64,000 nucleotides of DNA from a virus (IMGVR_UViG_2822641076_000001:57830-121829); one strand, 5' to 3'; counted from the stretch's first letter, positions 1-64,000 are shown. The notes: generated from the sequence alone by a model not told the origin. Program-made: numbers and translations.

Positions 1-53
1 AAAAGAATTAATGGACAAGGAATACTAATTAAGTATTCTTTATCCATTCAAAA

Positions 54-73
54 TAAATGCAAAAAATAATGAA
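54..73 (+). promoter_or_regulatory. degenerate copy of the 21-bp phage motif (aaatgcaaaaaataatgaa)
   Basis: 16 of 19 positions match the AGTGTAAAAAATAATGAA core. A similar variant recurs at 1014-1036. Confidence 0.3.
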
Positions 74-157
74 AAATGTATTGAATGAAGTCTAATGTGA
101 TGATAGGATTATAGAGTCAATTAAGAATACAAAGAATGTTAATATAGAGGTGGAACA

Positions 158-760
158 ATGAAAGACAACATCATTCCTCTGTTCAAGATACAAGAAGAGG
201 AAATAAGTGAAGTAGAACAAGCACAGAAAGTAATGCAAGAAGAAGCAGTAAAGCATAAATGGGAAACTGAACCCGACTTCAAACTTATCCATGAAGGAAA
301 CGGATTCCACGTTTTTGTTTTCAGAAACATGCAAATGGGTAACTTAAATGGATATGTAGGTGTAGATAGAACACATCCTTGGTTCGCTGAGGCAATGGAT
401 GGTAAAGCATCTAACCTTAGAGTTCATGGCGGTATCACTTTTGCAAGTAAAGGTGGATGGCACGAACATTTCAAAAAGAAATACTGGTACTTCGGATTCG
501 ATACGGCTCACTTCATGGACTTAGTACCTGCAATGGATGCTATGAGAAGAAACGTAACGTTTGCATTTGATAGTTTCATGCAACACGGAGAGTACAGAGA
601 CATGGAATACGTAACGGATGAAGTTAATAGCTTACTAGTACAATTAGAAGCTATTAAAGAGCGAAATAAGGGCTATAAACATAATTTCGTGAGAGAATAT
701 CGTAAGTTGAGCCGAGAGAAGAAGCGAAAACAGAATCTACATTCTAGTTTTGCTAAATAA
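158..760 (+). CDS. hypothetical protein (200 aa)
   Basis: Long ORF with a GAGGTGG SD 7 nt upstream of the ATG. No recognisable catalytic motifs. Confidence 0.55.
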   Translation: MKDNIIPLFKIQEEEISEVEQAQKVMQEEAVKHKWETEPDFKLIHEGNGFHVFVFRNMQMGNLNGYVGVDRTHPWFAEAMDGKASNLRVHGGITFASKGGWHEHFKKKYWYFGFDTAHFMDLVPAMDAMRRNVTFAFDSFMQHGEYRDMEYVTDEVNSLLVQLEAIKERNKGYKHNFVREYRKLSREKKRKQNLHSSFAK

Positions 761-781
761 CTAAAACGGGAGGAATTTAAT

Positions 782-964
782 ATGGATTATATGAAAGCCG
801 ATGAATTAAACAAGAAATGGAAAGAGGAGAACCCTAATAAAGAGTGTCCGCATCCTAGCTTCCAAAAAGAAGTCTTATTCGGTACAAGTACTGGTGACAA
901 GATTTGTAATGAATGCTATGAGGTTTTCAGTCCTAATAGATTAGCCGAACTAAGAGGCAAGTAA
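782..964 (+). CDS. small Cys-containing hypothetical protein (60 aa)
   Basis: ORF with a GGGAGG SD. Contains CPHP...CNEC, possibly a zinc-binding pair. Confidence 0.45.
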   Translation: MDYMKADELNKKWKEENPNKECPHPSFQKEVLFGTSTGDKICNECYEVFSPNRLAELRGK

Positions 965-1013
965 GTTACTAGAGTATCTGATTAATTCAGATGCTCTTTT
1001 CTTTTATATCAAC

Positions 1014-1036
1014 AAATAAATGCAAAAAATATTGAA
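1014..1036 (+). promoter_or_regulatory. degenerate motif copy (aaataaatgcaaaaaatattgaa) placed about 8 bp upstream of a sigma-A -35 box
   Basis: Same variant as at 54-73. Sits in the UP-element position relative to the promoter at 1045-1073. Confidence 0.3.
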
Positions 1037-1044
1037 TAAGTACA

Positions 1045-1073
1045 TTGACAGTGGATTATATTACTGGTATACT
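1045..1073 (+). promoter_or_regulatory. sigma-A-type promoter TTGACA-17-TATACT (early promoter family CATTGACAGTG...TATACT)
   Basis: Perfect -35 box with 17-bp spacer and TATACT -10. An almost identical sequence recurs at 3629-3657 and 6411-6440. Confidence 0.6.
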
Positions 1074-1103
1074 AAGAGTATCCTAAAGAGAGGAGGTAAT
1101 AGA

Positions 1104-1253
1104 GTGACTAAAGTTGCTATAATACTAGGGATTATTGCTACTGCTCTTACGATTATCGAAAAGAGCATGACAATAATCGAAAAAGTAAAAAAGCCCAAAA
1201 TCAATGCTACCGACCGCCAAGACGAGAGCCAAGACGTTAATAAACGTCAGTGA
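1104..1253 (+). CDS. small membrane protein (49 aa, GTG start)
   Basis: AGAGGAGG SD 7 nt before the GTG, in frame with track ORF 1020..1253. The upstream part of that ORF contains the promoter, so the true start is probably here. One predicted TM helix. Confidence 0.5.
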   Translation: MTKVAIILGIIATALTIIEKSMTIIEKVKKPKINATDRQDESQDVNKRQ

Positions 1254-1263
1254 TTTTGAGCCG

Positions 1264-1290
1264 AGGGGAGTTTACCTCCCCTTGTTTATA
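1264..1290 (+). terminator. rho-independent terminator (aggggag/ctcccct stem followed by gtttat)
   Basis: 7-bp GC-rich stem, 5-nt loop and a short T-rich tail immediately after the stop at 1253. Confidence 0.5.
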
Positions 1291-1322
1291 CAAGTATAGC
1301 AACTTATCACTCAAGATACAAT

Positions 1323-1517
1323 ATGAAGACTTTCAAGAGGTATTCAGATGCATTGTTAACATCGTTTATTCTTTCTTACTTCTTGTTTTTCGAGAAGTTC
1401 TTTCAAGATGACTGGTTAAAAACAGTACTCAATATAGGATTAATTATTGTCTTGGTGCTAATCATCATAAATACTCTAATCAGCATTTATAAAGGAACAG
1501 GGAACTTTAAGCGATGA
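1323..1517 (+). CDS. small membrane protein (64 aa)
   Basis: ORF with two hydrophobic segments. Weak SD. Confidence 0.4.
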   Translation: MKTFKRYSDALLTSFILSYFLFFEKFFQDDWLKTVLNIGLIIVLVLIIINTLISIYKGTGNFKR

Positions 1518-1634
1518 GAGTTTTTAATTGGATGTCTCAGGGCATTTCCTGCTCTGAGGTATCCAAATTTCAATCAACCTGTTAAATAAAATGGGGATTT
1601 TAAATCATGGAAGTGGTTAAAAATGGTGAATCTA

Positions 1635-1680
1635 GTATTATATAATATTATATAATGTAATATAATTTTATATTATATAA
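1635..1680 (+). repeat. array of TATAAT-containing decamers with 10-bp periodicity (tattatataa x2, tgtaatataa, ttttatatta, tataa)
   Basis: TATAAT occurs at 1641, 1651 and 1661, exactly one helical turn apart. The array is internally palindromic (ttatataa) and abuts the -35 box of the promoter of the actin-like gene. Candidate centromere or operator. Confidence 0.5.
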
Positions 1681-1687
1681 AAATCTA

Positions 1688-1715
1688 TTGACTATGCACT
1701 CTAGTTTGATATAAT
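1688..1715 (+). promoter_or_regulatory. sigma-A-type promoter TTGACT-16-TATAAT driving the actin-like operon
   Basis: Consensus -35 and -10 boxes 40 bp upstream of the 1757 start. Confidence 0.6.
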
Positions 1716-1756
1716 TGGAGTTGTAGTTAACACATATACATAGGAGATGTTTAAAA

Positions 1757-2968
1757 ATGGTGAAAATGTTATTTAAGGTTTCAAACGACAATGGTAATAG
1801 TGAGCAAGCATTAAAAGTAAATGGTGAGTTATTCACTCAACCAAATATCTATTCTATCGACCGTCCAAAAACAGTAGTTGAAGGAGACCCTTCATTATTC
1901 ATTCCTGCTTTAATGGACAACTTATACGTAACAATCACATCAAGTGCAATTGACCGCAATGGAGATTACTTCATTGGGAAACGTGCTTACAACTCAGATT
2001 ACGCACATTCTTTAACAATCACGAAGAGTGAAAAACATACATCAGATTTACCTATCATCAATACACTGGGCTTCCTAGCAGGCTTAGCAGTTAAGCAACG
2101 ATATGAAGAGAAGCAAGCACTTCCTAAGAGTATTGAACTTAACGTAGACATGGTAACAGCTCTACCTATTAAAGAATACGACGCAACTACGGCAAAAGCC
2201 TTTGAAGAGCGTTTTATGAATAATACACACGAAGTAATGGTTCACGTTGGTACAACATTCGTAAAAGTATCAATCACTTTCGAATTTGTTTATGCATTAC
2301 AAGAGGGTGCATGTGCAAACTACGCACTTATTCTTGATAACAAAGGTGGATGGAGAAACGATGATATTTTCGAAGAGTTAAAATGGGAATATCAATTAGA
2401 AAGCTTCACAGGTGAAGATGTGTTCAATATGAAAATGACTTGTGGAACTGATATCGGAGAGGGAACAACTGACGTTGGAATCCTAAAAGGATATAAACAA
2501 ATTGATGATTTAAGTGGTGGAGATGATTTAGGAGTTGGCTATGCAATCACTAAAGCTCTTCCAGTATTCAAGAAGGCAATGAGATTCCCTGCTTTAACAC
2601 GACATGAATACATGGAAATCGTAAAAGATTCAGATGATGCATTCCATGTAGAAGCAGTTGCTACACTGAAAGACAATTCATCAGACCAAGCAACGCTAAT
2701 TCATAAATTTGTTGAGCAATTAGTTGTTCATGGAGCTAGAAAACAACCTCGATTAATCTCTGTATTCGGTGGTGGTTCTATCACGCTGAAAGACAAGCTA
2801 TATAGCCCACTTAAAGCAGTTGCAGATGATTGCCGTGGTAAAATCTTATGGATTCCTGAGAAGTATGCTACAACAATCAACGTAGAAGGTATGGATGTAT
2901 TCTTAAATGTATTACTTCCACAACTTAAAGAACAACACATGGCTAAGAAAGAGAAGCAGAAGGCGTAA
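1757..2968 (+). CDS. actin-like ATPase of the ParM/Alp family (403 aa)
   Basis: Phosphate-1 motif SNDNGNSEQALK (DxGxxxxK), phosphate-2 motif GTDIGEGTTDVGI (DxGxGTTD) and adenosine motif VFGGGS. Size and motif order match the actin/ParM fold. Confidence 0.7.
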   Translation: MVKMLFKVSNDNGNSEQALKVNGELFTQPNIYSIDRPKTVVEGDPSLFIPALMDNLYVTITSSAIDRNGDYFIGKRAYNSDYAHSLTITKSEKHTSDLPIINTLGFLAGLAVKQRYEEKQALPKSIELNVDMVTALPIKEYDATTAKAFEERFMNNTHEVMVHVGTTFVKVSITFEFVYALQEGACANYALILDNKGGWRNDDIFEELKWEYQLESFTGEDVFNMKMTCGTDIGEGTTDVGILKGYKQIDDLSGGDDLGVGYAITKALPVFKKAMRFPALTRHEYMEIVKDSDDAFHVEAVATLKDNSSDQATLIHKFVEQLVVHGARKQPRLISVFGGGSITLKDKLYSPLKAVADDCRGKILWIPEKYATTINVEGMDVFLNVLLPQLKEQHMAKKEKQKA

Positions 2969-3010
2969 ATTACGTCTTTTGCTTTTGACTAACAGGAGGG
3001 TATTACAATT

Positions 3011-3586
3011 ATGAGTGCAACTAAAAAGGATAAACAAGTCGGTTCAACTATCATCTATAAGTTCGGAGTAGACGACCAAAAATTCGTTGATTGGTACAAT
3101 AACCAAGATAACTTCTCAGATTCATTCCGATTTGTTTTAGATTATTTCATGCAAAAGTTCGGGGATATAGACGTTAAAAAACTTAAACTTATGATAGAGA
3201 TGGGAATGGTCGATTTGGACAATCCTACACCTGTGCAAATACCAACTCCTGTCGCAAAAACACAAGTAACACCAGTACAAACACAATCTGAACCTGCTCA
3301 AGAGGTTGTAGAAGAAATAGCCTCAACAATTGAAGCAAAGACTGTGGAAGTTACAGAACCACCTCAAGAGCCTGTACAAGAGCCTGTACAAGAGGTTGCA
3401 GAGGAAGTTACAGAAGTAGAAGAAGAGAAGGTTAGCAGTTTAGATGTGCCAAAAGTTATTAAAGAGAAGCGTCAAGATGCTCAACCTAAACGAATAATTG
3501 TAGAAGAAAAACCAGTTGAAGTGAAGAAAGAAGCACCAGTAAGTAAGCCTGCTGTAATGCCTTCACTTGGTGATTTGAATAGATAA
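3011..3586 (+). CDS. acidic repeat protein, candidate DNA-binding adaptor of the actin-like system (191 aa)
   Basis: Immediately downstream of the actin-like gene, with a GGAGGG SD. About 70 aa of N-terminal globular sequence, then PVQ/EPVQE acidic repeats. The adaptor role is inference from alp7A/alp7R-type operon organisation. Confidence 0.35.
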   Translation: MSATKKDKQVGSTIIYKFGVDDQKFVDWYNNQDNFSDSFRFVLDYFMQKFGDIDVKKLKLMIEMGMVDLDNPTPVQIPTPVAKTQVTPVQTQSEPAQEVVEEIASTIEAKTVEVTEPPQEPVQEPVQEVAEEVTEVEEEKVSSLDVPKVIKEKRQDAQPKRIIVEEKPVEVKKEAPVSKPAVMPSLGDLNR

Positions 3587-3588
3587 AG

Positions 3589-3618
3589 GGGAGATTATTA
3601 TAATCTCTCTTTTTTTAT
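3589..3618 (+). terminator. rho-independent terminator (gggagatta...taatctct, then 7 T)
   Basis: 8-bp stem followed by a run of seven T immediately after the stop codon. Confidence 0.7.
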
Positions 3619-3628
3619 CCATAATCCA

Positions 3629-3657
3629 TTGACAGTGGATTATGGGATTGCTATACT
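3629..3657 (+). promoter_or_regulatory. sigma-A-type promoter TTGACA-17-TATACT (second copy of the early promoter family)
   Basis: ccattgacagtggattat...tatact is nearly identical to the copy at 1045-1073. Confidence 0.6.
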
Positions 3658-3732
3658 ATGAAAGTGCTAGAGATACGATTTGACAGGTAAAATCAAATGG
3701 TTACAAATTTCATTATGATTCTACAAATCTTC

Positions 3733-3757
3733 TGTTGCACAAATGTAATAAATAATG
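3733..3757 (+). promoter_or_regulatory. degenerate motif copy (acaaatgtaataaataatgtaaa)
   Basis: Matches the 21-bp motif at about 17 of 21 positions. Lies upstream of a weak TTGATT-18-TTATAA promoter. Confidence 0.3.
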
Positions 3758-3826
3758 TAAACTTGATTCAAGGCTTATTTTTTAATTTATAATGTGAACG
3801 ATATGCACATTAGAGGTGGTGAGAAC

Positions 3827-4084
3827 ATGACACATGTAGCGAACAGCATCATGCAAATGAAGGAATTGAACGCTAATGAAAAGCTGATTCTATTAGCTTT
3901 ATGTGTAGAAGGTAATGGTACTAAAGTATCAGTGGCACAAGACATCATAGCTGAAAGGTGTTCATTGACTCGTCGCAGTGTTATTAAATTCATCCAATCA
4001 TTAGAGGACAAGGGGTTCTTAAAGGTTTCACGCTCTGAATATAAGCGTGAGGGAAACATATATGAGCTTCACGTAGCACTATGA
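3827..4084 (+). CDS. winged-helix DNA-binding protein (85 aa)
   Basis: GAGGTGGTGA SD, then ATG at 3827 (internal to track ORF 3794..4084). The pattern LILLALC...VSVAQDIIAERCSLTRRSVIKFIQSLEDKGFLK is typical of MarR/DnaD-like wHTH domains. Confidence 0.5.
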   Translation: MTHVANSIMQMKELNANEKLILLALCVEGNGTKVSVAQDIIAERCSLTRRSVIKFIQSLEDKGFLKVSRSEYKREGNIYELHVAL

Positions 4085-4331
4085 TTGATGTGAGGAGCAA
4101 AAAAGACCATGAAAAAACCCATTCTCAAAGTTGAAATGGCGACCAACCAAAACTTTATGAATGGGTATTGGAGAGAGTTGTTTCTACGAAGCATCCCAAA
4201 AATGGAGCTTCACTCAAATGAGTAGATACAACACTCGTTAGCATTAGATTTGTATGTTTATAATATCATAAACAATGGGATAAGTAAATATGAGTGAAGC
4301 TCCTAGACAGCACATTTAGGAGGAAACACAG

Positions 4332-5339
4332 ATGGAAAATAACAAAGATTTATATGCAGGATATAAAAACGAACGATATCTCCACTACAGAGAGGTTCAT
4401 ACAGGACAATTCACAACTCAAAATACTAGAAATGGCTCAAGACGTGTACCAATTAGAGAGCAACGTATTGTAGAGTTCGAAGAGATTAAAGCATTGAATC
4501 TTAACTCAATTGGTGAATGTGTTCCTACATTAGATGCAGAAGACTTCACTATGATTCAAAACTATCTGTTAGACTTTTGGGGAGCTGTATTAGGTGCAGA
4601 TTGCATTCAAGTGTATATCCATCTAAGACGTCATGCTTACGGCAAAAAAGACTTCTGCTTCCCTGACATAGACACTATTGCATTGAAGATGAAGAAGAGT
4701 AAGAACTTTGTAAAAGGATGTCTAAAGACTCTAGAAGAGCATAACTTCATTGTCATCTTTAACAGACGTGATACAAAGGATAACAATCGCTCTGTGAGTC
4801 CTCTATTCAAGATTAGAAGGTTTGTTCCTTTATTAACCAATGAACTTTATGAAGAATTGCCTGCTAAACTAAAAAAAGACCATGATACATATATGGAAGA
4901 TTATAAGGATATTGACATTGCGACTAATGAGCTAAAAAACAGTAAAGTAATCGAAGGGTTAATTGAAAACGCTGAGTTATTTAGAAGCAAATCTCAGATT
5001 CGTGAAGCCAAAGAAAAGATTGCAGAAGAAAATAAAGCAACATACATAAGAGAAAAAATTGCTCCTGAGTACATCGAAGCAGGAGAGCAGATTCTCACAT
5101 CTCTTCAAAGCAGAATTTCTAAACCATCATTCGATGTTTGGTTTAAGGATGCTGTACTTGCATTAGATTCAGAGAAAAAATCAGTCTACGTGTTATGCGC
5201 CCATGACTTTGCTAAAACACACGTTCAAGATAAGTTTAAGACAATTATCGCTGAAGAAGTTGGAAAGCAAATCGGATTCAACGTAGAAGATACAACATAC
5301 ATATTCAAAACACACGATGAATATATCGTAGAAATTTAA
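4332..5339 (+). CDS. putative replication initiator or replisome organiser (wHTH, DnaD-like N-terminal region; 335 aa)
   Basis: TAGGAGG SD. The central segment YIHLRRHAYGKKDFCFPDIDTIALKMKKSKNFVKGCLKTLEEHNFIVIF resembles the wHTH of DnaD/phage replisome-organiser N-domains. It lies directly upstream of the iteron and DnaA-box array. Confidence 0.4.
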   Translation: MENNKDLYAGYKNERYLHYREVHTGQFTTQNTRNGSRRVPIREQRIVEFEEIKALNLNSIGECVPTLDAEDFTMIQNYLLDFWGAVLGADCIQVYIHLRRHAYGKKDFCFPDIDTIALKMKKSKNFVKGCLKTLEEHNFIVIFNRRDTKDNNRSVSPLFKIRRFVPLLTNELYEELPAKLKKDHDTYMEDYKDIDIATNELKNSKVIEGLIENAELFRSKSQIREAKEKIAEENKATYIREKIAPEYIEAGEQILTSLQSRISKPSFDVWFKDAVLALDSEKKSVYVLCAHDFAKTHVQDKFKTIIAEEVGKQIGFNVEDTTYIFKTHDEYIVEI

Positions 5340-5367
5340 GCAAGGGGATTTTCCTCTTGCTTTTTTA
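5340..5367 (+). terminator. rho-independent terminator (gcaagggg/tcctcttgc, then 6 T)
   Basis: 8-bp stem with one G-U pair, loop attttt and a T-tract, right after the stop at 5339. Confidence 0.65.
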
Positions 5368-5394
5368 TTTTTTCAGAAAAATAATTCTTCCGCA

Positions 5395-5650
5395 TATCAC
5401 AGCATGATACACTGCCTATCACCACATGATACACGAAACGATTTCCGCCTATCACCGTGTGATACACTGCCTATCACAGTATGATAGGCGACGCATATCA
5501 CCACATGATAGGCGACTTATCCACAGATTTTTTAAAATTATCCACGTTTTTCGCCTATCAGGAGATGATACACGAAATTTCCGCCTATCACAGCATGATA
5601 GTACCCACCTATCACCACATGATACACGACCGCCTATCACACGGTGATAG
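5395..5650. repeat. iteron array: nine copies of the 16-bp palindrome TATCAC-N4-(G/A)TGATA
   Basis: Copies at 5395, 5417, 5450, 5472, 5496, 5555, 5586, 5610 and 5635, mostly preceded by gCC. Spacing between copies is irregular (22-59 bp). The repeats generate the spurious His/Arg-rich ORFs 5426..5702. Confidence 0.8.
5517..5546 (+). promoter_or_regulatory. two direct DnaA boxes (TTATCCACA at 5517-5525 and TTATCCACG at 5538-5546) flanking attttttaaaa
   Basis: The first is an exact match to the bacterial DnaA-box 9-mer and the second matches 8 of 9. They sit in the gap between iteron copies 5 and 6. Confidence 0.55.
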
Positions 5651-5794
5651 TATAATAAGACAATATTCTTTTAAAAAAACAAATCTTTTAAAAAGACCTT
5701 AATAATTAATTAATATATAGGCTTCGCCTGCATTTAAAAATCATCTTCAAATCATCCATTCAAAACCAATACATTGAATATACAATTACTCAGA

Positions 5795-5824
5795 TTGACC
5801 ATAGACTTTATTGATTGTTATAAT
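5795..5824 (+). promoter_or_regulatory. sigma-A-type promoter TTGACC-18-TATAAT
   Basis: Good -35 and -10 boxes 40 bp upstream of the 5866 start. Confidence 0.5.
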
Positions 5825-5865
5825 GTATTTAACAAATATTACATTACAGCAGGAGAATTAAATTA

Positions 5866-6201
5866 ATGAAGAGATACTTACACTTTATATTTATAGCAAT
5901 CGGAGTTATTTCATGCCTAATAATGATGAATGTTGGAAATGCCAATTTAAACGTAGCAGATGAGATGAAAGAATCTTATTATGAGTTAGAGTTCTATAAC
6001 GAAGTATATAAAGGAATAGCAAGGTCATATAGCTTATATGGATATACAATGATATTCTCAGGATTGCTTGTAGGAGCATTATTCTTGGCTCTAGGACTTA
6101 TTCTAAAGAAATTAAATGAAATTATAGCCTTTAAAAAAATGGACGCTCAAATAGCCTCTCAGACACCTCAAACAGAAACAGCATCTAACTCTCAAAAATA
6201 G
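5866..6201 (+). CDS. membrane protein (111 aa, 2 TM)
   Basis: AGGAG SD. Two hydrophobic helices and a polar C-terminal tail. Confidence 0.55.
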   Translation: MKRYLHFIFIAIGVISCLIMMNVGNANLNVADEMKESYYELEFYNEVYKGIARSYSLYGYTMIFSGLLVGALFLALGLILKKLNEIIAFKKMDAQIASQTPQTETASNSQK

Positions 6202-6243
6202 GTTAATATTTACTAATATATTTCATATGTAAAGGCAATTATT

Positions 6244-6273
6244 AAGACAGTATTACACTGTCTTATTTTTTTG
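6244..6273 (+). terminator. rho-independent terminator (aagacagt/actgtctt, then 7 T)
   Basis: Perfect 8-bp stem, 5-nt loop and seven T. Confidence 0.75.
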
Positions 6274-6410
6274 TTACTTTAAATTTTTATTACTTGAATG
6301 CGAAGGTCTCATGTGATATATATATCTAAGTCGGTAATATAAAAAATAATTAAAATCAAACATATAGTGTAAATAATAATAAATTAACATCAAAAACCGA
6401 CGATAATGCA

Positions 6411-6440
6411 TTGACAGTGTACATATTATAAATGTATACT
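6411..6440 (+). promoter_or_regulatory. sigma-A-type promoter TTGACA-18-TATACT (third copy of the cattgacagtg family)
   Basis: gcattgacagtgtacat...tatact. A motif variant (agtgtaaataataataaa) lies 25 bp upstream at 6364-6385. Confidence 0.55.
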
Positions 6441-6588
6441 ATTTATAGACGTAAAAACATAGGATGTTAAAGCAACACACACAATCTATATCGCTAAATT
6501 AACATCTATAATATATCTTGAATACACATTCAGTGTATAAATCTACTGTTAATATCTTGACAAATGGAAAAAATAAGGAAACTTGGTA

Positions 6589-6617
6589 TTGGCAATGGAT
6601 TTTAGATATGGTATAAT
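6589..6617 (+). promoter_or_regulatory. sigma-A promoter TTGGCA-17-TGgTATAAT with extended -10
   Basis: 5 of 6 match in the -35 box, 17-bp spacer, TGn extension and a perfect TATAAT. Confidence 0.65.
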
Positions 6618-6625
6618 TTAACTGT

Positions 6626-6637
6626 TGACTAGAGTCA
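6626..6637. promoter_or_regulatory. palindromic operator-like site TGACTAGAGTCA at the predicted transcription start
   Basis: Perfect 5-2-5 inverted repeat 9 bp downstream of the -10 box. Followed by a CA-rich tract (acacacacatacatacat). Confidence 0.35.
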
Positions 6638-6766
6638 GCGAACATACACACACACATACATACATAGACTACGAAGATAGTCAGCTTAGACCAACTCAAA
6701 CAGTTGAGTCACAAGCAAGATAAGGAACATAAAAGTTACAAAGCTATAAAGGAGAAGTGGTACGAA

Positions 6767-7771
6767 ATGGATGAGCTAAAGAATGGTGAAAATGTAAAAG
6801 ACTTATTTTTAACTAATTATAATAACGATACAACTAAATCATACTACAATAGAATCTTCACTAAAGCCGAAATAATGGAAGAAACTTTAAATAAAGATTT
6901 ATATGATTTTACACTAGAAGAAATTGAAGAGCTTTTAATTCAATTACGTGGAAGCGCACAAGCAACAGAAGTTTACGGTCGTGTTATTTCAGCGTATATG
7001 AAGTGGGCAGTAGAAAATAACTACAAACAAACTAAAAATCCTCTATTAGATGTTAGCGCTAAATGGTTTGAAAATATCAGTGAAAATGTAAAGAACTTAT
7101 ATATAACTAAAAAACAATTATTAAAAATCGAATCAGATTGTTATAACTATCAAGACTCAGCAATAATTAGGTTATTATTTGAAGGAATTTGTGGAGAAAA
7201 AGCTATTGAAATTAGAGAACTAAAAAAGTCAGACGTAGAACAGGCTTTAGAGTTTATGCAAGAAAAGGGTCTTAATAGTGATATAGAAGATACAAAAGTA
7301 CCTTTAAATATTGGCGGAGCTTTCACAGAAGTTGATGCTCGTACTATACTCATGTTAGAACAAGCTATGCAAGAGAAGAGATATTGGAAGAAAAACGGAG
7401 ATATGGAACAAAGAGAGAATATCCGTGCTGTTACTGAATTAGTTGATAATGAATATGTATTCCGTCCTTCTATAACAAGAACAGGAAGTTATCATCAAGC
7501 TATTAAAGAATCTGTTATTTATAGACGTGTTAATTTAATTGGTGAAGTTCTAGGATATCCTCAATTAAAAACTAAAAGTATAATAAAAAGTGGTCAATTA
7601 TATATGGCTAAGAAAATTATGGAAGAAAAAGGCGAGTACTACCTAAGCACAGAAGATTATAAAAATATAGCGATTAGATTTGATATTAATAATTTCTATC
7701 CAATGAAAAAATATTGTAATGTTAAAAACATAAAAGAATTATATGGTGACTTTTTAGGACAAGACAAGTAA
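6767..7771 (+). CDS. hypothetical protein (334 aa; the track frame starts at 6704 with TTG)
   Basis: First ATG with an AAGGAG SD (long 12-nt spacing) is at 6767. The TTG at 6704 has no SD. No confident domain call. Confidence 0.45.
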   Translation: MDELKNGENVKDLFLTNYNNDTTKSYYNRIFTKAEIMEETLNKDLYDFTLEEIEELLIQLRGSAQATEVYGRVISAYMKWAVENNYKQTKNPLLDVSAKWFENISENVKNLYITKKQLLKIESDCYNYQDSAIIRLLFEGICGEKAIEIRELKKSDVEQALEFMQEKGLNSDIEDTKVPLNIGGAFTEVDARTILMLEQAMQEKRYWKKNGDMEQRENIRAVTELVDNEYVFRPSITRTGSYHQAIKESVIYRRVNLIGEVLGYPQLKTKSIIKSGQLYMAKKIMEEKGEYYLSTEDYKNIAIRFDINNFYPMKKYCNVKNIKELYGDFLGQDK

Positions 7772-7786
7772 GGAGCGATTCGAATA

Positions 7787-8059
7787 ATGGGTTATAAAGT
7801 TGAACATAAACTCGAAGCAAGGATGAATAAAGATAAATTCAAAATGTATTTAGAAAGAAAAAATATGAATGCAAAGCAATTGTGGGAGAAAATTGTTGAT
7901 GAGTATGGCATTCATATCAAATACAGGGGATTCATTGCTCTAATTAATAAACAAAACCTGTGGAAGTTAACCTATGCATATGTAATCTGCGAAGCCTTAG
8001 AGATAGATATTAAAGATATCTTCGAATTAAAGCCGACAGCGGAGGAAGGTGAAGAATGA
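7787..8059 (+). CDS. putative HTH transcriptional regulator (XRE-like; 90 aa)
   Basis: Segment KNMNAKQLWEKIVDEYGIHIKYRGFIALIN resembles a Cro/C1-type HTH. Confidence 0.35.
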   Translation: MGYKVEHKLEARMNKDKFKMYLERKNMNAKQLWEKIVDEYGIHIKYRGFIALINKQNLWKLTYAYVICEALEIDIKDIFELKPTAEEGEE

Positions 8060-8091
8060 TGGAGCAACCATGTCGAACCGCTGTTATTGCT

Positions 8092-8128
8092 GAGACACCT
8101 TTAGCAAAAGTATAGCTAAAGGTGTCTC
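8092..8128. other. perfect 14-bp stem-loop (gagacacctttagc aaaagtata gctaaaggtgtctc) with no flanking T-tract
   Basis: Seen directly in the sequence, 33 bp after the stop at 8059. No U-run on either strand. Confidence 0.6.
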
Positions 8129-8460
8129 GTCTTACAACAGAAGTTATAAATAATGAAAAAGTATTTAACAAATGGATAAAATATGCATAAAATCGTTGCA
8201 AAATCCTTCATTGAATGTTAATATCATTAAGGTCTATATAAGGTTTTTAACAAATGTTGTTATATTTGGTTGATGTCGGACGTCGCTCATCTCAGTTTCA
8301 AAGGAACGGTGAATGCATCTATATGCCAAATTACATAATTTTGGCTGTTGGGTTACAGCCATGAAAATTGTTATACGTACATATTAGGTAATAATGTTTT
8401 ATTATTCGACTAATTAAACGTAGTGGTCAGAAAATTTAATAATGGAAGGAAGTCGATACA

Positions 8461-8850
8461 ATGCAGGATTTGAAAGAATTTTCGCTCATCTTAGGACTAA
8501 CTCACACAGAGGAGAAAGATTTTTCAGTCTTGTTTGATGACGAAGACGATATAAAATATTTCACCAGTGAAGTATTGGATATCGAAAAACAGAAATGGGA
8601 ACATCTCTTCGACATGCGAATGTATAAACTACGCAACGCAAGCATTTCTTTCGAGGATTTTGAAGTCCTCTATGGTGAAGACCCTCACATCTCTCTAGTA
8701 AAATTATTCCGATTTGACTTGAATGCAGATGATTTCGCTTTGTTCCAAAGTATTGTAAAGAAGAATAACTTATCTCCAAAGGATATCTTCTTATTACATA
8801 AGAAAGACGTTCATGCGAGAGCAATGAAATTGGCAAAAATGTTGCCGTAA
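8461..8850 (+). CDS. hypothetical protein (129 aa)
   Basis: ORF with a weak GGAAGG SD. Acidic protein. Confidence 0.45.
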   Translation: MQDLKEFSLILGLTHTEEKDFSVLFDDEDDIKYFTSEVLDIEKQKWEHLFDMRMYKLRNASISFEDFEVLYGEDPHISLVKLFRFDLNADDFALFQSIVKKNNLSPKDIFLLHKKDVHARAMKLAKMLP

Positions 8851-8972
8851 GATAAAAGCCAATTTGACAATGCTTACAAATGAATGATATAATGAATGCA
8901 GTTGTTAAGGAAAAGCCCTTTAAACGTAATAAATAATGAAAAGTTATTTATTGTGTGGAGGGCTTCTTTCAA

Positions 8973-9003
8973 CCTCTAATATAAATTAGAGGTTTTTGTT
9001 TTC
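8973..9003 (+). terminator. rho-independent terminator (cctctaat/attagagg, then tttttgtttt)
   Basis: 8-bp stem, 4-nt loop and a T-run. Separates the early block from the first canonical motif copy. Confidence 0.7.
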
Positions 9004-9006
9004 TTT

Positions 9007-9027
9007 ACAAGTGTAAAAAATAATGAA
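9007..9027 (+). promoter_or_regulatory. canonical 21-bp phage motif ACAAGTGTAAAAAATAATGAA (putative phage-specific promoter)
   Basis: Exact copy 9 bp upstream of the SD of the SSB-like gene. Confidence 0.5.
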
Positions 9028-9035
9028 TTTAAGGA

Positions 9036-10106
9036 GTGCAGTATATGGCGAAGAAGAAAGAAGAAGTAGTATTAGAACAAACTAAGAGTGCAATCAAATT
9101 ACAAGGGGTTGTATCTCGTATGGATAGCGACCATGCTTTCAAAGAAGGAGAAACAGGCTCAGGAAAGCCTTACAAGAGCTTACGTTTTACAGTAATCACA
9201 AAAGATGCTGAGGGCGAAAAGAATGAAGTACCTGTTGAATTATTCGGTATGGAGCAAGATGAAGTATACGCTTACAATATGAAGAAGAAAGAAGGAAAGC
9301 GCTTCCCATTTGAAAGCCGTGACAACTTACCTGACGGTTATCACTTATTCGGTGTTCGAGTTGGCTTACAACGTGACGAAGATGGAAAGGTTATTGCTGA
9401 AAATCTACATCCTTATGATGCAGTTGAAGAAATCTTCAATGAGCTTCAAGATGGAATGCACATCTACTTGAACGGTGAGATTGAAATCTCTGAGTACGAG
9501 AAAGATGGCGAGAAGAAAGAGCAAAAACGTTTTGTCATGAAATCTCTAGGATTACTAAAGAAAGACATTGATTTCGAGGCAGAAAATTTCGAAGAGACAG
9601 CAGTATTTGAGCAAGAAATGGTATTCGTGGACATGGAAGTTGACCGTGAAACGAAGAAGGCTAAGGTAATTGGTCGTACAATCGGATATGGCGGTAAGTT
9701 TGCTAATGGTTCATTCATCATTGATGGCAATGACAAGGACTTAGAAGGTCTTATCAAAGCGTTTAAGAAGCTTAAATTCGGTGCATTCATGAAAGTTTAC
9801 GGTAAAGTAGTAAACCGAGTGGAGTTCGTAGAGGCTGAGGAAACAGATGCAAAACCAGTAGATAAGAAGAACCCGTTTGCTACAGTAGGTAAAGAGAAGC
9901 ATAAATCTCTTGAGAAACGTACTTCACGAGAGTACACAAACGAACTTCAAATCGAAGGTGTAGAAGCTGAATCATTTGTTACTGCAAAATACAAAGAAGA
10001 AGACTTCGTTCTACCAGTAGAAGAAGAAAAAGCTGAGGAAGCTAACGATGACAATCCATTTGCTGACACTGGCGATGACAAAGAAGACGGAGACGACCTG
10101 TGGTAA
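9036..10106 (+). CDS. putative single-stranded DNA-binding protein with acidic C-terminal tail (356 aa)
   Basis: Two OB-fold-like segments and the C-terminal ...DDNPFADTGDDKEDGDDLW, reminiscent of SSB acidic tails. It precedes a RecA-fold ATPase, as in SSB-Sak4 modules. Confidence 0.35.
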   Translation: MQYMAKKKEEVVLEQTKSAIKLQGVVSRMDSDHAFKEGETGSGKPYKSLRFTVITKDAEGEKNEVPVELFGMEQDEVYAYNMKKKEGKRFPFESRDNLPDGYHLFGVRVGLQRDEDGKVIAENLHPYDAVEEIFNELQDGMHIYLNGEIEISEYEKDGEKKEQKRFVMKSLGLLKKDIDFEAENFEETAVFEQEMVFVDMEVDRETKKAKVIGRTIGYGGKFANGSFIIDGNDKDLEGLIKAFKKLKFGAFMKVYGKVVNRVEFVEAEETDAKPVDKKNPFATVGKEKHKSLEKRTSREYTNELQIEGVEAESFVTAKYKEEDFVLPVEEEKAEEANDDNPFADTGDDKEDGDDLW

Positions 10107-10123
10107 GCCGTTAACTTATACTT

Positions 10124-10144
10124 ACAAGTGTAAAAAATAATGAA
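10124..10144 (+). promoter_or_regulatory. canonical motif copy
   Basis: cttACAAGTGTAAAAAATAATGAA, followed by a 7-bp hairpin (10160-10184) and a second degenerate copy (10185-10206). Confidence 0.5.
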
Positions 10145-10222
10145 TTACATACGTGGAGGGGAGAAGTATGTCCTTTTCTTCTCCACAAATATAAAAAATA
10201 ATTGAAAAGAGAGCGTGATTGA

Positions 10223-11338
10223 ATGTCATTTTTACATGCATTAAACCCGAATAAAGTCAAAGCAGAATTAGAACAATATCTCATGTGTTTGTTTGCACCA
10301 AGTAAGTTTGGTAAAACAACATTTCTATATGATTTAGCTAAGAAGTATTACGGTGGAGATTTAAGTAAGATGTTACTACTTGGTACAGAAGTAGGTTATA
10401 AAGCTTTAAATGGAATCCATGCACTTCCAATCTCTGTTTTCGAGTATGTAGATGAAGTAGATGAAGATGAGGACGAAGAAACAAAAGAAGAGAAGACTGA
10501 CAATGATGCAAGGGGATTCGTTGAGGTTATTGATGAGTTAATTGAGAACCGTAAGACAATTCCGTACAAGCTAATTGTTATTGATACAATTACAGCTCTT
10601 GAGGACTTAGCGGAAAAGCATATCATCAAAAGACAGAAGATTAAGTCTACTGCGAAAATTGAGGATATTTCTGATATCGCATACGGTAAGGGCTACAACT
10701 TAGTTGCAGATGCAATTTATGAGCAAATCGACCGTTTAAAGAAAGCAGGATTCGGAGTATTCATCATCGGTCACAGTAAAACAAAGAAAGTCGAGCAACG
10801 TGATGGTTCTTCTTATGATTTAACTACACTTAACTGTTTAGGTAAAACATCAGACATTATCCTTCGTGAAAGTGACTTAATCATCTATGGTGACTTAGTA
10901 ACAACAGCTAAGAAAGGTATCGCTAAATCAGACCGTTACTTACGATTCCGTTCAGAAGGTAATGTAATCTGTGGTTCACGTTTCCGTCATATGCCTGACA
11001 AAATCAATAACAGCGTTGATGAGTTCTTAGAAGCATTTGAGAATGCAGTTCTAAAGGAATATGATAACGATGAAAAAGCTGTAGAGAAAGCAAAAGTTGA
11101 GCAACAAGCGGAGACTGAGCGCCAAGCTGAGAAGTTCGCTAAAACTCAAAAGGCTGAAATGACAGCAGAAGAAATGCACGCTTGGTTGAAAGAGAGCATT
11201 GGTACTTTGAAACCAGTTCAAAAGCGTAAATTAAAAGGAATCTTTGAGAAGACTCTAGGTACTACTGACTACACAAGTGTAGAAGATGTAGACGTATTAA
11301 AACAAGGTGTGGAAGCTGTTAAGGAATTAATCGGCTGA
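10223..11338 (+). CDS. RecA-fold ATPase, AAA_24/Sak4-like (371 aa)
   Basis: Walker A APSKFGKTTF and Walker B LIVIDTITALED. The size and motif layout fit phage Sak4-type recombination ATPases. Confidence 0.45.
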   Translation: MSFLHALNPNKVKAELEQYLMCLFAPSKFGKTTFLYDLAKKYYGGDLSKMLLLGTEVGYKALNGIHALPISVFEYVDEVDEDEDEETKEEKTDNDARGFVEVIDELIENRKTIPYKLIVIDTITALEDLAEKHIIKRQKIKSTAKIEDISDIAYGKGYNLVADAIYEQIDRLKKAGFGVFIIGHSKTKKVEQRDGSSYDLTTLNCLGKTSDIILRESDLIIYGDLVTTAKKGIAKSDRYLRFRSEGNVICGSRFRHMPDKINNSVDEFLEAFENAVLKEYDNDEKAVEKAKVEQQAETERQAEKFAKTQKAEMTAEEMHAWLKESIGTLKPVQKRKLKGIFEKTLGTTDYTSVEDVDVLKQGVEAVKELIG

Positions 11339-11340
11339 TA

Positions 11341-12150
11341 ATGCCCACCTTTAGCAAGAAAAAGCTCTTTATTATTTTAACTACTCTGCTAGCGGTTGTC
11401 GTAATTGGCACTGCTAGCAAACTTTCATATGATTATTATAATTCCACACAGCAACAGATTCAATCATATCAAGAGAAGTTAACTGAGAGTGATTCCAAAA
11501 TTCAAAAAATCGAGGGAGAACTATCGTCTTCAAAAGAGAAGGTTGAAGGGTTAGAGAAGGAAAAAACAGACTTAGACAACATGAAGAATGACTTAGAACA
11601 GCAAAAGTCTAACCTTGAAGAAGAAATCAAGCAAAGAGATGCTAAGATTTCTGAACTCGAATCGGACAAGCAAAAATTACAGGATAAAGTTAGCTCACTA
11701 GAAAAAGTGAGCTATACTCCTATTCAGAATAAATCCGAAGAGAAACCCAAAGAAGTAAAGAAACAAGAGCCTGCACAAGCTCCCGTAATGCAGTCAGCTC
11801 CAACACCTCAAAAAGAAGAGAGTGAGTCTAGTGGTAATTGGATGAATTTTGTTATCACAGCTTACACAAATCATCCGTCAGAGAACGGTGGGACATATGG
11901 TGGTAAAGTATTGACGAAAAGCGGTCACGACATCACGAATACGATTCATCACAATGGACAACGAATCATTGCTGTAGACCCATCTGTAATTCCGTTAGGT
12001 TCAACTGTAGAAATAGAAGGATATGGACGTTTCATTGCGATTGATACAGGCGGAGCTATTAAAGGGAATAGGATTGATATTCTAGTCGGTAGTGCAAGTG
12101 AAATGAACAGCATCGGTAAACGTGGTGCGAAGGTTCGTATTATTAAATAG
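11341..12150 (+). CDS. membrane-anchored coiled-coil protein with C-terminal 3D (MltA/YocH-like) domain (269 aa)
   Basis: N-terminal TM helix, a long heptad-rich region, and a C-terminal segment ITAYTNHPSENGGTYGGKV...IAVDPSVIPLGSTVEIEGYGRFIAIDTGGAIKGNRIDIL that is typical of the 3D domain. Confidence 0.55.
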   Translation: MPTFSKKKLFIILTTLLAVVVIGTASKLSYDYYNSTQQQIQSYQEKLTESDSKIQKIEGELSSSKEKVEGLEKEKTDLDNMKNDLEQQKSNLEEEIKQRDAKISELESDKQKLQDKVSSLEKVSYTPIQNKSEEKPKEVKKQEPAQAPVMQSAPTPQKEESESSGNWMNFVITAYTNHPSENGGTYGGKVLTKSGHDITNTIHHNGQRIIAVDPSVIPLGSTVEIEGYGRFIAIDTGGAIKGNRIDILVGSASEMNSIGKRGAKVRIIK

Positions 12151-12168
12151 AAGAAAAGGGGAATACAT

Positions 12169-12693
12169 ATGCTTATTATTTTGGAGGGGAATGAGCTAAA
12201 TTTTAAAACAACCATTGCTGAGAAGCTAGCTGAGAGGCTTAAATATGGCGTTGTTAAAGGGAACTCATTCTTAATTGCACAGCTTCCTGCTCAGGATTTA
12301 TTCCAGTATGTAAAAGGAATTGCTGACCACGCTGACAATCTAATTGTTGATAGATATTACATGTCAAATCTCGTATACACAGAGTTGTATGATGGCTACT
12401 CACGATTAGGTGAAAAGGAAGTTAAATACCTTGAAGAACAACTGAAAGAGAAGGCTCTAGTGGTTTACCTTCATGCAAGCCCCGAAACGCTTATTAAGCG
12501 AAAACAGGAGCGTGAAGAGAAGGAAATAGCGGACAATATGTTTGATACGATTAACAAAGGATTTGAGCGTATTATCGTAGGTTCTGAGTTAGATGTATTG
12601 AGTCTAAGCACGGAAGAGCTTACAAGTGATTTTATTGTAGATATCATTATCACAAATATTCGCCACAAAGAGGCGTACCAACTGAATAAATAA
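12169..12693 (+). CDS. thymidylate-kinase-like protein with degenerate P-loop (174 aa)
   Basis: ILEGNELNFKTT stands where TMK has IxxEGxDGxGKTT. The TMK DRY motif DRYYMSNLVY is present, but the P-loop glycines are missing. Confidence 0.4.
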   Translation: MLIILEGNELNFKTTIAEKLAERLKYGVVKGNSFLIAQLPAQDLFQYVKGIADHADNLIVDRYYMSNLVYTELYDGYSRLGEKEVKYLEEQLKEKALVVYLHASPETLIKRKQEREEKEIADNMFDTINKGFERIIVGSELDVLSLSTEELTSDFIVDIIITNIRHKEAYQLNK

Positions 12694-12703
12694 TAAGTAC
12701 CAA

Positions 12704-12744
12704 GGAGATAAGTGTAAAAAATAATGAACTTATCTCCTTTTTCT
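12704..12744 (+). terminator. rho-independent terminator whose 14-nt loop is the core of the phage motif (ggagataagt [gtaaaaaataatga] acttatctcc, then tttttc)
   Basis: Perfect 10-bp stem and a T-tract directly after the stop at 12693. The loop sequence is the motif core. Confidence 0.65.
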
Positions 12745-12756
12745 ATGCATTGGTAG

Positions 12757-12785
12757 TTGACATGCATTTTCCTATTTGATATGAT
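12757..12785 (+). promoter_or_regulatory. sigma-A promoter TTGACA-17-TATGAT upstream of the sigma-factor gene
   Basis: Perfect -35 box and a TATGAT -10 box. It is immediately followed by a canonical motif copy. Confidence 0.55.
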
Positions 12786-12806
12786 ACAAGTGTAAAAAAT
12801 AATGAA
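12786..12806 (+). promoter_or_regulatory. canonical motif copy abutting the sigma-A promoter
   Basis: ACAAGTGTAAAAAATAATGAA, 10 bp before the start of the sigma gene. Confidence 0.5.
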
Positions 12807-12815
12807 TAGAGGAAA

Positions 12816-13550
12816 ATGACAGTGCAAATAGATGAACTACAAGTTATAGAAGAACAAGATTTAACATTACCCGAAAATGGATATAAATTAGTAGCTGAAA
12901 CGATACATAAATATTTTACTTACTATCCTTATTACGAGAAGACACATGGATACACATTCGATGATTTAATGCAATTTGGAATCATTGGGTGGATGAAATC
13001 ATTAGATGCTCATGACGAATCAAAAGGTAAACTTTCAACAATAGCTGTTAGATATATTCGAACTGAAATCTATAATGCAGTGCGAAGTACATATAAAGGT
13101 GTTCGAGTGAGTTACGAGGTTACACGGATTGCGAAATATATGCGTAAGCATCGGGGGAAGAAAACCCTGCAAGAAGTTCAGAAGAAATTTGATGCGTCGG
13201 ATGAAGTTATGAAAAGAGCTTTGTCATTTATGGATATGACAGTGATGAGCCTTGAAATAAAAGTGGGCGAGAGCAATAGAGGAGAGAGTAGAAAGTTAAT
13301 TGACATGATTAGTGATGAGAACGCTCATCATGATATGGAATTAGCAGGTCTCAAAACAGGACTCTCCAAGCGATTAGCTGTCGTATCTGAAACTCAAAGA
13401 ACTTGCATCTTACTTCGGTTACAAGGGTACACCCCAACGGAGATTGGGAAGATGTTGGGAAAGAGTACTGCAACTGTATCAATGCAAATTCATCATGGTA
13501 CAACAAAAATTAATAAAGTGTTCAATCACTCGATTGAAAATGTCGCATAA
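12816..13550 (+). CDS. sigma-70 family sigma factor (244 aa)
   Basis: Region-2-like segment FGIIGWMKSLDAHDESKGKLSTIAVRYIRTEIYNAVRS, and a region-4 HTH in ETQRTCILLRLQGYTPTEIGKMLGKSTATVSMQIHHGTTKI. Confidence 0.75.
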   Translation: MTVQIDELQVIEEQDLTLPENGYKLVAETIHKYFTYYPYYEKTHGYTFDDLMQFGIIGWMKSLDAHDESKGKLSTIAVRYIRTEIYNAVRSTYKGVRVSYEVTRIAKYMRKHRGKKTLQEVQKKFDASDEVMKRALSFMDMTVMSLEIKVGESNRGESRKLIDMISDENAHHDMELAGLKTGLSKRLAVVSETQRTCILLRLQGYTPTEIGKMLGKSTATVSMQIHHGTTKINKVFNHSIENVA

Positions 13551-13563
13551 AGAGGTGAAATAA

Positions 13564-13752
13564 ATGCAAGTAAAAATAGAAATGGAGAACTGTGAACAGT
13601 GTCCCTTTGCTCAGGTATCGAAGGTGTACACACGAGATTCATGGGAGAACGTTAGAAAGGTGCATTGCACAAAACTAAATAAGGATGTACATGAATATCT
13701 AGATTGGTACGATAAATCACCAATTCCAAATGAGTGTCCTATCAAATGTTAG
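13564..13752 (+). CDS. small Cys-rich protein (62 aa)
   Basis: AGAGGTG SD. Contains CEQCPF...HC...ECPIKC, a putative zinc ribbon. Confidence 0.5.
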   Translation: MQVKIEMENCEQCPFAQVSKVYTRDSWENVRKVHCTKLNKDVHEYLDWYDKSPIPNECPIKC

Positions 13753-13937
13753 TCTCGTTAAAGAAGAGCGCTATGGAAGAGAAATTAAAGGATATAAATT
13801 TAGATATAGTCATCCTAGAGTCTGACCTAGCCAATGTGTGTCAGGATGATGTTGTAGAGTTTATAGAATCTAAATTAGCGACACTGTATCTAAAGAAGGC
13901 TGAACTAGAACTAAAATTAAGAACAGACACTAAATGA
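13734..13937 (+). CDS. hypothetical protein (67 aa, GTG start; internal ATGs are possible)
   Basis: Track ORF. The start is uncertain. Confidence 0.35.
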   Translation: MSYQMLVSLKKSAMEEKLKDINLDIVILESDLANVCQDDVVEFIESKLATLYLKKAELELKLRTDTK

Positions 13938-13949
13938 GGAGTGTTAAAA

Positions 13950-14132
13950 ATGAAATTAAAAGTAAATGATGAAGTTGTAATTATAGATGAGAATGGAAAC
14001 AAACTAGCAGAAGGAGTAATTGCGAATATTAATGATTTTCGTGAGCCTAGCATGAAATATGCAGTTGACGTTGATGGATATGAAGATGTGTTATTTTTCG
14101 GAGAATCGCAATTAACACCAATCAATAAATAA
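13950..14132 (+). CDS. hypothetical protein (60 aa)
   Basis: GAGGAG SD 10 nt before the ATG at 13950 (internal to track ORF 13941..14132). Confidence 0.45.
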   Translation: MKLKVNDEVVIIDENGNKLAEGVIANINDFREPSMKYAVDVDGYEDVLFFGESQLTPINK

Positions 14133-14160
14133 AATTACCCTTTATGAAGGAGAAATAACA

Positions 14161-14583
14161 TTGGAACAATTTAAGATTATAGATGAACATGACAAGGTTT
14201 TAGCTGTAGGTATTACGCTGAAATCAAACATCACATTGTTGGAGTGGACTAGCGCCATAAAGACATTATCATTCTATGACAATATCGAACAAGTAAAAGA
14301 ATTTGTTTGCAATAGAGATAAAGGTACAAAGTTAGTGCCATTAAAAGCAAAAGGCAAGGATAGATTGCGAGAATACTATCTGCAAAGAAATGAAGATTTC
14401 AGTGGAGTCAGTGGTACTGGAATTGTAGCGGAAGGTGTTGTTATGCCTAGTGGCAAGTGTATTCATGAGTGGTCACAGTCATATGTCGTCTCTCATAACA
14501 TTTATCCAAATGTGCAGTCAGTACAGCATATTCATGGTCATGAAGGTAGGACAATAGTTAAATTCGTTGGAGAGGAAGAATGA
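14161..14583 (+). CDS. hypothetical protein (140 aa, TTG start)
   Basis: GAAGGAG SD 8 nt before the TTG. Confidence 0.5.
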   Translation: MEQFKIIDEHDKVLAVGITLKSNITLLEWTSAIKTLSFYDNIEQVKEFVCNRDKGTKLVPLKAKGKDRLREYYLQRNEDFSGVSGTGIVAEGVVMPSGKCIHEWSQSYVVSHNIYPNVQSVQHIHGHEGRTIVKFVGEEE

Positions 14584-14587
14584 TTAT

Positions 14588-14743
14588 ATGGAACACTTTA
14601 TTAATCAATGGCACTGTGACGAAGAGGCTTGCAATAGGATTTTCTATACCGATTTAGAGGAGTCTCCTGAGAATTGTCCTTTCTGTCAGAGTTGCGATTT
14701 ATCAGACTCCAAAGTGTTGAAAGCAGAGACTCTAGTTAAATAA
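14588..14743 (+). CDS. small zinc-ribbon protein (51 aa; below the ORF-track cutoff)
   Basis: MEHFINQWHCDEEACN...ENCPFCQSCD has two CxxC pairs. The gene is tightly packed after 14583. Confidence 0.4.
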   Translation: MEHFINQWHCDEEACNRIFYTDLEESPENCPFCQSCDLSDSKVLKAETLVK

Positions 14744-14824
14744 AAGAGATATTTTACTTAATAAATCGGGAAAAATCAGATCCAAAAATAGCAGTAAATC
14801 AAAGGCTTTTGAGGGGTGTCCAAT

Positions 14825-14914
14825 ATGAATATTTTCGGTTTTATCAATTTTTCCTTATTAATCGTCCTTATCGTTTTGATAGTGAAATTATTCAAGGAGA
14901 ATCGAGATGCGTAA
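14825..14914 (+). CDS. tiny hydrophobic peptide (29 aa)
   Basis: GAGGGG SD. Sequence MNIFGFINFSLLIVLIVLIVKLFKENRDA. Confidence 0.35.
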   Translation: MNIFGFINFSLLIVLIVLIVKLFKENRDA

Positions 14915-15047
14915 GAAAGATATTCTATTTAAATTAAAGAAGGAAATCAAAAAGGCTGAGGAAAGACAGTTACCTAATGCCAAGAAGGATAGTGGGCATA
15001 TCAGAGGTTTAAAGAATGCTATCAGGATAATTCAAGAACATAAATAG
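14907..15047 (+). CDS. small basic protein (46 aa)
   Basis: AAGGAG SD 7 nt before the ATG. Overlaps the previous ORF. Confidence 0.4.
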   Translation: MRKKDILFKLKKEIKKAEERQLPNAKKDSGHIRGLKNAIRIIQEHK

Positions 15048-15060
15048 GAGAGATGGATAA

Positions 15061-15210
15061 GTGTTGATACCATATACTCTTGTAGCAATTATAGCAATCT
15101 CAGGCTCTTTATGGTTGGGTATGTTTGCACACCTTATGTACATTGCTTTCAAGGAAACGAAAGAAATGGAGTACAGAATCAGTCAATGGATAAATAAACA
15201 AGCGGAGTGA
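15061..15210 (+). CDS. small membrane protein (49 aa, GTG start)
   Basis: AGGAGAG SD. One TM helix. Confidence 0.35.
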   Translation: MLIPYTLVAIIAISGSLWLGMFAHLMYIAFKETKEMEYRISQWINKQAE

Positions 15211-15216
15211 TTGATA

Positions 15217-15384
15217 ATGTTTGAAAATTTAACAACAAGACAAACTTGGATGTTAATTAATGATAAACAGGCGATAGTACACACCTTTAGTAACTTTAAT
15301 CTATTGGAAATGCTTGAAATAAAAAAGGTTAAAGAATCAGAAAGAAAAGAAAAACTAGAATTATTTATGCGAGTGAAATTATGA
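15217..15384 (+). CDS. small protein (55 aa)
   Basis: ORF ending in an ATGA overlap with 15381. Confidence 0.35.
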   Translation: MFENLTTRQTWMLINDKQAIVHTFSNFNLLEMLEIKKVKESERKEKLELFMRVKL

Positions 15385-15587
15385 ATAGGGAATTGATAGT
15401 TGAGTATGCAGTAAAGATTTTAAATGAACATACAGAAGACATTAACTTCACTGTCAAAGACGCTGTATTTCAATCCCTAACAAAAAATATTCCGAACTAT
15501 AAAATCACAAGTGATAGAGAATTTTTCGAACTTGTAAATGAAGTATGTGCAAAATTTGTGGGTGACAAGGAGAAGAAAAGAACATGA
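15381..15587 (+). CDS. hypothetical protein (68 aa)
   Basis: Track ORF with an ATGA overlap on both sides. Confidence 0.5.
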   Translation: MNRELIVEYAVKILNEHTEDINFTVKDAVFQSLTKNIPNYKITSDREFFELVNEVCAKFVGDKEKKRT

Positions 15588-15883
15588 AACGATTATATGC
15601 AGAAGAGTTTTATACATCAACATCAGAAGATGCAGTAAATCGAATTAAATGGCTACGTGAAAAGCAAGAAGGATTAGATGAAGAAAAGGCTCTTCAACTA
15701 CAGAAGATTGTATATAATGCTATCCGCTTAGAGTTAGGGACTACGAAGTTGATTGGTGCTTTATTACATAAGGATGGAAATGAAATTGGCATTCCAGTGT
15801 ACAATGTAGAAGCTACAGGAGATAATGCATACACTCATCATTTTGATGAAGAACGTCAAGAGTTTTATATCGAAGTAGAATAA
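15584..15883 (+). CDS. hypothetical protein (99 aa)
   Basis: Track ORF with an ATGA overlap with 15381..15587. Confidence 0.5.
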   Translation: MKRLYAEEFYTSTSEDAVNRIKWLREKQEGLDEEKALQLQKIVYNAIRLELGTTKLIGALLHKDGNEIGIPVYNVEATGDNAYTHHFDEERQEFYIEVE

Positions 15884-15908
15884 CAAATAACATAACAAGG
15901 TGGACACT

Positions 15909-16067
15909 ATGACAATTAAAAATAACGAATCATACAAATGTAAAGAATGTGGGAAGGACTTCACGCTTGAAAATTTGGTGAAACATAGTTGCGTACCATT
16001 AAACGAAATGCCTTCATATGAAGATATAAAGGATGATATTAAAATAGAAACATACCGTAAGAAATAG
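15909..16067 (+). CDS. small C2H2-like zinc-finger protein (52 aa)
   Basis: YKCKECGKDFTLENLVKHSC matches the C-x2-C...H-x-C spacing of classical zinc fingers. SD GGTGGA. Confidence 0.4.
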   Translation: MTIKNNESYKCKECGKDFTLENLVKHSCVPLNEMPSYEDIKDDIKIETYRKK

Positions 16068-16075
16068 GTGAGAAT

Positions 16076-16486
16076 ATGGAAATCATAGCAAGCGTCAAGG
16101 TTAAGCTAAGTGAATATTCAAGAGGAAGCTGTGTAAGAGTAACAATACGTTTCATCAATCCATTAAAGAGACGATTCATACCTTTAGAGCTTAAACAAAC
16201 ACTTAGCGAGATATTCTATCCGTCTCTGCCTCCTAGTTTTATATTAGGAGAAGAAGAATTGTTATATGTAATAGGGAGAGAGTTTGGAGAAACCGAAACA
16301 AAGTTTTTTGATAGAGTTGCGGAATGTCTGAAAACAAAACATCTGAACAGGATTGTAGAAAATGAAATTCGTAATTATATGGGTGATTACATGGAGAAGC
16401 ATAAGCTAGAACTGATTATGAAAGAAATTAATCAAGGATGCAAGGTCGTCGTAACCATAAAAGATGAGAAGGAGAAAGTGTCCTAA
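16076..16486 (+). CDS. hypothetical protein (136 aa)
   Basis: AGGTGAG SD. No motifs. Confidence 0.5.
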   Translation: MEIIASVKVKLSEYSRGSCVRVTIRFINPLKRRFIPLELKQTLSEIFYPSLPPSFILGEEELLYVIGREFGETETKFFDRVAECLKTKHLNRIVENEIRNYMGDYMEKHKLELIMKEINQGCKVVVTIKDEKEKVS

Positions 16487-16833
16487 TGAATACAGTCAAA
16501 ATTAAAGTACGAATAAAGCGTATGAAGCTCGATTATGGTACTGAATGGCTTCGTATCAGAATGTGGTTCATCAACCCATTTGAATCCAATATATTTAAAA
16601 GAGTTACTATGTTAGAGACATCATTTAATAGCTATGATTACAGCAGTAATTTTGAGGAGAAAGCCATGATATATCTTAAAGAAAAGATGGTAAATTCGGT
16701 GAAAGTTAAGGTAATGGAGTACTTAAAGAAAAGTCACAAGCAGAACAACCTTGACGGTCTAATTTTAGATTTGAACCGAAGCTTAAAAATTGAAATCACT
16801 TCAAAGGAAATGAAGGAGTATATGGATGCTTAA
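16486..16833 (+). CDS. hypothetical protein (115 aa)
   Basis: ATGA overlap with the upstream gene. Confidence 0.5.
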   Translation: MNTVKIKVRIKRMKLDYGTEWLRIRMWFINPFESNIFKRVTMLETSFNSYDYSSNFEEKAMIYLKEKMVNSVKVKVMEYLKKSHKQNNLDGLILDLNRSLKIEITSKEMKEYMDA

Positions 16834-17089
16834 AACATACGAATATCATTCAAGTATAGATGATACCGTCATAGCAAAGGGGCTATGTCATTTTGAGAAT
16901 CAAGAACAAGCAGAAGAATATGCATTCCAATTAGCTTGCCTAGAGTATGCTGAGAAGGCGAGTGACGGGAAGTATCCTACGATATTTGACTTCTATAAGC
17001 AAGGATATACGCCTAGTGAAGCTATTGATAAATACTATGAGGAACAATTAAATCACATTAAATTTAATGTAAAATTGCTTTCCCTATAA
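16826..17089 (+). CDS. hypothetical protein (87 aa)
   Basis: Overlapping start. Acidic protein. Confidence 0.45.
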   Translation: MLKTYEYHSSIDDTVIAKGLCHFENQEQAEEYAFQLACLEYAEKASDGKYPTIFDFYKQGYTPSEAIDKYYEEQLNHIKFNVKLLSL

Positions 17090-17107
17090 GTGTAAAAAAT
17101 AATGTAA
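17086..17107 (+). promoter_or_regulatory. motif copy (ataAGTGTAAAAAATAATGtaa)
   Basis: Copy with one substitution, overlapping the stop of 16826..17089. Confidence 0.45.
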
Positions 17108-17171
17108 AATACATAAATCAGTGGATGTTTATTATGGTGAGATAGCATCCACTGCAAAGAGGAGGAATAGT

Positions 17172-17768
17172 ATGGCAAGACCGTTGATGTGTCAGATTTG
17201 TAAAGAAAAGTCACCGAGAGAAGAAATGGAAGTGGATGAAAAGATATCTCCAAAGTCGGGTAAGGTTTCCCGAAAGTACTACCACAAAGGAGAGTGTTGG
17301 GAGACGTTCCAAGAACAGAGAGCATTCACCGATAAGGAGAATGAAGAATGGGATTATCTTTGGAATGTATTCGAAGAGGTTTATGGATTCCCAGTACCAT
17401 CGAGATTCGTTCCATTCTTACAAGATTTACGAAACGGCACTATCCGAGTAGGAAAAGTGAGACGTCGTACTAAGCGTGGTTATCCATTCAAATTGATTGC
17501 TGAGACATACAAAGCTTGTGAATCAGATATTGAGTGGGCAAAGAAGACCAAGGATTTCAAAGGAACTCTACAAGAGTGTCAGTATGGATTAGCAATTGTT
17601 GCTAACAACATCGTAAAGGTGAGAAGCAAAGCCGAGCGTGAGAAACGACAAAGAAAAGCAATCCAAGAGCAAGTAAAAGAAGAAATGCAATCTGAGACCT
17701 TCTTTACGAGTGTTAAATACGATAAGAGCAAGCAAACGAAGAGAGTAGATATCTCAGATTTGTTGTAA
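17172..17768 (+). CDS. hypothetical Cys-containing protein (198 aa)
   Basis: AAGAGGAGG SD before the ATG at 17172 (internal to the track ORF from 17121). N-terminal CQICKEK...GECWE. Confidence 0.5.
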   Translation: MARPLMCQICKEKSPREEMEVDEKISPKSGKVSRKYYHKGECWETFQEQRAFTDKENEEWDYLWNVFEEVYGFPVPSRFVPFLQDLRNGTIRVGKVRRRTKRGYPFKLIAETYKACESDIEWAKKTKDFKGTLQECQYGLAIVANNIVKVRSKAEREKRQRKAIQEQVKEEMQSETFFTSVKYDKSKQTKRVDISDLL

Positions 17769-17789
17769 TTAGAAATGGAGTTGTAGCGA

Positions 17790-19334
17790 TTGACGAAAAA
17801 GAGTACCACAGAAGAAGTCATAAAAAAGTTGGCTAAAGAAGCCGAAATTTCCGAAGCTCTGTTGACGGGTTTGTTTTGGCAAAACCCCGAAGAGTATTAC
17901 AATTTATACAGCAAAGAAAAACTGAATCATTCCACATTCAGAAATCCACACTGGGGATTCTTTTTTGAGTTAGGAAGAACAATGTTCGATGCGGATATCC
18001 GTGTATTTGATGATATCGCAACTCAAAAAACATTGAATGATTTAAGTAAAAAGCACGTAAAACTCTACGATAGCTATGGTGGATTCGATACGATGAAACA
18101 GGTCATGGTAGAGGTAAAACAGCGTGCAGAGAACTTTGAAGCCTATTATGAGGAAGTTCAAAAGTACAACACAGTCAAAGAATTATACGACCTATTTGGT
18201 GAGAAAGTCGTTACTAAAGATGGGAACTACGACTACAAATTACTAGACAGTGAGACTATTTGGAATTACTGGGTAGACAAAGTTAGTAACGTACAAACCA
18301 CACAAGGTGAGAAGTTCGATGAATGTAGTTTATTAGAGGGAATGGATGAAGCAATTGATATTTGGGATAAGAATGTCGATGCAGGAATGCCTTTCTATCG
18401 TAGTCCACAATTAACAAAGATATTCAGTGGATTTGCACGAGGAACTACTTACATATTAGCTAACTATTCGGGTGGTGGTAAAACATCTTTCACTATCAGC
18501 AAAGTTATTATGTCTCATATTGAACAGAAAGAGAAACTACTTATCATTGCGAATGAGCAGGATGAAATGGAATGGAAGAAGATGCTACTCATTACGGCGA
18601 TGGGACAGAGTGGTAATATAATTGACCGTCAAAGGTTAAATGAGGGTGAATTTACAGCAGAAGAAAAGCAGAAACTTAAAAATGCTTCTGCATGGTTGAA
18701 GCAATTCACAGAGGGTGACGATAAGCTTATTACTCTTGTATTCTTAGAGAACTACACAACAAAAAATGTTGAACGTGTAATGCGTAGACATGCTCGAAGA
18801 GGGACGGGAAGTGTCATTGTCGATACGGCTAAGCCACCCGATGATGATATGTATTCTTCACGTTGGGAAAGTTTCTACGAATCTATCAAGAAGATGTATC
18901 AGCTTTCTCGTAAAAATGCAGGAGGATTAAATCTGAGATGTTGGATTAACGTACAGCTTGGAGATAACACGATTGGTCGCAGATACCTAGATGAAACGTG
19001 TCTTGGTGAATCTAAGAAAATTAAGAACGAAGCAGGTCAACTTTTATTGGCTCGTTGGGCTTATCAATCTGAGTACAGAGAAGGTAAGAATGAATTGCTG
19101 TGCTACCATTATGTAAAAGATGAAAATAATCCTTTCGCTAAAAATGGATGGGTAAAAGAAGAGTTCACCTTAGACCCTAAGAGGAAATATCAGATTCTAT
19201 TTGTTCCTAAGAACCGACGAGGGAAAGCAAATAACACAGGCTTGAATATGTTGGTATTTGAAGTCAATATGGCAACAAATACATGGATTGAAAGAGGGTT
19301 CACAATGGTAGAAGATGATAGAAACAGTAAGTAG
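17790..19334 (+). CDS. DnaB-family replicative DNA helicase (514 aa, TTG start)
   Basis: RecA-like core with Walker A YSGGGKTSF and Walker B LLIIANEQD. The N-terminal helical domain and 500-aa size fit a phage DnaB or T7 gp4-like helicase. Confidence 0.55.
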   Translation: MTKKSTTEEVIKKLAKEAEISEALLTGLFWQNPEEYYNLYSKEKLNHSTFRNPHWGFFFELGRTMFDADIRVFDDIATQKTLNDLSKKHVKLYDSYGGFDTMKQVMVEVKQRAENFEAYYEEVQKYNTVKELYDLFGEKVVTKDGNYDYKLLDSETIWNYWVDKVSNVQTTQGEKFDECSLLEGMDEAIDIWDKNVDAGMPFYRSPQLTKIFSGFARGTTYILANYSGGGKTSFTISKVIMSHIEQKEKLLIIANEQDEMEWKKMLLITAMGQSGNIIDRQRLNEGEFTAEEKQKLKNASAWLKQFTEGDDKLITLVFLENYTTKNVERVMRRHARRGTGSVIVDTAKPPDDDMYSSRWESFYESIKKMYQLSRKNAGGLNLRCWINVQLGDNTIGRRYLDETCLGESKKIKNEAGQLLLARWAYQSEYREGKNELLCYHYVKDENNPFAKNGWVKEEFTLDPKRKYQILFVPKNRRGKANNTGLNMLVFEVNMATNTWIERGFTMVEDDRNSK

Positions 19335-19349
19335 GAAGTTGGTATTGCG

Positions 19350-20408
19350 GTGTCTGATTTAAAGAAGATTAAACAATTTATCTTAGAAAAAGAAAAGATA
19401 GATTTCGTCCTTGAGGAGCTTGGATGTAGTCATATTGAATTACGAAACAACCGCTATGAGGCTCAATTACCTGATAAGTTTAATAGTAACAATAGGCGTA
19501 GTGTTCAAGTGCGTATCAATGACAATTTATCTGCTCATATACGCTCAAGAGGCATGACAGGAGATATCTATTCACTAGTATCCTACATCAAACACGACTG
19601 TAAAACAGAAGATGAGATGCAAAATGACCTCTACAGAGCAAAAGAATGGTTAGTCGATATTCTTGATTGTCATCACTTGTTGAGCAAAGACAAGAAAAAG
19701 AAGAAAGACTTGTTACATTGGTTGAAACCAATCAAGAAGAAACGTACAAGAGTCGTAGACTTAGCTGAGATAACGCCTAATGATGTATTGGATGAAGAAG
19801 AAACCTATAAATACTATGACATGTGTCCTGCTCAATGGTGGATAGATGAAGGGTTATCATGGGAAACACAATGTGAATTTGAGGTCGGATTCGATATCTT
19901 GAGTGAACGGATTGTGTTTGCTATCAGAGATGTAAGAGGAGAATTGGTTGGAGTCAAAGGAAGAACAGTCGTGAATGACTCAAGGAAATACCTTTATTTA
20001 CATCCATGTAATAAGAGTATTGAGCTGTTCAACCTGTATCGTGCAACACCAATAATCAAAGACATTAAGAGAGTTATCATCTTTGAATCTGAGAAGAGTG
20101 TAATGTTTGCTCATCAATATGGATACGGAGAGTGTATAGCAATCTGTGGTGATGAATTAAGTGATGTACAGGCTCAATTAATTAAGAATCTTGGTCACGA
20201 TGTACAAATAATCTTTGCGATGGATAAAGATAAGGATGCTGAATTTGTATACAGCCAAGCTGAGAAGATTACTAATCGTGAAATACATGCGATTTTTGAT
20301 GTAGAAGGCTTGCTAGAAGGAAAGGAAGCACCAGTAGATAAAGGACAAGAAGTCTTTGAGAAACTACTTGAAGAGAACTGTTTCTTTGTACGTGGAAGAG
20401 AGCTATAG
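19350..20408 (+). CDS. DNA primase (TOPRIM domain; 352 aa, GTG start)
   Basis: TOPRIM signature: Glu in RVIIFESEKS and the DxD motif in FAMDKDKDAE. Confidence 0.55.
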   Translation: MSDLKKIKQFILEKEKIDFVLEELGCSHIELRNNRYEAQLPDKFNSNNRRSVQVRINDNLSAHIRSRGMTGDIYSLVSYIKHDCKTEDEMQNDLYRAKEWLVDILDCHHLLSKDKKKKKDLLHWLKPIKKKRTRVVDLAEITPNDVLDEEETYKYYDMCPAQWWIDEGLSWETQCEFEVGFDILSERIVFAIRDVRGELVGVKGRTVVNDSRKYLYLHPCNKSIELFNLYRATPIIKDIKRVIIFESEKSVMFAHQYGYGECIAICGDELSDVQAQLIKNLGHDVQIIFAMDKDKDAEFVYSQAEKITNREIHAIFDVEGLLEGKEAPVDKGQEVFEKLLEENCFFVRGREL

Positions 20409-20425
20409 GCTCTAATAAATGCGTT

Positions 20426-20446
20426 ACAAGTATAAAAAATAATGAA
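20426..20446 (+). promoter_or_regulatory. motif copy (ACAAGTaTAAAAAATAATGAA) followed by a UUCG-tetraloop hairpin at 20449-20466
   Basis: One substitution. The hairpin gcgagc-ttcg-gctcgt lies between the motif and the SD of recJ. Confidence 0.45.
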
Positions 20447-20487
20447 TAGGCGAGCTTCGGCTCGTCTTTAAATAAGGAGAGTGTTTG

Positions 20488-22104
20488 ATGGATTGGATTA
20501 AAAGAAAACCAACTAAGAGAATCTTGAAAGCGGATTCACTTATGAAGAAGATAGCAAAGATAAGAGGTATTGAGAACATTGAGGAGTTTCTAAACCCACC
20601 AATAAATGTTTTGCATGACCCATATCTGCTGAACAACATTCGTGAAGTTGCTGAGCGAATTAAAGAGGCTGTATTAAAAGGAGAAAGAATTGCGGTCAGT
20701 GCTGACGTAGATGCCGATGGCGTAACATCCACTGCAATCCTCGTCGATTATCTTTCACAGTTCACAGACAATGTATACTACGTTTACCATCAACGTGCAG
20801 AAGGTCACGGTGTTGAGTATCAAGTAGATAAGATTGATGATGAGACAAAGCTAGTTGTCGTATTAGATTCATCTACAAACTCAGTACAAGGATGTAAACA
20901 GCTTGTAGAACGTGGTATGGACGTACTTGTCATTGACCACCATGATTTCGAAGTAGAAAATCCATATGCAACGATTGTAAATCCGCAAATGGATGATTAC
21001 CCAAACAAAGCAATCAGTGGTGCAGGAGTTACATATAAAGTAGTTCAAGTGCTTGATGATAGTTTTGGCACTGGAATGGTTGAAGATTACCTAGATTTAG
21101 TTGCAGTTGGTATTGTAGCCGATGTAATGAATCTATCTGTAATGGAAAATCGTCGATTAATTATGGATGGTATCACAAACATTCAAAATGAAGGACTTAA
21201 AGCTATCTTGGACAATGCCAATGTAAAATTTGATGAAGTATCATCTACTACTATTGGATTCAGCATTGCGCCTCTAATTAACGGTGTAGCTCGAATGGAT
21301 AAGATTGAATTAGCAATTGAACTTCTATTAGAGCGTGACCCATTAGAGTGCAAGAAGATTGTCAAACAGATGGTTAAGCTGAATGATGACCGTAAGAAGA
21401 AAGAAATCGAGCTTATGAAGATGTACGAAGAGCAAGTTAATCCAAATGACAAGATTATCATTGCGATTGGTAATGACCCGTCAAAATCATTTAATGGATT
21501 AGTAGCCAATAAGATTGCTCAGAAATATAAGCGACCTGCTATTGTAGCTCGTGATTTTGGAGATAAGATTGCAGGAAGTTTCCGAAGTATGGGAGATTTC
21601 AACATGAACAGCTACCTAAAACGAACTGGACTTGTAAAGAAATCTGTTGGTCATCCATTTGCAGGCGGTGTGGAAGTTGTAGCTGAGAATGTAGAAGAGC
21701 TACGAGAATACTTCAATGAACACATTAATATGGATATCTTCCTTGACGACATCGAATACGACTTAGAAATCAAAGGTCGAGATGTAACGATGGGATTCGT
21801 AGAGGAATTGCAAGAGATTAACCGTATTGCAGGTAATGGCTTCGAGAAAGTCAAAGTCCGAGTAACTGATTTGATGGTTGATGAGCGCAAAGTAATGGGC
21901 AAAAACAAAGACACAGTTAAGCTTGTTACCAACTGTTTAGATGCGATTCGATTCCGTGAGAACAGTGAGTATGCTAATGATGTAGATACGTTCGACAATA
22001 TTGAGATTGTTGGAGAGCTGAACATCAATGAGTTCTTCCACTGGGGATATCGTAAAAACATCGTTACGATTCAAGTAATCTTAGACGATTACCGACATAT
22101 GTAA
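20488..22104 (+). CDS. recJ: RecJ-like DHH/DHHA1 single-strand-specific exonuclease (538 aa)
   Basis: DHH motifs IAVSADVDADGVTS, VVLDSSTN and LVIDHHD, and DHHA1 motif GHPFAGGVEV. AAGGAGAG SD before the ATG at 20488. Confidence 0.75.
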   Translation: MDWIKRKPTKRILKADSLMKKIAKIRGIENIEEFLNPPINVLHDPYLLNNIREVAERIKEAVLKGERIAVSADVDADGVTSTAILVDYLSQFTDNVYYVYHQRAEGHGVEYQVDKIDDETKLVVVLDSSTNSVQGCKQLVERGMDVLVIDHHDFEVENPYATIVNPQMDDYPNKAISGAGVTYKVVQVLDDSFGTGMVEDYLDLVAVGIVADVMNLSVMENRRLIMDGITNIQNEGLKAILDNANVKFDEVSSTTIGFSIAPLINGVARMDKIELAIELLLERDPLECKKIVKQMVKLNDDRKKKEIELMKMYEEQVNPNDKIIIAIGNDPSKSFNGLVANKIAQKYKRPAIVARDFGDKIAGSFRSMGDFNMNSYLKRTGLVKKSVGHPFAGGVEVVAENVEELREYFNEHINMDIFLDDIEYDLEIKGRDVTMGFVEELQEINRIAGNGFEKVKVRVTDLMVDERKVMGKNKDTVKLVTNCLDAIRFRENSEYANDVDTFDNIEIVGELNINEFFHWGYRKNIVTIQVILDDYRHM

Positions 22105-22133
22105 GATTTGCCGAACAAGGGTTAACAGTAGGC

Positions 22134-22211
22134 GAGCTATAAACCTGTAACCCCGAAAGACCCACAGCCTCATATGAGGTGGTTGAAGCAGTTAGATAGC
22201 TCAGTTTTTTT
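22134..22211 (+). terminator. long structured element (gagctat...atagctc) enclosing a cctcatatgagg hairpin and ending in 7 T
   Basis: Inverted 7-mers about 55 nt apart, an inner palindrome at 22168-22179, and a T7 run at 22205-22211. Probable terminator of the replication operon. Confidence 0.4.
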
Positions 22212-22248
22212 GAAAAGGAAGGCGATTAAAATCGAGGGTTTAGTAGGT

Positions 22249-22464
22249 ATGAATGAATTGTTTTCTAAGATTGATAAGGTTCAAGAAGGTCAAGATTTAA
22301 CTTGCAGTTGTACAGAATGTTATTGGAATTTATATTTTCCTAATCGTTCTGACTCTAAAGTGTGTGTTTCTGAAAGTTTAGCTGATTTTAAAATGACACC
22401 CAGTTCAACAGAGTGTAGAGGCTATTGGAGTTATGAAGAGGCATGTGGTCATCCAAAGAGATAG
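22249..22464 (+). CDS. Cys-rich hypothetical protein (71 aa)
   Basis: The ATG at 22249 lies downstream of the terminator (the track ORF begins at 22174, inside it). Contains CSCTECYW...C. Confidence 0.4.
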   Translation: MNELFSKIDKVQEGQDLTCSCTECYWNLYFPNRSDSKVCVSESLADFKMTPSSTECRGYWSYEEACGHPKR

Positions 22465-22475
22465 GAGGGAATGCT

Positions 22476-22709
22476 TTGCATTGGAATAGTCATACAAACA
22501 TGTTTTGGTTTGGAGCAAATGGCAATGAATATATGGCATGGAAAGGCTCACATCAAATTTTTATTTATCCATGCGATAAGTACCCAAACCCTCCAAGTGG
22601 GGTAATTCAACATAATAAACGAATTGAAACATTAAAAGATTTTGAAGATGCACTGAATACAGGACATGAATTTGATTGTGTCTATGTTAAAAGTGGCATT
22701 CTTGAATAG
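22476..22709 (+). CDS. hypothetical protein (77 aa, TTG start; an ATG at 22500 is an alternative)
   Basis: AGGAGGG SD 6 nt before the TTG. The track ORF starts upstream at 22443. Confidence 0.35.
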   Translation: MHWNSHTNMFWFGANGNEYMAWKGSHQIFIYPCDKYPNPPSGVIQHNKRIETLKDFEDALNTGHEFDCVYVKSGILE

Positions 22710-22725
22710 AGAGGAGATTAATATT

Positions 22726-22929
22726 ATGAAAGAACAATTGAAAAATAACTTTACACATCACCCACCGAAAGAGGGACAAGTAGAGAAGTATGTAGATATT
22801 AGAAATGAAGCTTTACATTTTGCTAACTTAATTGATAGCTTATGTCCTAACAGCCGTGAGAAGTCATTAGCTATCACGAAGATTGAAGAAGCTGTATTTT
22901 GGGCTAACGCATCAATCGCACGTAATTAA
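22726..22929 (+). CDS. hypothetical protein (67 aa)
   Basis: GAGAGGAG SD before the ATG at 22726 (internal to track ORF 22666..22929). Confidence 0.45.
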   Translation: MKEQLKNNFTHHPPKEGQVEKYVDIRNEALHFANLIDSLCPNSREKSLAITKIEEAVFWANASIARN

Positions 22930-22947
22930 TAGAGAGGAGAAAGAGAT

Positions 22948-23262
22948 ATGTATCAATTTTTAACGTATGAAATCTTTGGAATGCAATGGTGGTTATTCCT
23001 GTTATGGATTGTCTATGTGATTTTCACATTAGTAAATGCATTTGGATTATATAGCAAGTACCATTACTACACGAAGCGACAACCGTTCCCAATGACAAAT
23101 GCAATTAGACAGACGTTCTTTGAGCGTGAATACTTTACTTTGTATGATTTACTTCGTACACCGCTTGTATTACCTGCAATTGTATTAGGTGTATTTGTAC
23201 TGTTCTTGCAAGGATGTTTGAAGAAGTTCTTGAAGGTAAAACTATTTAAGTTTAAGAGTTAG
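22948..23262 (+). CDS. membrane protein (104 aa, 3 TM)
   Basis: GAGGAGA SD. Three hydrophobic helices. Confidence 0.5.
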   Translation: MYQFLTYEIFGMQWWLFLLWIVYVIFTLVNAFGLYSKYHYYTKRQPFPMTNAIRQTFFEREYFTLYDLLRTPLVLPAIVLGVFVLFLQGCLKKFLKVKLFKFKS

Positions 23263-23274
23263 GAGAGGGAAAGA

Positions 23275-23490
23275 ATGCTTAGAACTAAGATTGTAACAGC
23301 TAATACAGATTTGCGATTAGAGAGCAACTTAAATGAAGTACTGGAAACATTAGGAGACAAAGTGGTCAAAGTAAGCTATCAAATGTCTTCTAATGGGAAA
23401 TTTAGTGCGATGGTCTTGTACAATCACACGATGACATACGGAGAGGCAATCAGGAAGATGGAGAGAGAGAATTTACTGTACGCTCATTAA
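23275..23490 (+). CDS. hypothetical protein (71 aa)
   Basis: AGGAGAGGG SD. Confidence 0.5.
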   Translation: MLRTKIVTANTDLRLESNLNEVLETLGDKVVKVSYQMSSNGKFSAMVLYNHTMTYGEAIRKMERENLLYAH

Positions 23491-23517
23491 TGTAAAAAAT
23501 AATTAATTTTAGGGTTT

Positions 23518-23540
23518 ACAAGTGTTTAAAATAATGATAA
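23518..23540 (+). promoter_or_regulatory. motif variant (ACAAGTGTttAAAATAATGAtaa); a second, weaker copy lies at 23487-23506
   Basis: Starts the roughly 500-bp noncoding region 23491-23985. Confidence 0.4.
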
Positions 23541-23730
23541 TATATATCTTGTAAGCAAAACAAATCAAAGCTTACACAGAACATAAGTTGAATTACTTTT
23601 TTATACTATTTCCTATTATTTTTTCGAGTTTGGGTTTTTAAAAGTTTGTCTCATGAAGTAAAGAAATTACTACCAACTAACTACAACACACACAACAAAA
23701 CACCTGCTAGTGGCGTTAGCAGATGAGGAA

Positions 23731-23760
23731 GAGGGCTTTGCGAAAGCGAAGCTCTTTTTC
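23731..23760 (+). terminator. terminator with GAAA tetraloop (gctttgc-gaaa-gcgaagc, then tcttttt)
   Basis: 7-bp stem extendable by G-U pairs, a GNRA loop and a T5 run. Confidence 0.55.
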
Positions 23761-23765
23761 GTTAT

Positions 23766-23794
23766 TTGACGTAATATTATATCAAAGGTATAAT
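23766..23794 (+). promoter_or_regulatory. sigma-A promoter TTGACG-17-TATAAT inside the noncoding region
   Basis: Near-consensus. The only thing downstream before the next terminator is about 65 nt of noncoding sequence. Confidence 0.55.
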
Positions 23795-23800
23795 AAGAAA

Positions 23801-23865
23801 TCATAGGCGTGTATTGCAAAATACACAGAAGAAGAACCTTCCAGTCGGAGGGTTCTTTTTTGTTT
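23801..23865 (+). ncRNA. candidate ~65-nt small RNA (promoter, then hairpin gtgtat-tgcaaa-atacac, then terminator)
   Basis: Bounded by the promoter at 23766-23794 and a strong terminator (gaaccttcc agtc ggagggttc, then T6) at 23834-23862. No ORF or SD. Confidence 0.35.
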
Positions 23866-23899
23866 AAAAGATGAGTTTTATACAAATATAATGTTTTAA

Positions 23900-23919
23900 T
23901 AAGTGTAAAAAATAATGAA
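23900..23919 (+). promoter_or_regulatory. motif copy (tAAGTGTAAAAAATAATGAA) 8 bp upstream of a sigma-A -35 box
   Basis: Motif and sigma-A promoter in tandem. Confidence 0.5.
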
Positions 23920-23927
23920 ATTTATTG

Positions 23928-23956
23928 TTGACTTATGCTCATATGTGAAATATAAT
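23928..23956 (+). promoter_or_regulatory. sigma-A promoter TTGACT-17-TATAAT
   Basis: Consensus boxes 30 bp upstream of the 23986 start. Confidence 0.6.
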
Positions 23957-23985
23957 GAACATATACCTTTTAGGAGGGAATAAAT

Positions 23986-24129
23986 ATGTGCTTAGTAATC
24001 GTAGGAATCATACTTACTATGGCTCTTCTACTTGGTATCTTAGGCATGTTCATCGGAAGTGGTTGGGGAGTTATTACTCTCACATTACTAGTCGTATGTG
24101 CATACTATGTATTCTTTAAAAAATACTGA
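23986..24129 (+). CDS. small membrane protein (47 aa)
   Basis: TAGGAGGG SD. Two TM segments. Below the ORF-track cutoff. Confidence 0.5.
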
Positions 24130-24152
24130 GGGATGAGTCATTGTCCTTCATT

Positions 24153-24173
24153 ACAAGTGTAAAAAATAATGAA
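24153..24173 (+). promoter_or_regulatory. canonical motif copy
   Basis: ttACAAGTGTAAAAAATAATGAA, 15 bp before the 24188 start. Confidence 0.5.
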
Positions 24174-24187
24174 ACGAGGGATAAACA

Positions 24188-24769
24188 ATGAACGTAACAA
24201 AACATTTCAAAAGACGATATGCTCAGCGTATCAAGAACATCAAAGGGAAAGAAGAAATCAGCTTATTCGTAACTACGAATCAAGACAAGATTTCCGAGGA
24301 CGCCAAAAAGATGATGGAACATGCCATCTTCATTTGGAAGGGACAGTTGGGTGAATCAAATATCACTCGAAATTTCTATATTAACGGTGACATCATTTTA
24401 GTAGCTGACACAGACAACACAGCGTTAGTTACATTATATAAAACGGATTACGGTTATCCTGACAAAACAAACCGCAAGATTGCAAAAGATTTACTTGAGA
24501 ATATTCAAGGTTTAAATGCAGAACTAGAAGTTGCTGAATTAGCAATGCAAGAGGAATTAAATAAGGTGGATATTGAGATTGATAGTTTAGATGTTCAATT
24601 GAAATCTTTAAAAGCTCAAGCAGAGTTAGTGGAAAGCCGAAAGAAAGCGAAAGTAAGTGAGCGCAAGTCATTATTCACTAAAACTCGTACTGTGAAGGAA
24701 GAGATTGAGAAGTTCGCCAAGATGCTATGCAACTCAATTGAGTACAAAGTTGACGTAAAAGAGATGTAA
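24188..24769 (+). CDS. hypothetical coiled-coil protein (193 aa)
   Basis: GAGGGA SD. The C-terminal half is heptad-rich. Confidence 0.5.
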   Translation: MNVTKHFKRRYAQRIKNIKGKEEISLFVTTNQDKISEDAKKMMEHAIFIWKGQLGESNITRNFYINGDIILVADTDNTALVTLYKTDYGYPDKTNRKIAKDLLENIQGLNAELEVAELAMQEELNKVDIEIDSLDVQLKSLKAQAELVESRKKAKVSERKSLFTKTRTVKEEIEKFAKMLCNSIEYKVDVKEM

Positions 24770-24773
24770 TTGG

Positions 24774-24998
24774 ATGTTTAAGTGGCTTAGATGGCTTAAA
24801 AGCTGTGAACACGATTGGAAGCGTCTCGATGAAGAAAGAGAATTAGTTTGGACAGGATACACTCACAAAAGTGAGATAAAGATTATATGCTTTTGTCCTA
24901 AGTGCAAAGACACTATGAAGGTGAGTACTAGGAAATGGATGCAGTATCTAAGAAAGCGTGAAATTATAGAGGAATATAAAAAACAGAATAAAGAATAG
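24774..24998 (+). CDS. small zinc-ribbon protein (74 aa)
   Basis: CEHDW...CFCPKC cysteine pairs. Confidence 0.45.
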   Translation: MFKWLRWLKSCEHDWKRLDEERELVWTGYTHKSEIKIICFCPKCKDTMKVSTRKWMQYLRKREIIEEYKKQNKE

Positions 24999-25008
24999 AG
25001 GTGTTCGA

Positions 25009-26145
25009 ATGCAGTTCACTTTAGCAGATTATAAGAAGTTTCAACTTGAAAAAGAAGAGGGCTACATTACTGAGAAACGACATCCTTGGTTTAAGAATCT
25101 AGTAATTCTCAATTACACGAACCGAGCAGTTGTTGACCGTCGATGGAACAACGAAACGATGATGGCACGAGGATTAATCCTTGATACGAATACATTAGAG
25201 GTAGTTGCTAAGCCGTTTCCAAAGTTCTTTAATATGGATGAGAATTTAGAGTATCAGCGTGATATTCCACGATGTGACTGTAATCCACCAACGCTAACCG
25301 TGAAGCAGGATGGTTCACTAGGTATCAGTTACATGATGGGTAATGCTTTATTTTGGGCTACTAGAGGTTCTTTTGAATCCAAACAGGCATTTATTGCGAA
25401 TGAGATTTGGGATAGAAAATATGCTACCAAAATCATTAAGGATGAAAAGCTCCGTGAAACGCTACGAGGAATCACTTTATTAGTTGAAATCATTGACCCT
25501 AAGACACGAATTGTCGTGGATTACGAAGGAATGTCTGACTTAATTCTTATTGGAGCTGTTGACATTCGAGGTAAGTTCCCGATTGATTTAACAATGGATT
25601 CGTTAAAAGCTATTGGTCAAATGTTAGATATGCCTGTGACCGAGCAAGTAGATTTAACAATAGATGAAGCAATCAAAATGAAGAGTGAAATTCCTGCTAA
25701 TGAAGAAGGTTGGGTATTGCAGTGGGATAATGGCAAGCGATTGAAAGTAAAGGGCGATGATTATATGGCTGTACACCGTGTAGCTTATGGATTATCACTC
25801 AAGCGAAAACTAGAGGCTTGGCACACTGGCAAAATGAAAGAATTAATCGAGCAAGTTCCCGAAGAGTTCCGTAAAGAAGTAGAAGCATTCCAAGATAATT
25901 GGGACGCACTTGCTATGACAATTACTGAAAACCTTCAATACATATTAGATGAGTGTCTTGCTAATGCAGAGACTCGTAAAGATTTTGCTACAAATGTAAA
26001 AAATAATGAATCTCTAGAGAAAAGATATCAATCTCTAATCTTCACTGGTTATGACACGAAGAAGATTAACATTGATGTAATCAAGATGTATATCTACAAA
26101 AACTACAGAGATTTCATCGAAGAGGGAGAAGAAGAAGATGCTTAA
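25009..26145 (+). CDS. ATP-dependent RNA ligase, T4 Rnl1 (RnlA)-like (378 aa)
   Basis: Motif I [10 protein letters not shown] aligns with T4 Rnl1 KEDGSLVSTY. Upstream ARGLILD...[15 protein letters not shown] matches [43 protein letters not shown] matches KGSIKSEQALMAN. Motif IV/V is [16 protein letters not shown]. Size matches Rnl1. Confidence 0.8.
   Translation: [378 protein letters not shown]
25990..26010 (+). promoter_or_regulatory. intragenic motif copy (ACAAaTGTAAAAAATAATGAA) inside the RNA ligase CDS, 128 bp before the kinase/HD gene
   Basis: The element is encoded within ...[13 protein letters not shown]... A possible internal promoter. Confidence 0.4.
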
Positions 26146-27142
26146 ATTCATGATGATGGTAGGCATCCCTGCAAGCGGAAAATCAACGTTCGCAGAGCTT
26201 CTAGCGGAACAAGATGACGCAATTCTACTTTCCTCTGACGTTGTTGGTAAAGAGTTACATGGTGAAGACAATGAACGCAATAACGAAGAGGTGTTTGCTC
26301 TAATGTTTGAGCGAACCGTAGAAGCTCTAATGCAAGGGAAGAGTGTTGTATATGATGCAACAAATATCAATCGTAACCGTAGAATCGGATTACTTCAACG
26401 ACTTAACCGTACTTTCAAAGCAACTGGTGCTATGAAGTTTGTATACTACATTAATACGGCTGTTGAGGTAGCTCTTTTAGATAATGGATTAAGAGGAAAA
26501 CCAGTACCACCTTTCGTGATTGAGCGCTCGTACAAGAGTTTAAATGTGCCAATCAAAGAGGAAGGTTGGGATGATGTATATATCATTCAGCGCCAAGAAG
26601 GTGTGTTTGATATTGAAGACCGCAAAGACATTATGAAGATTGTTCAAAGTGGCGGAACTCATGAGGAAATCATGACAGGTCTTATGGGGTATTTCCCTGA
26701 GTTCCTAGCCATGTATAACATGCCACAGGACTCGAAATATCATTCATTCTCTGTGAGTCGTCATGTATACCATGTATACAAATATGTCTTTGACAACTTT
26801 GATAATGGGAGTGAATATGACCGATTAGTGATGCTGTGGACTGCACTGCTTCATGATATCGGCAAACCATACTGTAAGAATTTTGAGAGCCGTGACGGTG
26901 AGGAAACACGCTATGCAAACTTCATCTCACATGAGAACGTAGGAGCGCAAATAGCTAGCTCAATTCTTGCTAAAGCAGTACATAATGATGATTTTATCCT
27001 TCAAGTTACTAAGCTGATTCAGTTCCATATGGTTCTGTTGAATGCAGGTGAAAAAGGAAAGAATCGACTAAGACGATTAGTTGGAGATAAAACATATGAG
27101 ATGCTAGAAATCTTGCGAGATGCAGATACTCTAGCACACTAA
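26138..27142 (+). CDS. polynucleotide 5'-kinase (P-loop) fused to an HD-domain phosphohydrolase (334 aa)
   Basis: N-terminal Walker A GIPASGKST (compare T4 Pnk GCPGSGKST). C-terminal HD signature WTALLHDIGKP with downstream His/Asp residues. Confidence 0.6.
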   Translation: MLKFMMMVGIPASGKSTFAELLAEQDDAILLSSDVVGKELHGEDNERNNEEVFALMFERTVEALMQGKSVVYDATNINRNRRIGLLQRLNRTFKATGAMKFVYYINTAVEVALLDNGLRGKPVPPFVIERSYKSLNVPIKEEGWDDVYIIQRQEGVFDIEDRKDIMKIVQSGGTHEEIMTGLMGYFPEFLAMYNMPQDSKYHSFSVSRHVYHVYKYVFDNFDNGSEYDRLVMLWTALLHDIGKPYCKNFESRDGEETRYANFISHENVGAQIASSILAKAVHNDDFILQVTKLIQFHMVLLNAGEKGKNRLRRLVGDKTYEMLEILRDADTLAH

Positions 27143-27154
27143 GGAGCGATTTAG

Positions 27155-27514
27155 ATGGGAAGTATTACATTTAACGGAAACACGTATTACGGTAATAGCA
27201 TCCACATCAGTAACGGAACAGTCATCATTGATGGTGTTGTTCAAGCTCAAGGACTAAAGGGACACTTAGACATTAAGGTTGAAGGAGATATCCGTGACTT
27301 AACAACGGATGCTCCAACAACTATTGATGGAAATGTATTAGGAAACCTACGAAGCAGAGGCTCTGTTACTTGTCGCAATGTACAGGGTTATGTAGATGCA
27401 GGCGGTAGCGTAACAGCTCATGACGTGGGTGGAGATATTGATGCAGGTGGCTCAGTTCGATGTGGTAGAGTCGGAGGTTCTATAGACGCAGGAGGAAGCG
27501 TCAGACACGGTTAG
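27155..27514 (+). CDS. bactofilin-like Gly-rich beta-helical repeat protein (119 aa)
   Basis: Repeats of x-G-x-V/I-x-G-x-I/V-D-A-G-G-S-V (GSVTAHDVGGDIDAGGSVRCGRVGGSIDAGGSVRHG) resemble the bactofilin/DUF583 fold. Confidence 0.4.
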   Translation: MGSITFNGNTYYGNSIHISNGTVIIDGVVQAQGLKGHLDIKVEGDIRDLTTDAPTTIDGNVLGNLRSRGSVTCRNVQGYVDAGGSVTAHDVGGDIDAGGSVRCGRVGGSIDAGGSVRHG

Positions 27515-27525
27515 GAGGAAAAACA

Positions 27526-27636
27526 ATGGGTTTTGTAATGGGATTCATTATAATCACAGGATGGTTAGCTGTTCTTGGATGTGGAATAGGTTATTTCATC
27601 CATTGGATGGAAACTAAGAATAGGAAGAGAAGATAA
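27526..27636 (+). CDS. tiny membrane peptide (36 aa), paralog of 27650..27778
   Basis: TAGGAGG SD. MGFVMGFIIITGWLAVLGCG... differs from the next ORF's MGFVGGFVVITGWLALIG... by only a few residues. Confidence 0.45.
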   Translation: MGFVMGFIIITGWLAVLGCGIGYFIHWMETKNRKRR

Positions 27637-27649
27637 CAGGAGGATTCAA

Positions 27650-27778
27650 ATGGGATTCGTAGGCGGATTTGTTGTAATCACAGGATGGCTAGCTCTCATT
27701 GGAACATCAGTGGTTTGTGCCATTAAATACTTTTGGGAATGGTGCGACGAGCGTTTTTTAGGAGAGTGTACTAAATGA
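27650..27778 (+). CDS. tiny membrane peptide (42 aa), paralog of 27526..27636
   Basis: CAGGAGG SD. Same N-terminal 18 aa pattern. Confidence 0.45.
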   Translation: MGFVGGFVVITGWLALIGTSVVCAIKYFWEWCDERFLGECTK

Positions 27779-27957
27779 AGTTTATCAAGTTTTTAAAAAG
27801 AAATCGCACTTTCATGATTGCTCTATGCGTTTGCAATTTCATGATAGGATTTGTAACGAGTTTTGATATGGTTTACTCCATTTTTTCAACTATATTTTCA
27901 ATGAGTTTTACATTAGCGGTTTTATATTTCATTGATAGAAAGGTTTTTGCGAAATGA
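27775..27957 (+). CDS. small membrane protein (60 aa)
   Basis: ATGA overlap. Two TM helices. Confidence 0.45.
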   Translation: MKFIKFLKRNRTFMIALCVCNFMIGFVTSFDMVYSIFSTIFSMSFTLAVLYFIDRKVFAK

Positions 27958-28151
27958 AGCTTATAAATTATATGGAGAAGAACATCTTCACTATCCTTGC
28001 AGTGGGCATCCTTAGCTTTGGCACAGGTTTAGCAGATAGCGGTGATGTACTTGCTTCAATTGCATCAACTTCTGTCTCATTAGGTGTAACAATACTAATT
28101 ATGTATGCAGTAGAGAATGCGGTTAAATCTTGGATGAGCAAGAAGCAATGA
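27954..28151 (+). CDS. small membrane protein (65 aa)
   Basis: ATGA overlap. Two TM helices. Confidence 0.45.
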   Translation: MKLINYMEKNIFTILAVGILSFGTGLADSGDVLASIASTSVSLGVTILIMYAVENAVKSWMSKKQ

Positions 28152-28291
28152 GGAAGATTGAACCAATGATAATAACCGAGGAGCAAGCAGAGTGGCTTCA
28201 ACGGTATTTAGAGAAGCCTTCTGATAGTCCTAGAGTGAAAGAAGTTAGAAAGAAACTAAAAAATTACTTGAAACAAAAAGAAGGTGAGTAA
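28148..28291 (+). CDS. small hydrophilic protein (47 aa)
   Basis: ATGA overlap. Basic/acidic helical peptide. Confidence 0.35.
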   Translation: MRKIEPMIITEEQAEWLQRYLEKPSDSPRVKEVRKKLKNYLKQKEGE

Positions 28292-29296
28292 GTGTTACTA
28301 CCAAAGAAAGTAACCTTCTATTGTAAATCTGAGAGTACAGATGGTGTTCTTCATGCGTTCCCTGTTGATTCAGAGGCGACTAATCATGATACAGCAGAGA
28401 AGTGGGCTACTGAGAATAAGTTTGATTACAATTATGAAACTCATAAACGAGAAAATGAGCGGACTATTCCACCGACTGTGTTCGAATTAGAAAACAAAGG
28501 TTTTGATAATGTTGTTATCACAGACCTCAAGCAACGTGGAAACGGTGGAAGAGCTTATCAAGTAGTTTTAGACCTTGGAGAACATAAGGTACGTGTAGAT
28601 TTACGTGAGAAGGCGTTAATGGATGTAATTAATAATGCAGGTATTCTAGCAGGTGGAAAACTTAGTGGGACTTTCTGCTTCATTAAAGATGGCGCACAGA
28701 CCAACCTTGTACGAGAAGGTTCGAAAGACCATCAAGAAGCTGTTAAAGATACTAATAAGAAGAAGACCTTCACAAAGAATATCAAGAAGAGTGACTTGAA
28801 GGTCGGCTATGAATATGAAACTTTAAGTGGAAGTAAAAGTGTTTTCTTAGGATTCGTATACACTGCTGACGTGGATATTCATACAGGAGAGTTATCTAAG
28901 CCGTACAAAGCCATGTTATTTGTGAGAAGTGGTCACAACTTCGAAGAGATGAGCAAAGATTTGAGAAGCGATGACAAAGATGCTCTAGCGAGGAAAGAAA
29001 ATCTGTATTTATGGGATTTTAAAATATCGAAAACTCATTCATTTAAAATCGAGAATGAGAGACGCATAGATATCGAGACAAGTGAAGTGCTAGAGAAGAT
29101 AAATGCTTTCGGTGAAGCTAAACGTCAAAGATATCTCAAGACGACATACTTTGGTGACGCTCTTGAAGGTCATAGATTAGGATGTCTCGTCGCTGACAAG
29201 AAAGACATGAATATAGATAATGATGGTCTGTCGGAAGTTGTTAAGGCACAACGAGATTACGAAGATAGACGCAGGCATTATTGGAGTAGATGGTAA
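28292..29296 (+). CDS. hypothetical protein (334 aa, GTG start)
   Basis: GAAGGTGAG SD. No recognisable motif. Confidence 0.5.
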   Translation: MLLPKKVTFYCKSESTDGVLHAFPVDSEATNHDTAEKWATENKFDYNYETHKRENERTIPPTVFELENKGFDNVVITDLKQRGNGGRAYQVVLDLGEHKVRVDLREKALMDVINNAGILAGGKLSGTFCFIKDGAQTNLVREGSKDHQEAVKDTNKKKTFTKNIKKSDLKVGYEYETLSGSKSVFLGFVYTADVDIHTGELSKPYKAMLFVRSGHNFEEMSKDLRSDDKDALARKENLYLWDFKISKTHSFKIENERRIDIETSEVLEKINAFGEAKRQRYLKTTYFGDALEGHRLGCLVADKKDMNIDNDGLSEVVKAQRDYEDRRRHYWSRW

Positions 29297-29481
29297 TGTT
29301 AAAAGAGGAAGAGTCTATTATAAATAAGACAGCAGAGATATGGAATGAGTTTACAGCATTAGAACAGACTCATCCGTCGGATGTAGATGACATGGCTAAA
29401 GCTATTCATCAGATTCAGCATATAATCTCTATTAGAATGGCTCGACGAACTCATCCAAATATCTTCGTAACTATTAAATAA
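29290..29481 (+). CDS. hypothetical protein (63 aa)
   Basis: Overlapping start with GGAG upstream. Confidence 0.45.
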   Translation: MVMLKEEESIINKTAEIWNEFTALEQTHPSDVDDMAKAIHQIQHIISIRMARRTHPNIFVTIK

Positions 29482-29511
29482 AAGGATGTTTTTATTTGAG
29501 GAGTGACAAAT

Positions 29512-29715
29512 ATGGAAAGACCATTATATTTGGAATCTCTAAGCATAAAATGCTTTAGACACGGAGCAGAGAATCCGAGGGTAATTGGGCTTGTAAACTT
29601 TACACCAAAAGGGTATGAAGAAAGACCGTGTTTCAAGGTAATGTATGATAGTGATGGATACATAGATTATATCCCGTATAGCGAAATTGCAGACAATGTT
29701 TGGAGATTGATTTAG
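29512..29715 (+). CDS. hypothetical protein (67 aa)
   Basis: GAGGAG SD 8 nt before the ATG at 29512 (the track starts at the GTG at 29503). Confidence 0.45.
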   Translation: MERPLYLESLSIKCFRHGAENPRVIGLVNFTPKGYEERPCFKVMYDSDGYIDYIPYSEIADNVWRLI

Positions 29716-29751
29716 TAAATCAGCACCTTTCTTGAAGGAGGTGAGTAAGAC

Positions 29752-30030
29752 GTGGAAAAGTTATTACTAGAATTATTGCCGATTATTGCAACAGTATTCT
29801 TATCAATCTGTTATATCCCTCAGATTGTTAAAAACTATAAGACTAAAGATGTTAGTAGCATCTCATTATGGTTTTGGGTATTGTTAAACATTGCATTAAC
29901 TCTTATGTTCACAAATGCATTTATGATTTATAACAAATTTGGAACATATGGCTATCTGATTACAGAGACGTTTAACTTAGGGCTAGCTATGATAGTACTT
30001 ATTCAAGTGTTGATTTATCGAAAGAAATAA
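29752..30030 (+). CDS. membrane protein (92 aa, GTG start)
   Basis: GAAGGAGGTG SD. Three TM helices. Confidence 0.5.
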   Translation: MEKLLLELLPIIATVFLSICYIPQIVKNYKTKDVSSISLWFWVLLNIALTLMFTNAFMIYNKFGTYGYLITETFNLGLAMIVLIQVLIYRKK

Positions 30031-30042
30031 ATCATTTTAATT

Positions 30043-30086
30043 ACAGGTGTAAAAAATATTTTAAATACAAGTGTGAAAAATAATTA
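30043..30086 (+). promoter_or_regulatory. two tandem motif variants (ACAgGTGTAAAAAATAttttaa and ACAAGTGTgAAAAATAATtaaa)
   Basis: Two copies 24 bp apart, immediately upstream of the sigma-A promoter at 30095. Confidence 0.45.
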
Positions 30087-30094
30087 AAAAGGTA

Positions 30095-30123
30095 TTGCTA
30101 AAGTCGTTTTTCTAGTGTACAAT
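30095..30123 (+). promoter_or_regulatory. sigma-A promoter TTGCTA-17-TACAAT
   Basis: aaaaaggtattgcta...tacaat, almost identical to the promoter at 41271-41299. Confidence 0.5.
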
Positions 30124-30230
30124 AACTATTGTAAGTGAGTTAAGACATGACAGACAAAGGTTACAAGTGAGAAAAATAATAACAACACAACTTACTTATA
30201 ACATTACGAACATAGGGATGGTATCACAAA

Positions 30231-31307
30231 ATGGAAAAACAAATTATAGAATCAGCAAAACAAAACATTATAAAAATAGTAGACTCTTTAGAAGTTTCAA
30301 ATATAGACCAAGTTTACAGTGATGTTGTGAAATACTTAGACTTTGCAAAGGCTTATAGCCAACTACCTCATATCATCAATGGGTTAAATGAAGTGAGTGA
30401 AGAAGCGAATGAGCCTAATCAATCAAATGTCGTTAATTTAAGTGGAGATACAATTCAGCTACATACGGAGAACAAAATTGAGGGTTACGAGTTTAAGAGA
30501 AACATCAAAGGTGGCTATTTAGATGGAACGGATATATATGTTCCCGAAAAGTTCATCAGAGAACTTGGACTACAGCATGGAGACATTGTTAAAGCCGATA
30601 AGATTGGTGAAAAGCGATATAAATATACTGTGTTAGATGATTGTGGTTGTGATAGTTTATCCGATGTAATTTCGATTAAGATGGCTGTCGTAGAATACGA
30701 CCCTTCAAGTAATCGCTATACAGCTAGTAAGGATTGGATGGATAATCCTATTATGATTAACGGTCATAAAGCAGAGATTATTATCTCAGACAATGACTTT
30801 AGAAACTTTAGCATCATGACAGGGGATATTATTGATATCAGCGTAGATAAAAATGACCTTGATTTCAGTCGTGTTGTTTGGAAACATGCAACAACGGATG
30901 AATACAATAGACAGTATACATCAAGTATTAAAAGAGAACCTAAGAAGCCTATCATAGAGAAGAAGAAGCATGAGCAATTCTTCGCAGGTAAAAAGATTGT
31001 TATGGTTGGATTTGATGTAGAGAAAGCTAGTTTCAGAGATGCAGTTGAAAGACATGGTGGACAATTTGAATGTCTTCACGGAATGGAAGATGAATCAAGA
31101 TTTGAGGCAACTATGAAGGATGCAGATGCAGTTGTGCTAATGCTGAGCTTCGTTAAACATAGAGCTACTATCTTAGCAAATCAACTATGTAAAGATAATG
31201 GTATTCCATGTGATTCTTTACACACCAAGGGTAAAAGTGGATTTGTAAGAATGGCAAAAGAACTAATAGATAAGAAAGCAAAAGAGGTACATGTTACCTT
31301 AAAATAA
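30231..31307 (+). CDS. hypothetical protein (358 aa)
   Basis: Long ORF. The C-terminal region (KKIVMVGFDVEKASFRDAVERHGG...) is possibly Rossmann-like, but no confident call. Confidence 0.5.
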   Translation: MEKQIIESAKQNIIKIVDSLEVSNIDQVYSDVVKYLDFAKAYSQLPHIINGLNEVSEEANEPNQSNVVNLSGDTIQLHTENKIEGYEFKRNIKGGYLDGTDIYVPEKFIRELGLQHGDIVKADKIGEKRYKYTVLDDCGCDSLSDVISIKMAVVEYDPSSNRYTASKDWMDNPIMINGHKAEIIISDNDFRNFSIMTGDIIDISVDKNDLDFSRVVWKHATTDEYNRQYTSSIKREPKKPIIEKKKHEQFFAGKKIVMVGFDVEKASFRDAVERHGGQFECLHGMEDESRFEATMKDADAVVLMLSFVKHRATILANQLCKDNGIPCDSLHTKGKSGFVRMAKELIDKKAKEVHVTLK

Positions 31308-31312
31308 TTATC

Positions 31313-31354
31313 ACAAGTGTAAATAATAATAAATAATGCAATAAATAATGAAAA
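31313..31354 (+). promoter_or_regulatory. expanded motif copy (ACAAGTGTAAATAATAATAAATAATGCAATAAATAATGAAAA)
   Basis: The motif with its AATAAT unit reiterated, followed by a 16-bp hairpin at 31361-31425 and another variant at 31423-31442. Confidence 0.4.
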
Positions 31355-31360
31355 CTTGTA

Positions 31361-31425
31361 GTGTTGGTGGTTAGAAGATGCTTTGCTTCTATCGTAAGGA
31401 AGGTGTCTTCTAATCACCAACCACA
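31361..31425. other. long hairpin: 18-nt arms (gtgttggtggttagaaga / tcttctaatcaccaaccaca) with a 27-nt loop containing aaggaaggtg
   Basis: 16 Watson-Crick pairs and one mismatch. No T-tract. Sits between two motif copies. Confidence 0.55.
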
Positions 31426-31461
31426 GGTGTTAAAAATAATGGTTTGAGGTAGGTGTTTAAA

Positions 31462-31614
31462 TTGCCTGTAGTTGCAGGTTTCATCTTAATTGGCGTTGCT
31501 CTTATATCTATTGCAATGGTTCTTGGAAAGTTAGGAATCTTAGACAAGATTGAGAAGACGTCAGGAAAAGCAAAGAACACATTAAAAAAAGAAGAGAAAA
31601 AGGAGAGTATTTAA
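31462..31614 (+). CDS. small membrane protein (50 aa, TTG start), candidate partner of the SPFH protein
   Basis: GGTAGGTG SD. One TM helix then a K/E-rich tail. Ends 2 nt before the SPFH gene. Confidence 0.35.
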   Translation: MPVVAGFILIGVALISIAMVLGKLGILDKIEKTSGKAKNTLKKEEKKESI

Positions 31615-31616
31615 CA

Positions 31617-32450
31617 ATGGCAATGAAAAAAGGTGCAGTAATTTTCTTAGCAGGTAGTATTTTTGTAGGCGGTATTGTGGGTATGTGTACAACTAAAATT
31701 TCGCAAGGTCAAGCAGGTGTTGTTTACAGTGCAAGCGGTGGAGTTAAAGGTGAAACATTATCTCAAGGTTGGCAAACAGTATCTCCATTTAGCCGAGTTA
31801 CAGAGTATCCGATTTCTACATCTACAGTTAACTACAAGGATTTAGCAATCGCTACGAAAGACGGTAAGCCGTTAACAATGGAGATTACATACGACTACTT
31901 CAATGATGTAGAGAAATTACCTCATATCTTCAACAAGTTCAAAGGTGCAAAGCCTGAGGCAATTGAAGATTCATGGTTAAAATCACGTCTAAAAGAGAGT
32001 GCTTTATCTGTAACATCTAAGTACACGATTCTAGAAGTATTCCAAAACCGTGAAAATATCCGTACTGAAATCCAAAAGAGATTCCAAGAGGATGTTAAGA
32101 AGCATGGATTCATTGTTGAGAATGTAACTTTAGGTAATCCAAAAGCTGACGGTCAAACTGAGCAAGCATTACAGAAAGTAATTGACCGACAACAAGAATT
32201 AGAAGCTTTAGAGATTGAGAAGAAGCAAGCTGTTGTTAAAGCTGAGAAGAAGATTGAAGAAGCAAAAGGTGAAGCTGAGTCTAAGCGTATTCAATCAGAA
32301 GCAGAAGCAAAAGCCAATGAAACTGTTAAGCAATCATTATCTCCTGAGATTGTGAACTACGAATCAATCAAGAAGTGGGATGGTAAATTACCAAGCGTTA
32401 CAGGCGGAGCAACACCAATGGTAACAATTCCTCAAGGTGAAAATAAGTAA
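31617..32450 (+). CDS. SPFH/band-7 (stomatin/HflC-like) membrane protein (277 aa)
   Basis: N-terminal TM helix AVIFLAGSIFVGGIVGMC followed by an SPFH core (QGQAGVVYS...GWQTVSPFSRVTEYPISTSTVNYKDLAIATKDGKPLTMEITYDY) and a C-terminal coiled coil. Confidence 0.6.
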   Translation: MAMKKGAVIFLAGSIFVGGIVGMCTTKISQGQAGVVYSASGGVKGETLSQGWQTVSPFSRVTEYPISTSTVNYKDLAIATKDGKPLTMEITYDYFNDVEKLPHIFNKFKGAKPEAIEDSWLKSRLKESALSVTSKYTILEVFQNRENIRTEIQKRFQEDVKKHGFIVENVTLGNPKADGQTEQALQKVIDRQQELEALEIEKKQAVVKAEKKIEEAKGEAESKRIQSEAEAKANETVKQSLSPEIVNYESIKKWDGKLPSVTGGATPMVTIPQGENK

Positions 32451-32512
32451 TTAACCTACTATGGAGCGGAATCTTCTGCTCCATAGTTTAATGAATAAAA
32501 AGGAGTGTTGAA

Positions 32513-33337
32513 ATGAAGAAGAAGTTAATCAGCGCAACTTTAGCAGGCTTAATTATTGGCGGTGGTATCAGTGGAGCTGTAGTTCATCAAGCTTTCCCAA
32601 AGGAAGTTGTGAAGACTGAGGTTAAAACTGAACAGGTTGGTTCATTGGCTAAGCAAAATGCTATGGCTACCCTATGGACTCAATCATCTGCTGAGGCAAA
32701 CGCATTGCGTTTACAAGCGTATAACGTTGCTAAAGAGCGTGTAGATGAAGCTGTGAAAAATGGAATCGTTCATAAGGCTGTAGTACTCGATATTGATGAA
32801 ACAATTATCAACAATATGGACTACATGGCGTGGGCTGTAAAGAATGAGAAGAAATTCCCTGACCAATGGTCTGAGTGGATTAAATCTGCTCAAGGTGAAG
32901 AGATTGCAGGAGCAGTTGATTTCATTAAACATGCACAAGCAAATGGTGTAGAAGTATTCTTAGTTTCTAACCGAGACAAGAGCGAGATGGAAGGTACTCT
33001 AGAGAATCTGAAAAAGATTGGTTTAGGAGATATCGACCGTGAGCATATCATGCTAAAAGACAAGAGCTCTAGTAAGCAAGAACGCATGGATATGGTAGAA
33101 GTCAATCACAATGTATTACTGTACATTGGAGACAATCTAGCTGACCATAGCGATGATTTTTACAAGAAGAATGTCTCAGAGCGTGCAGAAGCACTGAAAG
33201 CTCATAAGGATGACTTCGGTACTAAATATATCATTCTTCCAAACTCTGCATATGGCGAGTGGGAAGGAACTATCTATAATCATGATTACAGCAAAGACCA
33301 AAATAAAGCACGAATGGATGCTTTAAAAGGATTCTAA
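32513..33337 (+). CDS. secreted or membrane-anchored HAD-IIIB acid phosphatase, 5'-nucleotidase e(P4)/class-B family (274 aa)
   Basis: Signal/TM segment, then motif I VVLDIDETIINN (DxDET), motif III FLVSNRD and motif IV IGDNLADHSDDF. Confidence 0.6.
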   Translation: MKKKLISATLAGLIIGGGISGAVVHQAFPKEVVKTEVKTEQVGSLAKQNAMATLWTQSSAEANALRLQAYNVAKERVDEAVKNGIVHKAVVLDIDETIINNMDYMAWAVKNEKKFPDQWSEWIKSAQGEEIAGAVDFIKHAQANGVEVFLVSNRDKSEMEGTLENLKKIGLGDIDREHIMLKDKSSSKQERMDMVEVNHNVLLYIGDNLADHSDDFYKKNVSERAEALKAHKDDFGTKYIILPNSAYGEWEGTIYNHDYSKDQNKARMDALKGF

Positions 33338-33357
33338 CAAGTGTAAAAAATAATGAA
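33337..33357 (+). promoter_or_regulatory. canonical motif copy directly upstream of nrdI
   Basis: ACAAGTGTAAAAAATAATGAA ends 16 nt before the nrdI start. Head of the nucleotide-metabolism operon. Confidence 0.5.
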
Positions 33358-33372
33358 TTGGAGTTGGCTGAA

Positions 33373-33750
33373 TTGCTTATTGTGTATGACTCAAAGACGA
33401 AGAACGTTGAGAGATTTGTGCAAAAGCTAGACATGCCCAACACAAAGATTCATAGAGACTTAGTGGTTAGTGAGAAGTTCGTCCTGATTACATATACGAC
33501 GGGCTTCGGAGCTGTCCCTAAGTCTACTATTGATTTTTTGAGAAATAACCCCAAGCACGCTGAAAACATCGTAGGTGTTTGTGCTAGTGGCAACAAAAAT
33601 TGGGGCATGAGATTCGCTTTTAGTGCCGACAGAATCTCAGAGGAGTTTGAAGTAAATATATTGCACAAATTCGAGATGTCGGGGCTAGACAGCGACGTTG
33701 AAAAAGTTAAATCAGAGGTGAAGCGAATTTGGCAAAATATTACGAACTGA
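33373..33750 (+). CDS. nrdI: NrdI flavodoxin-like protein (125 aa, TTG start)
   Basis: MLIVYDSKTKNVERFVQKL... is typical of the NrdI N-terminus. GGAG SD 8 nt before the TTG at 33373 (the track starts at the TTG at 33358). The 3' end overlaps nrdE. Confidence 0.7.
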   Translation: MLIVYDSKTKNVERFVQKLDMPNTKIHRDLVVSEKFVLITYTTGFGAVPKSTIDFLRNNPKHAENIVGVCASGNKNWGMRFAFSADRISEEFEVNILHKFEMSGLDSDVEKVKSEVKRIWQNITN

Positions 33751-35837
33751 ATAATGAAGTAAAAATTGAGAAAGATGGAAGATTCCAATTCGAGAAAGAC
33801 TTGGAAGCAGTAAAGAGTTACTTTGTAGACCATGTTAACCAAAACATGCAATACTTCCATACTCTCAATGAACAATTAGAGTACATGTTTGGTGATAATT
33901 CAACCGAATCAATCTACTATGACAAGAAAATCTTTGACATGTATAAATTCGAAGAGGTAGAAGAAATCTTCAAATATGTATACGATAAGGAATTTAGATT
34001 TGCATCATTCATGTCGGCATTTAAATTCTACAACAATTACTCGTTGAAGACAGATGATGGTACACGATACCTAGAGCGATATGAAGACCGAGTAGCTGTA
34101 AATGCATTGTTCTTTGGTAAAGGTGATGTGGAGAAGGCTAAGAGGTTTGCAACTGTATTAATCCAACAAGATTATCAGCCTGCAACGCCCACGTTCTTGA
34201 ATGTAGGAAGATATCGTGGTGGTAAATATGTATCATGTTTCCTTTTAGATACACAGGATACAACAGAAAGTATCTTCTATGCTCTGCAATCAGCAGGTCA
34301 CTTGTCACGTATGGGTGGAGGAGTTGCAATCAACTTATCTAAATTACGTAGTGCAGGAGAAGATATTAGTGGAACTGAGAATGCCTCTAAGAGTGTTGTT
34401 GGCGTAGCTAAATTATTTGAAGGTGTATTCAATCAGTTCGACCAAAAAGGTCAACGTAAAGGTGCAGGAGCGGTTTACTTAAACATCTTCCATCCTGATA
34501 TTATCGAGTTCTTGTCTACGAAAAAGATTAATGCCGATGAGAATATTCGATTAAAAACACTTTCTCTTGGTCTTATTATTCCAAACAAGTTCTATGAGCT
34601 TGCTGAGAAGAATGAACCGTACTTTACATTCTATCCTAATAGTGTCCGTAAAGAGTATGGAATTTATTTAGATGACATGGACATGGATGAATGGTATGAG
34701 AAGTTGCTTAATAACCCACGAGTACGTAAGAAGCAAATGCTTCCTGCTCGTAAGATGCTTACAGATATCGCTAAAACTCAAATTGAGAGTGGTTATCCAT
34801 ACCTAATCAATATTGATAATGCGAATGAGCAACACACGCTTAAAGGGTTGGGAAAAGTCAAAATGTCTAATTTGTGTGTGGAAATTTTCCAACTGCAAAC
34901 TGAGTCTGATATCCAAGGATACAAGGGTGAAGATAAGTTTGGATACGATGTTAACTGTAATCTAGGTTCTATCAACATCGTAAATGTTATGGAAAATAAG
35001 AATATTAAAGAAGCTGTACGATTAGCAGTTAACGCTTTGACGACAGTATCTATTGAATCTGCAATTGATGAAGTACCAACTGTTAAGAAAGCAAATGAAG
35101 CACTTCATTCTGTTGGTCTTGGAGCTATGAACCTACATGGATATTTAGCTAAGAATAAAATCCTGTACAGTAGCGAATATGCACGAGACTTTGCGAACAC
35201 ATTCTTTATGATGATGCGTTTCTATGCATTAGAAGAGAGTAATGACATAGCTAAAGAACTGGGCGAAACATTTACAGGATTTGAGAAGAGTGAGTACGCA
35301 AACGGAAATGCTCTCAAGAAATACTTGGAAAAGAGTTTTGCTCCGAAGACTGAGAAAGTACAGAAATTGTTTGAGGGAATTTATATTCCAACTCAAGAGG
35401 ACTGGGCTGAATTAAATGAAAAGATTTTGAAGCACGGACTGTTTAATGCTTATAACATGGCAATCGCTCCGACTCAATCCATCTCATATGTTCAGAACGC
35501 TACTCAAAGTGTACTTCCTGTCATCGAACCAATCGAGACTCGTACATACGAAGATAGTACAACGCATTATCCAATGCCGTACATCTCAAATGAGAATTTC
35601 TTCTTCTACCAATCAGCATATGACGTTGATATGTATAAGCTGATTGACTTAATGGCGGTAATTCAAGGTCACGTTGACCAAGGAATTTCAACAACATTAT
35701 ATGTAGATGGAATGACAACGACGACACGAGATTTAGCTAGATACTTTATCTATGCACAGAAAAAAGGACTGAAATCTCTGTACTATACACGTACAAAGAA
35801 ATCAGATATCAGCGAATGTAGTTCATGTTCAGTTTAA
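33729..35837 (+). CDS. nrdE: ribonucleotide reductase class Ib large subunit (702 aa, TTG start)
   Basis: Active-site NLCVEI, C-terminal CSSCSV thiol pair and overall NrdE length. Continuous ORF with no intein or intron gap. Confidence 0.9.
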   Translation: MAKYYELNNEVKIEKDGRFQFEKDLEAVKSYFVDHVNQNMQYFHTLNEQLEYMFGDNSTESIYYDKKIFDMYKFEEVEEIFKYVYDKEFRFASFMSAFKFYNNYSLKTDDGTRYLERYEDRVAVNALFFGKGDVEKAKRFATVLIQQDYQPATPTFLNVGRYRGGKYVSCFLLDTQDTTESIFYALQSAGHLSRMGGGVAINLSKLRSAGEDISGTENASKSVVGVAKLFEGVFNQFDQKGQRKGAGAVYLNIFHPDIIEFLSTKKINADENIRLKTLSLGLIIPNKFYELAEKNEPYFTFYPNSVRKEYGIYLDDMDMDEWYEKLLNNPRVRKKQMLPARKMLTDIAKTQIESGYPYLINIDNANEQHTLKGLGKVKMSNLCVEIFQLQTESDIQGYKGEDKFGYDVNCNLGSINIVNVMENKNIKEAVRLAVNALTTVSIESAIDEVPTVKKANEALHSVGLGAMNLHGYLAKNKILYSSEYARDFANTFFMMMRFYALEESNDIAKELGETFTGFEKSEYANGNALKKYLEKSFAPKTEKVQKLFEGIYIPTQEDWAELNEKILKHGLFNAYNMAIAPTQSISYVQNATQSVLPVIEPIETRTYEDSTTHYPMPYISNENFFFYQSAYDVDMYKLIDLMAVIQGHVDQGISTTLYVDGMTTTTRDLARYFIYAQKKGLKSLYYTRTKKSDISECSSCSV

Positions 35838-35881
35838 CGGGTTTCCGTTAGGCTGAACTTATATTAAACAGAGGTGAATTT

Positions 35882-36856
35882 ATGCATAAAGCAGTTAACT
35901 GGAACATTGAAGAAGATAGTTTTACACAGATGTTTTGGCAACAAAACGTTGCTCAATTTTGGCTAGATACGGAAATTCCTATTTCCAATGATTCAAAGTC
36001 TTGGAGATTACTATCTCCCGAACAACAAGAGACTTATAAGAAAGTATTAGGTGGTTTAACACTACTAGATACCAAGCAATCTATCGCAGGGATGCCTAAG
36101 ATTTCTGAACATATTCCCGATTTACAGCGTAAAGCAGTTCTATCATTCATGGGAACTATGGAAGCAGTACATGCAAAATCTTATTCTACTATTTTTACAA
36201 CACTTATCAGTCCACAAGAAATCGACGAAGTGTTTGAGTGGGTAAACGAACATCCACGACTGCAACAAAAAGCAGACCGCATTGATAGTTTATATCAGAA
36301 TATCAATGATGAGTTAAGCCTTTATATGGCTATGGTAGCAAGTGTATTCCTAGAAAGTTACTTATTCTATAGTGGATTCTTCTATCCTCTGTATCTTGCA
36401 GGTCAAGGAAAGATGGTTGCTAGTGGTGAGATTATCAATCTAATTTTACGTGATGAAAGTATTCACGGGGTTTATGTTGGTCTTCTAGCTCAGGAAGTAT
36501 TCGAAGAGCTAACAGAAGAAGAGAAACAACATGCACACAATATGGTAATCGAGTTATTAGAAGAATTGATGGAAATTGAGTTCCGCTACACTGAGGAAAT
36601 CTATGCTCCAATTGGTTTAGACCACGAAGTAAAGAATTTCTTACAGTACAACGCTAATAAAGCGATGATGAATCTAGGTCTTGAGCCAATTTATGAAGAG
36701 AAGAAGATTAATCCTATCGTTGAGAATGGGTTGAAGACTGATACGAAGAACCATGATTTCTTCTCAACTAAAGGTAATGGCTATTTAAAAGCTATTTACG
36801 AAGATTTAAATGATGATGATTTCCACTTCCCACAATTGGAAGCTGAAAATAAATAA
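35882..36856 (+). CDS. nrdF: ribonucleotide reductase class Ib small subunit (324 aa)
   Basis: Di-metal ligand motifs EAVHAKSYS and DESIHG. Correct size. Confidence 0.9.
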   Translation: MHKAVNWNIEEDSFTQMFWQQNVAQFWLDTEIPISNDSKSWRLLSPEQQETYKKVLGGLTLLDTKQSIAGMPKISEHIPDLQRKAVLSFMGTMEAVHAKSYSTIFTTLISPQEIDEVFEWVNEHPRLQQKADRIDSLYQNINDELSLYMAMVASVFLESYLFYSGFFYPLYLAGQGKMVASGEIINLILRDESIHGVYVGLLAQEVFEELTEEEKQHAHNMVIELLEELMEIEFRYTEEIYAPIGLDHEVKNFLQYNANKAMMNLGLEPIYEEKKINPIVENGLKTDTKNHDFFSTKGNGYLKAIYEDLNDDDFHFPQLEAENK

Positions 36857-36879
36857 ACAAAACGAAAGGAAGTATAGCA

Positions 36880-37137
36880 ATGAAAGTAATTAAGTTTTAC
36901 CAAACACCATGTACACCATGTAACATGCTTGTTGACACTATGGGACGTTTAGGTGTGAAAGCAGATGAGGAGTACAACGTAAAAGAAGAAAAAGGTATGG
37001 AAATGGCAGGAGAGTTTGGAGTTGTAAAAACACCAGTACTAATTCTGTTAGATGATACTGGCGCAGAAGTACAGCGTTATCAAGGCGTAGGTCAATCAAA
37101 AGTGACTGAAATCTTTACAAAACGTGGATTGCTGTAA
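36880..37137 (+). CDS. nrdH: NrdH/glutaredoxin-like thioredoxin-fold protein (85 aa)
   Basis: CTPC redox motif near the N-terminus (KFYQTPCTPCNML). Positioned after nrdF. Confidence 0.55.
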   Translation: MKVIKFYQTPCTPCNMLVDTMGRLGVKADEEYNVKEEKGMEMAGEFGVVKTPVLILLDDTGAEVQRYQGVGQSKVTEIFTKRGLL

Positions 37138-37304
37138 GTAGTGATTGATGTACGAGAGAATGAAGAACTCAAGAAGTTGATAGAGAACAATCCTGACTGT
37201 GAGATTGTACCGTTCAGTGAAGATACAGTACTTATTCTTCCACGTCAAGAGAAGATGATAAAGGTTGTTTTTGAACCACCTGACATTAGCGATTGGAGGA
37301 TATT

Positions 37305-37493
37305 ATGATTAGCGAATTTGGTTTTAATTGGCGTGAAATTAGTGTTGATTACGTTAAGAAGTGTGTAGGCAAAGAGGATTTGATGTGTAAGCACGGCAAA
37401 GAGTTCTTTTTCATTGAAAAGACAGATGTTCCACCCGATTATATCAGATTCGACTTTCTAATCAGGGGTTCTTGGTTCATCCGAGTGCAGTAA
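37305..37493 (+). CDS. hypothetical protein (62 aa)
   Basis: GGAGG SD 7 nt before the ATG at 37305 (the track starts at the TTG at 37293). Confidence 0.4.
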   Translation: MISEFGFNWREISVDYVKKCVGKEDLMCKHGKEFFFIEKTDVPPDYIRFDFLIRGSWFIRVQ

Positions 37494-37524
37494 AATGACA
37501 ATTTTATTTAAGGGAGGGAGCATC

Positions 37525-37683
37525 ATGAACATCAAAAAAGAGCTTAAAAAGACTCTACAAGAGCTTGATGTTAGATTGCAAAACTATTGGTCACGAGAAG
37601 AACGTGCGATGCTGTATATTGCCAAAAGCAATACCTTAATGGCTCTACAAAAATACGAAACTAGCGAGGAGAAAGCAGAATGA
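37525..37683 (+). CDS. hypothetical protein (52 aa)
   Basis: GGAGGGAG SD before the ATG at 37525 (internal to track ORF 37495..37683). Confidence 0.4.
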   Translation: MNIKKELKKTLQELDVRLQNYWSREERAMLYIAKSNTLMALQKYETSEEKAE

Positions 37684-37985
37684 GCAAATACAGTTTAACT
37701 AAGAGACCTGCTGTTGAAGGGTTTAAAGTGACAATTGTCGCAGATTCAAATGATGCGGACTACATCACAACAATCAATACATACACAAAGAGTGAATTTG
37801 AAGATGGTATTATTGATGAACTAATTGATTTACAAGAAAACCATAGTGGTCACTATGAGCTTGAGAAATTCCATTATGACCACCTACAAATTCCATATGG
37901 TGACATGGACATCTGTCACACACTATCGAGTATTGATGTAGAGTACACGGACGCAGAAGGAAATGTGTGGGACGTAGTATTTTAA
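37680..37985 (+). CDS. hypothetical acidic protein (101 aa)
   Basis: ATGA overlap. GAGGAG SD. Confidence 0.5.
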   Translation: MSKYSLTKRPAVEGFKVTIVADSNDADYITTINTYTKSEFEDGIIDELIDLQENHSGHYELEKFHYDHLQIPYGDMDICHTLSSIDVEYTDAEGNVWDVVF

Positions 37986-37993
37986 AAAACACC

Positions 37994-38014
37994 ACAAGTG
38001 TAAAAAATAATGAA
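37994..38014 (+). promoter_or_regulatory. canonical motif copy followed by a cccctc-gtaat-gagggg hairpin (38020-38036)
   Basis: Same motif-then-hairpin-then-SD arrangement as at recJ. Confidence 0.5.
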
Positions 38015-38054
38015 TTTATCCCCTCGTAATGAGGGGAAGCGGAGGGAAAACACA

Positions 38055-38777
38055 ATGACAAAATTAAAGAAAAAGAAAAACTATTACAAAGCAGGCGAGT
38101 TAGTAACTCTAAAGGAAACTAAGGAGACTGTGAAAGTTAAAGATGTAAATCTTACTAGCTATGAAGCTACTGTTACATTCAAGGATGGCAAAGAGAAAGT
38201 TGTTAAGTTATGGGACATCCGTAAGTTGCCAATTCGCAAAGATTCTCACAAGGACACTGTGTTATTTGCACGAGTTCGTGAGGATGCAATTATCCCAACT
38301 AAGCGTGATGAAGATGCAGGATTTGATTTATATGCGAACCTAGAGACTGCACGAGTGGTTCAAGAAGGGGAAGAGCAAGTTCATGTACGTGAGCTATTGC
38401 TTCCAAAAGGTAGACCGACGTTAGTACCAACAGGTATTGCAACATCTATGCTTCCTAAGTACTACATGAATCTTAAACACGAACGTGGTTCTACTGGGAA
38501 AGTAGGCATGAACATTTTAAGTGGTGTCGTGGATAGTGGATACCGTGGAGAAATCTTCATCAATATCGTTCCTCTTTACAAGGATATCGTTCTTACATCT
38601 GCCGTAACAGAAGTTGAAGAGCATGAGAATATGATTCTTTACCCATACAACAAGGCTATTGCTCAAGCAACAATTGAGTATGTGCCACCAGTACGAGTGA
38701 AGGAAATTTCATTTGAAGAATTAAAAGCAATTCCGTCTGAACGTGGTGAAGGCAAGTTAGGTTCAAGCGGTAAATAA
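38055..38777 (+). CDS. dut: dUTPase with about 60 aa of N-terminal extension (240 aa)
   Basis: All five dUTPase motifs: AGFDLYA, ERGSTGKVG, GVVDSGYRGE, AIAQATIE and ERGEGKLGSSGK. GGAGGGAAAA SD before the ATG at 38055. Confidence 0.85.
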   Translation: MTKLKKKKNYYKAGELVTLKETKETVKVKDVNLTSYEATVTFKDGKEKVVKLWDIRKLPIRKDSHKDTVLFARVREDAIIPTKRDEDAGFDLYANLETARVVQEGEEQVHVRELLLPKGRPTLVPTGIATSMLPKYYMNLKHERGSTGKVGMNILSGVVDSGYRGEIFINIVPLYKDIVLTSAVTEVEEHENMILYPYNKAIAQATIEYVPPVRVKEISFEELKAIPSERGEGKLGSSGK

Positions 38778-38797
38778 AACTAGAGGAGCAATTACAT

Positions 38798-39253
38798 ATG
38801 GCATACGAAAATACAGGCGCAAAGAAGATTTATTTAGCATCACCTTTCTTCTGTGAGGAAGAAATTGAAAGAGTAGCATTCATGGAGAAGTTGTTACGTG
38901 AACAAGGATTCGATGTATTCTCTCCACGAGAAAATCAATTCGACCAGTACGAACTTTTCTCAAAAGAGTGGCGTGAAGCAGTTTACTTAAATGATATGAA
39001 ACACCTAATGGAAGCTGATATGGTAGTAGCTATTTATGATGGTGAAGGCGAAGGTTCTGACCAAGGAACAATCTTTGAAGTTGGAGCAGGTATCGTAGCA
39101 GGTAAATTTGTGATTGTATTCACAGAGAAGCATGATGGCATCAACTTAATGCTTACTGACTCTTGTCACGCATTCCTAAAAGGTCGTCAAGAAGCTCTAG
39201 ATTATGACTGGAAGAACCTACCGACTAACTACTGGCATGGCGGAGTTCGCTAA
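38798..39253 (+). CDS. nucleoside 2-deoxyribosyltransferase (151 aa)
   Basis: KIYLASPFF (NDT N-terminal motif) and the catalytic-Glu region DQGTIFEVGAG. Confidence 0.65.
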   Translation: MAYENTGAKKIYLASPFFCEEEIERVAFMEKLLREQGFDVFSPRENQFDQYELFSKEWREAVYLNDMKHLMEADMVVAIYDGEGEGSDQGTIFEVGAGIVAGKFVIVFTEKHDGINLMLTDSCHAFLKGRQEALDYDWKNLPTNYWHGGVR

Positions 39254-39321
39254 TTACTGTTAATTGCTGTGGGGCTTTATGCTCCACGGCTAATAAATAA
39301 CTAACATTAAGGAAGTGGGCG

Positions 39322-39993
39322 ATGGCTATTATCTGTGTAGGTGGAATGATTTCTTTAGGGAAATCTAGCATGGCTAAATTATTAGGTGAAACATTAGAAA
39401 GTGAAGTGTTCTACGAATCAGTAGACAACAACCCTGTATTGGAGCGATTCTATACAGCAAGCAAAGAGGAAGCAGAAGCAGAGCGCTTAACATTCCTATT
39501 ACAACTATGGTTCTTGAATACGAGATTTGATTCTATCAAGAAAGCCTTGATACATTCTCATAACGTATTAGACCGCAGTATCTATGAAGATATCTATTTC
39601 ATGAAGCGTAATCAGCAATATGGACGATTAATTGGAGAAAACCGCATTACTGATTTAGAGGAAACAATCTACATGGGACTCTTTGAGAACATGATGGAAG
39701 AGCTTGAGGAGTTACCAAAGAAATCTCCTGACCTTATGGTCTACCTAAAAGGAAGCTTTGAAACAGTATTATATAGAATCAAGCAACGTGGACGTGAGTT
39801 TGAATTAGATGAAAAGCTAATCGAGTACTACAGATTCCTATGGGAAGAATACGACGAGTGGGTAATGAAACACTACAAAGCTAGCGAAGTCTTAATCATT
39901 GATGTAGACAATCTAGATTATGTTCACAACGAAAAGGACAAAGAGTATGTAGTGAAGCTTGTAAAAGAGAAATTAGAAGAATTAGGTATCTAG
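39322..39993 (+). CDS. deoxynucleoside kinase (dAK/dGK family; 223 aa)
   Basis: P-loop ICVGGMISLGKSS, the DRS motif LDRSIYEDIYF, and the lid region RIKQRGRE. Confidence 0.7.
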   Translation: MAIICVGGMISLGKSSMAKLLGETLESEVFYESVDNNPVLERFYTASKEEAEAERLTFLLQLWFLNTRFDSIKKALIHSHNVLDRSIYEDIYFMKRNQQYGRLIGENRITDLEETIYMGLFENMMEELEELPKKSPDLMVYLKGSFETVLYRIKQRGREFELDEKLIEYYRFLWEEYDEWVMKHYKASEVLIIDVDNLDYVHNEKDKEYVVKLVKEKLEELGI

Positions 39994-40006
39994 GAGGAAA
40001 ATAGAA

Positions 40007-41197
40007 GTGCAGATTTTAATGTCAGTATTAGGTCTTATTGGTCTAATAGGATTAGCATTCTTGCTATCTGAAAATAAGAAGAAAATTAAGTGGCGAACAA
40101 TTGGAACGGCTTTAGCTATGCAATTCCTATTAGCCTACCTGCTAGTAACAAGTGCAGGTCAACAAGCAATGAAATGGTTATCGGATGGCTATACAAAAAT
40201 CTCAAGCTATGCAACAGATGGAATCATGTTTGTATTTGGCGGATTCTTTAATGAGCATACAACATTTGTATTTGCAATCAATGTATTGATGGTAATCGTA
40301 TTCTTTGGAGCGTTATTCGCTGTGTTATTCTATCTGAATGTCATTCAGTTCTTTGTTAAATATGTGGGCGGTGCATTATCTAAACTACTTGGTACTACAC
40401 GAGTAGAAACATTTAGTGCAGTTATGAATATCTTTGCCTCACAAAACGAAGTTCCGACATTCATTAAACCATATCTGAAACATCTGACGAAAGCAGAACT
40501 GTTCGCAGTAATGGTTGCAGGAACAGGCTCTATGGCAGGTTCAATCTTAATTGGATACAGCTTAATGGGTATCCCGTTAGAATGGTTGCTTGTAGCATGT
40601 TTCATGGTTACAGGTTCTAGTTTATTAGTGGCAAAACTAATTGTTCCCGAAACAGAGGAGAGCCAAACGAACGGCAAGATTGAGCTTGACCGTAAGCAAG
40701 GTTCAGCTAATATTTTTGAAGCAATTTCAAATGGTGCAATGAGCGGTATGCAAATTGCTTGTGCTACAGCTACAATGCTAATTGCTTTCGTAGCATTAAT
40801 TGCATTAGTAAATGGTATCTTAGGAAACTTTGGCGTATCACTTGAGCAGTTGCTTGGATACTTATTCTATCCACTTGCATTCCTAATGAATGTAAGCCAT
40901 GACCAAGTAATGACAGCAAGTCAATTATTAGGTCAGAAGTTCGCAACGAATGAGTTTATTGCTTATTCTGCAATGGCAAAAGAGATGTCACAGATGGATA
41001 CTCGTACAATTGCTATGTTAACTATTGGTATCGGTGGCTTCGCTAACTTCTCATCTATTGGTATTTTACTGGGAAGCATTGGTGTTCTTGTTCCTGAGAA
41101 ACGAGGTATTGTTGCTAAGTACGGACTTCGTGCGATTGTAGCAGGACTTTTAGCAAATTTAATCAGTGCAACTATCGTTGGTATTTGGTTGCTGTAA
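40007..41197 (+). CDS. nupC: concentrative nucleoside transporter, NupC family (396 aa, GTG start)
   Basis: At least nine predicted TM helices. CNT signature GQKFATNEFIAYSAMA (NEF[IV]AY). AGGAGG SD. Confidence 0.75.
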   Translation: MQILMSVLGLIGLIGLAFLLSENKKKIKWRTIGTALAMQFLLAYLLVTSAGQQAMKWLSDGYTKISSYATDGIMFVFGGFFNEHTTFVFAINVLMVIVFFGALFAVLFYLNVIQFFVKYVGGALSKLLGTTRVETFSAVMNIFASQNEVPTFIKPYLKHLTKAELFAVMVAGTGSMAGSILIGYSLMGIPLEWLLVACFMVTGSSLLVAKLIVPETEESQTNGKIELDRKQGSANIFEAISNGAMSGMQIACATATMLIAFVALIALVNGILGNFGVSLEQLLGYLFYPLAFLMNVSHDQVMTASQLLGQKFATNEFIAYSAMAKEMSQMDTRTIAMLTIGIGGFANFSSIGILLGSIGVLVPEKRGIVAKYGLRAIVAGLLANLISATIVGIWLL

Positions 41198-41201
41198 CAT
41201 G

Positions 41202-41235
41202 GAGAGAGGGGAGAAATCCTCTCTCTTTTTATTTG
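41202..41235 (+). terminator. rho-independent terminator (gagagagg/cctctctc, then ttttt a tttg)
   Basis: 8-bp stem and T-run directly after the nupC stop. End of the nucleotide operon. Confidence 0.7.
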
Positions 41236-41242
41236 TTTAAAT

Positions 41243-41264
41243 ACAGATGTAAAAAATAATAAAA
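41243..41264 (+). promoter_or_regulatory. motif variant (ACAgaTGTAAAAAATAATaaaa) 6 bp upstream of a sigma-A -35 box
   Basis: Tandem arrangement identical to 30067-30123. Confidence 0.45.
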
Positions 41265-41270
41265 AAGGTA

Positions 41271-41299
41271 TTGCAAGTGCATAAAATAGATGATACAAT
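41271..41299 (+). promoter_or_regulatory. sigma-A promoter TTGCAA-17-TACAAT
   Basis: aaaaaggtattgcaa...tacaat. Paralog of the promoter at 30095. Confidence 0.5.
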
Positions 41300-41332
41300 G
41301 TGTATACAAGGTTGAGGGAAGGAGTGAAATGG

Positions 41333-41863
41333 TTGAATCAAAAGCTCTTAAAGCTTTACAAGTATGGTTGGAGCTTGAGAGATATATCAGACGAGTTCGG
41401 TATTACCGAATCGGAGATTAAAGCAGAATTGTTACGTTACAAAAGTTCTAGTAGGGTTATCGGGAAGAAGTTAAGTGATGACTTCAAGATGTTCTTGATG
41501 GAGCGTTTTAACAACACGAATGAAACTTTATCGGCAATCGCAAAGTTGTTTGATATGTCGAACTCAACGATGACCAAGATTAATCGGGAATTTGGTACTG
41601 CTGAATCCAAGAAGGTCGAAGAGAATGAAGATGATGCATTCAAGCCGATTGACTGGGACAGTTGGGATACATGCCCGACATGTAAAGGTTCAAATGTAAA
41701 TCAACTAAACAACACATACATAGAAGAAGATATTGTGGAAGATAACAATATCTATAATTCCTATTGCCTTGACTGTCACACTGAGTGGTTATTGCATGAT
41801 GGAATAGTAAAACAAGTTGTTTGGGAATTGTTAGAGAGTGTAGAAGCTCTCGATGAAAATTAA
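41333..41863 (+). CDS. putative HTH plus C4 zinc-ribbon regulator (176 aa, TTG start)
   Basis: GAAGGAG SD 8 nt before the TTG at 41333. The track GTG at 41300 abuts the -10 box and cannot be the start. HTH-like SLRDISDEFGITESEIKAEL, and C-terminal CPTCKG...CLDCH. Confidence 0.4.
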   Translation: MNQKLLKLYKYGWSLRDISDEFGITESEIKAELLRYKSSSRVIGKKLSDDFKMFLMERFNNTNETLSAIAKLFDMSNSTMTKINREFGTAESKKVEENEDDAFKPIDWDSWDTCPTCKGSNVNQLNNTYIEEDIVEDNNIYNSYCLDCHTEWLLHDGIVKQVVWELLESVEALDEN

Positions 41864-41865
41864 TT

Positions 41866-41886
41866 ATAAGTGTTAAAAATAATGAA
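41866..41886 (+). promoter_or_regulatory. motif copy (AtAAGTGTtAAAAATAATGAA); a second copy lies at 41950-41970 (ACAgaTGTAAAAAATAAcGAA)
   Basis: Two copies in the 120-bp gap before 41984. Confidence 0.45.
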
Positions 41887-41983
41887 TATAAATACACTGA
41901 TTGTCGTTTTATAAATAGTACTCTTAACCAAAGAGTCATTTAAAACTCAACAGATGTAAAAAATAACGAAAGGGATGCTGTGA

Positions 41984-42307
41984 ATGTCACGTGCAACAAC
42001 TACAATGGAAACACGAAAATCTTCATACGATGAAATCAAAGAATCTTTGTCAGAACGTCAGAAAAATGTTTTCAACGAATTGACCAAATACAAAGACGGT
42101 GCAACAGCTAGTGAGTTAGCTATGAATATGTGGAAGAAAGATGTTATTAAAACACCTGACCGCAACAATGTCCATCCTCGTTTAAATGAATTGGTTGAGA
42201 AGGGTGTAGTTACTGTAGAAGGGAAACGTGAATGTTCTGTGACTGGTAAAACGGTTGCTATTTATACAGCTCCTAAGAATGGAGTGTTGGATGAAGGATT
42301 ACATTGA
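41984..42307 (+). CDS. winged-helix DNA-binding protein (107 aa)
   Basis: ATASELAMNMWKKDVIKTPDRNNVHPRLNELVEKGVV resembles a MarR/ArsR-type wHTH. Confidence 0.4.
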   Translation: MSRATTTMETRKSSYDEIKESLSERQKNVFNELTKYKDGATASELAMNMWKKDVIKTPDRNNVHPRLNELVEKGVVTVEGKRECSVTGKTVAIYTAPKNGVLDEGLH

Positions 42308-42770
42308 CGTATGGACTGACGGCTCATGTGACAACAAGAACAACGAGTTTGGTGGCGTTGGCATTGTCATGAATTATAAGAGCCATAATAGAGAAATTTC
42401 TAAAGCGTTTGGTGGAGGACAAACCAATAACACGATGGAAATGATGGCTGTCGTAGTAGCTCTAGAAAATATCGCAACAACAAACATTCCTATAAAAATC
42501 CACAGCGACAGCGCTTATGTTGTCAACTGCTTCTTGCAAAAGTGGTATGTGAACTGGCGTAAGAACGGTTGGAAAAACAGCAAAAAGAAAGCTGTCGAGA
42601 ACAAGGACATATGGGAACGGATGATTGAATTGGTTGAGAAGCAGAAAGATGTAGAGTTCGTAAAGGTTAAAGGACATATAGGTATTCCTCTGAACGAACG
42701 CTGTGACCAATTGGCGAAATCAGCAGTAAAGAAAGCGAGAGAAAAGAAATATGGCAAAGAAGCGAGTTAA
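42291..42770 (+). CDS. rnhA: ribonuclease HI (159 aa)
   Basis: DEDD residues in VWTDGSC, EMMAV, HSDS and HIGIPLNERCDQLA. The ATG at 42291 overlaps the upstream gene (the track ORF starts at 42255). Confidence 0.85.
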   Translation: MKDYIDVWTDGSCDNKNNEFGGVGIVMNYKSHNREISKAFGGGQTNNTMEMMAVVVALENIATTNIPIKIHSDSAYVVNCFLQKWYVNWRKNGWKNSKKKAVENKDIWERMIELVEKQKDVEFVKVKGHIGIPLNERCDQLAKSAVKKAREKKYGKEAS

Positions 42771-43164
42771 CAAACAAATAGAGAGCAAACCACCTTTAAA
42801 ACGACCAGTAGAAGATAACCTACTGACAGTTGCAGAAAATAAGATGATTGAAATGTTGGACAGCAAGAAATACAAAGAGGTGGATGAGTTCTACAAGTTT
42901 GAAGCTTCGTTTATAGATACACGAACAGGTACAGCAAGACCATCACATGCCAAGATGGATAAAACACGAACTGAGGTTGTGGAGATTAGTAGGATTGCGA
43001 GTAAAGGAGAATTTTATGGTTGTAAAATTTCATATACCGTATTGAAAAAACGTCATAAAGAACCAACAACCGTAACTATGCTAGTAGCATTCCGCACCGA
43101 AGACATGGAAGTGTTAGATGAACCTGTGAAAGAACCGATAGAAGAACAACTAAGCATGTTTTAA
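42751..43164 (+). CDS. hypothetical protein (137 aa)
   Basis: Track ORF overlapping the rnhA end. Basic N-terminus. Confidence 0.45.
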   Translation: MAKKRVNKQIESKPPLKRPVEDNLLTVAENKMIEMLDSKKYKEVDEFYKFEASFIDTRTGTARPSHAKMDKTRTEVVEISRIASKGEFYGCKISYTVLKKRHKEPTTVTMLVAFRTEDMEVLDEPVKEPIEEQLSMF

Positions 43165-43178
43165 AGGAGAAAGCAACG

Positions 43179-43559
43179 ATGAGTGAAGCAATTAAAATGA
43201 TTCCGATTGAGATAATGGCTCAAGGAGAACAAGAGGTTGAAGATTTCAAACGTATCTTTGGTGCATTTCTTTCAAAAGGGAAAGAGCGAGAAGGGCTTAT
43301 AGCTCAATTCAAGAGTAAGCAAATGTTTATCGTTAAGAAAATGTTTGACTACAACCAATTAAAGTCATTGAAAAAAGATACTACATTCGATATTTATATT
43401 CACGATTTCACTAAGGATTGTGACGTGAAAGATATTTGGACAATGCAGGAAACAATGAAATCTCTTATGGATACAAAGCTTGATATGAAGCGCTTAGAGA
43501 CAGAGATTAAAGAATTGCAAGACGAAATCATTAAGCGTGGTTGGATGCGTTATTGGTAG
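43179..43559 (+). CDS. hypothetical protein (126 aa)
   Basis: AAGGAGAAAG SD. Confidence 0.5.
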   Translation: MSEAIKMIPIEIMAQGEQEVEDFKRIFGAFLSKGKEREGLIAQFKSKQMFIVKKMFDYNQLKSLKKDTTFDIYIHDFTKDCDVKDIWTMQETMKSLMDTKLDMKRLETEIKELQDEIIKRGWMRYW

Positions 43560-43568
43560 GAGGTTTAC

Positions 43569-43748
43569 ATGCAAGCTTTAACATACGGAGCAATCATTAT
43601 GGGCTTCATGTTCACCTTCGGATTTGTTGACATAGCGTTAATAGTTAAGAAATCAAAATTTATTGACTTCCTAGTGGTGATGGTGTTCGCAATTATTTAT
43701 GCCATCATCATGATTGGATGTATCAAAGAATATTGGGTGTTGTATTGA
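43569..43748 (+). CDS. small membrane protein (59 aa)
   Basis: Strong AGGAGG SD 7 nt before the ATG. Two TM helices. Below the track cutoff. Confidence 0.5.
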   Translation: MQALTYGAIIMGFMFTFGFVDIALIVKKSKFIDFLVVMVFAIIYAIIMIGCIKEYWVLY

Positions 43749-43749
43749 T

Positions 43750-43908
43750 ATGGAGCAATTACAAGGATGTATATTCGGATTAATTATATTTATCTGTTCC
43801 TTCATTCTCATAGTTGGAATACTCATTGGTAAGTATGGATTTGTAGGTGTTATTTACGCATTAGCCATAACAGGATTCTTATGGTTAATTTCAAAAATCT
43901 TTATCTAG
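43750..43908 (+). CDS. small membrane protein (52 aa)
   Basis: The ATG at 43750 follows the previous stop (the track ORF starts at 43714, overlapping). Two TM helices. Confidence 0.4.
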   Translation: MEQLQGCIFGLIIFICSFILIVGILIGKYGFVGVIYALAITGFLWLISKIFI

Positions 43909-43921
43909 GATGGTGTAAACG

Positions 43922-44173
43922 ATGTGTTGTTTTGGAGCAGGTCATATCAGAACTCATAGAGCAAGTAAGACAGGCGAGAAATCTCTTTCTAAGATGCAAG
44001 GTGAGTTATGTGCTGAGATTAGTAAAACGATTGCTAGATTCTGTGAAGAGAATGGTGTTCATGCTCGTGAGGGCGCTAGCTACACTCACTGGGGCAAAGG
44101 TGATGAAGAAAAGATTAGTGTTAATGTCACATTGTCTACAAATGAATTTCAAGTAATGAAAATAGGAGAGTAA
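43922..44173 (+). CDS. hypothetical protein (83 aa; start uncertain, possibly the ATG at 43994)
   Basis: Preferred over the overlapping frame 43881..44156, whose product is low-complexity and basic. Confidence 0.3.
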   Translation: MCCFGAGHIRTHRASKTGEKSLSKMQGELCAEISKTIARFCEENGVHAREGASYTHWGKGDEEKISVNVTLSTNEFQVMKIGE

Positions 44174-44179
44174 TTCACT

Positions 44180-44368
44180 ATGAAATCTAGAGAACGTTTA
44201 GAGGTTGTAGGAAATTTTCAAAAGAAGACAACATGGTCTCATAGCAATGGATTTAAACAGAAATTATTCTTGAATGGTTTAGAGGTTGAGAACTACTTTA
44301 ACGGATTCGCAGGAAAAACGGTTAAGGTGACAGTCGAAGTCATAGATAGCCTTTCAAAGAATGATTGA
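44180..44368 (+). CDS. hypothetical protein (62 aa)
   Basis: TAGGAGAG SD. Confidence 0.45.
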   Translation: MKSRERLEVVGNFQKKTTWSHSNGFKQKLFLNGLEVENYFNGFAGKTVKVTVEVIDSLSKND

Positions 44369-44408
44369 AGAAAAGTACGATTTTATCCAACAAAGGAGCG
44401 AAACATCA

Positions 44409-45131
44409 ATGGTGAGTTTAATTGATTTAAGCAAGAAAGCACAGATAGTTTTAGAGAAAAAGGAAATCTTCGGTGAAAAGGCTCAAGTTGCAGTAGTCGA
44501 TGATATCTCTATTTCTATGGAAACACTCTACATGAACGGCACAATGCAAGAGCTAAACGATAGATTGCTAAGTATCGGTATGAATCTAGACGTCGATAAG
44601 AGCATTGATGTATTTGCGTTCGGTAAGCATTCACATGAGATTGGCACTGTAACAGAAGGGAATTATCAAGGGTTCATTAACAATGTTCTGCTACGAAAAG
44701 TGTCACTTGAAAGCTATACATACTACGCAGGAGTCATGGATAGAATCGTGAAGAAGTATGGTCAACCTGTGCAGAAACAAGGATTCCTTTCACGGCTAAT
44801 TGGAAGTAAACCTGCTGAAAAACCAACTGTGCCTACATTAGTATTCTTTGTAACAGACGGTGATAACTTTGACAAAGATGAAGCTGAAAAAATTATCCGT
44901 GAATCATCAAATCAAGCAATCTTTTGGCAGTTTATCGGAATTGGAAGAGCGAAATTTGAGTTCTTGGATAAGCTTAATAAAATGTCAGGAAGATTTCTAG
45001 ATAATGCAAACTTCTTCCACGTTAATGACTTACGTCAAATCAGTGATGAAGAGTTTATGAATAGAGTGCTAAATGAATTTCCACAGTGGATTAAAGAGGC
45101 ACGAAATAAAGGTGTGCTACAGGAGGGCTAA
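44409..45131 (+). CDS. von Willebrand factor A (vWA)-like protein (240 aa)
   Basis: MIDAS-like DxSxS in AVVDDISISMETL, plus a downstream TDGD motif. AAGGAG SD before the ATG at 44409 (the track starts at 44361). Confidence 0.4.
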   Translation: MVSLIDLSKKAQIVLEKKEIFGEKAQVAVVDDISISMETLYMNGTMQELNDRLLSIGMNLDVDKSIDVFAFGKHSHEIGTVTEGNYQGFINNVLLRKVSLESYTYYAGVMDRIVKKYGQPVQKQGFLSRLIGSKPAEKPTVPTLVFFVTDGDNFDKDEAEKIIRESSNQAIFWQFIGIGRAKFEFLDKLNKMSGRFLDNANFFHVNDLRQISDEEFMNRVLNEFPQWIKEARNKGVLQEG

Positions 45132-45133
45132 AA

Positions 45134-45349
45134 GTGAACGAGCTACTAGCTGAATACAAGCATCTTATTGATTTCAAAGATAAGATGCAGAAAAACAATT
45201 TCAAGTTTGTTGAGAAATATCTGAGTTATGAAAAGCGAAAGAATCGTGACGGATGGGAAGAGGGTTGCATTGCGTTTCTGAAAGGTGCAATTTCTGTCCA
45301 AAAGGAATTAATCAAGGTCATTCAACAGAACAGAGTGTTGTTCGGCTAA
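45134..45349 (+). CDS. hypothetical protein (71 aa, GTG start)
   Basis: AGGAGGG SD. Confidence 0.45.
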   Translation: MNELLAEYKHLIDFKDKMQKNNFKFVEKYLSYEKRKNRDGWEEGCIAFLKGAISVQKELIKVIQQNRVLFG

Positions 45350-45366
45350 AACGGGAGGTTGATGAT

Positions 45367-45543
45367 ATGAAGCAAGAGAAGTTTGATATATGCGTGGATG
45401 ACGATAAAGTGGAGATTTTAGATTGGATTCAATCACACTTCTACAATGGAAATTCACATAAACTTTTTGAAGCTACTGTCACATTACGTGAGGTTGATTA
45501 TGTGGAAGAAAACGATGATTTAAAGCGTGTGTACATTGATTAG
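45367..45543 (+). CDS. hypothetical protein (58 aa)
   Basis: GGAGG SD 9 nt before the ATG at 45367 (internal to track ORF 45253..45543). Confidence 0.4.
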   Translation: MKQEKFDICVDDDKVEILDWIQSHFYNGNSHKLFEATVTLREVDYVEENDDLKRVYID

Positions 45544-45566
45544 AAGTTAAACAGGAGGCTTAAACA

Positions 45567-45833
45567 ATGAACGTAGTAGTAGATGGTCAAACAAAGAGAA
45601 AAGTAGTAGCAGGAGATGTTATTGAATACGAACATACGAGTCACAGAAATCATGGATTCTATATGATTTGCGAGTCTAAGATGGACGGATTCTTCATTAT
45701 CAGTCTCACAGGTCAGAAGAGTAAATTGAAATTCTATGACTCTGCTGAGGAATTACTAGAGGCTCAAAGAGGTATCGCACGTATTTATCCAAAGAAAGAA
45801 TGGGAAATGCGTCTAACGAAACTTCCACAGTAA
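45567..45833 (+). CDS. hypothetical protein (88 aa)
   Basis: CAGGAGG SD. Confidence 0.5.
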   Translation: MNVVVDGQTKRKVVAGDVIEYEHTSHRNHGFYMICESKMDGFFIISLTGQKSKLKFYDSAEELLEAQRGIARIYPKKEWEMRLTKLPQ

Positions 45834-45879
45834 GTAAAACTTATCTCAAACAAAACAAACAACAAGGAGCGAATTAATC

Positions 45880-47937
45880 ATGACAAACTACCAACAAATT
45901 ATCAATAATCCTTTTGGAGCATACGACGACAGAAAAGATAAATATCCTGAGTTTGAAGACAGCTTGAAAGTATCTTTCGAGGAAGCAATTCATGGAGGAC
46001 AGAAGCTATTCACTACTAATGTAGAGGATTTATACGAAGTGTATTTAAACCATCTTCCACAGGAATCTCGTCAGAATTATAGCTGTAACGAGTGCCGACG
46101 ATTTATCAATCGCTTTGGCGGTCTAGTGACAATTGACGTAGAAGGCAATGCTCATTCTGTAATGTGGGATGTAGAAGCTGTACCACCATTCTTCAAGAAA
46201 GCAGTTCAAGCTATGCAGAATGCAGTATTAGATGCAAAAGTAACTGGCGTGTTCTTAACTGAGGAGCGACGATTAGGGACTCCAAAGACTGGGAAATGGA
46301 CTCATCTTTCCGTAGACCTTCCAAGTCATATGCAATTCCATGACATGCTGAAAACAGCAGGACAAGCTATGGCTCAGAAGCGTGAAGAGTACAACATGTT
46401 AATTAATGCACTATCAAGCTACACTCTTGAGAATGTTGAGCAAGCACTAGCATTAATTCAATCAGAAACACTATATCGTTCAGATAAAGTCTATGACACT
46501 GCTAGATGGTTCAAGAAGGTAATCGAGAAACGTGAAAGCCGTTTAACTTCTGAGCAAAAGCGAAATATCGTGTGGCAAGCTGTTGCGACTGCACCTACAG
46601 GATTTACTCATATCCGAAGCGGTATGCTTGGAACATTACTTGACGATATCCAAGATGGATTATCAGCACGAGTTATTTCGGCTCGATTCGCTGAAAAGAT
46701 GAACCCTGAGAATCACATGCGTTCACAATCTGCTCCAACTGCAAACGCAATTCTTGAAGCAGAAAAGATTGTTGCAAAGTTAGGTATTGAAAGTTCTCTA
46801 CAGAGACGATATGCAATGTTTGGAGAGTTACCACACTTCCTATGGAAGAACAAGGCAACGAAAGCAATTCAAACGACAGCAGTTGGTGGAGTGTTTGGTC
46901 ACTTGACACCACGAGGTAAAACGCAATCAAATGTAATGACATTGCCAACATCAGTGATGACATGGGAGAAATTCCAACGCACTGTGATGCCAACAGCCGA
47001 TAAGATGGAAGTCCTCGTGGACAATCCAAATCGTTTAATGGCATTAGTTACAGCAATGGATGCGACAGCTCCAAATATCTTACGATGGGATAACACATTT
47101 AGTTGGTACTATCACGGTGGTATCGACGGAGAAATGAAGCGTCGTGTAGAAGAAGCAGGCGGACGATATGAGAACAATGAAATCCGATGCTCACTATTAT
47201 GGGAAGGTTTAACTGACCTTGACTTGCATTGCATTACTCCATCGGGAGAGCATATCAAATACAATCATAAACGAGGTCGTTGTGGTGGTTATTTAGACCT
47301 AGATATGAATGGTTTAGATGAGAGCAGTGAGAAACCAGTTGAAAACCTGAGATGGTCTCAAAATGCACCTGAGGGTAGATACCGCATCTATGTTCACAAT
47401 TTCACTGAGAGAGTGAATCATCGTCAAGGTACTCCATTCAAATTAGAATTAGAGATTAACGGTCAAGTTTATCGTCATGAAGGAGAACCGTTAAAAGAGA
47501 AGCAAAGTGTCACAGTGTTTGAGTTTGATTATGTACGAGGACAACAACCAACTATCCGAGGAAACTCTCATTCTACTGAAAGTGCATGGTCTATTGGAAC
47601 AGGTGAATTTGTGAAAGTAAATGGTATCACGACTTCTCCTAACCTATGGGAAGAGAAGAAAGTTATCGGAGCAGGGACACATGTATTCTTCCTACTAGAT
47701 GGAATGAAGGATATGTCAGAAGGTAAAGGTCGAGGCTTCTTTAACGAGATGTTGAAATCTGATTTACGACAAATCCGTAAGACATTAGAAGCATTCACTG
47801 CTAACACTCCAATCGAGGGTGGCGATAAAGCTGACGCATGTGGAGTTGGTTATTCTAAAGACACTGAGTGGAACTTGACTGTGAAAGTAACTACAGGTAA
47901 TTCTACTCGAATCATCAAGATTGATAGATGGGATTGA
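45880..47937 (+). CDS. large hypothetical protein (685 aa)
   Basis: AAGGAG SD. No motif I can name. Follows the vWA gene. Confidence 0.55.
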   Translation: MTNYQQIINNPFGAYDDRKDKYPEFEDSLKVSFEEAIHGGQKLFTTNVEDLYEVYLNHLPQESRQNYSCNECRRFINRFGGLVTIDVEGNAHSVMWDVEAVPPFFKKAVQAMQNAVLDAKVTGVFLTEERRLGTPKTGKWTHLSVDLPSHMQFHDMLKTAGQAMAQKREEYNMLINALSSYTLENVEQALALIQSETLYRSDKVYDTARWFKKVIEKRESRLTSEQKRNIVWQAVATAPTGFTHIRSGMLGTLLDDIQDGLSARVISARFAEKMNPENHMRSQSAPTANAILEAEKIVAKLGIESSLQRRYAMFGELPHFLWKNKATKAIQTTAVGGVFGHLTPRGKTQSNVMTLPTSVMTWEKFQRTVMPTADKMEVLVDNPNRLMALVTAMDATAPNILRWDNTFSWYYHGGIDGEMKRRVEEAGGRYENNEIRCSLLWEGLTDLDLHCITPSGEHIKYNHKRGRCGGYLDLDMNGLDESSEKPVENLRWSQNAPEGRYRIYVHNFTERVNHRQGTPFKLELEINGQVYRHEGEPLKEKQSVTVFEFDYVRGQQPTIRGNSHSTESAWSIGTGEFVKVNGITTSPNLWEEKKVIGAGTHVFFLLDGMKDMSEGKGRGFFNEMLKSDLRQIRKTLEAFTANTPIEGGDKADACGVGYSKDTEWNLTVKVTTGNSTRIIKIDRWD

Positions 47938-48010
47938 TGATATAAAGTTAAAGGCTTTGTGTTCCTGCTTATCAGAGTGGGAACACAGTCCTTAATAATG
48001 AGGTGAAAAA

Positions 48011-48289
48011 GTGAAGATTGTACAGTTAAAAGAAGCAATTCAAATTTTTGGTAATTTCAAATTAAGCGAAATTATTAAAATGCAAGACAGACCTTATGAA
48101 TGTCCAAAGTGCAAAGGAGAGGGTAGTTTACAGGCTAAATACGATGCTTATCCAAAGGGTCTTCCTGATAGCGGTTGGGCGCAGGATATAAAAACCAAAA
48201 TTGTAGAATGCGAGATTTGTCAAGGTCATGGATATACAAAGAAACAAATGAGACCAATAGTTAAAACTGAAATACTAGGGTATGAGTAA
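48011..48289 (+). CDS. small zinc-finger protein with DnaJ-type CxxCxGxG repeats (92 aa, GTG start)
   Basis: CPKCKGEGS and CEICQGHGY, each matching CxxCxGxG. Confidence 0.45.
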   Translation: MKIVQLKEAIQIFGNFKLSEIIKMQDRPYECPKCKGEGSLQAKYDAYPKGLPDSGWAQDIKTKIVECEICQGHGYTKKQMRPIVKTEILGYE

Positions 48290-48292
48290 GTT

Positions 48293-48457
48293 ATGTTGTT
48301 ACTTTGGAAAAAATGCGACTTGTGTACTAAGTATTTTAGTAAGAGAGACATGATTCACAACATAAGAATTGGAATGCATTACCCTTGGTCATTTTGCCAA
48401 AAGTGCAATAAAGAGTTTTTCGAGGAGTGGTACGATGCAATGGGGCAATACAAATAA
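48293..48457 (+). CDS. small zinc-ribbon protein (54 aa)
   Basis: CDLC...CQKC. Overlaps the next ORF by 23 nt. Below the track cutoff. Confidence 0.3.
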   Translation: MLLLWKKCDLCTKYFSKRDMIHNIRIGMHYPWSFCQKCNKEFFEEWYDAMGQYK

Positions 48458-48620
48458 ACCAAAATATCTCAGTTTCGTATTTGGAAGGGAATGGGATAAA
48501 GAAGATTTCAAGTTTTTCTCATTCAGAAAAACTCCTCTAGGTTGGGCAATGAATATTTGGCGGTTTGCAATTGACTATGATAATTATGCAAATGTGAAGC
48601 CACGTCGATATAGAGGATGA
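48435..48620 (+). CDS. hypothetical protein (61 aa)
   Basis: GAGGAG SD 7 nt before the ATG at 48435 (internal to track ORF 48369..48620). Confidence 0.4.
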   Translation: MQWGNTNKPKYLSFVFGREWDKEDFKFFSFRKTPLGWAMNIWRFAIDYDNYANVKPRRYRG

Positions 48621-48628
48621 TTATTGAC

Positions 48629-48850
48629 ATGACAGTAAAAATAGAAGAGATTATGAAGAAAATTAATTATGAACTTGAGAAGTTAAGGGTATCTCATTAC
48701 CGTGCAGTAGAGCCTAGTCCACATTTGAGTGAAGAATCAGGCTTGAGTGTATGTTTGACGGTTTTAAGACATCATAAAAATCAGGTGATAATTGAAATGG
48801 AGAAACTAGAGGATGATTTGATAGAGAGAATTAATCGAATATCTAAATAA
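48629..48850 (+). CDS. hypothetical protein (73 aa; alternative start 48617)
   Basis: Track ORF. Two candidate ATGs. Confidence 0.4.
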   Translation: MTVKIEEIMKKINYELEKLRVSHYRAVEPSPHLSEESGLSVCLTVLRHHKNQVIIEMEKLEDDLIERINRISK

Positions 48851-48875
48851 AATCATTCTTTGATTTAAGGAGAAT

Positions 48876-49121
48876 ATGAAGATGAAAGCTTATTTTGTAC
48901 GATTTGACACAGCAGGAACGTCAGGGTTTGCAGAAGTGTTACTTGTAAACGATGAGAAAGATTTAGAGACAGCTTTAGAAGCGAAGTCGTCAAAGGACTT
49001 TAAAGCGACATGTAGTTATTCAAAAATCACTTATAAGAAAGAGATTCCTCTTAGCCGAGTGAAGATTCAAGACTTGTCTGTTGTTGAGTTTCTTCAAATA
49101 CAGAATATGACAAATGAATAA
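48876..49121 (+). CDS. hypothetical protein (81 aa)
   Basis: AAGGAGAA SD. Confidence 0.5.
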   Translation: MKMKAYFVRFDTAGTSGFAEVLLVNDEKDLETALEAKSSKDFKATCSYSKITYKKEIPLSRVKIQDLSVVEFLQIQNMTNE

Positions 49122-49287
49122 AGCAATGTTGAAGGAAGCAATATACCAAGAATATCAACGCTGTTATAGTCATCTGTGCGAAAAGCTAGGTAAAGAAAGA
49201 GTTGATACAGTATTTGCATTATTTGATGAAGCACTAGAAGAAGCTTTAAAACACCAGTTTGATAATTTTGCAAAACATAAAGAGTGA
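49114..49287 (+). CDS. small protein (57 aa)
   Basis: Overlapping start. Below the track cutoff. Confidence 0.35.
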   Translation: MNKAMLKEAIYQEYQRCYSHLCEKLGKERVDTVFALFDEALEEALKHQFDNFAKHKE

Positions 49288-49321
49288 ATAGAAAGATGAT
49301 TTGATTTAAGGAGCGAAACGA

Positions 49322-49606
49322 ATGACGAAAAGAGTATTTTTATTAGTCAGTGGTGATGGAGATTTTGATGCTATGAATTTTGAAAAGAAATTCGATAAGC
49401 AAGAAGTCTATGAAAACATGCTGAAAGATGGTGTGACAAGAACGGTTGTCTTTAATGAAGAAGAGTGGGGCGTTGATAACATATATGTATCTATTCATGA
49501 GTTTGATGTAATAGATTCAGAGTTTATCGGATTCATGGTAACGGAGTTCCTAGATTACGATTATCTAAAAGCAAAGAACTTCTATGAAGTTGAAGTAAGG
49601 AGTTAA
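49322..49606 (+). CDS. hypothetical protein (94 aa)
   Basis: AAGGAG SD. Confidence 0.5.
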   Translation: MTKRVFLLVSGDGDFDAMNFEKKFDKQEVYENMLKDGVTRTVVFNEEEWGVDNIYVSIHEFDVIDSEFIGFMVTEFLDYDYLKAKNFYEVEVRS

Positions 49607-49610
49607 TAGA

Positions 49611-49802
49611 ATGAAAGTTATCGGCACAGCTACAGTTAGATTTTGTGTTGAAATTGATGCAGAAGATATCTCAACTAATTCAATGAGTATAGCGGAGTCG
49701 GACGAGCTTATTGCAGAAGCCGTATTTTTAAAGTATGGACTCCACGTAAATTTAAATAGAGATATAACCGTTGAAAAAGTAGTGAGAGGAAATGAAGATT
49801 AG
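49611..49802 (+). CDS. hypothetical protein (63 aa)
   Basis: AAGGAG SD. Confidence 0.5.
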   Translation: MKVIGTATVRFCVEIDAEDISTNSMSIAESDELIAEAVFLKYGLHVNLNRDITVEKVVRGNED

Positions 49803-50026
49803 TGTTTTATGAAGAGCAGTTAATGATTGAAAAAGTAATTAATTCTTTTGCCAAGGTAGATAAAGTTAAGGGTGAAAGATGTCAGATTAAAGTTAGTAAT
49901 TTTGAAAGTATGAAGGATGATTTCGACTACGGATTTCTCGTTGTCGGTTTACATAGAGAGGGATATATCGTCAGCCTACTAAGGGAAGGCGGAGAGCTGG
50001 CATTAACAGTAACTTTAATAGCATAG
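49802..50026 (+). CDS. hypothetical protein (74 aa, GTG start)
   Basis: GAGGAAA SD. Confidence 0.4.
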   Translation: MFYEEQLMIEKVINSFAKVDKVKGERCQIKVSNFESMKDDFDYGFLVVGLHREGYIVSLLREGGELALTVTLIA

Positions 50027-50037
50027 GAGGATTAACA

Positions 50038-50268
50038 ATGGTTTGGATTGCATTAATTATGGTTGTATTACTTTTAGCGCTTATTGCAATGGCATCATCA
50101 GTATCAAGTGGCTCATCAAGTAAAAAACGTCGAAATGGTTCAAGTGGTGGAAGCAGTTATCACGATAATTCTTCATTCTTTGCTTTTAGCGATGGAGATG
50201 GTGGAGGTTCAACTTGTGGAGACGGTGGAAGTTTCTCAGGTGGCGGAGGCTCAGCCTCTTGTGACTAA
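50038..50268 (+). CDS. membrane-anchored Gly/Ser-rich protein (76 aa)
   Basis: TAGGAGG SD. One TM helix, then SSGSSSKKRRNGSSGGSS...GDGGGSTCGDGGSFSGGGGSASCD. Confidence 0.5.
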   Translation: MVWIALIMVVLLLALIAMASSVSSGSSSKKRRNGSSGGSSYHDNSSFFAFSDGDGGGSTCGDGGSFSGGGGSASCD

Positions 50269-50287
50269 GCGAAAGGCTTTGATATAG

Positions 50288-50434
50288 ATGTTAGTATTTG
50301 GGATTATTATGTTATGTTTATCCGTGCTGTTTGCACTTTATTATATATGGGATAAATCTACTGGGAAGGATTTCTTTATCCTAGAGATTATCTGTGAAAT
50401 TATTGTAGCTATTTTGGAAGGGATGATAGGGTGA
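50288..50434 (+). CDS. small membrane protein (48 aa)
   Basis: Below the track cutoff. Two hydrophobic segments. Confidence 0.35.
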   Translation: MLVFGIIMLCLSVLFALYYIWDKSTGKDFFILEIICEIIVAILEGMIG

Positions 50435-50766
50435 TGTATGATAAGCTTCTTATTACTGTAATCACAGATGGCGAAGAAGAACATCAAAAGTATTTTAAGT
50501 TACTCACTCATCTGTTAAAAGGTAAAATTCTCAAGATGAAATACATCAGTCGAGCATGTTCGGCATTGATTGAAGGAGAAGATTTTATCATTAGATTCGT
50601 CAAGAAAGATGGTAGTATCCGTGGTATGAGACATCATTTTGTTTTTAATATGACTCAAGATAAAGAATTTGACGATTTATGTGTAAAACCACAATCACAT
50701 ATTTATAGTTATTTAAAAGACGACCCGAAATGGTCAAAACTATTCGGAGGCGAAAAGGATGAATAA
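50431..50766 (+). CDS. hypothetical protein (111 aa; GTG at 50431 or ATG at 50434)
   Basis: GGAAGGG SD. Confidence 0.5.
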   Translation: MMYDKLLITVITDGEEEHQKYFKLLTHLLKGKILKMKYISRACSALIEGEDFIIRFVKKDGSIRGMRHHFVFNMTQDKEFDDLCVKPQSHIYSYLKDDPKWSKLFGGEKDE

Positions 50767-51019
50767 AAGACAGAAGAAAAAGCAAGCAAAAAAGCAAGAG
50801 ATGAAAGCGTACAAAGAGTTTGTGGGAAATTTAGGTGACAATCAAGGGGTTATCACAGGCAATGATTCAGACAGCCTTCATCATTACTACCCAATGGATA
50901 CAATCGTAAATGTTAGTGGTAAAGATAAGACAGGGAATTACGAATGTGTGAGTGTAGATGATGGACTTCTACAGTTTGTGAATCCAAGTGATATCACACT
51001 AAAAAGCCAAATGGGGTGA
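50759..51019 (+). CDS. hypothetical protein (86 aa)
   Basis: GGAGG SD. Basic N-terminus. Confidence 0.5.
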   Translation: MNKRQKKKQAKKQEMKAYKEFVGNLGDNQGVITGNDSDSLHHYYPMDTIVNVSGKDKTGNYECVSVDDGLLQFVNPSDITLKSQMG

Positions 51020-51023
51020 GTAA

Positions 51024-51443
51024 ATGATTTACCAACATTATAAAGGTGGCTATTACAATGTACTGCAAAAGCCCGTAAGTGTCCGTGAAACATATCTAGG
51101 AGAACAATTCGGGAGAGAGCAAGTTTTCGTTGCTAAGCACACTGAGACAGAAGAAGAGATTCCCGTTTATCTAACCAAATGGTCAGAAGGATACGGACTA
51201 AATTTCTACTCAGTAGACAAGCAGTATGTCATGGAAAAGCCGTTGATTCTATATGAAGGTATCAAAGGTGAAAAATGGTTACGACCATTAAGCATGTTCC
51301 TTGAGCATGTGGAATTTGAAGGCAGATATGTTGAAAGATTTAAAAGGCTTAAAGATGAAGAAGTCTATGACATCATCCGAGAGCTTCAAAAAAATAATAC
51401 AAGTATAAAAAATAATGAAAATGAGAACGTAGAAAATGACTAA
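51024..51443 (+). CDS. hypothetical protein (139 aa)
   Basis: Track ORF. Its 3' end encodes a motif copy at 51399-51419. Confidence 0.5.
   Translation: MIYQHYKGGYYNVLQKPVSVRETYLGEQFGREQVFVAKHTETEEEIPVYLTKWSEGYGLNFYSVDKQYVMEKPLILYEGIKGEKWLRPLSMFLEHVEFEGRYVERFKRLKDEEVYDIIRELQKNNTSIKNNENENVEND
51399..51419 (+). promoter_or_regulatory. intragenic motif copy (ACAAGTaTAAAAAATAATGAA) inside the 3' end of 51024..51443
   Basis: Encodes ...NNTSIKNNENE... 17 bp before the 51436 start. Confidence 0.4.
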
Positions 51444-51618
51444 ACCAACAGTGTTTCTGTTTGGAATTTTAATAGGGATGGCATTAACAATTGCTATCCC
51501 AGTTCTCATCATCGGAGGTTCACCAGTGTTAGGTTTCGCATGTGTAATTGCACTTGTTGGTTCTATTATAGTTCCAATATTGATGTCTAGCACAGCCAAT
51601 AGTAGCAGGAGGGGTTAA
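51436..51618 (+). CDS. small membrane protein (60 aa)
   Basis: Two TM helices. Confidence 0.45.
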   Translation: MTKPTVFLFGILIGMALTIAIPVLIIGGSPVLGFACVIALVGSIIVPILMSSTANSSRRG

Positions 51619-52920
51619 ATGGAAAATGTAATTGAAATTCTAGAGCGAATCAAAGCGGACTCTAGTAGAACTGTTAAGGAAACAATCTTGAAGCAACATA
51701 AGGATAATGAGGAGTTACGATATGTATTGGACTTCCTTTACAATCCATATGTTATTACAGGATTAAGCAAAAAGAAGGTTAATAAGAAGTTAAGCACAGA
51801 ACGATTTCTAGAGTTGCCTACTGAGCATAAATTTGAAAATGGATTAGATGTACTTGAATATTTAAAAGCTCACAATAGCGGTCGTGATAGCGACATTGCT
51901 GTAGTTCAATATTTCTTAGGTACATTAATGATTCCAAGTGAAATTGTATTCTTCAAGGAGCTGTTCACGAAGTCATTCAAGAGCGGTATCACTGCAAAGA
52001 CTATTAATAAAGCATTTGGAGAGAAATTCATTCCTGAGTTCAATGTACAGCTAGCTAAAGCTTACTCAGATGAGGCACGCAAGTTAACTGGTGAATTTGC
52101 TGTTACAGAGAAATTAGATGGAAACCGAGTGGTATGTGTTAAGGAGAATGGAACGATTAAATTCTTCACACGACAAGGGCAACCAGTACTAGATTTAGTT
52201 GAAATTACAGCAGAGATTGCACTGCTACCCGAAGGTTTTGTGTATGATGGAGAACTACTTCTTAAAAATGAAGAGGGATTATCAAGCGATGACCTATTCC
52301 GAGCTACGCAAAAGGTTGTTAGAAAAGACGGAGAGAAACTTGGTTTAACGTTCCATATCTTTGATATCTTAACAGCAGGTGAGTTCCATGAGGGACGTTC
52401 AAAGGTAATTTACAAGAAGCGTCGTAAGAAACTAATGGAAATCTTCAAATCTACATTTGTGCAGTTTAAGCATCTAGAACTAGTTCCACTGCTTTATGTT
52501 GGCTCAGATAAAGAGATGATTGCTCATTACCTCGACCAAATGATTGCAGAAAACAAAGAAGGTGTCATGGTAAACCGAGTAGATGGAGTTTACGAATGTA
52601 AGCGTACAAGTAATCTATTGAAAGTTAAGAAGATGCACACAGTTGACCTTACAATTCTTCGTATAGAAGAAGGAGATGGTAAGAACAAGGGTAAGCTAGG
52701 TGCAATGGTTGTTGATTATAAAGGATTTGAAGTCGGTGTAGGCTCAGGATTTACAGATGCAGAGCGAGTAGATTTTTGGTTCAATCAAGAAGACTATATC
52801 GGGAAAATTGCAGAGGTTCAGTTCTTTGAGGAGAGTACAAATCAGGATGGTGGAATTTCATTACGATTCCCAGTGTTCCGCACGATTCGTACAGACAAAG
52901 ACGAGCCAAGTTATATTTGA
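51619..52920 (+). CDS. ATP-dependent DNA ligase (433 aa)
   Basis: Motif I TEKLDGNRV (KxDG), motif III FVYDGELL, and motifs IV/V EGVMVNRVDGVYECKRTSNLLKVKK. A C-terminal OB-like region follows. Confidence 0.85.
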   Translation: MENVIEILERIKADSSRTVKETILKQHKDNEELRYVLDFLYNPYVITGLSKKKVNKKLSTERFLELPTEHKFENGLDVLEYLKAHNSGRDSDIAVVQYFLGTLMIPSEIVFFKELFTKSFKSGITAKTINKAFGEKFIPEFNVQLAKAYSDEARKLTGEFAVTEKLDGNRVVCVKENGTIKFFTRQGQPVLDLVEITAEIALLPEGFVYDGELLLKNEEGLSSDDLFRATQKVVRKDGEKLGLTFHIFDILTAGEFHEGRSKVIYKKRRKKLMEIFKSTFVQFKHLELVPLLYVGSDKEMIAHYLDQMIAENKEGVMVNRVDGVYECKRTSNLLKVKKMHTVDLTILRIEEGDGKNKGKLGAMVVDYKGFEVGVGSGFTDAERVDFWFNQEDYIGKIAEVQFFEESTNQDGGISLRFPVFRTIRTDKDEPSYI

Positions 52921-52941
52921 ACAAGTGTAAAAAATAATGAA
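52921..52941 (+). promoter_or_regulatory. canonical motif copy starting right after the ligase stop codon
   Basis: Exact 21-mer. Confidence 0.5.
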
Positions 52942-52959
52942 TTAAGGGAGAGGGAAACA

Positions 52960-53298
52960 ATGCGAGTATTAGAACCACAAACACAACAAGAAGAGTCATT
53001 TCCACGAATTGAACTAGGAGACATGTTAGTAACAAACAAAGACACATATCTTTGTATTGAGACAACAGGACTTTTCCGCTTTCATTCTATGTCAGGAAAG
53101 GGCGCTTATAACGGTGCTTACAAGTCATTAGAGAATTTAACACAGTCTGTCAAAGTAAATATTCTTCGTGGAGCGCAGAAGCTTTACCGTGCAAGCGAAT
53201 ATGATATGCAACTTATTCCACGACCAAAGCAATTCAATGGAGTGGTTGGAGTAGTAACAGTGAAGCAAGTACAAGAAGCAGGCGATTTGTGGGATTAA
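52960..53298 (+). CDS. hypothetical protein (112 aa)
   Basis: AAGGGAGAGGG SD. Confidence 0.5.
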   Translation: MRVLEPQTQQEESFPRIELGDMLVTNKDTYLCIETTGLFRFHSMSGKGAYNGAYKSLENLTQSVKVNILRGAQKLYRASEYDMQLIPRPKQFNGVVGVVTVKQVQEAGDLWD

Positions 53299-53329
53299 TT
53301 CTCACAAATCAATTACAGGAGGGGAAACA

Positions 53330-53569
53330 ATGACATACACATTAGTAAACTTTAAATCAAATAACAACTCAAGCAATTGGCAACAAGATTATATTGGACA
53401 GAAATTCACTGTACAAGGAGCAGAAATTGGACTATATGGAGTCTTTGCATTGGTGGATGGTAGCGGATATCTTCGTACTTCTATGGTTGTGGACGTAGCA
53501 AGAAATCAAGAAGGTGGAATGATTGTGGCTACACGTAATTCTACATATGAATTTGAGGCTGTGAAGTAA
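53330..53569 (+). CDS. hypothetical protein (79 aa)
   Basis: CAGGAGGGG SD. Confidence 0.5.
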   Translation: MTYTLVNFKSNNNSSNWQQDYIGQKFTVQGAEIGLYGVFALVDGSGYLRTSMVVDVARNQEGGMIVATRNSTYEFEAVK

Positions 53570-53862
53570 TGAAATTCTTATTAGAAGACTTGCAAGATAC
53601 AGTTCTAAGTGGATGGAGTCATGGTGCGAGTGATTTATATGAAATTGAATCACCTAAATGGACTCAAGGTGAACACGATAGCCATCAAGAGCGAACAGTA
53701 ATCTTTATGCATGGTGGTAAGCATTATGCATGTAAAGGAAAGCGTATTGAGCGTTCTTACGGATGGGAAGAGCAATATGTAACCGATTCAGATGGATACA
53801 TTGAATGTGAGGAAGTAGAGAAAGTTGAAGTAGTATCTCATATATGGAAGGCTGTGAAATAA
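53569..53862 (+). CDS. hypothetical protein (97 aa)
   Basis: Overlapping start. Confidence 0.45.
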   Translation: MKFLLEDLQDTVLSGWSHGASDLYEIESPKWTQGEHDSHQERTVIFMHGGKHYACKGKRIERSYGWEEQYVTDSDGYIECEEVEKVEVVSHIWKAVK

Positions 53863-54227
53863 TGGTTAGAAAAGGCGAAGAGTTAATCCATGCTGTATTC
53901 GGTCGTGCCGTATTTGAAGGAGAATTTGGTGGAGATATTCAATCTCTTCTTGAGTGTCACGAGGATGTCGAATATCACCAAGAAACGGATTCGGTTGACG
54001 AATGGTATGAACACGGTCGCTATGTAATCGAGTATAAAGGACGAAAGTTTGAAATGGATTACCGTGACCATACATCGGACAATGTTTGTGATTTTACGCT
54101 AAACGTTGACTCATTCCGTGAGAAGGAAGCAGATGATACAGAGCTTCTAGAACATGCTTTAAGATTATTAGATATGACAAAAGAGGAAATTAAAGTTTCA
54201 CTATTTAATCGAACGATTTCAGAGTGA
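53862..54227 (+). CDS. hypothetical acidic protein (121 aa; the track starts at 53844)
   Basis: The ATG at 53862 gives a TAATG overlap with the previous stop. Confidence 0.4.
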   Translation: MVRKGEELIHAVFGRAVFEGEFGGDIQSLLECHEDVEYHQETDSVDEWYEHGRYVIEYKGRKFEMDYRDHTSDNVCDFTLNVDSFREKEADDTELLEHALRLLDMTKEEIKVSLFNRTISE

Positions 54228-54234
54228 TAGTTTG

Positions 54235-54262
54235 AAGGCAGTGATTAATTTTACTGCCTTTT
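54235..54262 (+). terminator. terminator-like hairpin (aaggcagt/actgcctt) with a short T-tail
   Basis: 8-bp stem and 10-nt loop. The tail is only ttt(t)a. Confidence 0.45.
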
Positions 54263-54291
54263 AGCATGATTAATAATGAATCAAACACTTT

Positions 54292-54314
54292 ACAAGTGTA
54301 ATAAATAATGATAA
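54292..54314 (+). promoter_or_regulatory. motif variant (ACAAGTGTAAtAAATAATGAtaa)
   Basis: 22 bp before the thymidine kinase start. Confidence 0.45.
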
Positions 54315-54335
54315 TATAATGAGGAGAGATTTAGA

Positions 54336-54917
54336 ATGGCTGAATTGCAGTATATTCACACAACAATGAACGGTCGAAAATCAGCAGAGCTTATCATGCG
54401 AGTTTTCAGCTTACAAGGACAACAGAAAGAGGTTCTTGTATTCAAGCCAAAGTTAGATACACGAGATGGAGATGCAGTTAAATCACGAGCATTGGACACT
54501 GAAATTCCTGCAACATTAGTTGGTGGAGAAGAAAAAGGCAAGATGTTTGAATTAGCGAAGAAGCATCGTCCGCTTTACATCTTTGTTGATGAAGCTCAGT
54601 TCTTAACAACAGAGCAAGTACTAGAATTAGTAAGCATTGTTGATGAATTGAAGATTGATGTGTACAGTTATGGACTGCTAGTTGATTTCAGAGGAGTTCT
54701 ATTTGAAGGCTCTAAAGCATTAATTGAGAATGCTGATACAATCTCCGATATGCCTAACGTGTGCATCTATTGTACAAATAAAGCAATCCGCAACATGCGA
54801 TTACTTAATAGTAGACCAGTGTTCCACGGAGAAGTGGTTCAAGTCGGTTTCGAAGAGAGTTATCGTAGCATTTGTCGTGAATGCTATAACTCTTTCCAAG
54901 CTACCTCTCAAATGTAA
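54336..54917 (+). CDS. tdk: thymidine kinase with atypical P-loop and C-terminal zinc ribbon (193 aa)
   Basis: TK framework: LVFKPKLDTRDG, FVDEAQFL, GLLVDFRG and CxxC...CRECYNSF. The P-loop reads TTMNGRKSAELI where TK has GPMFSGKSTELI. Confidence 0.65.
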   Translation: MAELQYIHTTMNGRKSAELIMRVFSLQGQQKEVLVFKPKLDTRDGDAVKSRALDTEIPATLVGGEEKGKMFELAKKHRPLYIFVDEAQFLTTEQVLELVSIVDELKIDVYSYGLLVDFRGVLFEGSKALIENADTISDMPNVCIYCTNKAIRNMRLLNSRPVFHGEVVQVGFEESYRSICRECYNSFQATSQM

Positions 54918-54928
54918 AAAATAATGAA
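54909..54928 (+). promoter_or_regulatory. motif copy whose TAA (54915-54917) is the stop codon of the thymidine kinase gene
   Basis: caaATGTAAAAAATAATGAA. Confidence 0.45.
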
Positions 54929-54945
54929 ACTAGAGGTGTTTAAAA

Positions 54946-55143
54946 ATGTTAAAGTTTCAAAAAGGTGATAAGGTAAATTTAATCGGTGATACTTTTAAGA
55001 TTCCTTATGAAATTGAAAGTATCACGATTAAAGGCGAGGCAACATTTTATTTGAAATCTACTCAAAAGCATTCATTTGCTAACGGGCTATTTGATTATAT
55101 TAGGATTACTGCTTTATCGGGAGAGATTAGTCACGCCTCTTAA
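54946..55143 (+). CDS. hypothetical protein (65 aa)
   Basis: AGAGGTG SD. Confidence 0.5.
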   Translation: MLKFQKGDKVNLIGDTFKIPYEIESITIKGEATFYLKSTQKHSFANGLFDYIRITALSGEISHAS

Positions 55144-55174
55144 TCACCTACACAAGTAGGAGAGGTTAACAGCA

Positions 55175-55378
55175 ATGATTACAAAGCAACAATATGAGGA
55201 ATTACGTGGTTTAAAAGGATATTCAATTAAGAATATTCTTAAAGACCCAAATATAAATATTAGCAAAGAAGAATTACGATACTTGAGATGCATGTGGTAT
55301 GGAGATTTAAGCAGAGACCCGTTCTTTGTTCCGTATTACATGCGACAGGTCGTTAGTTACGTTGCTAAACAAGTGTAA
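55175..55378 (+). CDS. hypothetical protein (67 aa)
   Basis: AGGAGAGG SD. Its stop codon lies inside the next motif copy. Confidence 0.5.
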   Translation: MITKQQYEELRGLKGYSIKNILKDPNINISKEELRYLRCMWYGDLSRDPFFVPYYMRQVVSYVAKQV

Positions 55379-55389
55379 AAAATAATGAA
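55369..55389 (+). promoter_or_regulatory. canonical motif copy ending 3 nt before the GTG/ATG start of the DNA polymerase gene
   Basis: Exact 21-mer. Contains the TAA stop of 55175..55378. Confidence 0.5.
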
Positions 55390-55392
55390 AGA

Positions 55393-58300
55393 GTGATGCT
55401 AGTGAGACTTGTGGAACATAGAAATGTCCTTACAAATTTCGATATTAGATATGAGAACTGGCACAAACACACTCACTACAGCAACATCTTTACGGTTGAT
55501 TGTATTATCAAGCCCGAAGATATTGCTAAGCGTGCAGTGGAGCTAGGACACAAAACACTATCTACTGTTGAACATGGATATGCAGGAAATATTTTTGAGT
55601 ACTATGATGTAGCTAAGAAATACGGATTAAAATACATCTTTGGAATCGAGTTCTATTACGTTAAGAACCGCTTCGAGAAAGATAAAACGAATACCCATCT
55701 ATTAGTTATGGCTCGTAATGAACGAGGTATGAAGCAGTTGATAAGTATTATGTCAGAAGCAAATAAGACAGGCTATTACTACAAGCCACGTATTGATGAG
55801 GAGTTATTATTCTCATTGAATCCGAAAGATGTAGTTGTCACGTCAACATGTGTGGCGAGTCCAGTTAATAAGTACGACAGTGAATATGCTGACTGTTTCA
55901 TTTGCAAATGTCATAAGTACTTCGGTGATAATTTCTATCTGGAGATTCAACCTCACGTTCACCCAGTACAGAAAGCATATAACCAAAAGATTCTAGCATT
56001 CCACGAGAAATATAATATCCCATTAGTTCATGCTAATGATACACATTATATCTATCCCGAAGATGCTCAGTATCGTGATTTACTCCTACAGGGTAAAGGA
56101 ATCTTCTATGATGATGAAGATGGATTCATTTTAGATTATCCAAGCTCAGAGACGTTGTATGAGCGTTATGATGCACAAGGTGTATTCACACAGGAACAAG
56201 TCACACAAGCATTGCAGAATACATGTATTGTAGATGACTTTGAAGAGATTGTACTGAATAAGGACATTAAGATGCCTACGATTTACCCTCACTTATCACA
56301 TAAGGAGAAGGTAAATAAGCTCAAGAAGATTGTTCAGAAAGAGTGGAATAAGGATAAGCAACACATCCCAGTTAGTCGTCATGCAGAATACATTGAAGCG
56401 ATTAAGTTTGAGATGGATATCATTGAAACTACGAAAATGGAAGATTACTTCCTACTGAACTATAAAGGAATCAAACGAGCAAAAGAAAAAGGTGGAGTCT
56501 TAACACGTACAGGTCGTGGTTCTGCTCCAAGTTTCTACATAAATAAGTTGCTTGGATTCACAGAGATTGATAGAGTGGATGCCCCTGTTACATTGTATCC
56601 AACACGATTCATGTCTAAATCACGTATTCTTGAGACGAAATCTTTGCCCGATGTGGATTTCAATACTGCTGACGCAACACCATTCGCAGAGGCATGTAGA
56701 GAATTTCTTGGAGAAGATAATGTTTATTACATGACTGCATTCGGAACAATGAAGCGTCCATCTGCATTCCGTAACTTATGTCGTTCAAGAGGAATGAAAA
56801 TGAGTGAATACAACGATGTAGCGAAGAATCTTGAGGACTACGAGAATCATCCACAATGGAGGAGCTTAATTGAAGAAGCTAACCGATTCGTTGGAGTAAT
56901 TGACTCTGTATCACCTCATCCATGTGCATTCTTGTTACTAGATAAGCCAATTTCAGAAGAGGTTGGAGTTATCAAAGTTGGAGATGAGATGTGTGCAGTC
57001 ATAGATTCATACACGTCAGATGTATGGAAATTTCTTAAAAATGATTTTCTTGTAGTTACGGTTTGGCGGATTATTGCAGAAACATTTGAATTAATTGGTG
57101 CGCCAATTCCCGATATCCGTGAACTAACTAAATTAGTAGAAAATAACCCCAAAGTATGGGAGTTATATGAGCAAGGATTAACCGCCACACTGAACCAAGC
57201 AGGAACAGATAGTGGAACACCTCAAGTTAAGCGATATATGCCGAAGAGTATCCGAGAATTATCTGCATGGGTATCAGCGATTCGACCATCGTTTGCATCT
57301 ATGAAAGATGTGTTCTTAAATCGACAGCCGTTCTCATATGGGATACCTGCTTTTGATGAAATCCTTAAAGAGAGTGATAACTTTGTACTCTATCAGGAGA
57401 ACATCATGTCAGCACTGGTATTCGCAGGCTTTAGTGAGGACGTCACCTATGGACTCCTAAAAGCCATTTCCAAGAAGGTAGAAGGCGTAATTGAGCCTAT
57501 CCATGACAAGTTCATCAATGGATTCGTTGAGAAAACAGGTAGCCATGAACAAGCTCTAAAGGTGTGGAAAATCATTGAGGATGCAGTTGGATATGGATTT
57601 AATGCATCACATGCCTTATCAGTAGCACTAGACTCAATCTATGGAGCTTACTTGAAAGCAGAATATCCGCTTGAATATTACACGGTTGTACTGAATCTAT
57701 ATCAAGATAATACAGAGATGACAGCTAAGATTATGAAAGAGCTTGACTGTTTTGGAATCAAGGTTGCACCGATTCATTTCGGTAAGTCTTTAAGTTCTTA
57801 TTCACCTGATAAGGATACGAACACAATCTATAAAGGATTAAAATCTATTAAATACTTGAATGAGCGAGTTGCAAATGAATTATATGACATCGCTCACCAA
57901 GAAGATACAAAGACTATTCTAGTAGGCGATGAGGTATTAACAGTTGATGAGCCAATTCTAAAGCTATTCATCGACATCATGGAGAGAACATCTGTTAACT
58001 CAAAACAGCTCAACATCCTGATTCGATTGAACTTCTTTAGTGATTATGGAACACCTGAAGAGTTATTAAAGATTGCGGAATTAATCCATAAAGGAAAGAA
58101 CCGATACAGCAAGACTCACAAGGCTAATACGAAGATGAAACGTATTGGATTGCTAACCGAAGAGATTCAAATCATTAAATCTCAAGAGTTACCACCTTTA
58201 GATTTATTCGAACAGATTAGTTTTGAGAAAGAGTACTTAGGATACTCAACATTTAAGAAGCCGAATGTGAAGCCTTCATTCTATGTTGTAGTAGAGGTTA

Positions 58301-58542
58301 ATACGAAATACACACCAGTTATTACTTTATACCAAGTGAAAACTGGACAAGAAGTACCTATGAAGATGAAGAAGGTTCACTACTTCGATTCTATGGGTAA
58401 TCCTGCTCTAGAAGTAGGAGATACTATTAAACTTTTAGACACAGAGATGCGTCAGAAGAGCCGTAAAGTAGATGGCAAATGGGTGAAGATTGATGAGTAC
58501 GACTCATACATCACTCACTGTAAGAAACTTGTAAGGGATTAA
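55393..58542 (+). CDS. dnaE: DNA polymerase III alpha subunit (DnaE-like, PHP + polymerase core; 1049 aa)
   Basis: N-terminal PHP motifs (HTHYSNIFTVDC, STVEHGYAG). Polymerase-core signatures LPDVDFNTAD and YGFNASHALSVAL (compare DnaE PDxDxDF and YGFNKSHA). The size fits. Confidence 0.85.
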   Translation: MMLVRLVEHRNVLTNFDIRYENWHKHTHYSNIFTVDCIIKPEDIAKRAVELGHKTLSTVEHGYAGNIFEYYDVAKKYGLKYIFGIEFYYVKNRFEKDKTNTHLLVMARNERGMKQLISIMSEANKTGYYYKPRIDEELLFSLNPKDVVVTSTCVASPVNKYDSEYADCFICKCHKYFGDNFYLEIQPHVHPVQKAYNQKILAFHEKYNIPLVHANDTHYIYPEDAQYRDLLLQGKGIFYDDEDGFILDYPSSETLYERYDAQGVFTQEQVTQALQNTCIVDDFEEIVLNKDIKMPTIYPHLSHKEKVNKLKKIVQKEWNKDKQHIPVSRHAEYIEAIKFEMDIIETTKMEDYFLLNYKGIKRAKEKGGVLTRTGRGSAPSFYINKLLGFTEIDRVDAPVTLYPTRFMSKSRILETKSLPDVDFNTADATPFAEACREFLGEDNVYYMTAFGTMKRPSAFRNLCRSRGMKMSEYNDVAKNLEDYENHPQWRSLIEEANRFVGVIDSVSPHPCAFLLLDKPISEEVGVIKVGDEMCAVIDSYTSDVWKFLKNDFLVVTVWRIIAETFELIGAPIPDIRELTKLVENNPKVWELYEQGLTATLNQAGTDSGTPQVKRYMPKSIRELSAWVSAIRPSFASMKDVFLNRQPFSYGIPAFDEILKESDNFVLYQENIMSALVFAGFSEDVTYGLLKAISKKVEGVIEPIHDKFINGFVEKTGSHEQALKVWKIIEDAVGYGFNASHALSVALDSIYGAYLKAEYPLEYYTVVLNLYQDNTEMTAKIMKELDCFGIKVAPIHFGKSLSSYSPDKDTNTIYKGLKSIKYLNERVANELYDIAHQEDTKTILVGDEVLTVDEPILKLFIDIMERTSVNSKQLNILIRLNFFSDYGTPEELLKIAELIHKGKNRYSKTHKANTKMKRIGLLTEEIQIIKSQELPPLDLFEQISFEKEYLGYSTFKKPNVKPSFYVVVEVNTKYTPVITLYQVKTGQEVPMKMKKVHYFDSMGNPALEVGDTIKLLDTEMRQKSRKVDGKWVKIDEYDSYITHCKKLVRD

Positions 58543-58558
58543 TCTAATTCCTTACAAG
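58528..58558 (+). other. 9-bp inverted repeat (cttgtaagg ... ccttacaag) spanning the polymerase stop and the 5' edge of the next motif copy
   Basis: Perfect stem with a 13-nt loop. Confidence 0.4.
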
Positions 58559-58574
58559 TGTAAAAAATAATGAA
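58554..58574 (+). promoter_or_regulatory. canonical motif copy
   Basis: Exact 21-mer, 17 bp before the 58592 start. Confidence 0.5.
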
Positions 58575-58591
58575 TTGAAAGGAAGAGATTT

Positions 58592-59026
58592 ATGGGAGTA
58601 GATTATTATGTTTGTAAGAGTTGCGAGGACACATTCTCTGATTGCGGATACTTTGTAAGTTGTATTTGCGGATATCGTTGGTGTTGTGACGAATGTGCAG
58701 AGAATGATGGAGTTGTAGCCGAGTTTGATGAGAAGACTGGGGAGAAGCTTGATGAAAGTGAGACTTGTAAATTCTGTAGAAATGAAGATTTCACTGACTG
58801 GGAACTGTTCAAGTTTGCACGAGCATTACTAGGCAAGAGTCGTGAGGAGGTAGTCGAGCTTTATAAAGAGATGGGTAAAACTGAGCCTAAGACAGTAACC
58901 ATCTCAAAAGGAGAATATGAAGGATTACTAGAGAGCCAACACTTCTTAAATTGTCTAGAAGCAATGGGAGTAGACAATTGGGGCGGTTATGGTGATGCTT
59001 GCGAGATGTCTGAAAGGGAGGAATAA
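58592..59026 (+). CDS. Cys-rich hypothetical protein (144 aa)
   Basis: GGAAGAG SD. Many CxxC pairs (CKSCED...CICGYRWCCDECAEND...CKFC). Confidence 0.5.
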   Translation: MGVDYYVCKSCEDTFSDCGYFVSCICGYRWCCDECAENDGVVAEFDEKTGEKLDESETCKFCRNEDFTDWELFKFARALLGKSREEVVELYKEMGKTEPKTVTISKGEYEGLLESQHFLNCLEAMGVDNWGGYGDACEMSEREE

Positions 59027-59029
59027 GTA

Positions 59030-59329
59030 ATGAGTGAGACTCATAACTTAGAAGATTATAAGAATGATATCCTTCTCTTTGCTAAAGAGTTATGTGGTGC
59101 AGAAGTGAAAGGTTATCAGAAAGATATTTTACGAGGATTCATGATTAATAAAGCAAGTGAGAGTAAGAGCCTTGTATTATTCCCTAATTTAAAAGCCCCT
59201 AATAAACGGTATGAGGATGTTCTATGCATCATTGTATTCTATGGATATTTTATGAAATGCTATGATGAGTATGTGAAGGATATGAATCTATTTAAAAAAC
59301 AAGTAGAAGATGAGTTATATAAACTCTAA
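59030..59329 (+). CDS. hypothetical protein (99 aa)
   Basis: GGGAGGAA SD. Confidence 0.5.
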   Translation: MSETHNLEDYKNDILLFAKELCGAEVKGYQKDILRGFMINKASESKSLVLFPNLKAPNKRYEDVLCIIVFYGYFMKCYDEYVKDMNLFKKQVEDELYKL

Positions 59330-59525
59330 TCATTACGATGACTACAAGACAGATACGCCCGATAATGCATTGAGGCGTTTTTGTCGTTGTGCTTCATGCG
59401 ATGAAGACATCAGTTATGGTGAGTACTGCATCCTCGTGTTGGACGAGGCATACGTGCATGAGGACTGTCTCATGGATTATTTAAAAGGGGAATTTTATTT
59501 AAGATATCTATATGCAGGAGAGTGA
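59310..59525 (+). CDS. Cys-rich hypothetical protein (71 aa)
   Basis: Track ORF overlapping the previous gene. CRCASCDED...CILV...HEDC. Confidence 0.4.
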   Translation: MSYINSNHYDDYKTDTPDNALRRFCRCASCDEDISYGEYCILVLDEAYVHEDCLMDYLKGEFYLRYLYAGE

Positions 59526-59560
59526 GATAAGCCTAGTGTTTATCTCACTTTTTTTGTTTT
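59521..59560 (+). terminator. rho-independent terminator (agtgagataa/ttatctcact, then ttttttg)
   Basis: Perfect 10-bp stem, 9-nt loop and T6. The 5' arm overlaps the stop codon. Confidence 0.8.
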
Positions 59561-59580
59561 AAAAACTTTCAACTAAAGCA

Positions 59581-59613
59581 TTGACAGTTGATACAAGTGT
59601 AATATATAATGAA
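59581..59613 (+). promoter_or_regulatory. composite element: sigma-A -35 box TTGACA (59581-59586) 18 bp from TATAAT (59605-59610), the -10 lying inside a motif variant ACAAGTGTAAtAtATAATGAA (59593-59613)
   Basis: The motif's AATAAT is replaced by a perfect TATAAT with a proper -35 box upstream. Confidence 0.45.
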
Positions 59614-59666
59614 TATATCAGATGAGGGAAGGGGAGCGAAATGCTTAATTCTCTCAGAAGATGTTG

Positions 59667-59689
59667 ACAAGTGTAAAAATTAATGATAA
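59667..59689 (+). promoter_or_regulatory. motif variant (ACAAGTGTAAAAAtTAATGAtaa) preceded by TTGACA
   Basis: Second of three copies in the 200-bp gap 59560-59755. Confidence 0.4.
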
Positions 59690-59730
59690 TATAAAGGAGT
59701 TCACAAGCGAGTGGACTTTGAAATTTACTT

Positions 59731-59752
59731 ACAAGTGTAAAAAATAATAAAA
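59731..59752 (+). promoter_or_regulatory. motif copy (ACAAGTGTAAAAAATAATaaaa)
   Basis: Third copy, 3 bp before the SD of the 59755 gene. Confidence 0.45.
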
Positions 59753-59754
59753 GG

Positions 59755-60042
59755 ATGTATGAAATGGCGACCAACCATAAGGATAAAGACCAACCTTTTA
59801 GAATCACCGTCACTGGTGGAGATAAGCTTGAGTGTGTTAAACGTGTTATTGAGCTAGAAGGAAGAGGATATGAATGCATTAGACCAATCTTCGAAGTAGC
59901 CAATAGCGGTAAGATATACAGTTTTAAAGAAGATGGACTCAAACCAACTAGACTCAAGATGAGGAGCGGAGAAGGTGCGATGTTCAATCAAAAATGGATT
60001 GCAGTGATGCAAAAAGTTGAAGAGGTAAGTGAGGCAAGCTAA
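59755..60042 (+). CDS. hypothetical protein (95 aa; alternative ATG at 59764)
   Basis: AAAGGA SD. Confidence 0.5.
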   Translation: MYEMATNHKDKDQPFRITVTGGDKLECVKRVIELEGRGYECIRPIFEVANSGKIYSFKEDGLKPTRLKMRSGEGAMFNQKWIAVMQKVEEVSEAS

Positions 60043-60185
60043 TGACTGAATGTGATGATTTGAAGCGGAAATTAATAGAAGCTCTAGAGAGTTTAGACAC
60101 AAATAACCCGTTTCACCAAATGACAATCGGTTCACTAGCAGATGCTTTTAAATTATATGGATTGATAGATAGAAAGGATGACTAA
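60042..60185 (+). CDS. small protein (47 aa)
   Basis: TAATG overlap. Below the track cutoff. Confidence 0.35.
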   Translation: MTECDDLKRKLIEALESLDTNNPFHQMTIGSLADAFKLYGLIDRKDD

Positions 60186-60624
60186 CACAATGGATGCATT
60201 AAGTATTTGCAATGAGACAGTAAATCATCAAGTAGCAACTGAGGTTCTTGGATGGGAATTTAATTCAGAAGAAGGTTGTTATTATGAGGTTACATGTGGA
60301 GCTAAGTCACGAGTTATGGAAAAGCATGACTGGAATCCTATGATGAATATGAGTCAAGCTTGGAAAGTTATCGAGCGCCTTACAGCAAACGGCTTTGATT
60401 ACAGTATGGCTAGTGTCACAGAGGAAATGGCTGAGTTTCTTGAACTCGAAATGGCACAAGTAGGAGATACAATCTGTCGCATATACAAAGACACGAACTC
60501 CTTCTTTGTCACTGATTTGCAGGAAATCATAGCAAAGACTCCAATGGAATCCATTTGTGTAATGGGAATCAAATTAGCAAAAGGAGAGTCTTCTTGTGAA
60601 ACCATATGTAGACAAGGCTCTTGA
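60178..60624 (+). CDS. hypothetical protein (148 aa; alternative ATG at 60190)
   Basis: Track ORF. Confidence 0.45.
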   Translation: MTNTMDALSICNETVNHQVATEVLGWEFNSEEGCYYEVTCGAKSRVMEKHDWNPMMNMSQAWKVIERLTANGFDYSMASVTEEMAEFLELEMAQVGDTICRIYKDTNSFFVTDLQEIIAKTPMESICVMGIKLAKGESSCETICRQGS

Positions 60625-60826
60625 AATATTAGAGAACAAATTACAGGTAATCGAATACTCTCTTATTAGAGTCGAAACTGTGTATAATGCGTTTAAGGAT
60701 AACGAAGAAATTGAGAAGCAGGATTTTGAAGAAATTGAAAGACGCTATTTGTCTCTCAAGAACTCAAAAGGTGATTTACAAAATGCTCTTCGAATCTTAT
60801 ATGAGCAAGGAGTAACAAGGGTTTAA
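60596..60826 (+). CDS. hypothetical protein (76 aa, GTG start)
   Basis: AAGGAG SD 9 nt before the GTG. Confidence 0.45.
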   Translation: MKPYVDKALEILENKLQVIEYSLIRVETVYNAFKDNEEIEKQDFEEIERRYLSLKNSKGDLQNALRILYEQGVTRV

Positions 60827-60835
60827 TTTTTTACA

Positions 60836-60856
60836 ACAAGTGTAAAAAATAATGAA
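60836..60856 (+). promoter_or_regulatory. canonical motif copy upstream of the Prs-like gene
   Basis: Exact 21-mer abutting the SD (GAAGGAGAGGG). Confidence 0.5.
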
Positions 60857-60870
60857 GGAGAGGGAATGAA

Positions 60871-61680
60871 ATGATTAAGATTAATGGTGCAAGACTTGAT
60901 TTCTCAGAGTTTCCAAATGGTGAAACTAAAGTGGATGCAAAACTTATTAAAGCCAATGCTCATCCTACTAAGAATACCATCATGTTCAAATATGAAACAG
61001 ATGGAGATTTAATCAAATTAATGTTTGTTAAGAACTACCTAGACAATATGGGCTTAGATGCAGAATTGAAGATTATGTACATGCCTTACAGTCGTATGGA
61101 CAGAGTTGAAGGTGTTTCTGCATTTACTCTAAAGGATGTTGCAAACTTCATTAACAAGATGAAATTCAAGAAGGTCTATGTTTATGAAGCTCATTCAGAT
61201 GTAACACCTGCTCTATTAGACCGATGCGAGGTCATTGATTACTCTGAGCAAATTTTAGAGGATGTAATTGAAATCGTTGGGTTTGATGAGAAAAGAGATT
61301 ATGTTTTCTTCCCCGATGCAGGTGCATCTAAACGTTACAAGTCCGCTAAAAAGTATCGCCACCTTGTAGGTCACAAACAACGTGATTTCGATAGCGGAAA
61401 TATCGAAAGTCTTGAAGTGATGGGTGAAGTTGATGGCGCAGGATTCACAGCAATTATTGTGGACGACCTTTGCTCATTTGGTGGCACATTCTTTCGAAGC
61501 GCTACAGAGTTAAAGAAATTAGGAGCTTCTAGAATCTATCTAGTAGTCACTCACTGTGAAAACTCTATTTACAAAGGTGAGTTATTAAAGACTGATTTGA
61601 TTGATGGAATTTTTACAACTGACAGCATCTTGAATGAAGAAGAGTATGACGACAGATTGTGGGTGCGTCCATTACTATGA
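60871..61680 (+). CDS. prs: ribose-phosphate pyrophosphokinase (PRPP synthetase) family protein (269 aa)
   Basis: PRPP/PRTase-binding loop AIIVDDLCSFGGTF (VDDxxxTGGT type). N-terminal Prs-like fold (FSEFPNGETKVD..., KIMYMPYSRMDR resembling PYfgYaRQDR). Somewhat shorter than canonical Prs. Confidence 0.65.
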   Translation: MIKINGARLDFSEFPNGETKVDAKLIKANAHPTKNTIMFKYETDGDLIKLMFVKNYLDNMGLDAELKIMYMPYSRMDRVEGVSAFTLKDVANFINKMKFKKVYVYEAHSDVTPALLDRCEVIDYSEQILEDVIEIVGFDEKRDYVFFPDAGASKRYKSAKKYRHLVGHKQRDFDSGNIESLEVMGEVDGAGFTAIIVDDLCSFGGTFFRSATELKKLGASRIYLVVTHCENSIYKGELLKTDLIDGIFTTDSILNEEEYDDRLWVRPLL

Positions 61681-62159
61681 TTGAAATTGTAGAAGGCAAC
61701 TTATTAGATGCAACAGAGGATGCTATCGTACAGCAAGTGAATTGCCAAGGTGTGATGGGGAGTGGATTAGCTAAGCAGATTAGAGCTAAACATCCCGAAG
61801 TATACAAAATGTATCAAGCACATTGTGATGGTAAGAATCCACAGGCATTACTGGGAGATATTCAAGCTATATATCTTCGAGACGAAAACAGCAAACCTCA
61901 AGATGAGTATGAGTTCGTTGTGAATATCTTTGGTCAATTAAACTATGGACGAGAAAATGTTTTATATACAAATTATGATGCATTGCGTAAAGGCTTAGTG
62001 ACGCTCAGAGATGATGCTAGCGAATTAGGAGTATCAATTGCTATTCCATATAATCTAGGATGCGGTCTAGCTAACGGTGACTGGGATAATGTTGTTTATC
62101 CAATGATTCAAGAGATTTTCAAAGATTATGGTGTAACAATCTATAAATATAAAGGTTAA
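61677..62159 (+). CDS. macro-domain (ADP-ribose-binding) protein (160 aa)
   Basis: MIEIVEGNLLDATEDAIVQQVNCQGVMGSGLAKQI matches the macro-domain N-terminal consensus (G-D-I-T...IVNAAN...GGGV). ATGA overlap with the Prs-like gene. Confidence 0.7.
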   Translation: MIEIVEGNLLDATEDAIVQQVNCQGVMGSGLAKQIRAKHPEVYKMYQAHCDGKNPQALLGDIQAIYLRDENSKPQDEYEFVVNIFGQLNYGRENVLYTNYDALRKGLVTLRDDASELGVSIAIPYNLGCGLANGDWDNVVYPMIQEIFKDYGVTIYKYKG

Positions 62160-62174
62160 AAGGGGCTAATAATT

Positions 62175-63923
62175 ATGACAGACTTTATTCATTCAACTGA
62201 AATGGAAAACTTTCTTCCACCAACTTTACTGTGCGATTTCTACAAACTATCTCATCGCCCACAGTATCCGAAAGGTACAGAGGTAATCTATTCAACTATG
62301 ACACCACGTTCAAACAAACATATGCCTACGATTGATAAGGTAGTAGTATTTGAGATTCAATCATTCATCAAGGAGTTCTTAATTGGTTACTTTAACAAAT
62401 ACTTCTTTGCACGTAAGAAAGAAGTTGTCTTAGCAGAGTACGCACGAGTTATCAAATTCTGCTTAGGTGAAGAGAATCCTGACACAACTCATATTGCTGA
62501 GCTTCATGATTTAGGATATTTACCAGTACGAATCAAAGCTTTAAAAGAAGGTACGCTAGCACCAATGAAAGTTCCAGTGATGACTATCGAAAATACGATG
62601 CCAAAGTTCTTTTGGATTACTAATTACTTAGAAACATTACTTAGCACTGAGATTTGGCAAGGGATGACTTCTGCTTCAATTGCGTTGCAGTACCGTAAGA
62701 TTTTAAATGAGTACGCTATGAAGACAACTGGAAGCACTGACGGTGTTGTATTCCAAGGACACGATTTCTCAATGCGTGGAATGAGTTCTCTGCAATCAGC
62801 ACAGAAAAGTGGAGCAGGTCACCTATTATCATTCGTAGGAACGGATACTGTCCCTGCAATCTTATACTTAGAGCAGTTCTACAATGCAAACATCGAGAAA
62901 GAGCTTGTAGGAACGAGTATTCCTGCTACAGAGCATTCGGTAATGTGTGCGAATGGTCAAAATGAGTATGAAGTATTCAAGCGTATGATTACAGAGGTTT
63001 ACCCAAAAGGCTTTGTATCTATTGTTTCTGACACATGGGACTTTTGGAACATTGTCGGTGAGATTATTCCACGACTGAAAGAAGTAATTGAAAACCGTGA
63101 TGGTAAAGTTGTTATCCGTCCTGACAGTGGTATTCCTGAGGATATTCTTTGTGGCACTCATATCCCTGACCTTACAGGATTGAAATATGTAGATAACTTA
63201 GAAGATGCTAAAGAGTACTTCTATGAATATCTAATGGAAGAATTACGTGAAGATACTCCGCATGGTGAACATGGAGATACTGAAACGTCAGGGCAATTTA
63301 AGTTTGAAGGCAAATACTATGAATTAGACATCGAAGTTGAGTATGACCGTCATGACAAGCGATTCTACTACATTTGTGACGACAGAGTAAAACGTTTTGA
63401 AGAGTTCACTCCAAGTGTTGCAGATTTAGGATTAATTGAGGCACTTTGGAACATTTTCGGTGGAACTATCACAGAGCAAGGATACAAAGTATTAGCACCT
63501 TGTATCGGAGCAATTTATGGAGATGCAATCACATTAGAGCGTTGTAAAACAATTTGTCATCGTCTTGCAGAAAAAGGTTTCGCATCTACTAACGTAGTGT
63601 TCGGTATTGGTTCATACACATACCAGTTCAACACACGAGATACGTTCGGATTTGCTATGAAAGCTACATATGCAGTGATTAATGGCGAAGAAAAATTAAT
63701 CTACAAAGACCCGAAAACAGATGATGGTACGAAAAAATCTCAAAAAGGTCGAGTAGTAGTAATTGAAGAAGATGGCGAACTGAAATTAATTGATGGATTA
63801 AATAAAGAAGAGCAAGTAAGTTACTTTGGCAAAGACCAATTAGAGCAAGTATTCTTCAATGGTCAACTGCACCGTGACGAAAGCCTACAAGAGATTCGTG
63901 AACGAGTTGCAATGAACTTTTAA
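62175..63923 (+). CDS. nadV: nicotinamide phosphoribosyltransferase (Nampt/NadV family) (582 aa)
   Basis: Nampt signature GHDFSMRGMSS (DFGxRG type). The size and N-terminal FLPPTLLCDFYKLSH fit Nampt. Confidence 0.7.
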   Translation: MTDFIHSTEMENFLPPTLLCDFYKLSHRPQYPKGTEVIYSTMTPRSNKHMPTIDKVVVFEIQSFIKEFLIGYFNKYFFARKKEVVLAEYARVIKFCLGEENPDTTHIAELHDLGYLPVRIKALKEGTLAPMKVPVMTIENTMPKFFWITNYLETLLSTEIWQGMTSASIALQYRKILNEYAMKTTGSTDGVVFQGHDFSMRGMSSLQSAQKSGAGHLLSFVGTDTVPAILYLEQFYNANIEKELVGTSIPATEHSVMCANGQNEYEVFKRMITEVYPKGFVSIVSDTWDFWNIVGEIIPRLKEVIENRDGKVVIRPDSGIPEDILCGTHIPDLTGLKYVDNLEDAKEYFYEYLMEELREDTPHGEHGDTETSGQFKFEGKYYELDIEVEYDRHDKRFYYICDDRVKRFEEFTPSVADLGLIEALWNIFGGTITEQGYKVLAPCIGAIYGDAITLERCKTICHRLAEKGFASTNVVFGIGSYTYQFNTRDTFGFAMKATYAVINGEEKLIYKDPKTDDGTKKSQKGRVVVIEEDGELKLIDGLNKEEQVSYFGKDQLEQVFFNGQLHRDESLQEIRERVAMNF

Positions 63924-63932
63924 TTTTTAATA

Positions 63933-63953
63933 ACAAGTGTAAAAAATAATGAA
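63933..63953 (+). promoter_or_regulatory. canonical motif copy after the nadV stop
   Basis: Exact 21-mer at the window's 3' edge. Confidence 0.5.
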
Positions 63954-64000
63954 TTTACAGAGGTGTCCAAGTGATGCTTCTGTAAATAATAACAGAATGG

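Follow-up and report, generated by a model that had tools for sequence, protein, structure and literature searches.

A predicted NARP1-AP operon for NAD+ reconstitution in a large Bacillus cereus-group phage or phage-plasmid

Three adjacent genes in the viral DNA analysed here (the window, ~64 kb of a ~153-kb genome) probably form a NARP1-AP operon, that is, NAD+ reconstitution pathway 1 with an associated phosphatase, in a large (~150 kb) phage or phage-plasmid of the Bacillus cereus group. This reading builds on gene order, family membership and the conservation of catalytic and specificity residues, all of which were observed directly. Among the literature and data searched, the operon is the first of NARP1-AP type found in a Firmicutes phage, and it most likely represents a new host group for a known mechanism rather than a new mechanism.

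NARP1-AP, with the arrangement Adps-macro-Namat, was described and tested by Osterman et al. in January 2026 in Vibrio phage Gary (bioRxiv 10.64898/2026.01.28.702374). Adpp, the macro-domain protein, is an ADPR-1''-phosphate phosphatase that extends NARP1 to NARP1-AP and defeats aRES. Purified Gary Adpp converts ADPR-1P to ADPR, and aRES was overridden only when all three Gary genes were intact. In the same study, a macro gene of this kind was present in ~15% of NARP1 operons, and the NARP1-linked macro genes listed came from Vibrio, Pseudomonas, Acinetobacter and Pseudoalteromonas phages only, with none from Bacillus, Staphylococcus, Listeria or Paenibacillus. An earlier note on this DNA had regarded the macro insertion as a new variation, a claim that falls because the Gary operon had already been described. 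The present operon extends NARP1-AP, so far known from that single preprint, to a large B. cereus-group phage or phage-plasmid.

The enzymatic activities and the counter-defence phenotype of all three genes are predicted ones, and the pathway would operate as follows. Host defence cuts NAD+, with TIR, SIR2 and SEFIR NADases releasing ADPR and nicotinamide and the RES-domain aRES releasing ADPR-1''-phosphate and nicotinamide. [quoted passage not shown] An NMN adenylyltransferase would be dispensable, since Namat would regenerate NAD+ directly. The earlier note had likewise proposed that a Prs-derived ADP-ribose pyrophosphokinase and a Nampt-derived transferase rebuild NAD+ against NAD+-depleting defences, and the homology and residue checks given below strongly support it. 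It named Thoeris, DSR, SIR2-HerA and SEFIR as the systems countered; this stands for the core pair but does not extend to a need for the macro gene, as the two core genes alone counter these systems. Table S2 of Osterman et al. (bioRxiv 10.64898/2026.01.28.702374) gives putative aRES genes for genomes of B. cereus, which makes aRES a plausible target in a B. cereus host; the part of the NAD+ arms race that runs through ADPR-1''P therefore probably extends to Gram-positive hosts.

Operon organization and genomic context

The three genes, tightly packed and all on the + strand, lie at 60871-61680 (ORF1, adps, a predicted Prs-like ADP-ribose pyrophosphokinase of 269 aa), 61677-62159 (ORF2, the adpp candidate, a macro-domain protein of 160 aa and predicted ADPR-1''-phosphate phosphatase) and 62175-63923 (ORF3, namat, a predicted Nampt-like nicotinamide ADP-ribose transferase of 582 aa). 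Pfam assigned Pribosyl_synth to ORF1, Macro to ORF2 and NAMPT_N plus NAPRTase to ORF3. The stop codon of adps and the start codon of the macro gene overlap as ATGA, and namat starts 15 nt after the macro stop codon, with an AAGGGG Shine-Dalgarno sequence in the gap. A GTG at 61659, given by the ORF lister as the macro start, was rejected: the identical 160-aa public gene call (P0001) and the Met of the homologues support ATG 61677 (MIEIVEG...), which is most likely the true start.

An exact copy of the 21-mer ACAAGTGTAAAAAATAATGAA (60836-60856, + strand) lies upstream of the operon, with a ribosome-binding site, GAAGGAGAGGG (60854-60864, + strand), after it and before adps. The next exact copy of ACAAGTGTAAAAAATAATGAA (63933-63953, + strand) marks where the transcription unit after the operon begins, so that the two copies bracket adps, the macro gene and namat. 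With up to three mismatches allowed, the 21-mer occurs 31 times in the 64-kb window, each time on the + strand, compared to a chance expectation of 0. A sigma-70 consensus site was looked for at 60836-60856 and none was found. The 21-mer is a putative phage-specific promoter-like element, from which the operon would be expressed as a single unit, with adps and adpp translationally coupled through the ATGA overlap. The layout agrees with the earlier note in the coordinates and domains of three adjacent genes behind a motif copy and in their translational coupling.

Independent contigs of ~150 kb from assemblies of B. cereus, B. thuringiensis and B. bombysepticus show the same adps-macro-namat arrangement, which is kept on no fewer than four B. 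cereus-group contigs besides the present one. Because the identical order is found on independent contigs of this group, the operon is not a chance arrangement.

Adps and Namat

ORF1 matched PHROG 619 at 4e-74. Among 50,697 phage records, the protein nearest to it was the biochemically characterised SPbetaL1 Adps (52%, 2e-74; 52-53% identity by alignment), and identity to the Adps of phage FADO, which becomes sensitive to DSR2 without adps, was 49%. Against a profile of four characterised Adps proteins, ORF1 scored 266 bits and E. coli Prs 89.5 bits. ORF1 reached 90 bits with TIGR01251 (Prs), for which the cut-off is 113, and fell far below every NCBIfam Prs equivalog cut-off. By alignment, F14, R75, H108, D149, K169, D198 and D199 of ORF1 correspond to F18, R87, H121, D161, K185, D212 and D213 of ICP1 Adps. 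The loop containing ICP1 F92 is missing from every Bacillus-phage Adps, the characterised SPbetaL1 enzyme among them. Lys169 (codon 61375-61377, + strand), the catalytic beta-hairpin lysine, aligns with ICP1 Lys185 and Gary Lys192; K185A abolished ADPR-PP formation by ICP1 Adps (PMC13586617), and K192A was the mutation that inactivated Adps in the Gary operon (bioRxiv 10.64898/2026.01.28.702374). The PP loop DDLCSFGGTF (aa 198-207; 61462-61491, + strand) aligns with ICP1 D212-F221 and SPbetaL1 DDLSSFGGTF.

The Prs homologue is short, as the earlier note had remarked (269 aa vs 315 aa in E. coli Prs). It ends ~20 residues past the TTDSI motif where E. coli Prs runs on for ~40, and it is missing the C-terminal Prs extension, as Adps proteins are; Adps enzymes have lost the regulatory/filament module that alpha11-alpha12 form at the C terminus of Prs (PMC13586617). 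The grouping of ORF1 with Adps and not Prs is strongly supported by identity, profile scores, cut-offs and residue mapping.

ORF3 matched PHROG 448 at 7e-203 and shared 66-68% identity with SPbetaL1 Namat. Its best solved-structure matches were 9w5w and 9w5x (E ~1e-213), whose aligned chain sequence is SPbetaL1 Namat, compared to ~1e-64 for Nampt entries. D21, Y23, F198, R201, D224, H254, R315, D317 and G449-D450-A451 are all kept relative to SPbetaL1 Namat, so that the nicotinamide, ribose and phosphate ligands as well as the catalytic His254 and Arg315 are conserved. His254 (codon 62934-62936, + strand) is equivalent by alignment to Gary His243, and H243A inactivated Namat in the Gary operon (bioRxiv 10.64898/2026.01.28.702374). 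The motifs VDDLCSFGGT and DFSMRG, quoted in the earlier note, were found at aa 197-206 of ORF1 and aa 197-202 of ORF3, respectively.

The selectivity clamp of Namat is specific to this family, with an adenine-clamp helix of consensus GS-X-Phi1-X-Phi2-X-Phi3-TRD, X being aromatic (PMC12774641). The ORF3 motif GSYTYQFNTRD (aa 479-489; 63609-63641, + strand) fits this Namat-only consensus, and three phage NadV outgroups are without it (GGGLLQEVTRD, GGALLQDLQRD and GSWGFLKN.SRD). The clamp loop of ORF3 reads R45-S-N-K48-H49, in which Lys takes the position of SPbetaL1 Arg40 and the next residue is His, against Tyr in relatives. According to the published Namat rule, this loop supplies the adenine-stacking residue as Arg, or as Lys/Tyr followed by the stacking residue; Lys48-His49 matches the "Lys then stacking residue" form only loosely, a point against the NARP1-AP reading, though adenine stacking by His49 is plausible. 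ORF3 also carries an 87-aa insertion (aa 329-415; 63159-63419, + strand) relative to SPbetaL1 and FADO Namat by alignment, which is common to the Namats of Tsamsa and vB_BcoS-136, both in two-gene NARP1 operons, and is the most variable stretch of namat across sibling phages. Collectively, the assignment of ORF3 to Namat and not to Nampt/NadV is strongly supported at the sequence level. The placement of both genes, which the earlier note had suggested checking (Prs versus ADPR-pyrophosphokinase, NadV versus Namat), thus puts ORF1 with Adps and ORF3 with Namat.

These data bear on conventional salvage, in which a true PRPP synthetase and a true nicotinamide phosphoribosyltransferase would make NMN, host enzymes would convert it to NAD+ and the macro protein would be an unrelated passenger. 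The generic Pfam/PHROG names (Pribosyl_synth, "ribose-phosphate pyrophosphokinase" and "nicotinamide phosphoribosyl transferase") point this way, and Namat keeps some PRPP-dependent NMN synthesis in vitro (PMC12774641). However, such names have already been shown to be misleading for the Adps clade, ORF1 misses all Prs equivalog cut-offs and is separated threefold from E. coli Prs by the Adps profile, and ORF3 has the adenine clamp that NadV proteins lack. Furthermore, no NMN adenylyltransferase partner was detected in the 64-kb window, in line with the earlier note: tblastn with one phage NMNAT-type cytidylyltransferase query gave nothing significant (best E 0.14, within a nucleoside-transporter ORF), and Pfam scans of ~10 further ORFs of the window gave none. 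Conventional salvage is therefore highly improbable. For the annotation of such operons, the generic database names should read Adps / Adpp / Namat.

The macro-domain protein

ORF2 belongs to the same PHROG as Gary Adpp (PHROG 335, at 3e-45 and 1.3e-49, respectively). It is 35% identical to Gary Adpp over 147 aa, with the common motifs NC..MG.G, GQ..Y/W and GCGLAxGDW, and 41% identical to the NARP1-linked macro protein of JG004; its AlphaFold model (pLDDT 92) has a macro fold. The earlier note had called the protein an ADP-ribose binder or hydrolase, which was right as to the macro domain but left the role vague, the documented role being that of a phosphatase acting on ADPR-1''-phosphate, the aRES product. 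The same substrate is predicted for ORF2 by homology.

One substitution lowers confidence in a phosphatase activity of ORF2. Gln19 (codon 61731-61733, + strand) aligns with His24 of Gary Adpp and His23 of Poa1p, a new if modest observation. His24 is the only Adpp residue shown to be required, and H24A was the Adpp-inactivating mutation that abolished anti-aRES activity of the Gary operon (bioRxiv 10.64898/2026.01.28.702374). Among 129 sequences of the macro family, this column holds His in 99, Gln in 30 and no other residue, so that Gln appears to be a recurrent natural alternative to the essential His. The sibling phage L020 has His at this position, with its macro gene in the equivalent operon slot.

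By both sequence and fold, ORF2 is nearer to the DarG/TARG1 glycohydrolases than to the Poa1p phosphatase. DarG and TARG1 ranked first in a Foldseek search with the ORF2 model (5m31, 5m3i, 7omu and TARG1) and Poa1p ranked 14th, and ORF2 matched the PADLOC DarG profile at 5e-25 and NCBIfam antitoxin_DarG at 1.4e-21. In a neighbour-joining tree, ORF2 lies among Firmicutes macro proteins, mostly not adjoining NARP1, and is split from the Gary Adpp clade at 98% bootstrap. These results raise the possibility that adps and namat are a NARP1 pair and that ORF2 is a DarG/TARG1-type ADP-ribosyl glycohydrolase, which would clean phage DNA (or protein/RNA) modified by DarT-like enzymes and leave the freed ADPR to be recycled by NARP1. 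DarG macro domains are the closest curated families and structures, most close relatives of ORF2 are unlinked to NARP1, and relatives lie near genes for NADAR proteins, which are guanine de-ADP-ribosylases, in FADO, L024 and 5 of the 80 best IMG/VR loci. However, the DarG loop PTKKHW, which we take to hold the catalytic lysine of DarG, aligns with GQLNYG in ORF2, where Gln87 (codon 61935-61937, + strand) stands at the lysine position and is invariant in 129/129 family sequences. ORF2 also has no DarT-binding C-terminal domain (160 aa vs 329-338 DarG model positions). Because Gary Adpp, a proven phosphatase, matches the DarG model too (3e-12), resemblance to DarG is a family-wide trait and does not separate the two readings. 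The glycohydrolase role is thus unlikely, and an ADPR-1''-phosphate phosphatase remains the preferred reading of ORF2. As a DarG antitoxin of a DarTG pair, ORF2 was rejected: the PTKKHW lysines are replaced, the protein is only 160 aa, and its neighbours are adps and namat rather than darT.

Linkage and mosaicism of the macro gene

The authors' criterion for NARP1-AP is a macro-domain gene at most two genes from a NARP1 operon (bioRxiv 10.64898/2026.01.28.702374), and here the macro gene (483 bp) alone separates adps from namat, genes that lie in immediate vicinity for 97% of the Adps clade. Most close relatives of ORF2 are without NARP1 linkage. Where phages with two-gene NARP1 carry the macro gene, as do FADO, vB_BcoS-136, PJN02, Kirov, PBC2 and the Thrax phages, it lies 24-37 kb from adps-namat. 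Of the 80 best IMG/VR loci, 16 have macro-family relatives no more than 4 kb from Adps and/or Namat, in several gene orders, which indicates repeated macro-NARP1 linkage.

Across sibling phages, adps and namat are 95-98% identical while the substrate-binding two-thirds of the macro gene is replaced. The macro gene is thus a recombination mosaic in an otherwise conserved operon, which is a new observation, and the slot between adps and namat is filled by a His-type allele in some siblings and a Gln-type allele in others. Both the His-to-Gln change and the mosaic replacement could reflect another substrate: the macro protein may make ADPR for NARP1 from a different free derivative (O-acetyl-ADPR or a Thoeris cyclic-ADPR signal), a front-end role like that of the RyR-domain glycosidase RyDEP. 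Macro domains are often promiscuous for ADPR-1''P and O-acetyl-ADPR, and accessory genes that convert ADPR derivatives recur as NARP1 operon insertions (RyDEP, Adpp). However, no alternative substrate is directly supported, and exchange of His- and Gln-type alleles at one slot is more simply read as functional equivalence. Conversion of another derivative is accordingly quite unlikely, compared to the preferred phosphatase reading.

A broader view, itself rather doubtful, is that the macro gene serves NARP1 as an exchangeable "front-end adaptor" cassette instead of encoding a fixed ADPR-1''P phosphatase. It would have been recruited in the Bacillus lineage independently of the Vibrio/Pseudomonas Adpp clade, with its substrate-binding two-thirds swapped between His- and Gln-type alleles that differ in the ADPR derivative fed to NARP1. 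If so, the inputs could be ADPR-1''P from RES enzymes, O-acetyl-ADPR or ADP-ribose taken off DarT-modified DNA, and NADAR and RyDEP would be further adaptors on the NARP1 hub. The natural His/Gln alternation at the one Adpp residue shown to be essential, together with the mosaic gene, provides a handle on macro-domain specificity.

Comparison with known systems

Compared to Gary NARP1-AP, the present operon has the same PHROGs (619, 335 and 448) in the same order, tight adps-macro coupling, and the Adps Lys and Namat His. In contrast, identities are just 30% (Adps), 35% (macro) and 43% (Namat), the host is a Firmicute, Gary His24 is replaced by Gln19, and the macro protein falls in a different subclade. 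The closest Adps (47-53%) and Namat (60-68%) proteins are those of the two-gene NARP1 operons of SPbetaL1 and FADO (Osterman et al. 2024) and of Tsamsa and vB_BcoS-136. The SPbetaL1/FADO type shares the PP loop DDL[SC]SFGGTF and the clamp motif, but in all four phages namat follows adps directly, with no macro gene between them.

Among solved structures, the macro protein is matched best, in sequence as in fold, by the DarG macro domain and human TARG1. Unlike DarG, ORF2 has no adjacent DarT in addition to the differences in loop and length given above. Yeast Poa1p (PDB 6LFQ-6LFU), the closest characterised Adpp homologue according to the authors (bioRxiv 10.64898/2026.01.28.702374), shares the macro fold (TM-score 0.73-0.74) and an N-terminal substrate-binding segment that aligns with ORF2, but identity is 17-20%, and His23 and Ser30 of Poa1p are replaced by Gln19 and Val26.

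NARP2 (KVP40 NadV + NatV) and NARP3 (PnuC + NadR) also restore NAD+ during infection, but by other chemistry and with other genes; NadV-type proteins are without the Namat clamp, and the NMNAT/NatV-type partner of NARP2 was not detected in the 64-kb window. The RyDEP-NARP1 operon of mycobacteriophage DyoEdafos is similar in that an accessory gene makes linear ADPR from an ADPR derivative, but RyDEP has a RyR domain rather than a macro domain and acts on 2'/3' cADPR Thoeris signals rather than on ADPR-1''P (PMC13232231).

The Three-Gene Cluster and Its Reading as a NARP1-AP Operon

ORF listing combined with Pfam and PHROG assignments recovered three co-oriented genes on the plus strand where the earlier note had placed them, and the peptide motifs it quoted lie within them. 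ORF1 (60871-61680; 269 aa; Pfam Pribosyl_synth; PHROG 619) is Prs-like, ORF2 (likely start ATG 61677, end 62159; 160 aa; Pfam Macro; PHROG 335) encodes a macro domain, and ORF3 (62175-63923; 582 aa; Pfam NAMPT_N and NAPRTase; PHROG 448) is Nampt-like. Judged from sequence, the cluster is probably a NARP1-AP operon, with predicted activities of Adps (ORF1) and Namat (ORF3), which together reconstitute NAD+ from ADP-ribose (ADPR) and nicotinamide in the NARP1 pathway, and of the ADPR-1''-phosphate phosphatase Adpp (ORF2).

ATG 61677 is the most likely start of the macro gene, in preference to GTG 61659 of the mechanical ORF listing, as the public protein record P0001 ("Appr-1-p processing protein [Bacillus thuringiensis]") is a 100% match to the 160-aa protein and homologues begin at the same methionine. 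Given this start, the stop codon of adps overlaps the macro start codon (ATGA), in agreement with the translational coupling described earlier. Between the macro stop and the start of namat lie 15 nt with an AAGGGG ribosome-binding site, and no terminator-like site was found on the plus strand within the cluster in a scan of 60000-64000.

Two other NAD+ pathways were considered for the cluster. NARP2 was rejected, since no NMN adenylyltransferase was detected in the window, as the earlier note had also stated, and ORF3 is not of the NadV type. NARP3, which consists of PnuC and NadR, was likewise rejected for these three genes, which are unrelated to either protein.

ORF1 as Adps

Several lines of evidence strongly support the assignment of ORF1 as Adps and not Prs, placing it on the ADPR pyrophosphokinase side of the alternative posed by the earlier note. 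First, a search of 50,697 phage records ranked Bacillus phage SPbetaL1 Adps highest (52% identity, 2e-74), the enzyme on which the conversion of ADPR to ADPR-PP was defined; identity to the Adps of Bacillus phage FADO, which becomes sensitive to DSR2 when its NARP1 operon is deleted, is 49%. Second, a profile built from four experimentally studied Adps proteins (SPbetaL1, FADO, Gary, and ICP1) gave 266 bits for ORF1 against 89.5 bits for E. coli Prs, whereas the Prs model TIGR01251 gave ORF1 90 bits, below its cut-off of 113, and every Prs equivalog fell far under its cut-off. Third, the residues F14, R75, H108, D149, K169, D198, and D199 are kept, K169 being the counterpart of the essential Lys185 of ICP1 Adps, and the PP loop (LCSFGGTF) is SPbetaL1-like. 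For this mapping the numbering of the ICP1 structure paper (PMC13586617) was transferred via the ICP1 sequence, which was taken from isolate 2019_Dha_I, as the gene is absent from the first 50 kb of the ICP1 reference genome. A PDB sequence search for a solved Adps structure returned Prs entries only. The shortness of the protein, already remarked upon, is explained by its lack of the C-terminal module of Prs.

ORF3 as Namat

The case for ORF3 being a Namat rather than a Nampt or NadV enzyme is also strong. Its best matches among all solved structures are 9w5w and 9w5x (E about 1e-213, compared to about 1e-64 for Nampt entries), the printed sequence of which is SPbetaL1 Namat. ORF3 shares 66-68% identity with SPbetaL1 Namat versus 30-31% with three phage NadV proteins lacking a neighbouring Adps. 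Furthermore, the adenine "selectivity clamp" found only in Namat, GS-X-Phi-X-Phi-X-Phi-TRD with X aromatic (PMC12774641), appears in ORF3 as GSYTYQFNTRD and is missing from the NadV outgroups (GGGLLQEVTRD, GGALLQDLQRD, and GSWGFLKN.SRD). The catalytic-core residues are all kept, including His254 and Arg315, and the variable clamp loop carries Lys48-His49 at the position of SPbetaL1 Arg40, a loose fit to the published rule. Between NadV and Namat, ORF3 thus falls on the Namat side.

ORF3 also contains an insertion of 87 aa (aa 329-415; 63159-63419) that is absent from the SPbetaL1 and FADO Namat proteins and contains no Pfam domain. No other part of namat varies as much among sibling phages (82-90% nucleotide identity), and in Gary Namat this site holds a shorter insertion. 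As phages Tsamsa and vB_BcoS-136 share the 87-aa insertion and carry plain two-gene NARP1 operons, it is independent of the macro gene. In ICP1 isolate 2019_Dha_I (locus L016, 2001-3473), an in-frame stop lies near the Namat N-terminus (…EVTHV*SNF…) and the deposited CDS begins downstream of it. This isolate may have lost NARP1 function.

The Macro Protein as a Candidate Adpp

Osterman et al. (bioRxiv 10.64898/2026.01.28.702374, Jan 2026) reported that the RES-domain defence aRES converts NAD+ to nicotinamide and ADPR-1''-phosphate (ADPR-1''P), which NARP1 cannot use, and that about 15% of NARP1 operons include a macro-domain gene. In Vibrio phage Gary the operon, ordered Adps-macro-Namat, overrode aRES only with all three genes intact; the purified macro protein, Adpp, converted ADPR-1''P to ADPR, and the pathway was named NARP1-AP. 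A table of the same authors includes putative aRES genes from B. cereus genomes, making a source of ADPR-1''P plausible in the host group. In gene order and in all three PHROGs the Gary operon agrees with that of the window, so the macro insertion, which the earlier note had taken for a new variation, belongs to a published system, of which the window operon is probably a further example. It looks like the first Firmicutes example of a macro-linked NARP1, since no Bacillus, Staphylococcus, Listeria, or Paenibacillus phage turned up when a single table, in which the authors list NARP1-linked macro genes, was searched by word.

The window macro protein is likely an ADPR-1''-phosphate phosphatase (Adpp) in which one defining residue differs. 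Its identity is 35% to Gary Adpp and 41% to the NARP1-linked macro protein of Pseudomonas phage JG004, with the motifs NC..MGSG, GQ.NYG, and GCGLA.GDW shared, and its AlphaFold model has a macro fold (pLDDT 92). However, Gary Adpp was inactivated by the mutation H24A, and where Gary has His24, aligned with His23 of Poa1p, the window protein has Gln19. Deposited Poa1p structures include H23A, S30A, and F152A mutants, according to their PDB entry titles. Among 129 family members this column holds His in 99, Gln in 30, and no other residue.

The protein is nearer to DarG/TARG1 than to Poa1p, both by sequence and by fold, and the DarG macro model was its sole match in PADLOC. This match was rejected as a discriminator of function because Gary Adpp matches the same model. 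Unlike DarG, the window protein has GQLNYG aligned with the PTKKHW lysine loop, with Gln87 invariant, and has no DarT-binding domain. A neighbour-joining tree grouped it with Firmicutes sequences, split from the Gary/JG004 clade (98% bootstrap). Its closest phage relatives (Geobacillus E3, SPbetaL8, and FADO) do not adjoin NARP1, and in at least 10 Bacillus phages NARP1 and the macro gene are 24-37 kb apart.

Linkage and Mosaicism of the Macro Gene

Adps and/or Namat is encoded within 4 kb in 16 of the 80 best IMG/VR loci for macro relatives, in the orders Namat-macro-Adps, macro-Adps-Namat, and Adps-Namat-...-macro. The Bacillus-type contig JBLCPR010000006.1 (4001-8462) carries macro, an 82-aa ORF, RNase T, NADAR, Adps, a 58-aa ORF, and Namat. 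Such repeated co-localisation in differing arrangements argues for a shared pathway. NADAR lies within 4 kb of 5 of the 80 macro relatives, and in FADO (locus L002, 3201-4477) the macro gene is two genes from a COG3236 gene, which we take to be NADAR-type; NADAR may be a further ADP-ribose-releasing partner.

In the sibling contig JAUCEM010000005.1, Adps and Namat are 98.5% and 95% identical to the window proteins, and a macro gene with His at the window Gln19 position occupies the same operon slot; we read Gln19 as a tolerated alternative to His. Nucleotide identity is 94-100% over adps and namat but only 48-68% at 61771-62070, in the 5' two-thirds of macro, recovering to 97% over the final 128 nt of the gene. 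Judged by this low identity between conserved flanks, the macro gene is a recombination mosaic, and the replaced part includes the His/Gln site, giving a His-type and a Gln-type allele. We consider it improbable that the macro gene serves as an exchangeable adaptor that determines which ADPR derivative NARP1 recycles.

In contig JAUORE010000003.1 (3516-3986), the operon is enlarged to four genes by a 156-aa ORF, lacking a solid family assignment, that lies between adps and macro. Downstream of namat, at a distance of about 1.6 kb, is a gene annotated as Acb5 (PF26761). In JAUCEM010000005.1 (7717-7968) and another contig with the operon (L011, 7730-7984), an 83-84-aa gene downstream of namat, at a place about 1.5 kb beyond the window end, is annotated in precomputed data as Had1 (PF26126), a Hachiman anti-defence protein. 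A separate Pfam scan, possibly with an older library, did not reproduce the match; if the annotation is real, the region is an anti-defence island.

Possible Transcription Signals and the Carrying Element

The 21-mer ACAAGTGTAAAAAATAATGAA occurs 31 times in the window at up to 3 mismatches, with none expected by chance. All copies are on the plus strand, just upstream of genes, and span 53 to 63953, with examples at 9007, 10124, 12786, 24153, 33337, 37994, 52921, 55369, and 58554. The motif copy previously seen before the cluster is an exact one at 60836, and a second exact copy lies at 63933, so the three genes are bracketed by consecutive copies. A sigma-70 promoter and terminator scan of 60000-64000 gave no more sites than shuffled sequence and no sigma-70 site at the 21-mer, which falls outside the sigma-70 consensus. 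A possible phage sigma factor for reading the 21-mer is the product of an ORF at 41300-41863, in which Sigma70_r4 is weakly matched.

We read the element as a large Bacillus cereus-group phage. A 152.6-kb JGI contig encodes the identical macro protein, and assemblies of B. cereus, B. thuringiensis, and B. bombysepticus include ~150-kb contigs with the same operon. Genes of phage type for replication and nucleotide metabolism (DnaB-like helicase, RecJ, ribonucleotide reductase, DNA ligase, and DNA polymerase III alpha subunit) form a module in the window. In an INPHARED-derived collection there was no near-identical phage; the best nucleotide matches were 71-75% over parts of namat (Tsamsa, vB_BcoS-136, and SPbetaL1), with almost none in the 25 kb upstream. 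A partition gene (1757-2968; PHROG 691) and a replication-initiation gene (4332-5339; PHROG 26369), together with the separate ~150-kb contigs, point to a possible phage-plasmid lifestyle.

A nucleoside-salvage block at 38010-41197 comprises a dUTPase-like gene, a nucleoside 2-deoxyribosyltransferase, a deoxynucleoside kinase, and a NupC/CNT-family nucleoside transporter (PF07662, 1.6e-62), and a thymidine kinase farther along (54336-54917) adds to it. A concentrative nucleoside transporter is unusual for a phage. Finally, the C-terminus of a 144-aa protein encoded at 58592-59026 matches the RecBCD-inhibitor domain of T7 gp5.9 (PF25708, 1e-18), and this gene is likely a further anti-defence gene near the operon.
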